A stretch of 64,000 bases of DNA from Piromyces finnis finn. Its lineage: Eukaryota; Fungi; Neocallimastigomycota. The notes beneath the pieces were generated by a model. The model made no database searches. It was not told the DNA's origin and saw only the letters and a program-made list of their open reading frames with translations. Both the position numbers and the translations under genes were made by a program. How positions within the stretch are numbered: position 1 is the stretch's first letter; each line of letters begins with the position of its first letter. Where the stretch lies: positions 620,001 to 684,000 of the forward strand of contig MCFH01000010.1 of assembly GCA_002104945.1 (NCBI GenBank). The letters are read 5' to 3'. Positions 1-64,000 of this stretch are shown here, one piece after another.

Positions 1-3000
1 ATTGAAGTTCTTCATTATTTTTTATTTCTACTGATAATTGATGGCATACATCATCATATTTATCTTCAAATTCAGAACGTACATTTTGACTTTCTTTAAT
101 CTATTATATTGAAATGTTAATATATATGTGTTTTTTGTTAACAATATATATTATAATATGATACAAAATTATTACTTTTGATTCAAGATTTTGTTTTAAA
201 TTTCTGATTGTATCATTTTGATCATCAAGCATTTTTTCTTTAACTTTAAGTTTCTATTAAATTAAATTAATATAATATATTAATATGTTAATGTAACTGG
301 CGATTAATATTTAATAATATAAACATATATATATTATACAATACATATTCTAGTGTTTCTTGCTCATTTTTACTTCTGTTTTTTATTTCTTGAATTGTTT
401 CGTTTTTTTCTTTTAATTCTATGTTCTCTTTTTCAATATTTTTATATTTTTCTAATAGATTATTATATTTAAGTTCATAATTATTGTTACCATCATGAAT
501 TAAGGATATCTATATAAATAAGCGTTAATATTAGAAATTTATAGTAATATTTATTAATTTAATAATAAATACCTTTTCAATCATATCCTTTGATATTTGC
601 TTCTTCTCTTCAACAGTTTTTTTATGATTCAATTTTTCATTATCTAATTCTTTTTGAAGAACTTTTTTCTCTGCTTTAAGTTTATTATAGAATTTTAATT
701 TCTCTTCCATAGAATATATTTTCCCCTTATAATAAAAATTAAATTATTTTGATAAATTTAATACTTCATATATATGAATATAACTTTTTATTATTATTTA
801 TTTAAGGATTACTTCGTATATATTTAAACAAGCTTTATACTTATTTTCTGATTCTATCAACTCATTTTTTAATTTTTCATTACAAGTTTTTGTTTCATCT
901 ATTACTTTACTTTGATTTACTATTTTTGTTTGATTTTCTTTTAATTGTTGGGTTTGAATTTTATATTGCTTAATTAATTCATCCAAAGTCATTTGAATTT
1001 CGGTAGATTTATTTTTTTCAGCTATATGAAAATGATGTATTATGTATTAAAAAGTTATTAAAATATTATAAATATTAATAATATGTTTTTTAATAATAAT
1101 TTTACCATTTAAAACAAATCTAAATTCGTCTTCTAATTCCTTATATGCTTTTCTTGATAATGATAATCTTTTTTCTATTTTTTCTAATTCATTTTGATAT
1201 CTATCTGAAAGCTCTTCTGAAATTGATTTAGAAATATCATCAATTTTATCTTCATATTCTCTATAATTTTAATTTATATATAAAATTAAATATTCGTATC
1301 CTTATTTTTTATAATATAATTAATTATATATTATAAACTATTTACTTTCTAATTTTTTTCTCTTTTTGATTAAATTCTTTTTCTTTTGTTGATATTGTTT
1401 CTTGTAGTTCAATTACTTTTTGCTGAAATTGTTTAATTGTAGTTTGATATATCTCAACTTCTTTATGAGTCTTATTTTTAAAATATAAAAGTGAATTATT
1501 AATACTTGATTTAAGAAATATGAATTAATAATTAATATAATCAATATTCTTTCAATACTAACATCAGTCATTTTACATTTATATTGTTCTTTTTCTTTTA
1601 AAAATTTTAAAGATAATTTTGCTTTTTCATTTAATGCTTCTCTTAATTTTTCTTCTACATTCTATTTATTAATATTTATTAATTTATTATTAAGTTAAAT
1701 TAAATATATATTATCATTTAATTAAATGTTTTTTATTTACTTTTATTTCATCATTATCTTTTTTTGAGTTATTTTCTTGAATTTGTTTTTTTAATACTTC
1801 AATTTCAAATTGTTGTTGATTATATTTAAATTCTTTCTTTTTCAGTTCTTCATTAATTTTTTTATTAACTAATTCTTTTTCTTGAATTTTAGATTCCATT
1901 AATATAATTTGATCTTTGATTTCCAAATAATCAGAATGAAATTCTTTCTCTTTTTCAATATTACTTTTCACCTTCATTAAATTTATTTGAATTATGTTAA
2001 TTGAAAAAAAGAAATCATTTTTTTTTGTTTGTTTATTAAATTTTGTATTAATAGCTTCTTACTTTATTTTCCAATTCTCTACAATATTCCTCTTGTTTTC
2101 CGTTTTTTATTTTAAGGTCATCAATAGTTTCTTGAAGTTTATAATTTTCTTTTTTTACTTTTATCAATTTAATATTTAAATCATCAATAGATTTTAGTAA
2201 TTCTTTATTTGAATCAACATTAATATATCTAGATTTTTTTAAATGTAATATAAAATATATTTAATTCCGTGAGATATTATTGAATATATTAATATAAATT
2301 TGATAGTACTCTTGGCTCTCATTTGTGTTATAACTGGAGTTTGTAATCTCTGAAACCTCAATATTATTTTTATTATATTCTTTTTTCTTTTCATTAACAT
2401 TTTTATTATCTTTTTCTTTCAAATTTTTCTGTCGTGAATCATTTATCATTACTTTTTCCTTTTTTCTATACTATATATATACAATATATTCATTTAATTA
2501 TAAAGTATACATTATTATTAAGAAATATGATATATCTGCTACCTTTTTTATTTGTTTTATAGGAGTATCATTATCTTTGTAATTATTAATATCATTAATA
2601 TTCAATAATGATATATTATTTTTTAAATCCTTATTATGATTTATTGTAAAGAGGATAGAAAAATATTTAATAATTATTTACATTGTTGAAAATCATTATT
2701 ACAATTTCTTACATTAATAATTTTTACTTTAATATCTTCTAATTGGTTCTTATATTCCTGTATTATAATATAATTAAACATATTGGAGTTATGTTCACTT
2801 AGCTTTTATTTAAAAAATTTATAATATGAATTTTACATTTATTGGAATCATATCTTCATTTTGATTTATATTGTCTGATTTATTTGATTTATTATTTTCA
2901 GTATTTAAATTTTGATGAATTTTATTAGATTCAAGAAACTTCATTATTTCAGATATTTGATTCTCAATTACACTTAATTTTGAACTGTGAATATCATTAA

Positions 3001-3578
3001 TTTGATATAAATATGACGAATTATTATTATTCTGTTTTTCAGTTTCAATATTTTTCGTTTTATTTTTTAAATATTCATTATTATAATTCTCTATAAAAGC
3101 ATTCATTACTTGAGTTAATGCATCTTTTAAATCATTTTGAGTTAATAATTCAGATTTCTGTTTATTTTCTTCTACGATATATATTATATTATATATCTTA
3201 ATCACCTATATTTTTAATATTATATTAGTATTTAAATAATATTTATTCACTATATACCATCACTTTTATTTTCAGTAATAGTTTGAAGAGTTTTTTCAAC
3301 ACTTTTAATTCTTTCACCAATATTATTCATTTCAAAAAATTTGGCGTTATTATTTTTATATGACTCTTCCATAATATTATTTATTCTATTTTTAAGGATA
3401 ATATAATATATGTGCATGAATAACATTAATAAAAATAAAAAAAACATATTTTATATATAAAATAAATAATTGATATTTTATTACTTATATGTTTCACTCG
3501 GATTAATTGAATTCAAAAAAGACCTATATGCGTTTAAATTAAAATTTCCAAAATCATTAACTATTAAAATTTAGTATG

Positions 3579-3650
<72 letters not shown>

Positions 3651-4485
3651 TATTATTAGACACTTTAATGTAATTAAATAATTTCTCTATATTAATAATA
3701 TTAATACCATCTAATATATTATCATAAAAATCAATTTCATCTATGCTTTCTAATTGTGGGACTAATATCTTTATTTCTTTTCTATATGTATCTGATAACG
3801 TTTGACAAAATGGATTTATTTTTAAGAAATTCTTTTTTCTATTTTTAACAATTAAATGTTTTAGTTTCTACAAAATGTATATTCGCGTACCATATAGACA
3901 AATAATTATTTATTATTAATCAATTTTTATATATAATTTTAATTATAAAAATTCGTATAAAATTAACAGTATTTACAGAACATCCAACTAAATACTTTAT
4001 CTCATTTATATCTTCTATTTCATTTCCTTTAATATCTAAAATAAACAATGAATAATTTATCCCATGAAGTTGAATTAATCCTTCTAAAGTTTTTATTTTA
4101 TTATATGCTAATAATAACTTATTTAATGCCCTTAATTCTGATAAACCATCTATTATCTTTATCTTAATAAATATATAAAATATTACTGAATATTTTGATT
4201 AAATTATTAGAAATTTCTGAATTAATATTTCTTCTTTACCTTGTTATTTGATAAATTTAGTATTTTTAAATTATATAATCCCTCTAAACCTTGAATCTTT
4301 TCTATATTATTGGAAGATAAATCAAGTGAAGTTAAATTACAGAATTTTTGAAGTATACCAGGTTCAATAATTTTTATATTATTAGAATGAAGTGTTATGG
4401 AATATATATTACTTTGTTCATTATATTTACATTTAATATCTTTTAATGAACTAATATTTGAATATATTTTTGATATTTCAGTCAT
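1..4485 (-). CDS. LRRCC1: Leucine-rich repeat and coiled-coil centriole/basal-body protein (LRRCC1/CLERC/VFL1-like); multi-exon, 3' end beyond the window start
   Basis: Spliced N-terminus ITLHSNNIKII..LTSLDLSSNNIEKIQGLEGLYNLKILNLSNNK|IKIIDGLSELRALNKLLLAYNKIKTLEGLIQLHGINYSLFILDIKGN..NPFCQ..YRKEIKILVPQLESID fits the SDS22-type LRR array and LRR cap of LRRCC1. The exons I checked down to ~2260 join in frame (including a 30-nt exon at 2728-2757); further downstream the ORFs encode long K/E/Q coiled coil. An AG just before ATG 4485 means an upstream exon cannot be excluded. Confidence 0.8.
3579..3651. repeat. (AAT)~24 microsatellite inside an LRRCC1 intron
   Basis: Perfect AAT run; lies between a GT donor after GATG (~3687) and the AG acceptor at 3561-3562 on the minus strand. 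Confidence 0.95.
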
Positions 4486-5133
4486 CTAAAAAAGTCTAAG
4501 GAATTGTACGTTTAAGTTTAATTTCTTGATATCGTTTATAAAATATTTCTATTAAGTATTATAATAATGGAAATATATATATATACAAATTTCTTAAATT
4601 CGTCTATTTTGATGGTATTAAATTTATGTTTATATTTATTTATATTTATTTTTATGATTTGAAAGCGTGTATAAATTGTTTAAAACATTTATTTCATTTA
4701 TCACTTTTTATAAATGAAAATAAAATCTTCAAAATTTAACAGTTTTTATTTTACACATTTTTAAATTATTTTTTAATTTATATATATTAAATAATTAATT
4801 TAATTTAAATTGAATATTACAATTATAATCATTAAGCATTAATCATTATATAAGAAATATAATCACATAAAAATATATAATTTAAGTTTTACAATAACAT
4901 TTTGAAATTTCTCAAATGAATTTCGATAAAAAATATTAAAGCTGAATAATTTATTATAAAAAAAAAAAAAAAATAATATTCCTAAGTTAAGCAAAATCAA
5001 AAATTGCTAAAAAATATTATAATAAAACATATTTTAAAATAATTATACTGTTTTTAAGTTTATATTTGTATTTAATCAATAAAAAAAAATATTAATTTAA
5101 TTATAATTAACATTTCTACATATAAAATTAAAT

Positions 5134-6277
5134 ATGGAAAATTATAATGAAAATAATATATTTAATGGTATACAATTTTTAATAATTATTTAATTCTTTG
5201 GAATGAAATTAAATCTTATTAATTTTATTTAAATAGATGAACAAGAAGAAATTTCAGATGTCCATATGTTAATGAAATCTTGGATAAATGAAAGATGTTC
5301 ACCCGATATTTTACCGTATAATAATCTAGTTAATGATTTGTTGGAACAATTAGAAGTTCAAGTAATGAGTATATTAAAATAATAAAAATTAATTTTTTAA
5401 ATGACTAAAATTTTATTTATCAATCATTATTAATATATATTATTGTTGCAACTATTAATAAGTCTGAAATTATTGATTCAAATAAAAATGAAAATGTAAA
5501 TGCTGCTTTCCAAAATATGCTTTGTCAACAAGAAATGGATAGAGTAAAATTTATATTAAAAAATTATCTTCGTACACGATTAAATAAAGTAATAATAATC
5601 TAATGAAAATTTTTAAAGATTTTATGTTTCTTTATAATTATTAATAATTTAATTTAAAAATTTATTAAAACATAATAGATTGAAAAATATGCCAATTATA
5701 TATACCAAAATCCAACATATTATGAAAGATTATCTGATAAAGAAATAACATATTGTGAACAGTAATGCATATTATAAACTTAAATTCTATTTCATTTCAA
5801 ATAAGTTTTAATGTTTTCTATATATTATAGATATAAAGAATTGGTAGATTCGCATTTATTAAAATCTTCATTAGAAACGGCACCAGCATTTTTGCAAAAT
5901 TTAAATGAAAATAATATGAGTAAATATATAAAATAAATTATTTAATTAAAAATACTTGTTTTAATAATTTATTAATGGAACATTAATTATACAATAAATA
6001 TATATTTTAAAAGTTGTTAAACCAACATTAGATGAGCCAGTATTTTGTAGAGTCAAAGAAGATATAGGTGAAGTCCAAATTCAAGGAAGGTGAATTAACT
6101 ACAATATAATATATTAATTTTATTATTAATATAATTATAACTTTAATTTTTTCATTATTTATTTATTAAAGACAAGGAATTTCTATAACGATAAATATGA
6201 AAAAAAATAATGTATTCATGTTAAGGTACAAAGCAATAGAGTCATTCCTAGAAGAAGGGAGAGTTGAATTACTATAA
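5134..6277 (+). CDS. SLD5: GINS complex subunit Sld5/GINS4, 7 exons
   Basis: Spliced product contains WINERCSPDILPY, QQEMDRVKFILKNYLRTRLNKIEKY and PVFCRVKEDIGEV..LRYKAIESFLEEGRVELL*; all GT-AG joins in frame. Confidence 0.93.
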
Positions 6278-7977
6278 AAAAATAATAAATTAGTGTTTGA
6301 TATGATTGATATTAACTATTAACTAATAAATATTATTAGAAACTATTCTTTGAATAAGTAATATAAATTTTTATTTAGTAGAGTGTAAAACCGTTTTTGA
6401 TTATTTTAATTAAATAAATATTCCTTTTTGCTTTAAATGTTTTTATTAAAATTTTATATTAAATAAAAATTTGTATGCTACATACTCCTTAACTTTATAT
6501 AAAAGTAATTTGCATAATTATAAAAATAAATAACTACTATTTAATAAAATATTATAAATTAGTTAAATATATCTTTAAATTAACAAAAAATATATGTGTA
6601 ATTTTATTTTATTATTTTTATCATATTATGTATAATTTAACTTTATATATATATTTCCAATACTATAAATTTAAATATATAAAATTTTCATTACTTTAAA
6701 ATTTAATATTTATTTTATTATAAAATAAATAATTAAAATATTATAAAAATTTTTTTGTTAAAAATATTCTATCTTAAACATATAGTTTTTATAATTTAAA
6801 TAAATTAAATCCAAATAAAAGTATTATTATTATTGTTATTATTATTTTTTTTATTAAAAATAATATTAAGCGAAAATATATGATTATAAAAACTATATTA
6901 ATAAATCGAATAATATAAAGTTAATAGTTTAAAATTATATTAATAAATATAATCATAGGAATTATAAACAAAAGAAATAAAATAATAAAGGAAACCTTAA
7001 GAAAAGAAAAAAAAAGAAAAGAAACTAATTCTTACTGAACAATAATTGTAAAATATCTTTCTATCAATCATTTATCGATCTATCTATATATATATATAAA
7101 TATATTCAGTTTTATCAATTTTAAAATTATAAAAAAGGACAAATAAATATATCAAATCTCGAAATTCAAATCCAAATTTTTATTTATTATTATTATCGTT
7201 ATTATTTAATAAACAAATCATTATAAATTCTTTCATACAATATTAACAATAACATTAAATTATTAACATTCATTAACAAAATATTTACAAATAATAGCAA
7301 AAGAAAAAAAAAAAAACAATGAGATAAAATCATAATGGGTTACTCTCTCAACATTATAAGAAAATTATAAAAATAATAAAAATAAAAATTTCTGATTATA
7401 ATTAAGAATAATAATATGCAAATTAATCAGTTATTTCATTAAAAGAAATAAGAAATTAATAAAATTATGAGTTTTTAAAAATAAAAGTTATAGTTTAAAT
7501 GTAAAATTATTATTAAACAAAAAACAAAAAAAAAAAAAAATTAACAATAATTTTATAATTACAGAGTTAATAGTTCAGTAGTTATTAAAGACAAATGAAT
7601 AATAAAAATAATAATAATGATAAGATTTTTTTAATTTAAAGAAAAATATATTATTAATAATAATAATAATAATAATTAATATTAATATTATATAAATAAT
7701 AACGAATAATGTTTATACTAAAACAGTTTATAAAAAAATTTATAAATATTCTATTTTTAAAGCAATATATTCTTTAACTCAATTTATAATTAAAAATAAT
7801 CTTAATAATATTTCTAACTTTATATAAATATATATATTTTTATACATATTAATTAAAATAATTAAAATAGTAAAATATATAAATTAAATAGCCTTTTTTT
7901 ATTGAACACCCACCCGATTTTTTTTAATAATAAAATAATTAACAAAAATTATCTCCATAAAACCCAAGAAAAGTAAA

Positions 7978-8020
7978 ATGAGTTTTTTTAATATAAGGTA
8001 TAGAAATTTGTAATAAAAGT

Positions 8021-8071
<51 letters not shown>

Positions 8072-9041
8072 AAATTAGTAATTTATTAATTTAAATATTA
8101 AAGTAAACTCGGAAGAAGCAAATCGAAAAAGAATCAACAAAAGCCCCTTTTTGTTGCTCAGCCTTTTATATCAGCTACTCTAGTTAATGGTAGCTTGAAA
8201 AAAATTGTTGAATTGCCAAAGTATGTCGATCAAAACGAATGGCTTGCTGTAAATAGTAAGTTAATAATTTTATATAATATTTATTAAAAATTTTTGTTTA
8301 ATATATAAAAAATTTACAATTTTTTGTTATATATTATATAAAAATATAAAAGCTTTCGATTTCTTTAATTATATAAATCAATTTTATGGTGTAATAGCTG
8401 ATTTCTGTACAACAAAAGATTGCCCTATTATGTCAGCAGGTCCAAAGTAAATAAGAAAATAAATAGATATTTTTTATATGGTTGTAAGGATAAAAAATGA
8501 AAAACTAACGGTGTATTTTTTAATTATTGCAAAACAAAAAAAACTTATAATATAATGTATATATAATATAATAAAAAGTTATGAATATACTTGGACTGAT
8601 AATCAAAAGAAGAATGTAAAATTTGCTGCACCAAAATATGTTGATTTTGTCATGACCAGAATTCAAAATCTATTAAATGATGAATCAGTATTCCCAACAA
8701 AATCAGGTAATTTTTTATTAATAGTTTTTAGATAATACTTTCCAGATAGTAATAAATTTATCTAAAAATTATATATTTATATTAAAATAAAAGCACCAGG
8801 ATGTGAATTTCCAAAAGATTTTATAAATATTTTAAGATCAATTTATAAGCAACTTTTCCGTATTCTTGCACATATTTATTGGTCTCACTATGATAAAATT
8901 CTTCATTTATCATGCGAGGGTCATTTAAATACACTTTTTGCACATTTCATATGTTTTGCTAGAGAATTTGATCTTTTAGATAAAAAAGAACTAGCACCAA
9001 TGTCAGATTTAATTGCAGAATTAGAATACCAAATGAAATAA
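7978..9041 (+). CDS. MOB2: MOB kinase activator, Mob2 type (RAM/MOR pathway), 5 exons
   Basis: KPLFVAQPFISATLVNGSLKKIVELPKYVDQNEWLAVN (fungal Mob2 N-terminus), CPIMSAGP, FPTKS, LFRILAHIYWSHY, HLNTLFAHF..EFDLLDKKELAPM. Confidence 0.92.
8024..8069. repeat. Long poly(A) homopolymer in MOB2 intron 1
   Basis: About 45 consecutive A. Confidence 0.9.
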
Positions 9042-9725
9042 TAATTTATATATATATATATATTAAACATGAAAACAAATAACATAACATATGTAACTCA
9101 ATTATATTTTAAAGCAATTAATAGATCAAAATATAAAAAATTATTAATAATAGATAATGCTAAATTTTAACTAATAAAGTAAAATAAAACAATATAAATG
9201 TATAAATATAAATAATTTTATCAATAAAAATATTAAATAATAACAAAAAATTAAAATAAATAAATAAATAAATAAATAAAATATAAAATTAAATATAAAA
9301 TAAAAAACATATAAATATTTTAATATATAAATAAATAAATAAAAAATATATATATAAAAAAAAATTTATGTTGTGATTTATCAAAAATATTATTTGAAAA
9401 TGTATAATTAAGATGACAAGTTGATTTATTATTACTATATTTTAAAAATTTTAAACACACAATTTTTTTTGTAAAAATATGGATTTTTTAATATTTAATT
9501 TTTAATTAAATTTATTTGCTATTATATTAATTACATTGTACTTATTTATTTTTATATATTATTATTGTTTTTGTTTTGTTTAAAAAAGATAATATTTATT
9601 AAATTTATTTTTTAACTTTTATATGTTTATATTTATCTTTTTATATTTTAATTTTTGGATAATATTTGATTTTTTTTATATATGTATTTCTGAAATATTT
9701 ATTTAAATAATTTATTATTTGTTTA

Positions 9726-11444
9726 TTAAACTTTTTCATATCCTTCCTTTTCACGAACTGGATCAAAGTATGGATGATTCATAGCTTCTTTGGCAGTTAA
9801 ACGTTCCTACAAATATATTTGAAAAAATTTAATTTCAAATATAAAATAAGAATGAAAAAAAAAATAAATAAATAAATAAATAAATAAACTTACTTGGTGA
9901 TCATATCTTAAAAGATGATCAAGGAAATCGATGGCTTCTGGAGAAATATATCCTTGATTTTCAGCTGTAAGGAATTTAGCCCATGGCTTACGTGGGTATC
10001 TTTTTAAATATTAATAATAATATATTAAAATATTGTACTATAAATTGGTTTTATGAAAGAGTTTAATTTTTTTATTATTGATTTATACCTTCCAAGGATA
10101 TCCTTATAATGTGGATCTAATGTAATATTATATTTCTTTAAATATACATCTAATTCATCTGTACCTAAAACTTTAGCAATTTTTACTAATTGATCATAGT
10201 TATCACGTCCATGGAAAAATGGTTCTTTCTTAAATATCTATTAAATTAGAAAAAAAAAGTATTATTAATCAGTCTAACTATATAAAAAAAGAATAAATAC
10301 TTATTTTAATACTAACCATACTAGCAAACATACAACCTAAACTCCATAAATCAAGAGAATAATCATATCTAGTATAATCAACTAAAAGTTCTGGACCTTT
10401 AAAATAACGAGAAGCAACTCTAACATTATAATCAGTTCCTGGATGATAGAAATCAGCTAAACCCCAATCAATTAATCTTAACTATTTATTTTATAAAAAC
10501 AAATGATATAAAGTATTAAGAAAATAATGCATACATAAAAAAACAAAAATAAATTTATTTAAATATATTTTGTTTTAAGTATTCTTCTATACCTTTCTAT
10601 TAGCATGGTCAATCATAACGTTATGTGGTTTGACATCACGATGCATAATACCTTTTGAGTGACAATAATCCAAAGCCTATTTATGTAATAATTATTTTAT
10701 CATTTATTCAATTTTTATAAAAAATTAATATAGAATTAAGAATTATTATTTTTATTATTATTAAATTTTTATTCCACTTAATTTATACCTTTAAGATTTC
10801 ATATATATAAAATCTAATGTCATAATCAGAAAGAGTTGGATATAAAATTTTAAAATCATTATTGTTAACATATTCAAAAATAAAAGCAGGAGTTTTTGAC
10901 TATATGTAAAATTAATAAATAAATTATATTTAAAATTTATAAAATATACATATTTTTAATTATATTTATAAATAACTCTTTAAATTCATTTTATATATTT
11001 CATGTTTCTTATTTTTGTAAATATATATATAATTTATAACTTACTTGAGGATCACGAACAACATCATATAAACTAACAATATTTGGACCACCAGTTAAAT
11101 TTTGTAAAATTTTAATTTCTCTCTTAATCTTCTTCTTCTTAACTGGTTTTAAGACTTTGATTACACATTTTTGGTCATTGGAAATATTAATAGCTTCGAA
11201 AACTTCTGAATATTTACCTCTACCAATTTTCTTAATGATTTCATAATTATCTTGACCACTATTTTTTTTTAAAAAAAATATTATAAATATAAATATATAT
11301 CAATCTTTGATACATTTATATATATATCATTTAATTTTACCCCCATTCAATGTTCATATTGTCGTAATCCCAATAATCTTGATTCATTTCTGAATTGACA
11401 TTAGGATACACCTTTGAAACAGTGCCAATTATTTGAGAAGACAT
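9726..11444 (-). CDS. CKA1: Casein kinase II catalytic (alpha) subunit
   Basis: [73 protein letters not shown]; canonical introns. Confidence 0.97.
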
Positions 11445-12548
11445 CTTGTTTTAATTTTTTCTATTACAAATTCATTTATTAATAATATTCGAAATTAAAA
11501 TTTTTTATGTTAATATTAAATATTTACTTTTTTCGTTTTTTTTATATAAAAAAATTTCATTATATGCTTTTCTAAAGCAATTAAGCTATATTTATTCTGT
11601 TTATTTTTAAAATTTTAATCGAATTAAACTTCTAATATATATATTTTTTAAGTATAAATCAAATATGATCGAGAGATCTTGGATGATTTCATAATTCCTA
11701 TTATTTTTCTTTAAATCTTGTAAATAACAAAATAAATAAAATGGCAACTAAATAAGGTTTTTAATAACCATTATTTATTATCATTATTGCTGTTATTACT
11801 TTCTTTATTTTTCCTTTTTTTTTTTTTACTTATTTAATTTTGTTTTATTTTGTTCTTATTAATATAAACAAGCTTAATTCATTTTGCTTTTCTTACTATT
11901 GCACATACATATAATAGATATTGTATTATAATTATTACTTTTATAATACTTTTTTTATTTACATTTATTTCCATTTTACACATATTGATTAATAATATAT
12001 TCTATTATATATGTGAAATACTTTTATTTCTATATAATTTAATCCCTTTGTTGATTTTCATTTATATATTTTTCTACAATACCTTATATATAAATTAAAA
12101 TTCTCTATATATAAAAAAAAATAAAGACTAAAAAAAAATAATTTTAAGAAAAAAAAAATTGTATAAAATAGTTTATATTAAAATTCTTTTGATTCTCACT
12201 AATAGCAAGCAATAAATTATTGATATTAATATGAATTTGTATACATCATGTATTAAATATAATATTAATAAAAATGTTATCTAATTAAATAAATCAACCA
12301 ATAAAAACATTATTTTGATTATATATATTTTTTTATATAAACTATATCTTTTATATTAAACATATGATATATGTATGAATGGTCTGTTATTCCATAATAT
12401 CATAAATCTATGATAAAAAAGTATAAAAATGTAATTATTATATTTAAAAAAATATATAAAATGCTAATACACAAAATTATAGATATATATTAAAAATTAT
12501 AATTTTTTTTTTTATTTTTTAAAAATATTTTTTTTAAAAATTTTAAAT

Positions 12549-14754
12549 ATGTCACAGAGGAGATGTTATTATGATATCCTTGGAGTGGCAAGAGATGCCA
12601 CCGAAACTGAAATTAAAAAGGCGTATAGAAGAAGAGCACTGGTACAAATTAATAAACATTTTTAATATTTACATAATTATAAATAATAAATAATTAATTA
12701 AATTATTAAAAGGAATTACACCCAGATAAAGCTATTTTAAGAGGTGAAAATATAGAAGAAGCTAATCAAAATTTTGCACTCTTAGCCGAGGCATATGAAA
12801 TTTTAAGTAATCCTAATGAAAGAGCTTGGTATGACGATCACAGGTACAATTTATTATAATTTAAATGATAAAAAATGATAATAATTGATTTTCTTATTAA
12901 TAATTAATGGAAATAATTTTAATATTTTTTCATTTTCATTTTATTTTTATTTTATTTTCTTTCATTATTGATTTTATTGTAATCAGAGAATCAATATTAA
13001 GGGGATATGATGGTTCAGTTAATGGATTCCAATCCGTTGGTATGTCCGTAGACCAACTTAGTAGATATTTTGATAAATCTTGTTACAGAGGATTCAATGA
13101 TAATCCTCAGGGTTTTTTTGCAGTTTTCAGAACACTCTTTAGTACATTAGAAAAAGAAGAGGAAGATTATAAAGATATAAATTCAGATGAAGATTTATCT
13201 AAATTTCATCAAATTAAAACTTCATTTGGTAAACAAACAGATAAATATGAAGAAGTATATGAATATGAAGGAAATGAAACCTCATTAAAAATATTTTATA
13301 ATAAATGGTTAAATTTTTCAACACAAAAATCATTTAGTTGGTGTGATAAATATAACCCATCAGATGCACCTGATAGAAGAATCAAAAGATTAATTGAAAA
13401 AGAAAATAAAAAGCTCAGAGATTCTGAAAAAAAGAAATATAATGATTGTATAAGATCTTTAGCGGCTTCTATTAAAAAACAAGATCCAAGAGTTAAAGCA
13501 TTTATTAACGAACAAAAAGAAAAAGAAAAAATGAAAAAGTTGGAACAAAAAGAACGTAGAGAAAGAGAAAAGGCAGAACGATTAAGGAAAAAGGAAGAAT
13601 ATAAAGAACAAGAATGGATGAAAATTTCAGAAGATAATGAAGTTTTAAAAATGATTAACGACATTGATGATGAAGATATGTATGCTGAAAATGAGGATTT
13701 TTACTGTATAGCATGTAATAAACAATTCCGTTCAGAAAAACAATATGAAAATCATCAAAAATCAAAAAAACATTTAAAGGCTGTTAGAATACTCAGAAAG
13801 CAATTAATGGAGGAAATAGGTGAAGAATATATTGAAGAAGAAATAGATGATGATATAAATAATTATAATAATTCTGAAGATGTTGATGATATAGATGAAG
13901 AAGAAATTATAGAAGATATTAAAGATAAAGAAATAAAAGATGAATATAAATTATCTAATGAGGTTAATGAAAAGGAAGAACAATTCATCGAAGTAATTAA
14001 TGAAAAGATGAATGAAATAAATATGAATGATGAAGCAGATGTCTTAAATCAATATAATATTATTGATAACAAAGAAAACGATAGTAGCGATTTTATATTT
14101 GTAGAAGAAGAGGAAATTCCAAAAAGCAAAAAAAACAAAAAAAATAAAAAAAAATCAAAAGCAAATCAAAATACTGATTTATATCAAGATAGTCTATTTG
14201 AATCCTCTCGTTCAAATTCATTTGATAGTTTAATGAATATGGAATCATTATTATCAGGAAATAATAAAAAAAAGAATAAAAATAAAAAAAAGAAGAAAAA
14301 TGTTGTTCCACTTTTTACCGTTAATGATATTATTAACAATGATAGTGACGAGGAAAAGGATGAAAATAATGATATAAATAACAAAATTGAAATAAATGAA
14401 AATATAAATGAAGAAGAGATTTTTGATGTTGAGAAAGAAACTGAAAATGTAGTAAAGGAAGAACTTATTTCTAATGATACCCCAGATAATATTAATTCAG
14501 TTAGTAATTTAAATGAAAATGAAACTGAAAAAAAAGAACCACAGAAAAAATTAAAAGGTAAAAAAGCTAAAGAAGCAAGAATGAAAGCACGAAAAGAAAA
14601 AGAAGCTTTAGCTGAAACAAGATGTAGAATTTGTAATGAACAATTTACCTCTAAAAATGCATTATTTAATCATATTAAAGAAACAGGTCATTCAATAGCA
14701 CTACCAGAAGAGATTGAAGCAAAGTCAAGAAAAAAAGGGAAAAAAAGAAGATAA
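12549..14754 (+). CDS. JJJ1: DnaJ co-chaperone with two C2H2 zinc fingers (Jjj1/DNAJC21, 60S biogenesis), 3 exons
   Basis: Start 12549 CYYDILGV..KKAYRRRAL|ELHPDK..ERAWYDDHR; zuotin-like FYNKWLNFSTQKSFSWCD; zinc fingers CIACNKQFRSEKQYENHQKSKKH and CRICNEQFTSKNALFNHIKETGH. Confidence 0.93.
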
Positions 14755-15377
14755 ATATTTTTACTTATATATAAATTAAATTAAATTAAATGATATCATG
14801 TGATATAATTATAAATTTATATTTTTATATATATAACGAAATTATCTAATTTAAACTAAAAAAAATAAAACTTAAAACAACAGTAATAAAACAAGAAATA
14901 TATATTTAATTATCTATACATACTGTGACAAAATATATTTATTATATAAAATAATAAATTAGATAATCGTTTTTATTGTTTATTTACTAAATAATATACT
15001 AAACTAGTAATGACTATAATAAAAATAAAGTTTAATTAAAATATAATATGTTATTTATCTTTAATATTTTTTTATTATAATAAAGTATTAATTTTGAAAA
15101 AATAGTAATGTATAAAAAGTAATACTATGGTATATTATTATGTTATTAATTCATACTAACACAAAAAGTTATACAATAATGTAATATGTAATATATATAT
15201 TGATTTTATATGCTCTATAATTGAAGTTATAAAAGGAAATAAATATTATATTTTTAACTTTCATATTTTATAAATATTTTTTTTAATTATTTTTTTTTAC
15301 TTTATCATGCTATTTTTGTTATTGTAATCTTATTAATATTTCAAATATTTACTTTTTATATATTTATTTAATTTTTT

Positions 15378-18275
15378 TTAACATCCAGCTAAAATAATAT
15401 GGCTCTTCTTTATTTTTCTTTTATATGACAGTCTCTTTAGCATCAACTCTGTATGATATACTTGTAATTCTTCTACTTGTCTTTTAAGGTTTTCAGTTTC
15501 ATCCTAGTCACAGTTAAAAAAATAATATTATTATTAAATTCAATGATATAAATATATAAATATAATTAATTTAAAAAATGATTATATTACATACAACTTT
15601 ATTTTCAAAATCTATCAACAATATTCGGTTTCCTAATAATCCATGTTTTTGTCTTAAAATTTGAGTATTACGTTTTAATTTATCTCTAGATTGTTTTATA
15701 GCTGGTAAAGTATCTCTTTGTTTTGTTACTTTTTCATCAAGTTCTTTTAATTCGTCTTTCAAATGAACATTTTCAGCCTGTACAAATTGTAATTTTTCTT
15801 TAACATGGGTTAATACTTGAACAATGTTATTTATTTTTTTTCTTAATTTTAATAATTCCTAAAAAAATAAATAAATATGAAAATAATAATTATTAATATT
15901 TGATCAAATGTTACTATGAAAATAATATATTTATATAAATATCAAATGATATACCTCATTTCTTTCTTCAATTTTTTCATTATATGTTTGATTTTCAATT
16001 TTTAATTGTTCGAAATCAATTAAATGTAAACCATCGGCCAATTCTTCCTATTTATATTAAAATGAGTATTAAGTATTTAATAAAGTAAATTCATTAAACC
16101 AATATATATATATAATAAACTTACTTTTTGTCGAAGTAGTGATTCCTGTCTTCGTAATTTATTTTGTAATCTTATATTTTCTAATCTTGCTGCTGTAACT
16201 ATTTCATCTTTTTTCTTTTCTAATCCCTCTAATTGTTCAAATATTTTTAATGAAAATTCACTTCCTGCTCTTGAACTTTTAGCATTTTGAGTAACATGCT
16301 GTTTTTGTTTATAAAAATCTTGATATAATTTATCTGATTCTTGTTTTTTTTCTTGTAATTTTTCTTTGTAGCTATTTGCAATTTCTTGTTTTTTATTGTT
16401 AATATCATCATATTCGTTCTTAAGCTCTTTATACTCATACATAGAACTTAAGTATCTTTGTTCCTGATCATTCATTGATTTATCACCATCACGATGCTCA
16501 TCCGGCTTTAGTTTTTAATCAAATAATTATAGTCAATTAGTTATAATATATTTAACAATATAAATAATATATATTATAATTATATTTACTCTTTTTTTCC
16601 TGAAGAGTTCATATAACTTATTTTGCAAAAAGAGATTTTTAGTATTATTACGTTCATATTTTTCTATTTCGAGTTTTAAAGTTTCAATAAACTGTTCACG
16701 ATCGATTTCATTAGAATTTTCTTCATTTTCAGCATCTCCATCTTCTTCTTTTTTCTTACTCTTATCATCATCACCTTCTTTACTTTTATTTTCATTGTCA
16801 CCATCTTCATCAAAAGATATTTTTGATGAATGAATTGAATTTTTACTTCCATCAAGATCAAATTGAGAATTATCTTCATTTCCTTTAGTAAAATAATCAG
16901 CAAATTCATCAATATTTTCTGAATTAATTGGTGTTTCACTTCTTAATATTTCAAATGTTTCATTCATAAATTCTTCATGCTTTTTTTTATTTTCTTCTTC
17001 TTTTAATTCTTGTTCTTCTTCATCCTCACTTGTTATATCCTCTATTTTTGATACTTCTGATAAATTTATACCAAAAGATAAAATCGGAACATCAATAATA
17101 TTTGATATGTCTATATTACTTTCAATTTTTTTTAAAAGTTCTTCATCTGTTAATATTTTAATATTATCATCCTCAATTTTATTTTCATCGTCTTTATTAA
17201 CTTCATTTTCTTTCTTTGTTTCTTCTAATTTTTTTTCTTCTTGGTTATCATTTATACTTTCATTATTTTCATTTTTTTTCTCATCTTCTATTTCATCTTT
17301 ATTTTCATTACTATTTTCAATATTTTCTTTCCCTTCATTCTCACATTTTTCTTCTATATCTCTTTCTAACTCATCTTGTTCCTTTTTTGCTTCATTTAAT
17401 AAGTTTTGTTTTACATTTTCTATATAATCGGATAATTGTGGTATCCATGTAAAAGTTGAATTTTCATCAATAATTGGAGGTGTCATTATATCTTTAATTA
17501 ATGGTTCATCATAATAATCAATATCTGAATCCGAAAACCCATATTCATTGAAAGAATCTTCATTTTCTTGTATTTTTGTAGTTTCTTCGTCAGATAAATT
17601 CAATTTTTTGTTTTCTTGATTTTCTTCTATATTATTATTATTTTCTTCTTCTTCTTCTTCTTCTTTTTCTTCTCTTTTATCATCTTGTTGATTTATAGAT
17701 TTTATTGTTTTTTTACTTTTCTTCTTTGAAAGTTTTTTCTTCTTCTTTTTTTCGATCTTTTCGATTGAGTGATCAATTTCTTTTAATGTATTTTCAATAC
17801 TATTACCTAATTTTTCTTCGACTTCTTTATCCTTCTCTTCAGATAATGGTTCATTATTTTCTGAAATTGCTTCAACATTGTTATTTTCAGAATTATCATC
17901 TTTTTTTTCATCAGTACTTTCAGATAAGGGCTCTTTAATTTCTTGTGAAACTAAATTTATTGAACTTTTTTCATTTGACTGTGATTCAATATTATTTGTT
18001 AATCCGGTTTCTTATGTAAATAAAAATTATATATTTAATATGTTATTTTTTATTTTTATTATATGTTTTAATGTTAATATAGTTATATTATTACATATTG
18101 AATATATATTTACTGTTTTAATACCTTTATTCAAAGATAATGTTGACTATATAAAATGAATTATATAAAATAATAATTATATAATAATATATAGTATAAA
18201 CAAAATTATTTCTATAAAGCTGTTACTGTTAATATCTTAGCATTAAATAATAATTACCTTTTTTTCACTTGTCAT
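15378..18275 (-). CDS. CCDC96: Cilia/flagella coiled-coil protein CCDC96/CFAP184 (DUF4201) with long acidic N-terminus
   Basis: EEWADGLHLIDFEQLKIENQTYNEKIEERNEELLKLR..VLTHVKEKL..GLLG is the CCDC96 signature; EQRYL motif; two tiny first exons (MTSEKK, STLSLNK) splice in frame onto the large exon 16590-18010. Confidence 0.88.
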
Positions 18276-18841
18276 TCTTAATATTTATTCTATACAATCA
18301 TAAAATTTTATAAGAAAAATTATTAAAAGAATTATTTTAATTATTAGTGAACATTCTTATATATCCTTTTTTAACATTTCGCAAATATCATAAAAAAAAC
18401 TTTAAAACTTTAATTTTCTAAAAACTATTTGTAAAAATTGTTGAATTGTATATATAACCTTATATTAAATTATTAATTAATTTATAAAACCTATTTATAT
18501 TTAAATTTTTTTATTAATTTTTTATTATATCTCAAATTTCCAAAATCGATAAAATAATTATAATAATAATAATAATTAAAAAAAAAAAAAAAAAAGCAGT
18601 AATTACCATATAACCTATAATTAAATAATTTTATTGATTAAACTTTTTAAATTATTATTGGACATCTAAAAATAAAAGTAAATACTATTTTTTTATATAT
18701 AATTATTCATAAAATATTATTTTTCAGTAATAAAAAAAAAAAAAAAAAAGAAATGAAAAAACAGAGCAAAATTATTAACTAAATATTAACAAAAATAATT
18801 ACATTTTCTTTATTTTATATAATTTAAAAACTTTATAAATA

Positions 18842-22845
<4,004 letters not shown>

Positions 22846-23091
22846 ATATAAAAAATAATAAGTAATTAATTGATTATAATAATATATACACAAATAAATA
22901 TAAAAAATAATAATAATAATAAAATTGAATAAAGGTTATTCAATTTTATTATATTTCTTATAATTATGATTTATTATTATCTCTCAATTACATTTATTCA
23001 TCTCTTATCCTTTTATTATTATTATTATTAATATTATTAATATTATTATTTTATATTTTATTTTTATTTACATAAAAAGTAATAATAATAA

Positions 23092-23122
<31 letters not shown>

Positions 23123-23595
23123 AAAACTTATATATAAATACACTAATTATTAAAAAAAAAAATAATAATACAATTTTATATTTGACTATACATGATAATT
23201 ATATATATATATATATATATTTTTATATTAAGTTTATTAATTATGAAATTTTATGAGCAATAATTTTATAATCTAAAAATTAATAGATAAAATATATTTA
23301 TATATTCACAATTTTATTCAAAGAAAATATAAAATTTTTTTACTGCTGAAATTTATATATTAAATAAATATTTAAAAAAAAAATCTATATTAATAAATAT
23401 GAATTTAGAAGTACAAAAGTACTGACTTTAAAAAATGAAATAAAATTAATAAATTAATTATTAAATATAAAATTGTATGAATTGAACATTTTTATAATAT
23501 TGTGAAATATATAAAAACTGGTTTGAAATAAATAATATAAATAATACATCATTTTATAAATATTTAAATATATGAATTGCCCAATTTTTAATTGT

Positions 23596-24995
23596 CTACC
23601 ATTGTTGGGTAACTTCATTCTTTTCATTTTCTTGTTCATATTCAATTTCAATATGAGCTTCTATTATAATAATTATTAAATATAAATAATAAAATTAATT
23701 TAGCACTTGTTTATAAATTTTTCAAAACAAAATAACTATAATTATAATCATATAATATTTACTCTTTTGGCGTTTCCTTGAAGCGCCTTTACCCTTAATT
23801 GGACGTTTTCCTTTCTTATCAGCTTTATCTTCATCTGATTCATCTGATTCATCTTCAGATTCTTCATCTGATTCATCTCCTTCATTATCCTCTTCATCAA
23901 ACTCATCTTCATCACCATACATATCTTCAATATCATCTTCTGCGTCACTAATATCAGAGACAAATTCACGCTATTTAATTAGAAATACATTGAAATATTA
24001 CATATATTACAAAATTAACAAAGAATTAATATAATAAAATCATATTTTATAATTAATATTAATATTATAACAAGTTAAATATTAAACTATATAATTTATA
24101 TAATTATTTTTATAATTACTTCATCAAAGTCTTCAATTTCTTCTTCTTCTTCAAGTTCATCTTCTTCATAATCTTCTTCAGCGTCTTCCAAACTTTCTAA
24201 AGCCTTAGTAAATACTTCTTGACGTTCATTCATAACGCTATCATCGTAAATACCTTTCTTTAATCTTTCAAGTAATTCTTGTTCAATTACATGATCCAAT
24301 CTAGCAGCAGCTTCAGCCTTAAGTTCACGTTTAGCTTCTCTCTTTTCAACCTTCTTTTTAATACCAACTAATTTTGTTCTTTAAAAAAAAAGTTATAACA
24401 AAAATATAATTTAATTAATTAAATTCAAAATTACAAAAGAAATAATTTCAATTAAGAACATACTTTGATTTTAATTTCAATCTTCTCATTCTAATTAAAT
24501 ATTGAGTTATCTTAGTAAGTCTTTGTTTACATTTATGTATAATGAATGGTTGCCAATATTGTAATTCACTATCAATTTGTTCAAGAGCTTTTGTATAATT
24601 ATTTGAAAGTTTTACTTTTTCCCAAAGTTTTGCTGGTGAATGTGCTCTTTCAATAGTTTTCATATATAAATATAATACACCATCAATTTCTTTAATTGTT
24701 GCATATCTACTATTTGCTAAAGGACAGGATTGACGATTACATAAACCAGTTACATTGTATTCATTTCTACAAAAATTTTGTGATTTTGTTCTATTTAAAT
24801 AGTATTTATATAAATATGATTATAAATTTGAAAAATAACATTAAAATTTTAAGCTCATAAAAAAGGAAATTTAATTAATATATATTAATTTTTTTTTTTT
24901 AAAAAAAAAAAAAAGAAAGAAAGAAAAATATACTTTATTTTATATGAACAAAAGTGTTGATTAACACATTGCCAAATAACTTCATCGCACTGCAT
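23596..24995 (-). CDS. MAK16: Ribosome biogenesis protein Mak16
   Basis: [78 protein letters not shown]; acidic tail ending HIEIEYEQE. Confidence 0.96.
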
Positions 24996-27387
24996 GGCTT
25001 ATTATATATAGTATTAATAATATATTTAATTAAAATTTAATTATGAAAGGATTTATGGTATCTTTGAATTAGATAAGTATGAAAATTTCGATTTGTCGAT
25101 TTTAAATGTAATACTGAAAAAATAAAATAATGTAAAAATATTTAATTTTCCATTAAAATTTACTTTTTTATGGAAAATTATATATCACCAATTTTTTTAT
25201 TTTTCTACTGGATTAATATATATTTCCTATTAATATGTAAAATTATGTCTTATAAAATTATAATATATTTCTCAAGATAAAATTAATAGATTATTTAGAT
25301 CCTTTCTAAAGTTTAATTTCTTTTTATCAAGTTATAGTAAAATAATGTATTAAAATTTCAATAATTAATTATTAATAATTATTTTGAAATTTAATATATT
25401 TTAAAAAAATGTTTACAAAAAAAAAAAAAAGAAAATAGATTTATATATATTATCCAATCATAATTATAGTGGCTAATTGATCAATAATAACAATTTTTTC
25501 AAATTTTAAATTTAAAACTTTGAAAGATTCAAAAAAAAAAATACTAAAAGAAAATATAAGAAAATAAAAATATGAAATACTGAAATTGAAACTAATATAA
25601 TAAAAGATTTATTTTTCATAATAAATATATAACTCTATTTCGAATTTTATAAAAAGTTTATAGTTTTTTAATGTTTAATGTCATTATTATATTTTTATAT
25701 AAAAATAATAATATATAACTATATATTAATTATGTTCATTAATAAGTTTTTTTTTCTATAGTTTAAAAATTAATTATATTTATTCTACTATAAAATAATT
25801 TCTATTTAAGATTATTATTTTAATCTTTAATAAATTAAAATTAGTTTCTTTTTAAACCAATAGCATTGAAATATATTATTATTTAATTTTTAATATTTCT
25901 ATATATAATAAAATTTTGTTTTTTTTTAATTTGAAAAATTAAATATTTTTTAAATATTATATAATATCATGTGATATATATATTAAAAATAATTATATAA
26001 GCCTCTTTAAATTTATTAACTTATAATATAAGATTCTTTATCTATGATATACGATATATTTCATATATATATTCATGGCTAATAAATATATTTACTAGAA
26101 ATTAATTCATTCAAAATTTTAAAATTTTAAATAATACGAGGCAAAGTTATACATTATTATTAAGGTAGTACAGCGATCAATTTAACTAACTTTTTTGAAT
26201 TTTTTAAGAACAATAATAATTTTTATATTTCATTTAGTTTTATACTATATACCTAAAAGAGTAGAATTAAAAAAAAAAAAAATCTCTGTAAATATGTAAA
26301 TATTATATACATAAAATATGAAATAGAAATATTAAAATGAAAATAAATGGAAAAAATAAACTATTACTAAATTAAAGTATAATACAAATTTTCTAATTCT
26401 TGTTTTATATCTTTGCATAATATCATGATAGTTGATTTTAGTATAAAGATAACACATATTTTTTAATATTAATATTATAAAATATATATAATTAAAGTTG
26501 AGTACAAAATTATTTTTTAATATAAATTTTATACAAAGATTCTATTTAATACTCATAATTTAATTAAAATAATTATTACATATAAAGATAAACATTATTA
26601 AAATAAATAAGACTATAAGACTATATTTAATAATAAAAAAGTATTTCTTGTGTTTTTTCTTTTATTAAAAAAGTAAAATAGTAAATAGAAAAAAATAATT
26701 TATAATACAATTATTAATATTATAAATTTTTTTTTTTTTCATTTATTTCTTTTTCTTTTAAACTTTACTCTTTAATTAAACTAATATAGATTAATTTACA
26801 CTGTAACTTTTATTTATAAAACATTTATTATTTATTACCTTTATTAGTTATTATAAATTACATATATTTAGATTTTGATTCAATAACTAATATAAATATA
26901 TAATTCAAGTAAATATTAAAAAATGAATTAATGTTAATAATGAATTTTGATAATATTTTATATTCTTTAATTACTAATAAACCTTTTAAAAAAAAAAAAA
27001 AAAACATATTTTTTAATTTTTATTTTATTTAATTATATTAAAAACAAATAATAAATATTTTGATTTAAAATAAATAATTATAATTTATACAACTTTATCA
27101 AATTCTAATCTAATAATATTTTATCTAATTTTATCTATATATTTCTTTTGCTTACTGTAAAAATTGGAATAATAAGAAAAAAATAAATAACAAAAAAAAA
27201 AAAAGATTATTATTATTATTATATACAATAAAATCCTATGTAAAAGTTTTTTTAAAAAAAATAATATTGCATTAAGACAAAAAAGAATAATAATAATAAT
27301 TCAAAATAAAATTTAAAAAATTCAGAAATAAAAAATATAAATAATTAATATATTTTAAATAAATTCAGCATATATAATATTTAATTA

Positions 27388-29342
27388 ATGTCTCGACATC
27401 GAAAAAATAATTCTAAAATTAACACCACTGATAATAATAAAATGGCAAAAAAGAATACTTCACAACTTTCAATTCAAAAATTTATAGTAACAAGTCCAAG
27501 GAATTCTTCATTACAAACTTTTGATAATAGTAAATATCTTTTAAAAATTATTACAAATATAAATTTATGATTTTATATTAATTATATTATTGTTGATTTG
27601 ATATCTAGCCCAATCCTTATCTACAAGTAGTACTCAAAATAAATCATTACTATCAAAAAAAGTAAATAATAAAGAAAAATCAAAATTTAGAAATGCTGTA
27701 TTATCCCCAAAATTAAAATTAAAATCAAATAAAAAAAAGAAGAGATTAAGTAAAGAAGAAAAAAAGAAAAAGAAGAATTCTAATTCTCAACAACTAAGTC
27801 TATTATCTTTTTTTTCACCAGCATATCATTTATTTAAAAAAATATCAAGTAATAATTATATATTTTAAATATAGTAGAATTTAATAAATAAAATTTATCC
27901 ATGTTAAATTAATCTTGTTTTAAATTTAAAATTTAAAGGTCCTTTTAAAAATGATAAAAATGGAAAGGTTAATCAAAATCCAACAGATTCAGCAATTGAA
28001 ATGGATTGTAATATAGTAAAAGACAATAAAAAAGAAAATGAAAATGAAATTGAAGTAGATGATTATATTAGGATTGATGATGATATAGAAGATGATGTTG
28101 ATGATTATGACTATGATGAATTTGATCCGTATGTATTAAATAAAAATTAAATTAATTCTACTCAACTATTAAATTAATATTATTATATATGTAAATAAAG
28201 ATTTGACTTTATTAGAAGCTTGCCACCACTAGAGCCATACAGAGATCCAAGTAATCTAAATTTTAATTACTTCTAAAATGATTTTCAAAAAATAAATTTA
28301 GAATTTATTATTAATAATATATATTAAAATATAATATAGTATTACCACCAAAACCTGAAAATAGTCCAGAAATAACATTGGTATTAGATCTTGATGAAAC
28401 ATTAGTCCATTGTACTACAACAGAAATGGATGAATATGATGTTATGTTCCCTGTTGAACTTAATGGTCAGCAATTCCAAGTATCTGGTCGTTATAGACCA
28501 TATTGCTCAGAATTTTTAGAAAAAGTTGCAGAAATGTTTGAAGTTATCATATTTACAGCATCTCAAAAAGTTTATGGTAATAATAATAAATTTAAGAATT
28601 TTTAAAGTTTTATTACAATTTAATACATAATATATTAAGAAAATATTTTTTTTATAAATTATAAAGCCGATACATTATTAGATTTTATGGATCCATCTCA
28701 TAAACTTATTTCTCATAGACTTTTTAGAGATGAGTGTAAGTTTTTTTTTTTTATTCATTTATTTTTTTGCTTTTTGTTTTTGCTTTTGATTGTAAATTTA
28801 AATTTTAATTAAATAATAAGGATAACTAAAATATATAATACTATTTCATAATAATAGGTGTTACTGTATATGGAAATTATTTGAAGGTAATAGTAATGTT
28901 GTAATAAAAAAAAAATGAAAAAATGAAATAAATATATAACGAAATTTTATTATTAAAAATAAAATAGGATTTAAGTGTTCTAGGTAGAGATCTTTCTAAA
29001 ACAATAATTATTGATAATTCAATATATGCATTTGGTTATCAACTTGAAAATGGTATTCCAATTACTTCATGGTATAGTGATAAAAATGATAAAGAATTAC
29101 TTTGTGTTCTTGAATTTTTAGAATCTATAGTTGGAGTTTATGACGTAAGACCATATTTAAAAGAAAAATATAACTTAATTGATCGTGCAAATGCTTCATA
29201 CAATCGTTATAATAATGATACAATAAATGATGATTCATCTTCAATAGTACCAAATACACCAACAAGAGCAGCTTCTGCATCTTCAGCGAGTTTTATTACT
29301 TCATCACCTCAACAAAAATCACCAGTTTTATACAATAAGTAA
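27388..29342 (+). CDS. CTDSPL2: HAD-family CTD small phosphatase, CTDSPL2/SCP4 type
   Basis: [12 protein letters not shown] catalytic DxDxT; [39 protein letters not shown]; upstream FFSPAYHLF and [14 protein letters not shown] resemble CTDSPL2 motifs. Confidence 0.88.
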
Positions 29343-31850
29343 AAAAATTTTTTTTAAAAAAAAAAAAGATATTTTCAATACATTTGATATACAAAAATAA
29401 TAATTACATAATAAGAAAACGAAAAGTAAATTAAATGTATAATCACTAATAATAGTAATTATTATTTAATATATCTAACAGAATGCTAAATTTATTAAAA
29501 TATACTTAATTGACTAACAAACAAAAATATAATAAATAAATAAAAATAATCACTTTTTTTTAAAATTTTGAAACCGTTGATATATTTACGATAACAATTA
29601 AATTAAAATTTTTAGTATAAAAGTTTTAACTTTTCAATAATTAATATTAACATTATAAACAGGTAAATTTTAGAAAATAGAAAAATATAGAACGGTATTA
29701 AAATAGTATATATAAAACAAAACTAAAAGTGGTGAAAAATAAAATATAAAAATCAATGAAAATAAAAAAAAATATCTAAACACCTATTCTATTAACGTTG
29801 ATGGGAAAATGGTGAAATAGATCAATATCAGTAATAAATATAAAAATAACAAATATTTTAAGCATCTTTATAATTCAATTTTTTATAAAATTTACAAAAA
29901 ATCAATTGTAAGATGAGTCTTTAAAATCAATAATGAAAAACCACTAATAAAAATTAAATGGATGAATAAAAGTTATCAAGTTAATAATTAATTTAAAATT
30001 AATTTAAATAAAGAAATCAAAATCAAATCGATTAAATAGTTTTAAGTATATATTTCTTTTTTCTATTTAATTTGATGAAGAAAATTGAAAACACAAAAAA
30101 GAAAAGAGAAAAAGAAAAAGAATTTGTTTAAAAAATTATATAGATAAAATAATTTTTATTATTATATCAATTATTATTATTTATTATTAAACGAAAAAAA
30201 AAAAAATAATAATAACCAATCTTTATTTTATTATTATATACATCTAATAATTAATATAATTAATAACAATTTTGTTTTATTTAATTCTTTATATATTTTT
30301 TTTATTTCATTTTTTCTTTTATTTTCACCTTTTTAATATATATGTACATATATAAAAAATAGGAAAATTTAAAAAAAAAAAAAAAAAAAAAAAGGAATAA
30401 ATAAAAATATAAACCACAATAATAGTAATAATAATAATAATTGTTAATAATTAATAATTTTTATAATGCTTATATAAAAAAAATAAATTACAATAAATAT
30501 TATACTGGATTTATAAAATATTTAAAATATTTAAAAGGGAACAACAAATGAAAAACTTTATATAAAGAATGGTAAAATAGTATAAAATAAAAATTTCCTT
30601 TTTTAATACTTCTATATTTACATATAATAAAATAATTTTCTTATTTTATATATATAATATTTGTTTTATTTTTATTTCTTTTTATTACCCAAATAATTTA
30701 AAAAAAAAAAAAAAAAAAAAAAAGATTTAGTTGAAATTATATCTCAACTTTTCTTTTTTTTTTATTATTATTATTACCTTAATAGTTATTTTTAATTTTT
30801 TATTTTTCTATCATTACCAATTTTGTTTTTTTTTTTCAACCTTAAAATATCAAAACCTTAAATATATCAAAAATGCTTTTACCCTTAACACTTTAACACT
30901 TTTTTATAGTTTTAATTAATAATATTTGTTGGATATAATAGTTATATATCAGAATTATTTATATAATTCTTATTAACATAAATATTTTTTTTATGTATTA
31001 AATGTAATGTTCATTTATTATTGTATTTTAATTAATAAAATTTTTTTAATGATAAGATATAATTTGTTTATTGAAAATTAATTTATTGTGTTTGCCTTAA
31101 ATTTTTTTTTTTTTTTTTTTGATAAAGATAGAAATAAAATTAAAATATAGAGTTATCATTATTGTATTTTTTTATAAAATAAATTAAACAGATATATAGA
31201 TAATTTAAATAATAAAGAAAATATAAAATAAAAGTGAAAAAAAAAAAATAATGGTATATATTTGTTATTTATAATATATAAAGAAATTCTTTATAAATTA
31301 TAATAAAATGTTAAGAATTTAACTTTATATAATATCGATTTTCAATTTATAACCTTTAAAAAAATTGTGTAACAAATTTAAAATTAGATTTTTATAATAA
31401 TCAAAATTGTTTGAAATAAAATAATTTTAAAAATGATGTTTAACTTTCAAATTATTAATAAATTCTGAGACTCAAATTAATACTTAATATTTTAATCAAG
31501 TATTTACACTAAAGTTCAATCGGTAATTATATATTAGTTATTATTTCAATATTTATTACTTATAGCTATCAATAGATTAAGAATAAATATTAAAAACATT
31601 ATTCTATAGAATTATTCTTTATTTTTCCAATCTTAAAAAATTTCTATTAATCATTCATTATTAATTAAAGTTTATTAAATATTATAAATGATTGTGTCGT
31701 TACATCAAGAAAATTTTTGTTTTAACTAACTTTAATTAATAATAAATAATAATAAAATTTTTTTAATAGAATCTTAATTACTAATAAATTAGTTATCAGA
31801 AATTATAGTAAAAGAATTATACTTTCTCGAAGTAATATTTTTTTTTTTTT

Positions 31851-32132
31851 AGACTTCCATATATCCTCATCTAACCCCCTGAGTTATACATGGTAATGCG
31901 ATTTTACATTATTGTACATTGCCATATCAGTACGACGTCGGCACAATCACCCTTCTGGCTTATTTCTCTTAACGATCCTTTCTCACAAGACCGAGCTACC
32001 AACACTATTGATTTCCTTGAACCTTTATTAAGGATGATTAACGATGAGAACAACCCTCGAAGAACATAGTTAGTAATCTGTGAATTATTTGATACCCCTT
32101 CCTACGAATACTCTAAACGCGAAGTATATTAA
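31851..32132 (+). pseudogene. GC-elevated island with a decayed 94-codon frame of unknown origin
   Basis: About 40% GC by hand count against an extremely AT-rich background; one frame reads RLPYILI*PPELYMVMRF..NDPFSQDRATNTIDFLEPLLRMINDENNPRRT*LVICELFDTPSYEYSKREVY* with two internal stops. Confidence 0.3.
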
Positions 32133-32230
32133 TTTTATTATTTTTATTGTTAATTATTTTTTATTTATTTTTATTTAATTAGTAATTATTAGTAATTATT
32201 ATTAATAAAAAATTAAAATAATTGTATAAC

Positions 32231-32288
32231 CTCAATTGAAGCTCTAGTATGAATAGTTGAAGAAAAAACCAGTTAAGCTTCAATTGAG
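32231..32288. repeat. Perfect 13-bp inverted repeat (CTCAATTGAAGCT ... AGCTTCAATTGAG) with 32-nt spacer
   Basis: Arms at 32231-32243 and 32276-32288 are exact reverse complements. Confidence 0.9.
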
Positions 32289-32931
32289 AATTATTTTCAA
32301 TATTATATAAAAACTTTTTATTATTACTTTTAAACCTCTTTTAATGCTAATAAAAAATCAAATTTTAATTTAAACTTCAATAATTAATAAAAATTAATGA
32401 TAAAGTTTAAATATTAATTTTTATTTCTATTATATTTTCTATTATAAATAAATAAATAAAAAAAAAAAAAAAAAAAAGGAAGGTATCTTTTATTATTTTA
32501 TTAATTAGTACTAATTTTATATTTTATATTAATATATAATATTATATATTTTAGATATTTTCATACTTTAATTTTTATTTCGTATATATTTTATTATAAG
32601 TGATTTAATTTAATTATAATATAATACTATTATTTAGTATTTATTAATAAGAAATATTTTTTCGCTAATTTTATGAGTTACATTATTATAATATTGATTT
32701 TCTGTTATTATTTTTTATAATTATTTATTTTATTTAAGTATAACTATAATAATTTTATTTAATTAATTTTAAAATATTCATATTCAAAAGACTGAAAGCT
32801 TGATAAAGTATATAGATGATTATATATTTATTTATTTGAATAAAAGGATATTAAAAATATAATAATCCAAATGAAAAAATATAATGAATTATTAAACCTA
32901 AATTCGAACAAGCTCATGAATTAGTGAATCT

Positions 32932-34425
32932 AAAATTAGAACTAAATATAAGAAATGTTTTCGTTTTCAAGTTATTATTAAATCAGAAAGAATTGCTCAA
33001 TTCTCTGTTACATAGGTAGATGACAGTGATAAAACTAGAATTAACAAGTGTTGCTGTGTCCAATTCATCTTTGCTAATCAAGAGTGGTATAAAATTCCAT
33101 CTAATTACCATCCTTTTATTCATAGGTTTTGAACAAATATTCAAAAGTTAGATGATCTACCAATTAATAGTGGATTTTGACCCTTATGCCAAGTCTGACA
33201 ATAAAATTAAAAGATTTTATCAATTTCTCATGACCACCATATTGATACTGATATTGATGTTCCAACTGAGAATGTTGATGTAAATAATCAAGTTGATTTT
33301 TTATTGCCTACAAAAGTATCTTCAAGTTACTTTGTTGTTTTCTCTGATAAAGATTTATTCATTTGTTTAAAAATTACCGGTTACAGTTTAATTTAGAGTA
33401 TTAATGCATTTTCTAATTTATTACTATTATATTAACACTCGTCTAGCCGGTCTGAGAGAGTTGAAGTGTACATGGTACATTTCAAATTATAAGTGGTGAC
33501 TTAGGATTGTGCCAAATTTACAAGCAACATTCTTAATCAATTTAAGTGTGAACATTAGGGACCGTTAACACGTGATCGAATTGATTATATGAGGCTTAGA
33601 ATTATGATTGAATATATCGTACAACTATATGAATCTAATGTACTTGGATTAATTAAACGTCGAAGCTGAAGATTAAGAATGACAATCTTCGACCTTATTT
33701 AAAATTTATTATGCTTTATTCATTCTAATTTTTAACCCATTCAATATAATATTCTCTAACTACTCTTCATAATCAAAATAACTCTTGATGGAATATCTTT
33801 TAAACAATATTTAATTTTTCAATGAAACTTCTCAATTCTTACAAAAAAAATATTCATAATTATTTTGTTCTTATTTTAAAAGTCAACTTAAAGTTATACT
33901 ATATTATTGTATTTTAAAAAAAAAACTCCCAATTCCTAGAAAACTCTCATGAAAGTATATTGGTAAGCTCAAAAATAATAAATACAAAATTAAATGATCT
34001 AATAAATTCATTACTGATTCATTTATATTTTAATGCTTCATTCTTTATTATGTGTGCTAATTATAATATCAAAGGTTGGAATGATGTTTATATTTATCTC
34101 AATATTCAAACCTATATGTGCTTGCATTTAAGAAGTCGGTGACGGTTAGTTTTTGTGTGGTAGTAGACTTTTTTCTTTATAACTTTCGAATTATAACCCT
34201 ATAGATTGACTCTAAAGCTTCAGGTATACAATCCTTATTCTTTTATACCCGAACATTATCAATGCCGTTATTTTGATCATTTTGAGACAGAAATATATCA
34301 TTTATTTTACTTAAACTAGATAGCATGATATAAAGCTGGTTGTCTTTGATAAACTTAATCAAAATTTAACTATTCCTATTAATAATAAAAGCAACCATCC
34401 GGCAATTGTTGTAGGTGACTTATAG
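32932..34425 (+). mobile_element. Decayed non-LTR retrotransposon (LINE-like) remnant: putative ORF1 followed by the start of an APE endonuclease
   Basis: Frame-shifted APE-like motifs in the right order: MCANYNIKGW (34050; xxNxxG), KPICACI*EV (34108; QE motif), ASGIQSLF, HPAIVVGDL (to 34422; GDFN-like). Upstream is a 257-codon frame (32932-33702) with 12 internal stops. Confidence 0.55.
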
Positions 34426-34685
34426 ACTAGTAAGATTATAATAGTGTTAATTAGTTAATTGATAAAAATTTTTTATAAAAAAAAAAAAAAGAAATTACTT
34501 TATATTGATAATATTTCAGATAGTTTTAAAAAAAAAGATCTTTAAGTAGTCAAGCTATATATATATAAAGGATTCTAATATTCTATATATATATTAAAAC
34601 TCTGGATTCTGAACTTGGAGGTAATTATATAGTAAATTAAGGATTGATGATATAATTACCAAATTTTTGAAAATCTCAAAATATA

Positions 34686-34904
34686 TTGCCAAAAGAAGTA
34701 AAAGTTATTGCTAATGAAGATTTAAAAGGTCTTGCATTTTGTTGCCCTTATCATCAAGAAGCTATCACATGGAAAAATGTCTGGTTTATAAAAATATTAA
34801 GCTACTTTCGGACTGTACTAGATATAGAAAAATACCCAGAGTCCATATTTTATTTATCACAACATATAAAATACTATAAAATATTATTAATAATGAAACC
34901 ATAA
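34686..34904 (+). pseudogene. Unassigned decayed coding fragment
   Basis: Protein-like ORF LPKEVKVIANEDLKGLAFCCPYHQEAITWKNVW with TTG start, no spliceable partner exons, no recognisable domain. Confidence 0.2.
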
Positions 34905-35620
34905 GCTCATAAGTATTGGAATTTTAATAAAAAATATTAATAATTATTTAAAAAGCTATTTATTATTAAGAATCAGATACAATTTTTCGTTTATCATCAC
35001 TAATAAAAAATAAGTATAAAAAGATGTCATTGTATCTTTAAATTTAAAGATGATGAAAAAGTAAAGGAAGAAATTTTAAAGAAATATTGATTTATAAAAT
35101 ATAAATACTTTAAAAAATTTAGAAGAGGATAATTTTTGGATCTAGCATTCAAAGAAATAAAAAATTCAAGCATAAACAGGATAAGAATTCAATATATATT
35201 AAATTTAATTATATTAAATTTAATTATTATTATCGTAATTTAATGTTAATATGTTTTTCTCTTTGTATTTGATAAAAATATTTAATTTATGAATTATCAT
35301 TTTGTTATATTGCCTGTGAAAATATTTTTTTTCTTATATATTTATAAAAATATCTTTCTTTTAGCTAAAAGAATAATAATGCTTATATTAAATATATGAC
35401 ATCAATAATATATAACTATAGTAAATATTATGTATATTGTATATAGCTTTAACAATTAGAAGTAAAATATTTTATTATATTAAATATATTTCTAATAAAC
35501 TTTAAAAAAAAAATAAAACATTACAAAATACTAAACTACATTATTATTTTACTAAATTTTAATAAAATGTTATATTAAGCTATCTTTTGCTATTTTATTA
35601 ATTTTATTAGTATTTAAAAC

Positions 35621-35654
<34 letters not shown>

Positions 35655-35781
35655 TACATAATTTAATTAAATTAAATAAAGTCTGAAACTAATAAATATG
35701 AAAATATGTTATAATTGGGTATTTATTGTTTTTTTTTTTTTTTTTTTTTTTGAACTTTAATGTTTCAGTCTAGTGATTAAT

Positions 35782-37676
35782 TTATATTTTAGTTTTATCC
35801 TACAATTTATTTATAATAATATTTAAATATTAAATTAATATATTGCCATTTAATTTAAAAAAAAAAAAAAATAATGGATTAATAATTTATATACTTTAAT
35901 TGTATAGTTTCCATAATTCTTTTCTGGATCAAAAACTTCCCATCTAGATGCTGGAAAAATGTGTTTATTTCTTTCATACCAAGTTCTTTCAACAACTTTA
36001 CCTGCATGTGACTATTATATATTTTTATATTTTAAAACATTAAAAAAAAAAAAAAAAAACATAAATATTTAAAATTTAGACTTTAAACCATTAAAAAGTG
36101 TTTGAAACTTACTTCATTCTTTTCAATTGAAGCATCATTTACAAGACGAATATCATCGTGTACATCAAAACTAAATAGTGGTCCTGATTTACCTCTAATT
36201 TTATTAACAATAAACTCATAAAAAGTATAATGCTATTATTCATAAATAGTATATTAAAATATATACATTTTTTTTTTTTTTATATTTAATATTAATTTCT
36301 TACATGAGGTATAATTAAATCTTCTTTTACATATAATAAATTATCAACATTAACATTTCTAATTTCATGGATCTGGGTACGACACTTTTCCAAAAATTGA
36401 GCAATTGTATCACCTTTTTTACACTGTTAAAAATTGATATTATTACTATTATTAGAGTTTGAGAGTTTTTTCAAGCATAACATTTATAATATTTATAAAT
36501 TTACCTCAACTTGTTTTCTATGACCTGATCCATCCCAATAACTGTAAGTTACTAGAATCTTTTCATCTTTATATATAATAATAAAAAATTAATCATATAA
36601 TTATACTATAATATTATTTTATATAAATTTTCAAACCTTTAAGTAATTGTTGTTCAGCTAACCATTTTTCTTTTAATATTTCTTTTTCTCTTTTTTCTCT
36701 TTCATCTCTTTCTTTGTCTGGTAAGAAACTTGTATTAACATCAGGATTTTTTTTTAATTTAATTTTTTTTATAGGTTCTATATTAATAAAAAAAAAAAAA
36801 AAAAGAAAGAAAGAAAGAAAATTTTTTTTGAATAAATAGAATAAATATAAGAAAAATAATATAACTATTTTAATTTTTTTTAAAGTTATTTTAATTCGAA
36901 TGAAGTAATCAGAGAGAAGATTTTTATAATCATTAACTCTAATAATAAATTTCAAAGTATTAAAATATTTATTCAAAATTTTTGATACTATAGAAATTGC
37001 ATTATTAATCAAAATCATTATTTAAAATCGATACATTTAAAGATTTCATCATTTACTTCAATTGAATACTCATCAAATAATATATTTTCCAATTAATTTA
37101 AGAAATAACTTACTTTCGTCTATATCTTCCTCTTCATCAAAATCTCCAAATGATAATTTTTGTTTCATAATCTTCTTTTTTTTCTTTTTTTTTGTTCTTT
37201 ATAACAATATTTTAATTAATGGTTTTGATTTATTAGATATTTATAATAATATTTCAACAAATAATTAAAATTTACTTTATCACTTCTTTTCCTTTTTTAT
37301 TTTTTTCATCAATTTGTTCTCTAATTCTCTGGAAATCTTCTAGCATAACTAAACCTATAGTTCTCTTTTTTAATTCTGCTTCAGTTACATCATTTTGGGT
37401 TACGAATTTGTCATTTCCAATTTTAATATTATTATCCTTTCATTTTTTTTTTTTTTTTTAATTTGAAATAAATGAATAAATAAATAAATAAAAAATTAAT
37501 TTTTTTTAATGATATATAATAAATATATATAATTTATAATTTATTTCTTTTAACGAAAAAAATACTTTGGCAATCTGCATTTTTTGCTTTTGATAATCTT
37601 CTAACATTTGATTACGTCTCTTTTCTAATAAGTGCTGACGAGCACCTTCTGCACTCCCTCCTTTATATTCAGCCAT
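35782..37676 (-). CDS. FAM50A: FAM50/XAP5 nuclear protein
   Basis: [96 protein letters not shown]. The last micro-exon (DKTKI*, 35782-35799) is tentative. Confidence 0.93.
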
Positions 37677-38512
37677 TTCAGTATATTAATTGAAATTTTT
37701 TTATTATTGTAAAAAATAATAATTATATTATAAAATTTATTACTTTGATTTCAAAGGTCATATAACAATTTTATTTTAAAATTTTGCTACGATCTTTTAT
37801 AACTAGCATTTATTTTACAAAAAAGCAAACTATATTTAAAAATTGGTAAATTATATATTATAATATATAATCGATTAAATGATTATTTTATATTTTATAT
37901 TAAAAAACATTTAATTAATATATTTTTATAGTTAATGAAATTTAATTAAAAATCATTATTGATCATATTTTTATTTTTTTTTTATAAATTTTTATAGAAT
38001 TAATTTTATTTATTAACTATTTCTTTAGCAATTAAAGTTTATTATAATTATTTTACAAAAAATGAATGGATGATTAAATTATTATAAAAATAACCTTATT
38101 ATATATATATAGAATTAAGAATATAAATTATAATAAATTATAATTGTTATATTCAATAATAATAAAAAAGAAAAAAGTTTAATGATTAAAAATTTAATTT
38201 ATATTCACTATTCACCATTAATGAAAGAAACATTTTTATTTATTCGATTTATAATAATTTATTAGTGAGGTTCTTATTGCAATATTATAATTTTTTTTTT
38301 ATTATTTTATTTTACTATATACGCTTTCAATCTTTTATTTTTTATTTTTTTTTTGTTTTGTTTGTAAATTAATATTTTAGTAATATTGGAGTTTTTTTAT
38401 ACTTTTTTTTTTATTTTAAATTTTAATAAAAATTCAATTGTTATTTTTATTTTTTTTTTTATTTTTATTTTTATTTTTTTTAAAAGAATAATATAAAATA
38501 ATAATTAAAACA

Positions 38513-41500
38513 ATGAAAAAGCGGAATAATAATGATAGGGAAAGCATTATTGCTTATGAAAAAAATATAATAAATACATTAATAAACTTAAAAGAAAAAA
38601 GGTTTATATATTTATTTTTAAATATCTAACTATTATTTTATCATAAATTTATATTACCATTTCTTTTAATTTATAATAATAATTTTATTTTAATAATTAA
38701 ACAGTGGAAGAAAAATTTCAGAATTATTTATCGAATTGCCTTCAAAAGAACATTATCCAGATTATTATAATATAATTAAGAACCCAATATCCATTTCAAT
38801 AATAAATGTAAATTTCAAATATTTATTATATGCTAATTTGATTCTTTTATTTTTATTATCATCATTATTATTATTTGATATTTTTAAAAAAAGTTTATAT
38901 AATTAATTAGTTGATTATTTTCATTATATCAAAATTATTATTTTATTTTATTTATAACTTTTTTTTTTTATAATTATATATATATATTGAAAGAATAAAA
39001 TTAAGAGAGGTGAATATCCTACACTTGATGATTTATGCAATGATATAAAATTAATGCAAGATAATGCTAATACATATAATAAAAAGAATTCTATAATTTG
39101 TAAAGATGCTGCTTTATTAATGGTAAGAATGTTTGAATTATAAAGTATGCTAAAATCATAATTACTTATAAACATATATTTTATTTTTAAATATATTATA
39201 TATTGCATTAATATTATATTAATAGAAAACATTTGAAAGAATGAGAGATGAATTTAATAGTAAATTAAAAGAAGAATTAAATAATGAATTACCTTTAGTA
39301 AAATCAACAGAATTTATATTAAATATATGAATAATACAATTAATAATCAAACATTTTTTTAAACATTTTTTTATAATTTAATTATATAATTATATAATTA
39401 TATATTATAATTTATTTAAAAATTTAGAATGTTGAGGATGTAAAATCACTTTTAAAATTAATTAAAAATTATAAGAATTCAAAGTAAATCAATATATACA
39501 TATAAATTAAAATTCAATTTTATATTAATTATAATTGTTTTGTATCAGATAAAATAAATATTAATTAATAATCATTAATTATATTTAATAATAGTGGAAA
39601 ATATATTGCTGATTCTTTTCGTGAAATACCAAGCGAAGACAAATTTCCAGAGTATTACAATGATGTAGAGGAGAAAGATATGTTATCCATAAAAATTATA
39701 AGAAAAAAATTGAATCAAAATAATTATAGTAGCTTCAAAGAATTTAGAAAAGATTTTGAAACCATGTGCAATGATATAATAAATTATAGAAAAAAAAAAG
39801 AGCCAGAAATTGAAAAAGAAGGAAAAGAATTATTGGTAAATATCATATTAAATTAATATTAATATAATTATTATTATTATTGAATTTAAATTTAATTTCC
39901 TTTTTTTCATTTTTATGTATATTCATAATATGTTCAATAATTTCTTTTTTCTTTTCTTTTATCTCATTAGAAATATTTTTCAGAAATATCAAAATTAAAA
40001 TTGGCAAAAATTGATGGAAAGGATGAAAATGCCAATTCTAATAAGAAACATATAAAATCTATTATTCATAATTCAGAAACTATTCAGATTGGTGATTTTG
40101 TTCATATTGTAAATGAAAACGATAGTAGATATCCATTAATTTTACAAATATTTGATATGTGGATTGACGAAGAGTAAGAAATTCAATAAATTATATAAAT
40201 TTTTAAAATCAAAAATGATGTATTTTTGTAATAATTTTTTATTTTAAATTATTTTAAATTGTAAACTTTGATGAAAATTTTATTATTGCTTAATAATAAA
40301 AAGCAATAAAACAAAAATTAATGGTATCTGGTTTTTAATTCCAGAACAGACGGTTTATCCAGCTAGCAAACGTTTTCTTGAAAACGAGGTTTTTAGAACT
40401 ACCCATAATGAAACATATTCTTTGGATAAAATTATTGATAAATGCTATGTATTAAATTTAAAAGATTACTGTCGTGGATTTCCAAAAGGAAGTGAGAATA
40501 AAAAAGTATATGTATGTGAATCCAGATATATTGAAACAGCTAAAACTACGACAAAAATAAAAAATTGGTCTATATCTATGCCTTCAGGTTATAAAGAATT
40601 AGAAGATTCTGATCTCATCCTTCATAAAAATCCACTTACTATAAAAAGATTTGTTTTAATTACTCCTGAAAATAGTGATATACCAATTCGTGTTCCATAT
40701 ACTCCTGAAGGTAATATTACATTAAAACGTGGTGCAGGAGGTTTGGATTTAAGTAAATTTGATACAAGTATTCTTGAAGATGCCAATAAAAATAATATAA
40801 ACGATTTAACAAAAGTAATTTTACTATATATATTATGAATTAATTATATATACATAAATATATATTTTAAATAATATTTAATAATATAAATATTTAAACA
40901 CAATAATGTTTATTTATATCTACTTAATAGTCACAAGTCCAAACACCTATTTTAAGTAATTTAATTGAATATTAATTTTTTTAATTTATTACATTTATAT
41001 TAGAAAATGAATCGTAAATATATATTAATATAATTATTCTATTTAAAATTAATAATAAAAATAAAAGCAAATGATATACAATCATTAGATCGTAAAAGAC
41101 TGAATCCGATAAATGATATCAATTCACCGTATAAAAGAAAAGCTACTCCAGAACGCGTGTTGTATCCGAATAATATGTCTAATTCCAGTACGTCTCAAAA
41201 ATCATCATTAAATACAAAAATTCATTTTAATAATAATCAATCAATACAGCAAAATCGAAATATAGCAAATAATCCTCACCAAAATTCTAAAAGTAACAAT
41301 AATATGATAATACCTTTAAATCAAATGAACTATCCTTACCCTAATCAACAAGACTATCTAAATTACCCATCATCTAATAATATTAATACCAGTAATCAAA
41401 TGAATAATACTAATATTTATACCAATGCTAATCGTAAAAATAACACAAATAATACTTCAGATTATAAAAGTAATATTGAAGGTATAAATTTAATGATATG

Positions 41501-42063
41501 ATGAGTATTTTATTAATAAATATTGTAAAGAAATTTCTAATAATTTTAATTTTTTATTAATTATTGTAATTTTTTTTAAATAAAAATATATTATTTTTAA
41601 TATGAAATTAAAAAGACATTAAGAAGAAATTGAAACATTCATTATATTTATCTTCTCCACCCAATAATGAAATAGCTGAGCAACTCAAATTATACCACTC
41701 AGATAAATATATAGAATTTATAAAAAATAAGAAGGAAAAAGTAAAAAATAATTTATTTATGTTACCAATAATTCGATATTCAATTATTTATCAACTATAA
41801 TTATATAATTTATTTTAATATTCCACCTTTTTTTTTTTTTTTTTTAAAGACTTTTTCGAAAAGTTTAGATGATGATATTAACAAAAAAAAGAAGGAATCA
41901 AAAATAGATATTAAATATTTATTAAAGGCAGTAAAAGGTAAAATTAAGTTTATCATCATATAAATATATTAAATACTAAATTCAATGATCATATATTAAT
42001 TTAGGTTTAACAGAATTATGGAATAATGAAGCTAAAGTATTTAAATCAAAAATCAGTGTATAG
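38513..42063 (+). CDS. RSC2: RSC complex subunit Rsc1/Rsc2-like (two bromodomains plus BAH)
   Basis: BD1 LFIELPSKEHYPDYYNIIKNPIS..DNANTYN; BD2 FREIPSEDKFPEYY; BAH IQIGDFVHI..GIWFLIPEQT..FLENEVFRT..KCYV..VYVCESRY; C-terminal SSPP..HSDKYIEF motif; all hand-spliced exons join in frame. Confidence 0.85.
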
Positions 42064-42722
42064 AATATTTGATGGACTGGGTGTAGAATTACAATGATTG
42101 AAATAAAAAAAATAAATAAAAAAAATAAATAAATAAAATAAATAAATATGATTTATAGTTTATTTTTTATAGACTAATTATGTAACAGTATTATATAATG
42201 TGATTGTATTAAAATTACCATTTCACTTTAAAGTGTTAAAGTTTTTAACTAATTATTATAAATATAAATATATAACAGATGTAGTATTTAAATAAAATTA
42301 TAATCTAATGTATACATTGATATACATTAATAATATACTATTATTACTATTATTTATTATTATTGAGATTATTTATTATGAATTTGAAAAGTAAAAATCA
42401 AAAATATGATTGGTTAAAGTCAAAATCAATTTTTATTATTATTGTTTTTTTTTTTTTTTTTAAATAATTTATAATAATTACTTATTGAGTTATTCAATAA
42501 TAAAAAAAGAAATATTAAAAGTTAAAAATAATTATATATGTAAAATAGTTGTCATAACATACCAATACATAATTTTTACTGATAACTGTTTTTAAGAACG
42601 AATTTAATATATATTTTATACCATTTAATAGATTGAAATTCATTCACAATAAACAATTACGGAATTATATTAGGAAACAATTATTTATTTTAAATTAATT
42701 TATAGAATAAATTATTCTCACA

Positions 42723-43943
42723 ATGGAAAAGACAGATAGAGAAACTCAAGTAAAAACTTTTTTACCAATATTGCAAAAATCATTAGTCAGCAATGACCGA
42801 GAAATATTTGATCAATGTATGGAAATTAAAAATAAAAAAATTATTATTGGAATAATTAAATTATTATTAAAAACAGAAGTTATATCTTTAACAAAAAAAT
42901 TAATTACTTCTATTGAAAAAGAACCAAATAGAGGTAATGCATCAGAATGGTTAAGAATAACATTATTAATTCATACACCAATATTATTGAAGGTATAAAA
43001 CTATATTTGTTTAAGAGCTTTTATTATTTATTTTTTATAATAAATGGGATTAAATCATTAAAATTCATTTTATAATTTTAAATAATTTTCTTTCATATGA
43101 TTATTCAAATAATATATATATAAATATAAATTAATAAAAAATATTTATTAGAATTTCGTTAAATATTATTTCAAAATTAAAATTTAATTAAATTATTATT
43201 ATTAATGTTAGTTTTAAAAAAATACTAATCTAAAAAATTTTGTTATTATATAATTATATAATTTCATAATATATAATATATATGTTTCTATTTATATTTA
43301 TATTTCATAATCAATACATCAAAATTTAGAATAGAGAAGTTGTATTTAGACTTGATGATTTATTTAATAAAATTAATAATGGTAACAATACAATTGGTAA
43401 AATACTTCAACTTTCTGGTCGTCTTGATATGATGAATATTCAAGTAATTAAATAATTATATTTTATAATTTTTGTATGTAATAAATAATGAATTAATTAA
43501 TTTTATATTAATTTATAAATGATTGCTATTCAATGATTTATATACAGATTAATTCAAGAAAGAATAATTCAAATGAAGATGGTAATTTATTAAAAATTAA
43601 ATATTACTAAATATAATTATACTTTATAATGAATAATATTATTTTTATATATCAATTTTTAATAACTTTTTTAATTTTATTTTTAATTATAATAATAAAA
43701 GATGTTGAGGAGGATGAAGAGGAAGAAAGCGAATCTTCTGAAAGTGATTCTGATTCTGAATCTGATGAAGAAAAGGAATACAATATGTATGAAGACGAAG
43801 ACGAAGATGAAGATGAAGATAATGAAGATGATGAAAGTGAAGATTCAGATGAAGAAAAGGATAAGAAAAAGAATGAAATTGTAGATGATGTATTTGGTGT
43901 TACAGATTTCTCATTCTTAGATGAAATTAAACAACAAAAATAA
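42723..43943 (+). CDS. Stand-alone Utp12/Dip2 (NUC189) domain protein, Utp5/WDR43 C-terminus-like, acidic tail; 4 exons
   Basis: LQKSLVSNDREIFDQC..IIGII..L..LITSIEKEPNRG..EWLRITLLIHTPILL..LDDLFNKI..ILQLSGRLD aligns by eye, essentially without gaps, to the Utp5 C-terminal domain; in-frame TAA at 42708-42710 precedes the ATG. Confidence 0.75.
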
Positions 43944-44755
43944 AAATGAGAATATTAAAATTAGAATAACAATACATAATATATATATCACTATTGGAAC
44001 CTAAATATTGTATTCAGTCTATTTTTTCCATTTTATTTTAAAAAAGAAATACAATTAAAATTGTCATATTCTAATCTTGTAATAGTTACATTCTTATTTA
44101 TAAATTCAATAACTAGTACAAAGTAATTTATTTATTTATTTATTATTGTTTTTTTCTTTTAATATAAAATATTAGTTGTATTTCTTTCTTTTTTTCTTTA
44201 TTTTAAAAAAAATTTATATATTTTACCAATAAACAGTTTAAAATATCAGAATAAATAAAATCAAGTATAATATATAAAGTTAATATGTATACATTAGATA
44301 AGAACTCTTCATAAAAACATAATTATTATTAATAAAATATAGAGAAGATATTAAATTTAATTTTCATTTATTATAAATAAAACAAATATATACATTTTAA
44401 ATTTTTTATGAAGTGTATAAATATAAATAATTTCATAAAAAATTTATTTTATTATTAATTTTGGTTTTATATATATTTGAATTCCATTACTTAATTTCAA
44501 TTTATATTAATAGAGTAATAGCTTTCTAATGAGATAAATAAATAAATAAAATGGTGTTCGAAAGGGGTAGTGTGAAATAATGAAGAATATGTTAATTATT
44601 ATATTAAGTTATATTATTGTAAAATTGTATAAATAATAATAATAATATTATTTATTATTATGAGTATAAAAATTTTAATTTTATAGGATATATCAAAGTT
44701 ATCAAGCAATAATGTATATGCTTTTAATTATTATAATTATATTTCCAATTGACAT

Positions 44756-47639
44756 TTAATTTTTCTTTAGTCTATTTTGAAGTTGTTTTGGATTTGGTTT
44801 TAAATTTTTAAGTCTATTTACTTTTAAATCTTGACCAATTGAATTTTTTATGAAATCTAAAAACCGTTTTGAGTAAAACGATGGATTAACAGAAGAAATA
44901 TTTTTCTTTTTGATATTAATAAAACAATTAGATTAATATATTATTATAAATCAAATATACATTGGATATATATAATTTTTAATTATTACGTTACCTTATT
45001 ATTTATTATGGATTTACAAAGATACTCCAATTTTTTCTTCATATTATAGCTTGTAAAAATATCGATAATACCTAGAAAATAAATTTCTTGTAATTCTTTA
45101 TTGTTTTCATCAGTTGCTCTAAAACCTCCATCATCATGATTAAATATAAAATGCTTTTTACTATTTTTATTCATTAATTGTAATAATGATGATAAGTAAG
45201 AAAATTATAATAATAATAATAAAATTATTAATTATTACAATATTTATAATGATAAATAATTGACTATAATATATTATATAAAATATTATAAAAATTACTG
45301 TTTAGGATTAAAATCAGGCAATGTTGAGTTAGATGTTTCGAGAGATACTGGTTCTGTCTCAGCAATTGCTCTAGCAAGAGCTATAGCCATGGGATCTTTT
45401 TTACTTTTTCTTTTTGAATCTCTCTTATTATTCAGTGACTCAGGATTAGGTTCAATAATTGAGAGTGTACTATCTCTAATATTATCTTTGTTTCCTTTAT
45501 TTAAGTTATGACAACCTACTAATAAAGAATAATCCATAACATTATTTTCAGCTAAAAATTTAACATCTTTTTCTAATTGTCTTATTAATATATCTGATTT
45601 TTCCTTCCCTAGATATATTTTTCTTTCTTTTTTAACCCAATTAAGATCCTTTAATATAATTAATTTATTAATATTCTGCATTTTTTCGCTTGTGTATCTT
45701 CCTACTAATGAACCCTTTTATATTTAAAAATAATTTTATGTTAATTTCAAATTAATCAAAAGTTATGTAACTAAATATATTTTTACTAGCATTATATAGT
45801 AATCATTACTTTTAAATCATATTTTTCATGAATATCTTTATCTGGTGGGAATATATTTTCCATTATAATAAAATGTATTTTTTTGCCATGTTGAATCTTA
45901 ACTCTATGTAACCCAAATATTTTACAAATTAAAGTATTTGGATTCTTTTTTAAATAAAAATAATAATTTTTCAAAATTTTTAAAAGATATTTATGTTCTG
46001 TATGATGAACTGTTTTAATAATATAACGATAGTCTTGTGAATAATAAAAGAAACTTCCACTTTTTCCTGGTGAATCAATCTCAGTTAACATATATTTACC
46101 TGTCAATGAAATCTATCAATATAATTAATATAAATGTTTAGAATTTAATATTTTAAACGGTTTTTATAATTATTTACTAATTTTTGTAATGTATAATAAT
46201 ATATTTTATTTATTTTTTAAAATAAACTTTTACATACTAAGTATTCTTCTGAACTAATTTTACATATTTCACGAATTGACTTAAAAACTCTTGGTGCATA
46301 ATCCTTAAATTTATAATAATATTTTGATGATGGTAATAATTCATTATTATATCTATTATATTTGAAATTATTTTTTAAAATATGGAAAATCAATATTTAT
46401 ATTTATTGAAAAATTAATATTTTTACTTATTAGTAACTTTAATTATATAAATAGATATATATATATTTAAAATTTCTTACACGTCCAATGCAATTTTATG
46501 TTTAGCTTTAAAGTCTTTTAAGTATATCTCTCTATGAGTACTTGCATTACATCTTTGCACCTTTAAATATAAATAAAGATTATAATAAACATGATTTTTT
46601 AATAAAATTAATATTATTATTTAAAAAAACATTAAGATTTATTTAATTTAATTTAGATAATACATACTGAATAACGAATACCATTTAACATATCTAACAT
46701 TAAAATGTAGTGAACATGATCTTTTTTAATTGGGGTGCCTATTATGTTTTCAATGGCTTTAGATTGCTTTTTTAAAGAATGTCCTTTAGTAATTGATAGA
46801 CTTGAAATAGATAATTTCTGTCCCTCATCTTTTTTAAAATTTGTTTTATTATTATTTTCATTATTCATTAAATGATTGGGAATTTGTTGATTATAGGAGG
46901 TAAAATCTTTCGATGAGTTTCTTGATTTGTATATTTTATTAAAAGAAATTGAATTTATATTTATATCATTTTCTTTTTTAGCATGTTTTTTTTTCTTCAA
47001 TTTCGTTGATTCTTTGCTGGTTAGAGCATTTATATTTTTAGGAGCCAAGGTTAAAATTGATGTTGAACTTTTTAATGAGGTAATAGATTTCTTCTTTCCT
47101 TCTGTTGGTTGTGAAGTACTAGTTTTTCCGGTTTGAAATGTATTCACTGAATTAAACGATGTATCAGATGAATGACTAAAAGCAGTTTTAAATGAACTTA
47201 TTGAATTACGATTTAAATGTAAACCTTTGAAAACATCATTTTGTGTGATAGTATTTTCTCTATCCATATCACTATTTAGGCTAATTCTATCTTCTATTTC
47301 AATTATTTCATTACTTTCTTTTGCATTATAATATATACTTTTTCTTTTTTTATTTGAATTTGACTTTATAGTACCACAAGAATCTATAGTATTTGAATTT
47401 CTTACTAAGGTAGAATCACTATCATTTAGTACATTAAGACTATTTATATTGTTTAATTTTATTTTAACATTTTCATTATTTATATTTGATTCTTTATTAT
47501 TTAATGATTTAAAATTATCTTCATTTTCATTTTTATCAAAATATCTACTTGAAGTTGATGAATTTAAATTTTTTTCTCTATTAAATATAATATCAACATC
47601 CAAATTTGAATTACTTTTATTATGAACCTTTGAAGTCAT
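44756..47639 (-). CDS. MSS4: Phosphatidylinositol-4-phosphate 5-kinase (Mss4/Its3 type)
   Basis: [91 protein letters not shown]. Confidence 0.93.
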
Positions 47640-49719
47640 TTCTAATTTTAAATATTAATTTTTAGGATATGCTTATATATATTTAATTATTTAATTATTT
47701 TATTTAACTTTTTCTTTTAAATATATTATTTCATTGACCATATCTTTTTCTTTTCTTTTTTTTTAAAAAAAAAAAAAAGTTTAATATAAAAATAAATTGT
47801 ATTGCTTTTTTATTTAAATTATAATTCTGAAAATTATTGTTTTAATTGAAATTACTATATGATGATAAAGATTTTTATAGAATTATATTTTTATTTTTTA
47901 TGAATCAATTGCTTTGTTTTTATCCTTTTATTTTATGTAATTATTATTCTATTTTTTTCTCTTCGAAAATCCTTTTTGTAAAATAGAATTTCATATAAAA
48001 ATATTTTTGATTTAATATCTATTTAGTATTTTATTATAAAATAATAAATTTTAAATAACTTTTTTTAATTATATTAATTATTTCATTTATAATTTTATAT
48101 AATATCAAATTTTTTAAACAACAGCAACACAACAATAAATAATAACCAAATATATATATATATATATATATAATTGAATATATAATCTTACAAATAATAA
48201 AAATAATCAATTTTGATTTAAACCCCTATATTTAATATTTCTTTTTTTGAACAATACTTAGCAAAAAAATAAAAAAAAAAAAAAGAAAAAGAAAAAAAAT
48301 TGAAAAGAACTAATTTATGGTTTATTAAAAAAAAATATTATTTAGATTTATTCTTTATTTACTCAAAATTATTGATTATTTTTTTTTGGTTAACAATATT
48401 ATAAATAATAGAGATTATATTTTAGTTACCTTTTAATTATTTAAATATTTTATGAAATATAAAAATATAACCATAACAAATTATTATATAATAAATAATT
48501 CTTCAAAAATATATACATATATAAATATTTATATTTATATAAATTAGCATATCAAAAATATGTGTAACATATAAAACTTTATTTCTAATAAATTTTAAAA
48601 ATGTTGCACATAATAATAATAATAATGATTATTAATATAGTAAACTTATATAATACTTATAATTCTTTTAAGTAAAAGCAAAAACATCTTAAAAATTATT
48701 GTGAAATTTTAAAAATCCTAAAAGTAAAAAAAAAAATATAATGTAGAATTAATATATTATCAATTGATTTTATTTATTATTTAATATATAATTTCAATTA
48801 GTAATGAAAATTACTATTCATTCATATTTAAATACATTTAATATTATTTAATGTATATATAAAAAGGTATATTATTATTGAGATATTTAAAAGTAGATAA
48901 TAATAATAATTATCAACCTATTTTTAATTATTAAAACCTATCACTATTTGTTATTTTTTAAAATTAAAGAAATTAAACCGTATATATAATTTTTTTTTTA
49001 TTAACTTATTTTATATACCAATGACAATTATTATAACCATTCTGGTGTAATAATTTATTTTAAATAAAACTATTAAAAATAGATTCATACATTTTGCTTT
49101 TTTCTATATTTATTTTTCAATTATGTAGAATAGATTATTTATAATTATAAATTATTGGTAAAAATTATTATTATTTTTTTGTATAATTCCACTTTTTTTA
49201 TGGTGTATTATTATTTATTGAATAAAAAAAAGCAAGAAAGAAATTAACACATTTATTGAGCTATAAAAAATACTATTATCATAAAAGTTTATCTTCCTGT
49301 TATGAAGAACACATTTTCAGTAATACAAAATCATACTTAAATAATAAATTTTGTATTTTTAGTTTTTTAAATTTCATTATTTGTTTTTAGTAAATATAAA
49401 AAGTATATTTATTTTACATCTTTCATATATATAAACTTTTATGTTGAGAGAATAAACATTTTATAGAGAAAAATATCGAATCAGTATTAAAGTATATAAT
49501 TAATTTTCAAAATTTCATATTTTAATTAAATATAGAAATTCTTTTGTATTTATTTATTTAAAGATTATATTATATATTTTTGAAATTATTATATTACTTA
49601 GTTTATATAAAAATGATATAACAGGATTATTAAAAATATATATTAAATAAATTTCATAGTCAAATCTCGAACTTGTGTATATATTTTCATTTTGAAAGCT
49701 TGTTAAAAATTTTGTTAAA

Positions 49720-52700
49720 ATGGAAAAAATAAATAATTTTGTTTCTAATTTTGACTTGAATAACAATAATACTGACAAGGAATATATTAATAACAATAAT
49801 GGCAACAACAATAATATTTATAATGATAATCAAAAGAAAAGTAACAATCCATTTTTAAAAATAGAAAATAATTCGAAAAAATCTGCTCTTCAATCGAAAT
49901 CTCTGAAAAATGAAATTAAAAATTTAAATTTTATTGATGTGACTAAAAATAATGTTAATGAAAATAATAATAGATATGCAATATCTTATCCAAGCCCGTC
50001 ATTAAGCAACTCAAATTTAAATAATAATATTATTAATTTTAACGATACCCATCCAAATAGCATTCATAATCCTTATATTTTCAATAATAAATTAAACAAA
50101 AGAAATACAATAGATTCATTTTTAAATTTTAGGCATAATTCATATCCTTCCTCTAATATCAATTTTAATATCAGTGATGATGATGATAATGAAAATGGAA
50201 ATTTTAATAATGATAAAATTAAGAATAATTTAATAAATGAAATAAAATTTAATAATAGTTCGAATGCTAGCCTATTTAATAATGATAACAAAAGTATTAA
50301 TAACTTATTAAATGTAAAGTATAATAATGAGGAAATACAAGAATTTTCTAATGAAAAACTAAATTCATTACTATATACAACAACATCTAATATTTCCATT
50401 AATGAAAAAGGAAATAATGACAATCAACTAGAAGAGACCATTAGTTCTTCATTAATAAATAAATCATCGAGAAATATAAGTGATATCAATTCGGTTATTC
50501 ATTCAAACCAATCCTTAAAGCATAATAATAGTGATAATAATTCAAATATTACAATTACAAGCATAGAAAATAAAAATAAAGTAATGGCTAAAAATAGATC
50601 AAATGAAATAGATACATTAAAAATAGAAGAAAAGGAATATCAGCATATACCATTAAAACAGTTTTATAAAAATACGTTATCAACTAAACCAGTAGATTTA
50701 AATATAAATAAGAATAATGAAATTAAAAGTGGTTTAAATAGTCCAAGAAGTATTAACAGCAATAGAAATATCAATTCAAACAGTTATAAAAGTAATATAA
50801 ATAATGATAATATATTATCTACATCAAATTTAAATTCAGTTAGTAATAAACTATTAAATCAAGATATCATATCTACTACTGAGAAAAAAGAAATTAGTAT
50901 TTTTTGTTCTCATAATAAATATTCATTCTCAAGTTGTAGTACAAACCCATTTGAATACAATAGTAAATATATCAACACAAATGATAATGATCAAGAAAAT
51001 AATAATAGTAATAGTAATAGTAATAATAATAGTAGTAGTAGTAGTAGTAATAATAGTAGTAGTAGTAGTAGTAATAGTAATAATAATAGTAATAGTAATA
51101 GTAATAGCAATAGCAATAGTAATAGTAATAGCAATAGCAATAGTAATAGTAATAGCAATAGCAATAGTAATAGTAATAGTAATAGTAATAGTAATAGTAA
51201 TAGTAATAGTAATAGTAATAATAGTAGTAGTAGTAATAATAATAATAATAACAATAATAATAACAATAATAATAATAATAATAATAACAACAACAATAAT
51301 AATAATAATAATAACAATAATAATAATACCAATAATAATAATAAAGATAAAAATAAAAATAAAGGAAAAAAGAAAATAAAAAGCTTTGAAAATGGATATG
51401 AAAAAATGGATGATGATGATAATGAATTTATTGGAGTTGAAATAAAAGAAAACGAGGAAAATGTAAAATCAAAAATATCACCAATAAATAATAGTGCTAT
51501 ATATCCTTCAGAGCGTAAAGGTTCTATTGGATCAGATTTAATTAGATATACAAATCCATTTATAAATCATAATAATAGTCCATATTTAGGAAATAGTTCG
51601 TTTACAAGTGATAAATTTAATGCAATTAAAACAGATCAATATTCTTTTAATTCATCTAGTGGATGTTTGAACTATAAAAGAAGTAATTATAGTAATAGTA
51701 ATTTTATGGAAAAAAAAAATTCACTCAACCCTATAAATACCAATTTAAATAATTTATCTTCATTAACATCAAAAAATTATGAAATGATAAATCAATTAAC
51801 AACTTTATCAACCGAATCAATGTCATCCCATAGTGATATGGTGTATTCAGATTCACCATATTTTGATAGTGACTATTCTAACCTTCAAACTGTAAATTTA
51901 TTATCAAGTTCTAAAGACAATTTAAGAAATATACATGAAGATAATGAAATTGAAAGAAAAAAAATGATTAATTCTAAATATGATAATATAAAGATAAATA
52001 CTCTACTTTCCTCTCCTTCAAATACAACTGAAAATGAAACAACAACTAATAGTACTATTGATACTGATATTGGCAATGTGGTGCAAGAGAATGTTGAGTG
52101 TGATAGCCAGGTGGATTTAAATACTTCAAAAGTTGTTTTGAATGACATTGATCAAAAAAAATTAAAAACAAAATCTAGACATTATTCATTTACTACTTAT
52201 AAATCAAATATTGATGTAAATAATTCACCTTTCAGTAATACAAATAATCAATCTATATTACATAAAACATATAAAGGTGTTCGAAAGGTTATCCGTTTTT
52301 GCTTTTGTTGTCAATGTTGCACGTCTGATACTTCTAGTTACTATGGCAGTACAATGATTAAGGTAAATGAATGTGGTTTGAAAAAGAAAGATAAGGATAA
52401 CTATCATGATAAAAAAGAATTAATAGAATGTGAGGCTTTAGAAGATAGTGGTCTTTATGATAGCAAAGAATATATCAATTCTTATGAACGATTAAATGAA
52501 CCAATAGATTATATTTCAATGACATCTTCAAAAAAATATTCAAAAAAGCCAAAAAAGGATTCTGGAAATGGATTTATATTTACAAAAAAGAAGAATCATC
52601 GGTTTAAATTTTTTAAAAAATACAATAATAAAAAAGAATCTTCCCCACAACAATTCATTACTCAATCTAAATTTAACCCTTCTTCAATATATGATGACAA

Positions 52701-55061
52701 TAGTAATGCTACAATATTGTCAATGAACTCCTTTATTGCTATAAATAATGGAAGTGATGATAATAAAAAAGTGAGTAGCATGTTTACAACAAATCCATTT
52801 AAAGGTAATGTAATTAGAGATGAAGAAAAATTAACAAAACAGCAATTAAAAGAAAAGAAAAAGGAAGAGAAAAGAAATCGTTTAATTGAAAAAGAAATAA
52901 GAGAAGCCGAACGTAAATATATGAAAGAGGAAAAACGTAAAGAAAAGAAAAAAAAGGGGAAGTTCATTAAAGCATTCCATAATAAAGGAAAAGAAAATGA
53001 AGAAAAATTAAGGCTTCGTATGGAAAAAAGAAGAGTATCTGTAATTTCTGATTCTATCTCTAAAGAGGAAAACAATAATATTATGAAAAGCACTGAAATA
53101 TTGATATTTAATAATGTAATGAATGTATTTAATAAAACTATTCATGAAATGATACCAAAAGAATTGAATGATAAATATTTCTTTACTGGTCTTTTAGGTT
53201 GGGGTGGAAATGGTTATGTTGCAGCTGCTATTTTAAGAGAAACAGGTATGCCAGTAAGTATTAAATTCATAACTAGAAGATGTGTAGATAAAACAAGTCT
53301 GGTATATAATACTCGTTTTAAGAATGGTTATCCCTATGAAGCTAACATTATGGAAAATATTAATCATCCAAATATTGAAAAAATATATGATATATTTGAT
53401 GACGATGAATATTTCTATTTGGTTTTAGAAAGAATAGGTAATAATATTGAAGAAAACCAACAACTTAAGGAAAACTTCATTATACCATTTCTTTCAAGGA
53501 AAGTTAATGATTTTCAAGAAGGAACAGAAGTTTTTAATACTAATGTAGAAACCACTCTTAAAAATCCTAATACAGAAAGTAATCATACTAAAACAAATAA
53601 TGATACCAGTACCAAATATTATTTAAATGAATCTAAATTAGATTCATCGACAATATCACTCACAGACTCAAAAGGTAATATATTACTAATATATTATTTA
53701 ATTTTATTTTATTTAATTTAATTTTTATATCATTTATTAATTAATAAAATTTTCCAAAAAAAATAACAGATAAAATCAAAAATCAAAATAAAGCATCTTA
53801 TAATAACCCAGTTATAAATAATATTGAAATTATAAATACAATAATTCCAGAAGATGAAAGTTATGATTATCATAATGTATATTCAAATACAAAGAAAAAT
53901 GATTTATTAAGTGATTTAAAGCTTAAGAAATCTCAAAAGGAACATAAAGTGAATAAAACAAGAAGTACAGATTTATTATTGGATGATGATTATACAACAG
54001 ATTCATTCTCATTTAATCAAGGTGAAAGAAATGATTCTGAATCCTCATCTCCAATGGAAGAATCATCACAAAGTTCAACTGTAACCTCTGTGATTAACTG
54101 TAACGAAAATGATCCTAGTTTTAATTTTAAATTTTATTACATTAATTTATTTAAGAACATAGCATTAAGAGATTATAAAAATATTCAACCGCCTTTTGAA
54201 AAATTAACAAAACCAATTAATAATCATACTAGTGATCTTTCCAACTTTATTATTAAAAATAAGGGACATATTTCTTATGAAATAAAACAGTCTATTTTAC
54301 ATCAATTAGCAGAAGCACATAAAGTTTTACATGATAAAAAAATTAATTATTTAGATTACAAACCGGAAAATATTTTGATTGAATATAAGAGTAAAGAGGA
54401 GTATCAATTAAAACTAATTGATTTTGGAATGGCGCATAAATGGCTCTCCGAATCCTATCCTTCTTTAGATCGTTTAATGAAAAAATTAAATCAACCAAGC
54501 GTCAATGGAGAAGAGGATGACAATATTTCTATTGAGGAAGATATGGAAAAAGATGTATTTGTTCAATATGGTACAAAGGAAGCCTCAGCTCCTGAAATTC
54601 TAATGGAAAATTGTTATAATGGGCCTGAAGCAGATATATGGGTAAGTATAATACCAATATATTAATAAAAAATTTTAAAATTACTTTTATGTAGAAAATG
54701 TAGATTGATTTTTATATATTTCTATTAAATACATATTAATTTAGGCCTTAGGGTTAATTTTCTACTATGTATGTACAGAAGGGAAAAAGCCATTTAGTAC
54801 TTTAAAAGATATTGTTACAAGTGATGTTTATTTCCCCGATTTTATTAATAATAATAATAGTAAGTTATTAAAAATAAATATAATAACTATAAGGTGTTTT
54901 ATAAATAATTAAAAAAATTTTTTTTCTGTTCTTTCTTAAAAAAATATTTAGGATATTTAAATTTAAAGAATCTTATTTTAAAAATGCTAAATAAAAATTA
55001 TAAAGAGCGTATCACAATCTATGAAGTTTGTGAACATCCTTTCTTTACCAACACATATTAA
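49720..55061 (+). CDS. Large Ser/Thr kinase, PAS-kinase-like (CAMK group) catalytic domain with long low-complexity N-terminus; 4 exons
   Basis: LGWGGNGYV, VSIKFI, YPYEANIMENINHPNI, FDDDEYFYLVLE, LHDKKINYLDYKPENI, KLIDFG, YGTKEASAPEIL..YNGPEADIWALG, EHPFF; introns 53675-53769, 54642-54745 and 54859-54951 keep the frame. Confidence 0.85.
51001..51345 (+). repeat. Coding compound microsatellite (AGT)n/(AGTAAT)n/(AGCAAT)n/(AAT)n encoding poly-S, SN and poly-N
   Basis: Directly visible; in frame within exon 1 of the kinase; gives rise to spurious poly-Leu and poly-Ile/Val ORFs. Confidence 0.95.
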
Positions 55062-55892
55062 TAGATTTTTTTTTTCCTTTTTTTTTTAATATCTATTAAT
55101 TTGTATATATATTCAATATAGTAATTAATATATATTTGTAATTTATTTATTATTATTTTATTATTATTATTATTTAATAATAATAACAGTTCTGATAAAA
55201 AATAATTTTAATATAATAAATAAGATACCCTTTTTTTTTTTTTTTTTTTTTTTTTTAATAAAATATTAAACAAAAACCATTTTTAGGGGAAAAAAAAAAA
55301 AAATATATATATATATATATATAAATTACTAAATGGTAACAATTAAAAATAAAAAATAAATAAATAAAAATAATAAATTATAATATTATAATAAAAAAAA
55401 AAAAAATAAAGTTGCATAATAATTTGATGAATTCTGTAATTTACACTAATTTAAACTATGAGAGCTATTTCCACATAATAAATAAAATGTATTAAAATCT
55501 AGAACATCAAGTTTGATTCCCACGAGTTCTTTATGATTTCATTCATTGAACTACTAATATTGAACCCTTTGTACAGAACATTAGGAATGTTAATTCCATC
55601 AAAAAGGAATATACAAATATAATTAAAAAAAAATAAATTTTCTTTCTTCTTTTTAAAAAGTAAATAAGTGATAAAACATATTTATATGTTTATTATGGAA
55701 AAAAGGAAAAAGATACTCAAGAAAACTGAGTAAAGAACATTCTAAACTTCAAAGATGAAAAGATTGTTCATCATTACCGCAACTTGAACAGACATAAGTC
55801 AGTCAGGAGTTACGTAGCACTATTATTAACAATAGCAATTCTGGTAGTGTTAATAATAGACTTTTATGAGTATATATTTTTCTTATAAATAG

Positions 55893-55960
55893 TAATATAA
55901 TGAAAATTATATATCAGAACTTCCAGTAACATTTGGTAAACTCAAAAACCTCAACAGATT
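55893..55960 (+). pseudogene. Orphan single-LRR exon of a decayed LRR gene
   Basis: AG|..ENYISELPVTFGKLKNLNRL|GTAATT; 68 nt, one base short of a 69-nt (23-aa) symmetric phase-2 LRR exon; no intact neighbouring exons. Confidence 0.5.
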
Positions 55961-56592
55961 GTAATTATAAAAAAAATTAATAATCAGTAATAAACATATA
56001 TTATATATATATTATTGTCGTTTTTACTGCAGCCTCTATTTATATTTCAAAATATATATATTAACATTGGTTTAAATAGCCTGAATTTGTTCCAGAAATT
56101 TTATTTAAAATATCTGTAAATATCTGTAAATATTCGTTAAGTTAAAAAAAAAAAAAATTATATTTAATTTGCTAAATAAATTTAGATTTTTTATTAAATT
56201 TATTAAATTATATGAAAATAATGAGTTTAATAAAATTACACCTTTATCTAAATCTATTTAAAATATTGGAAATTTTAAATAATATATATATTTTTTTCTT
56301 TTACCTTTTACACTATTACTATTTTAAGCTTTTTGATAAATATATATGTGCTTATTATTTACAATATAAAGAGTATCTACGCACATATATTTTATGTAAT
56401 AATATAATACAATTTTAGTATAAAAAATTGAACGAAAATTTAATAATTTAATCTATATTACATTAAGTACATTAAGTATAATTAAATATAATAAAAAATT
56501 TTTAACATATAAAAGAAGAAAAAAGGTACTATATATAATCAAAATAAAATATAATTAAAGAAGTATTACACAATAAATATCAATAAATAATA

Positions 56593-59001
56593 CTATATAA
56601 GATTTTCAATGTTTAATACAGATGAATGTGATTTATTATTGGTATTTTGATTGTTAGATTGGGTATTATCGTCTGAAGTGTTCTTTAATTGATTTGATTC
56701 TTCTTTTGTGTTATTATTTTTAAATATCTCCATTGAAATTGACCATGCAGGTTTATTAAATTTTTCTTGACCATTTAAGTAAATTATTTTGCGTTTAAAA
56801 ACGTTTTGATTAAAATCACAAATATTACTTAGAGTACTTTCAATCTTACATGTCTTTGAATTAAAATGTTTAATAGAATTTTGATCTAATTCAATTTTTG
56901 ATTAATACGGATTTAATCACAAAATATATTTATTAAATAATTAGTATATTTAATATTTTATATATTTAAAAACATTGTTTTACAGTACTAATATTTATAT
57001 ATATATTTGTATTAAATATATTAAATATACTACTTACTATTATCTTTTTTATCATTAATACAATTTATTTGTTGATTAAGTTCATTATTATTATTTGATA
57101 CATCATAATTATTAAATGTATTATTATAATTACTTTTATTATTGATGGAATCATTAACATAATTTAAATTGTATTTATTATTATTTATAACATTATTCAC
57201 ATTATTATAACAATTAATTTTATTTTTATTGTTATTATTATTATTATTATTATCCATATTATTAAAATTGGCGTTATTACAATTTACATTATTTTGGAAT
57301 TCATTTTGACTAATGGTATAATTACTTATATTTTCTTCATTATTTGTAATGTTCATATTGTTAATATTTATACTCATATTATTATTGCTGTTATTATTAA
57401 TACTATAATTATTACAATTAGAAATATTATTAGATTGCTTATCATTGTATGTATCATTTAATGATAAACTATATACTGATTGATCAATAAAAAAATTATC
57501 TCTCTTATTTATATTACTATTACTATTATTAATATTATCATCGTAATCATTATTATTACTACTATAATTATCAATGCTAGATGATGAGCTATTTATATTT
57601 TCATTAATGCAATTCGTAGGCGAAAAAGATTCTTTTTCATGATAATTAATTGATTTATTATATGGTAAATTAGAATAAGACGATGCATTTGATAATGGCG
57701 GTGATAGTATTCTATATTTATTATAATTGTCCGATTTGTTATTTATGATGTTATTTTCTTGAGATTGCTCGTTTTTATTATTTATATTGTTTATATTCGT
57801 GTTTAATATTGATTGAGAAGAATCCTGAAACCAATTTGTATCATTTGAATATATAGCTGTTGATGAATTTATGTTTTGTTGTATACTTGACTCATACATA
57901 GAAGGAGAATGAGTAATAGATTCACTTCTATATATTAAGGACGACATAGAAGATTCTGGTTTTAAATACCTATTATCATTATCATAATTTATATTTGTAG
58001 TTGTAGTAATAGAAGAGGAAGAGGAAGAAGTAGAGGTATTATAAGAAGATGAATCAATAATACTATTGCTATTATCACAATTGTTGTAATTAGAAGAAGT
58101 GGAATAATTATTTTGATCTTGGACAATTATACTTTCTTCTTTTACTTTTTTTAAATTTATTGTAGACAATGAAGTTGATGGAAATAACACTTTTGAATCC
58201 TGTCCTGAATTCTTTTTCTTTTTATATACATTATTATTATCATTATCTTTAATATTAGGTATTTTTCCAGAAGCTATTAACTCTTGCCAAACCTTTTTAA
58301 TAAATGTACTCGTAATTAAGTTTGGATTTTCACCAGCTTTTAAAAGCACTGTTTTCCATAAATATCTCCTATGATCTGGATTTTTTGTTAGTTTTTTTAA
58401 TGAACGACATAATCTTTCATGTGAAGGCTTTGACCAATCTGGAAAATCTTTTAATTGCTATTTACATTTGTATTTTTAATATATATATAATATAAATTAA
58501 AATAAGTTAATATTTAAATAATATATATATTATTGGAAATATATTAATACCTCTAATACCAGAGCTAGATAGAATTAATGGACAAATTGTATTAAAAGTT
58601 TTATGAATAATAGATAATTAAAAAAAAAGTTATATGATATTATTTATAAAACAGTTAATATTTAACATACCACAATCAAGAAATCTATATACGCTTGCGC
58701 GAGAAATTTTCCAGACATCCCGAAAATATGATTCAACAGTTTGGCTTTTTGTTTTATAGAGTTTTTGTGAAACAATAGCATGTGCTGCCATAACAGTTTG
58801 TCTAAACCGTTCTTGTTTTGCTCTATAATCTTCGCTATTAAATATTAATATTTATTAATATGTTTTCCATAAACATTTATGATTATGTTCTTATTACATA
58901 ATTTATTTTTAATTTTTATAAAGAATTGAAATTATTTACCGATTATACCATTTCAAAACAGTTAAATCAATTTTCTTTTCTAAGGAATCCAAATCAGACA
59001 T
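56593..59001 (-). CDS. Uncharacterised 650-aa protein: conserved helical N-terminal domain (putatively DNA-binding) plus N/S-rich disordered tail; 5 exons
   Basis: Exons 59001-58940, 58834-58671, 58564-58551, 58457-57038 and 56885-56593 all have GT-AG borders and sum to 1953 nt without an internal stop. Confidence 0.85.
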
Positions 59002-59293
59002 TTTAATTTTATATTTCAGTATTTTATATATATATATATAAATATATATTATAATATATTTTTCCCTTTAAGAAATAAGTTTATAACCTTGTGTAATTTC
59101 ATACAGAAAAATATTTAATCAATAAGTAAAATTTAAATATTATAGCTTTTATATTATTTTTTCAAAATTCAATATGAATTATAGTTGAATCCTCTTTATT
59201 TTATTTAATTTTTAAACAAAACTTGAATTTCATAATTATTATTAACTAAATAAAAAACACTTTTTTTTTTTTTTCCAAATAAAATACATATAG

Positions 59294-59328
<35 letters not shown>

Positions 59329-59462
59329 AGAAATTTTATTATATAAAATTAATTAATATTTTGAAATTATTATTTGAATTACTAGATAAAATTTACAATG
59401 TATTTTTTCACATTAATCTTAAAAAAATTTAATTATTAATGATCCATCTTTATTATTTATAT

Positions 59463-59609
59463 TATTTATTTGTTTATTTATTTATTCATTTATTTATTTA
59501 TTTATTTATTTATTCATTTATTTGTTTATTTATTTATTCATTCATTTATTTGTTTATTTATTTATTCATTCATTTATTTGTTTATTTATTTATTCATTCA
59601 TTTATTTGT

Positions 59610-59692
<83 letters not shown>

Positions 59693-59705
59693 TTGATTTA
59701 TTGAT

Positions 59706-59788
<83 letters not shown>

Positions 59789-59810
59789 TTAATTTATTTA
59801 TTTATTTATA
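59463..59810. repeat. (TTTA)n tetranucleotide array with TTCA/TTTG variants and an embedded 28-bp higher-order unit
   Basis: TTCA TTCA TTTA TTTG TTTA TTTA TTTA recurs about three times from ~59527, followed by pure (TTTA)n. Confidence 0.95.
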
Positions 59811-61990
59811 TTTTTTCAATAAAATAGTATAATCTGAATTGTTTTATCAATCTTAATAATGTACTACAATATATAATAATATATAATATATTTAAATGAA
59901 CTGCAAAAAAATAAACATTTTTAAAAATGATGTTAATATCTATTCAAATTCGGTGTTTAAAAATTAATGATTAAATTAATATATTATAGTAAAATGATTT
60001 ATATTATAAATATAAATTGTATATATACATAATATACTGTAAAATTATTGGTGTAATAAATTGAGGACAATTTTATAATCTTTTTTTTTTTAATTTAAAT
60101 AATTAAAGTATATTCAACTTATTTGAAATGATATTAAAAATTATATATTATATACATTCACAATGAACATTAATTCAATTTTAATATGATTTAAAATTTT
60201 ATATAATTTACTTTTTAATTTAAATTCATTTAATATGTAACATATATAAAAGATTGAAGTGTTTTATATTAATTATTACATTAAAAAAAGGAAAAATGTT
60301 TTTTTAATGATGTTAATATAACTAAAAAAAGTTAAATTAATATTTCAAAAGATTGATAAAAATTATTTAGAAAATAAACAAAAAAAAAAACTTTAAAATG
60401 AGGAGAATAATAAAGTTTTCACATAATTTGTATAATTTATACGATTGAAATATTTTTCAAAATATATTTTTTACAGAGTTGTTAAACCATAAATAAACTT
60501 GTTGATTAAATAGAAAATATTAATATAAGATTGAAAATATCATAAATAACTTTAAATAAAAATGATATTATTATTATCATTATAAATAAATTATATTCAC
60601 TTTTACAATAATATTTCCGAGAAAATATGACTAATAGGTTTATACATAAAGACAGATATTATATTTTAGATAGTAATACTTTTAATTTACCAAGCCACTT
60701 TAAATTACATTATTTATAATTTATATAACTAACATTATTCGAAATATAGTATTAATTGATATTAAAAATAGATTATTTAAAAACATAATTATATTTAGTT
60801 TCTTAGACATTTTATATATATTTATATACAATATTAAACTAAGTAATTCATAACAAAATATTTAGATTTGAATAGTGCTTAAATATTAGAATTTGACACT
60901 ATAAACTAATGTATTAAAATTTTTATAAATTATTTAGCCATGTTTTATTACATTATCTAAATATTGATGTATTGTAATTTGATACTTTTTAATATTAATA
61001 AAGTTTATAAAATTAAAACCATAAACATTATTATTTAAATATTGTTTCAAAATATATATTATTAAATGTATACAGAAAATTATTTAATAATATTGATATT
61101 AAAAAATTGTTTACCATTCTTTTTAATATATCTTAAAAGAAAAAAACTAAAATATTAAATTTCTATTGTAATAACAATTTTCATTAAATTATAAATATAT
61201 TACATGCATTATATTTATATATTTATGTAATTATATAGTTTATATGATATATGTTCAACATACTTAAATATATTTTTTTTCTATTATTATTTTTTGTATT
61301 AAATTTATGGTTGCTTGGATTTTGTATAGTTTAATTTCGGATCAAATATTTTATATTCATATTATATATTATAAAATATATAATATTTTAATAAAATAAA
61401 AGTAAAATATATAAATTAACAACTTATGAATATTAATAGAAAGGTAAATTTAATATTAGTTTGATAGTATTTAATTATCCAATAAAATAAAATGTAAAAA
61501 ATTCTATAAAATAAATAGTAAGAATAAATAAAGTTTGATATTGGATATAAAATGAATAAAAAAAAAAAAAGAGGTTTATTACAAATAATATAAATAATTA
61601 ATTACATTGTTATAAAAGGATTAACTATAAAGGGGAAAATATAAATATTAATTTCATTACTGCAATAGTAAGAATATAAATTTGTAATAATATTTTAACT
61701 GATCTGTCAATGAATATAACGTATATTACAATTAATATTTGTATATTTAAGTCTGTATATTATTAAATTATTGTTGTTTTAAAGTAACAAAAAAATTATT
61801 TTAAATGATGTATAATTTGAAAATATAAATATATCTATATCATTATTAGATATAATAAAGAAAAGGTATATATATATATATATAAGATTTTATATGAAGG
61901 TTGTTTATAATATTGGAATAAAAAATAACAATTATTTCAAAATGTTTGCTTTATTATGAAAAAAAATGGGTTTATTATTATAATGGCTAA

Positions 61991-64000
61991 TTAACACTTT
62001 AATGAATTTTTTACATTATCATTATTTCCTAACTTTTTCATTAATTCCATATTTTGGAATTCTAATTCTTGAATAGTTTCTCTCAATTGATCAATGTAAT
62101 TCTTAATTGAAGAACTCATTGGAATAGAGGGTGGTCGAATATTATTAACAGAATTTTGGAACACATTGGAAGATAGGGATTGAGACTTATTTGGAGTCAT
62201 TACTGAATTTGATGAAAGACAAATTGGTGATTCAACAGTTAAAGTTAAATCATCATCATTTAAATTTATATTTAAATTATTATTGTTTAATAACAAATCA
62301 TTAATTCCTGATTTAGAAAACCCTGAAAAAGTAGATTTTATTGGAGTGCTTCTACAACTATTTACCATTCGTTTTTTATTCATAGAATTGAATGGTGATG
62401 ATATCGCATTATCTATTTCTTTTCCGTCGGTGAAAGAAGGTGTAGATGTAAACGTAAATGGTGTAAATGAAAGTTTTTGCTTCTCATTTTGTGAATTATT
62501 CATAGATCTTCTACTTTTATTAAAATCAGTCTTTGAGAAAATATTATTTATACTTGTTGTTGACATAGAATCAGTCATAGTAGTTGGAGATAAAACAGAA
62601 GACCATAAATCCAATGATTCATCAATAATTTCATAGTCATTTATATTTTGTTTAGAATTTAAATCAGCTTTCTGCTAATATTTTATATATAAAAATTTGA
62701 AATTAAAATAATATTTTTATATGAGAAAAAAATTATATTATAGTGAGGAAAAACTTTTATACCATATCATTATTTGTTCCATTATAATTATTATTCGAGA
62801 AATATTCATCCACTCTATCATTTTTAATTTCATTATTCATTGCAAATGATGATTGTAATTGTTTTCTTATCTGGAAGATACTAGCTGAATCATTTTGAGT
62901 AAATGGTGAAATGAAACCATTTTGAGGAAGTAACGATTTATGTTCATTATGAAAGATATCATTATTTTTAATGAATGGTGAAAGAATACTACTACTATTA
63001 GAATATGGAGATAGATAACCAGAACAATTCTTAGTAATATTATCATTTTCATTAACAGTGAAAGGGGAGATAGTTTGTTGGAAGTTTAGCAATGGAGCAA
63101 TGGACTCTTTATTCATTATTTTCAAACTTTCACGAGATTTTTTTAATTCTTCATCCATCTTTATATATTCATTATTACCATTACCATTATGAACATAATT
63201 TATTTCACTCATAGAACTGTTAATAGTAGAATCATTATGTCTATATTCAATAGTGGCATCTGGTCCGAAAATATATTTCAATTTACTATTATTCTTCATA
63301 GATGATTCAAATTTTCTTGCAAAAATTTCATTATCAAAATTAATATTAATTTGATTAGCTTGATTACCAATATAATTATAGTTAATATTATTCTTTTCAA
63401 AGGAAATACGATTAAAACCTTCATATTTTTTTAAAAAATTGATAATAGCCGAATAATCAATATTGACAGAGATATTTTTAACAATAATAGTATTGGCATT
63501 TTCAAAGTAATTTTCTTTTTTTAATAAAGATGAATCTTTGAAAGAAAGATTATTAATATTGTCTAAAGAAGCATTGATATTCTTTTCATTTAATACTAGA
63601 CTTTTTCTACGATCACCAATGCTACCTAAATTACTATTTAATGATGATATATTCATATCACTTCTGTAAATATTATCATCAAGAATCTTTGAACTTTTTC
63701 TGAAAATAGCATAATTATTAATAGTATTTGAAGTTTTTCCATTATCAAAATCATTTATTAAATTATCATTATTAATAATACTAGAAGGACAATTATTACT
63801 CTTCATTATTAGTTTATCAGTACCATTAAGAAGTGATATTTGTTTTATATTATTATTTACATTATCAATTGAGTCATTTATCTTTGAATTAACACTATCA
63901 TTAATTTCTTTCTTTTCATTTAATAAATCATTTATATTATTAAAAATACTATTAATCTTCATATTCGTCTTTTTAGTTTTTTCTGAAATATCATTGTAAC
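61991..64000 (-). CDS. Low-complexity protein with a divergent RRM-like domain and C-terminal coiled coil; 5' end beyond the window
   Basis: Open frame 64000-62763, intron 62762-62675, then 62674-61991. TIIVKNIS..IINFLKKYEGFNRISF..INFDNEIFARK resembles RRMs of the Whi3/Scw1 type (GFRRLSF; VEFEDVSFA). Confidence 0.7.

Follow-up and report, generated by a model that had tools for sequence, protein, structure and literature searches.

A spliced and expressed gene of Piromyces finnis encodes a predicted helix-turn-helix domain with profile-level homology to an unnamed domain found in phages and bacteria

The window analysed here, a stretch of 64,000 nucleotides from the anaerobic gut fungus Piromyces finnis (Neocallimastigomycota; contig MCFH01000010.1, positions 620,001 to 684,000), contains a minus-strand gene that runs from stop codon to ATG over exactly 56593-59001 and comprises five exons and 650 codons. 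The preliminary description, which was made from the sequence alone, had placed an intron-containing gene at this site, and the exon translations and the spliced contigs of the public runs X3 and X4 agree in confirming it. The gene is expressed as spliced RNA, with all four introns supported by spliced contigs from these runs; the contigs carry the joints 58834/58940, 58459/58671 (with the letters of a micro-exon between) and 56885/57038, all of them GT..AG on the minus strand. An annotated orthologue, P0001, is found in Neocallimastix lanati, with 85% identity to the Piromyces gene and identical splice-junction sequences, and was used as a stand-in for the spliced window protein in the full-length protein analyses. 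The features are as follows, in coordinates of the window.

58940 to 59001, minus strand: exon 1, 62 nt, ATG at 59001-58999; its joint with exon 2 is present in X3 and X4, and the N-terminus matches that of P0001.
58835 to 58939, minus strand: intron 1, 105 nt, GT..AG, absent from the spliced X3 and X4 contigs.
58671 to 58834, minus strand: exon 2, 164 nt, the long first helix and the predicted helix-turn-helix up to ...YRFLDC, covered by contig pieces 58671-58834.
58565 to 58670, minus strand: intron 2, GTATGT..AG, from the sequence and the spliced contigs.
58551 to 58564, minus strand: micro-exon 3, 14 nt, completing A-L-V-L-E (ALVLE) within the predicted recognition helix.
58458 to 58550, minus strand: intron 3, GT..AG, from the sequence and the spliced contigs.
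57038 to 58457, minus strand: exon 4, 1420 nt, the rest of the domain, the KKKK patch and an N/S-rich low-complexity region, covered by contigs at 57498-58459 and 57038-57078.
56886 to 57037, minus strand: intron 4, 152 nt, GTAAGT..AG, its joint present in an X3 contig and its acceptor in frame.
56593 to 56885, minus strand: exon 5, stop codon at 56593-56595, from the translation and from contigs at 56619-56885 in X3 and X4.
58260 to 58995, minus strand: helical domain of the predicted helix-turn-helix type, about 144 residues, with introns 1-3 within it; from alignments A1-A3, the AlphaFold2 model and hhalign.
58551 to 58737, minus strand: predicted core of the helix-turn-helix, VESYFRDVW and SRASVYRFLDCALVLE with a turn between them, interrupted by intron 2; model helices 52-60 and 64-79.
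58212 to 58223, minus strand: KKKK basic patch just past the domain, a candidate nuclear localisation signal.
56728 to 56754, minus strand: KPAWSISME, a short conserved C-terminal motif, otherwise found only in P0001 and a single paralogue group of Neocallimastigomycota.
56596 to 56616, minus strand: LNIENLI at the C-terminal end, followed by the stop codon; only P0001 is similar (LNIENLL).

Translation of the exons by reference recovered every stretch quoted in the preliminary description. Exon 2 gives ...FRQTVMAAHAIVSQKLYKTKSQTVESYFRDVWKISRASVYRFLDC and matches the fungal profile with 79.4 bits over profile positions 18-75, while exon 4 starts with QLKDFPDWSKPSHERLCRSLKKL, continues through RRYLWKTVLLKAGE and ITSTFIKKVW to the KKKK patch, and scores 67 bits over profile positions 78-141. 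Between them, micro-exon 3 restores the family-invariant DCAxVLxxL; in X3 and X4 its letters sit between the two sides of the joint 58459/58671, with its first two letters aligned at 58458-58459.

Past the domain, the KKKK patch, the N/S-rich stretch and the terminal LNIENLI were all read in the exon translations. Basic patches occur at the equivalent place in P0001 and P0009-P0013 in the alignment, and behind the patch exon 4 has about 390 N/S-rich residues; the N/S-rich disordered tail as a whole amounts to about 480 residues and carries two short lineage-specific C-terminal motifs. LNIENLI, which had been compared with terminal motifs of fungal transcription factors, does end the protein but is conserved in the Neocallimastix orthologue P0001 only, and the C-terminal motifs were rejected as family-wide signatures, being restricted to Neocallimastigomycota. 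Pfam revealed no other domain in the window gene or in nine long relatives, leaving a DNA-binding-type domain and a disordered tail.

The N-terminal domain, about 140 residues from about residue 3, was modelled by AlphaFold2 on the P0001 orthologue as all-helical with a pLDDT of 91.3, and a helix-turn-helix is predicted at ...ESYFRDVW / SRASVYRFLDCALVLEQL. In the family alignment the residues W, I, S-R-A and V-Y-R-F-L-D-C-A are invariant on this core, and invariant residues concentrate on the predicted recognition helix. The suggestion that ISRASVYRF could be a recognition helix fits the model, which predicts a helical fold, similar to ParB/KorB DNA-binding domains, with a helix-turn-helix at this place. 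The domain lies outside every Pfam, NCBIfam and PHROG family. Single exons gave no matches in Pfam or PHROG, and full-length P0001 and 62 members gave only sub-threshold Pfam matches to HTH_7 (PF02796; 12 of the 62 members, E 1e-3, about 26 residues on the helix-turn-helix only) and DUF3791 (PF12668; 19 of 62, best 21.6 bits against a gathering cut-off of 25, about 26 residues of the helix-turn-helix), besides weak HTH_Tnp_IS630 and HTH_28 similarities among members. Membership in DUF3791 or in the resolvase HTH_7 family was rejected because the Pfam gathering score was missed. In NCBIfam, only weak matches to Borrelia PF49 (borfam_49) appeared, common to fungal and phage members, and a sequence-profile search of the PDB gave no match.

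Foldseek gave nothing in the PDB at E<=1e-3. VIA-align matched the model to Raf1 alpha-domains (Z 8.3, 7.6 and 7.1), Spo0J (6.9), KorB (6.7 and 6.4), ParB (6.3), SopB (5.8) and P1 ParB (5.5), all within a range (Z 5.5-8.3) that, according to the program, may reflect a common helical arrangement. Structural neighbours in the ESM Atlas and BFVD comprised hypothetical proteins of phages and cyanobacteria besides ParB_N proteins, DUF3102 and DUF222, at TM 0.6-0.66, including ESM Atlas phage and cyanobacterial clusters at TM 0.62-0.65 and BFVD phage proteins at TM 0.60-0.66 and probability 1.00, yet with E of only 5e-3 to 2e-2; DUF3102 (PF11300) was not found in this genome. The domain of ParB, Spo0J, KorB and SopB (HTH_ParB PF17762, KorB PF08535) may resemble the fungal one in its helical arrangement (Z 5.5-6.9 over 102-111 residues, below what the program takes to be safe for helical proteins) and in having a helix-turn-helix followed by further helices. 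The fungal protein differs from ParB proteins in that its domain begins at about residue 3, with no ParB_N match, and in having neither the N-terminal ParB CTPase domain nor the C-terminal dimerisation domain. The HTH_ParB and KorB Pfam models had no match in P0001 or the 62 members even at E<=10. The profile similarity between A3, built from fungal sequences only, and a very small alignment of canonical ParB HTH sequences was not significant, and this direct profile link was dropped; A4, the phage/bacterial domain profile, aligned with the canonical ParB HTH at an hhalign probability of 49% and a pairwise E of 2e-4, in register including a GHARALL-like helix, the ParB side consisting of only four sequences.

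In public data the family profile matched 1296 representatives at E<=1e-3 and 224 at <=1e-10. Across chytrids, blastoclads and Neocallimastigomycota the domain is about 50% identical with 29 invariant columns, a degree of conservation that places it far beyond chance. Taxonomy was taken from the best 150 of the 1296 profile matches, and other eukaryotes may sit further down; all 35 named eukaryotic matches among those listed were zoosporic fungi or an aphelid and were annotated as 'hypothetical', as would be expected of the early-diverging-fungal family that had been proposed. The genera concerned were Neocallimastix, Piromyces, Pecoramyces, Spizellomyces, Geranomyces, Polychytrium, Allomyces, Paraphysoderma, Coelomomyces, Sorochytrium, Gonapodya, Hyaloraphidium, Batrachochytrium, Kappamyces, Blyttiomyces, Quaeritorhiza, Rhizophlyctis, Fimicolochytrium, Phlyctochytrium and Paraphelidium. 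The Piromyces genome studied here holds at least 20 paralogous loci. No described eukaryotic family was found to which the gene could be assigned, there being no Pfam, NCBIfam or PHROG model and only 'hypothetical' named matches, and the free-standing, strongly conserved fungal family appears to be undescribed.

The prokaryotic pattern given in the preliminary description does exist, in the form ..IRD.RLYR....TFEEYC..RW...R..AYRLI.AA.V..NL...P..ERQ.RPL, in cyanobacteria, many other phyla and phage contigs. The domain is widespread among bacteria and tailed phages and was found in Cyanobacteriota, Chloroflexota, Acidobacteriota, Verrucomicrobiota, Actinomycetota, Planctomycetota, Desulfobacterota, Bacteroidota and Pseudomonadota, and in phages. 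On phage ORFs the A3 HMM gave scores as high as 65.5 bits, and on bacterial ones about 50-60 bits with a maximum of 59.8; it matched 24 of 201 evenly sampled cyanobacterial genomes when no pre-selection by motif was applied; one chance carrier of the search motif (L028) scored -1.8 bits. Compared by hhalign, A3 and A4 aligned with a probability of 99.4% and E of 4e-21 over 123 columns at 29% identity. Fungal and phage/bacterial domains share about 120 homologous residues, beginning with the long initial helix and ending with the final one, with the same conserved order LY[KR], [ST][FL]E.Y, W, SR..YR, A.V...L, P..ER..R.L, W..V, T[AS]..[IV], and neither is in Pfam or NCBIfam. At the level of sequence profiles the fungal domain is clearly homologous to the unnamed bacterial and phage domain. 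The fungal genes differ from their prokaryotic counterparts in having introns, in bearing long low-complexity tails in place of enzymes, and in being far more conserved, with near-invariant WKISRAQVYRFLDCA and ERLCRSLK and a clade of their own. With the orthologue domain as query, tblastn returned nothing significant from 50,697 phage records. The exact fungal motifs VYRFLDCA and ERLCRSLK had no relatives in GTDB genomes and IMG/VR, which indicates that close prokaryotic copies are lacking there and rules out contamination as the source of the gene.

According to these results, the best explanation, to which we assign a probability of roughly 0.6, is that the gene encodes a lineage-specific transcription regulator whose ParB/KorB-type helix-turn-helix came from a prokaryote or a phage early in fungal evolution. 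The predicted recognition helix SRA(Q/S)VYRF and the invariant next helix ERLCRSLK would bind specific DNA, the basic patch could bring about nuclear import of the protein, and the disordered tail may recruit co-factors. The proposal of an unnamed fungal transcription-factor family with a prokaryote-derived domain was supported wherever it could be computed, its transcription-factor function and the direction of transfer being what we infer. Points that count against this explanation are Z-scores in the range that may reflect a common helical arrangement, a top structural match (Raf1) that is protein-binding, C-terminal motifs that are not family-wide, the lack of a direct match of A3 to the canonical ParB HTH, and the listing of the best 150 of 1296 matches. 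A more far-reaching version, which we hold tentatively and at somewhat less than even odds, is that Fungi, near their root and with the aphelids counted among them, took up a ParB-type HTH domain from a phage or a bacterium, that it then grew into a large family of sequence-specific regulators among flagellated fungi, of which this genome has at least 20 genes, and that terrestrial fungi gave it up along with the zoosporic lifestyle.

On that reading the family may also share a history with the Dam-type adenine methylase, which bears a domain of this kind. The prokaryotic domain stands alone or lies N-terminal to a Dam methyltransferase (PF05869) or DUF5131, a linkage that is frequent and not universal. 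Passages of Iyer, Zhang and Aravind 2016 (PMC4738411) describe ParB-type HTHs fused to chlorophyte-type Dam in chytrids and chlorophytes, and predict strong 6mA in basal fungi. The present genome has one Dam-family gene (G000:C156), the 5' exons of which match the prokaryotic profile colinearly at positions 9-33, 35-48, 55-79 and 81-127. These observations raise the possibility that the family is part of an adenine-methylation (6mA) system of early-diverging fungi and not a set of classical transcription factors, its HTH targeting or reading sites of a Dam-type or other adenine methylase in the manner of its Dam-fused phage and bacterial homologues. We consider this unlikely, since Pfam found neither methylase nor any other enzymatic domain in the window gene or nine long relatives, hence no Dam or DUF5131 linkage in the window gene, since the free-standing family is a clade apart and much better conserved than the Dam-linked copy, whose score against A3 is about zero, and since at least 20 diverse paralogues suit many DNA specificities better than a single methylation pathway. 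The published fusions share with the present case a kindred HTH, derived from phages and cyanobacteria, in chytrid genomes and a Dam gene, which is also found here, and differ in that the window gene lacks a methylase and the Dam-linked copy has an A3 score near zero; the passages on HTH-Dam fusions in that paper do not mention the free-standing family and form a partial precedent for the domain in chytrids.

In the unrooted tree with prokaryotic rows, the fungal sequences form a single clade with SH-aLRT 100, and phage and bacterial rows are intermixed. The prokaryotic rows were TFEEYC-motif carriers only, so that no donor can be named. It is improbable, more so than a role in methylation, that the homology is real and the family was ancestral in eukaryotes, or passed from a eukaryote to phages, and was lost or diverged outside zoosporic fungi: the lack of a root, the taxonomy drawn from the best 150 of 1296 profile matches and the Dam-linked version reported also for some chlorophytes in passages of Iyer et al. 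(PMC4738411) would permit it, but the prokaryotic side covers nine phyla and phages with intermixed rows, while the fungal side is one well-supported clade from one part of the eukaryotic tree (35 named matches listed).

Several of the paralogues, on contigs C190, C115 and C208, score identically and are separated by a few kb. Such spacing suggests recent duplication or a repeat unit and, together with the weak HTH_7, HTH_Tnp_IS630 and HTH_28 similarities and the frequency of prokaryotic relatives in phages, could point to an origin in, or continued membership of, a mobile element such as a transposon or viral element whose ends the HTH would bind, the window copy being domesticated or a passenger. 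Such an origin is very unlikely given the 85%-identical orthologue in another genus with shared splice junctions, members about 50% identical across fungal phyla, four spliceosomal introns in an expressed gene, and no transposase, integrase or capsid domain in the gene or nine long relatives.

Raf1 (Rubisco accumulation factor 1), whose alpha-domain is a protein-binding chaperone domain, also has a beta-domain and binds RbcL. The least likely of the readings weighed is that the fungal domain serves for protein-protein interaction, as the Raf1 alpha-domain does, and binds no DNA, its protein being a scaffold or chaperone. Against it, that best structural match (115 residues, rmsd 4.1) comes with only 5-9% identity, no match to the Raf1 Pfam families in P0001 or the 62 members and no beta-domain in the fungal protein. 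Invariant positions are moreover concentrated on the predicted recognition helix, the homologues found by sequence are joined to enzymes that modify DNA, and the ParB, KorB and SopB DNA-binding domains have Z-scores not far below.

Catalogues of transcription factors in early-diverging fungi have been built from Pfam DNA-binding domains, and a family that has no Pfam model is therefore invisible to them. If the gene is indeed a transcription regulator, naming its family would give chytrids, blastoclads, anaerobic gut fungi and aphelids a lineage-specific class of regulators; among these groups are the amphibian pathogen Batrachochytrium and rumen fungi with uses in biotechnology. Naming it would also connect this class with the phage-type Dam methylase found in these genomes, and would define an unnamed domain, widespread in bacteria and phages, that is presumably, judging from its fusions, a targeting module of Dam and DUF5131 enzymes. 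Medina et al. 2016 (PMC4862756) describe the APSES/SBF (KilA-N) fungal transcription factors as acquired from a virus or phage. The present family, if correctly interpreted, would be a second, independent case of a DNA-binding domain of viral or prokaryotic origin that gave rise to a fungal transcription-factor family in early fungal evolution, with the differences that the KilA-N fold is another one and that SBF/APSES were kept in Dikarya, whereas the present family occurs in zoosporic lineages only among the matches listed.

Two minor observations concern the sampling of the family. In the range of 79-252 aa, searching by words with the profile of 62 sequences returned eukaryotic fragments only, and P0002, a candidate relative that bears a Pfam label, proved to be a chimeric 1-kb metagenome contig instead.

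The gene under study is best read as a lineage-specific DNA-binding regulator, in which a helix-turn-helix (HTH) domain of the ParB type, prokaryotic or phage by ancestry, would be the DNA-binding part, the basic patch a possible nuclear localisation signal and the long disordered tail the third part; DNA binding, a nuclear function and a transcriptional role are predicted on this reading. The preliminary description had proposed a prokaryote-derived HTH domain domesticated as an unnamed transcription-factor family; its observation was confirmed, and its interpretation has support wherever computation could test it. The gene comprises five exons with a total of 1950 nt (650 codons), in a genome of ~18% GC:

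59001, minus strand: start codon ATG, read from the sequence
59001-58940, minus strand: exon 1, read from the sequence; joint 58834/58940 in RNA-derived contigs
58834-58671, minus strand: exon 2, read from the sequence; joints in RNA-derived contigs
58564-58551, minus strand: micro-exon of 14 nt, its letters sitting between the sides of joint 58459/58671 in RNA-derived contigs
58457-57038, minus strand: exon 4, read from the sequence; joint 56885/57038
56885-56593, minus strand: exon 5 including the stop, read from the sequence; joint 56885/57038

This exon model has two independent confirmations. Contigs from two public runs of one study (X3 and X4) match the gene perfectly outside its low-complexity middle (about 57080-57500), with all joints GT..AG on the minus strand; such joined forms arise only from spliced RNA, and the gene is therefore expressed. 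The Neocallimastix lanati orthologue P0001 (hypothetical, 373 aa) is 85% identical over the domain and has identical junction sequences and a similar C-terminus. The exon translations also reproduce all peptides quoted for the intron-containing gene at 56593-59001. The micro-exon, which the RNA-derived contigs confirm, falls within the recognition helix of the domain.

A word search with P0001:1-145 retrieved domains of approximately 50% identity from Geranomyces, from Paraphysoderma and from more Neocallimastigomycota proteins, and 29 columns are invariant in the fungal alignments, including W-I-S-R-A, V-Y-R-F-L-D-C-A and E-R-L-C-R-S-L-K. When 1.84 billion representatives were searched exhaustively with the profile, 1296 matched at E<=1e-3, of which 224 reached <=1e-10 and 71 reached <=1e-30; the best 150 of the 1296 were inspected. 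The searches for family members gave 35 named hits, all annotated as 'hypothetical' or 'uncharacterized'. They belong to Neocallimastigomycota, Chytridiomycota in the wide sense (Spizellomyces, Geranomyces, Polychytrium, Batrachochytrium, Kappamyces, Blyttiomyces, Quaeritorhiza, Rhizophlyctis, Fimicolochytrium, Phlyctochytrium and a Chytridiales species), Monoblepharidomycetes (Gonapodya, Hyaloraphidium), Blastocladiomycota (Allomyces, Paraphysoderma, Coelomomyces, Sorochytrium) and an aphelid (Paraphelidium), and none of these 35 is a Dikarya, Mucoromycota, animal or plant protein. A rival account, in which the family is ancestral in eukaryotes, has to be set against this distribution. Nine long members contained no further Pfam domains, and the member-by-member Pfam scan of 62 fungal sequences gave nothing above threshold; sub-threshold matches to DUF3791 (19/62) and resolvase HTH_7 (12/62) all lie on the helix-turn-helix.

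Piromyces finnis has one annotated paralogue, and the fungal profile matched about 22 family loci exon by exon in its assembly (56.46 Mb, 232 contigs), in which the window is G000:C2:620001-684000. Among these loci is a near-identical set spread over contigs C190, C115 and C208. At least eight paralogues with identical profile scores (60.8 and 36.3 bits) are spaced by a few kb, in both orientations, at about 288-320 kb of C190, about 2-9 kb of C115 and about 2-33 kb of C208. Recent duplication into a cluster, assembled repeats or a gene-carrying repeat unit could each account for these copies; a mobile-element origin of the family is another rival explanation.

Neither GTDB genomes nor IMG/VR yielded close prokaryotic copies when searched with the fungal motifs, and a tblastn search of phage records was blank. 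A DNA pattern for TFEEYC..R[WF], derived from the motif in the preliminary description, found 38 IMG/VR contigs, in whose ORFs the prokaryotic pattern of that description is seen in full. The HMM built from the 62 fungal sequences only scored up to 65.5 bits on IMG/VR ORFs (profile positions 26-140), with 33 above 20 bits, and gave -1.8 bits for one chance carrier of the search motif. The same pattern found 89 loci in GTDB genomes of Cyanobacteriota (many heterocystous genera), Chloroflexota, Acidobacteriota, Verrucomicrobiota, Actinomycetota, Planctomycetota, Desulfobacterota, Bacteroidota and Pseudomonadota; there the fungal HMM reached about 60 bits, and the only ORFs that it scored among 4334 were the one intended at each locus and one further family copy. 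Without motif pre-selection, the fungal profile alone matched 24 of 201 evenly drawn cyanobacterial genomes at positions ~20-140, the best per-genome E being 1e-15 and the copy number rising to 7, as in a Calothrix genome. Profile-profile comparison of the fungal (A3) and phage/prokaryotic (A4) alignments gave 99.4% probability (E 4.4e-21, 123 columns, 29% identity). Together, these sequence comparisons establish the homology of the fungal and prokaryotic/phage domains, and the relatives claimed earlier, including those in cyanobacteria, proved significant.

The prokaryotic domain (..RLYR....TFEEYC..RW..), in copies from loci L012-L129 (IMG/VR and GTDB), belongs to no Pfam or NCBIfam family and to no clear PHROG family; it either stands by itself or precedes, on the N-terminal side, Dam (PF05869) or DUF5131. 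Its alignment with the canonical ParB HTH (hhalign 49%, pairwise E 2e-4), which stays in register across the GHARALL-like helix, is suggestive of a link; the fungal profile gave no direct hhalign link to the canonical ParB HTH. Borrelia PF49 (borfam_49) partition proteins are weakly matched by the prokaryotic domain and the fungal family alike. A quick maximum-likelihood tree was built from 62 fungal, 25 phage and 47 bacterial rows. A branch with SH-aLRT 100 separates all fungal rows from the rest, and phage and bacterial rows are intermixed. Since the tree is unrooted and its prokaryotic rows were sampled with a motif bias, it cannot name a donor; we infer, rather than observe, the direction and date of the transfer.

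The AlphaFold2 model of the domain (12-sequence alignment) is all helical (pLDDT 91.3, pTM 0.82); its predicted helix-turn-helix consists of helix 52-60 and the long helix 64-79, and three more helices follow. Foldseek against the PDB gave no match at E<=1e-3, its top rows being Noc, VirB and ParB. A Foldseek-independent structure search returned Raf1 alpha-domains (Z 8.3, 7.6, 7.1), Spo0J (6.9), KorB (6.7, 6.4), ParB-parS (6.3), SopB (5.8) and P1 ParB (5.5), values that only suggest a relationship because they are moderate for a helical protein. The highest belong to the rival in which the domain is a Raf1-like protein-binding module; ParB-type proteins follow. Neighbours in the ESM Atlas and BFVD (TM 0.6-0.66) are phage and cyanobacterial hypotheticals, and ParB_N-containing, ParB_N + methyltransferase, DUF3102 and DUF222 proteins.

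This kind of domain is already known in chytrids, fused to Dam (Iyer et al. 2016, PMC4738411), and the Piromyces finnis genome holds exactly one Dam-family (PF05869) match, at 28.9 bits:

G000:C156:553933-557325, minus strand: ParB-type HTH + Dam gene (L130), with the PF05869 match and A4 profile matches

This intron-containing gene resembles the chytrid fusions: its Dam exon and three upstream exons match A4 colinearly at positions 81-127, 55-79, 35-48 and 9-33; apart from two of 13.7 and 7.6 bits, the individual scores are low. Next comes a long poly-N-rich ORF. A role of the fungal family in the 6mA pathway is a further rival; the free-standing family is much more conserved than the Dam fusions. 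Term-matched passages of PMC4738411 make no mention of the free-standing family, and full-text literature searches did not find it. It appears to be an undescribed eukaryotic family of the prokaryotic ParB-type HTH, with the Dam fusions as partial precedent and the SBF/APSES KilA-N case (PMC4862756) as a conceptual one.

P0002, a prediction from an ENA metagenome contig (1086 bp), matches exon 4 at 23/24 of its first residues and continues as a membrane sulfatase/LtaS-like protein; this chimeric prediction was rejected as a relative, and a mis-assembled rumen metagenome is its probable source. Between genes, upstream of the one under study, there are a 40-nt A run (about 59290-59330) and, at 59440-59830, a long tandem array of imperfectly repeated ATTT/ATTC units (..tttatttatttattcatt..), which yields artificial ORFs reading FIYLFIY.
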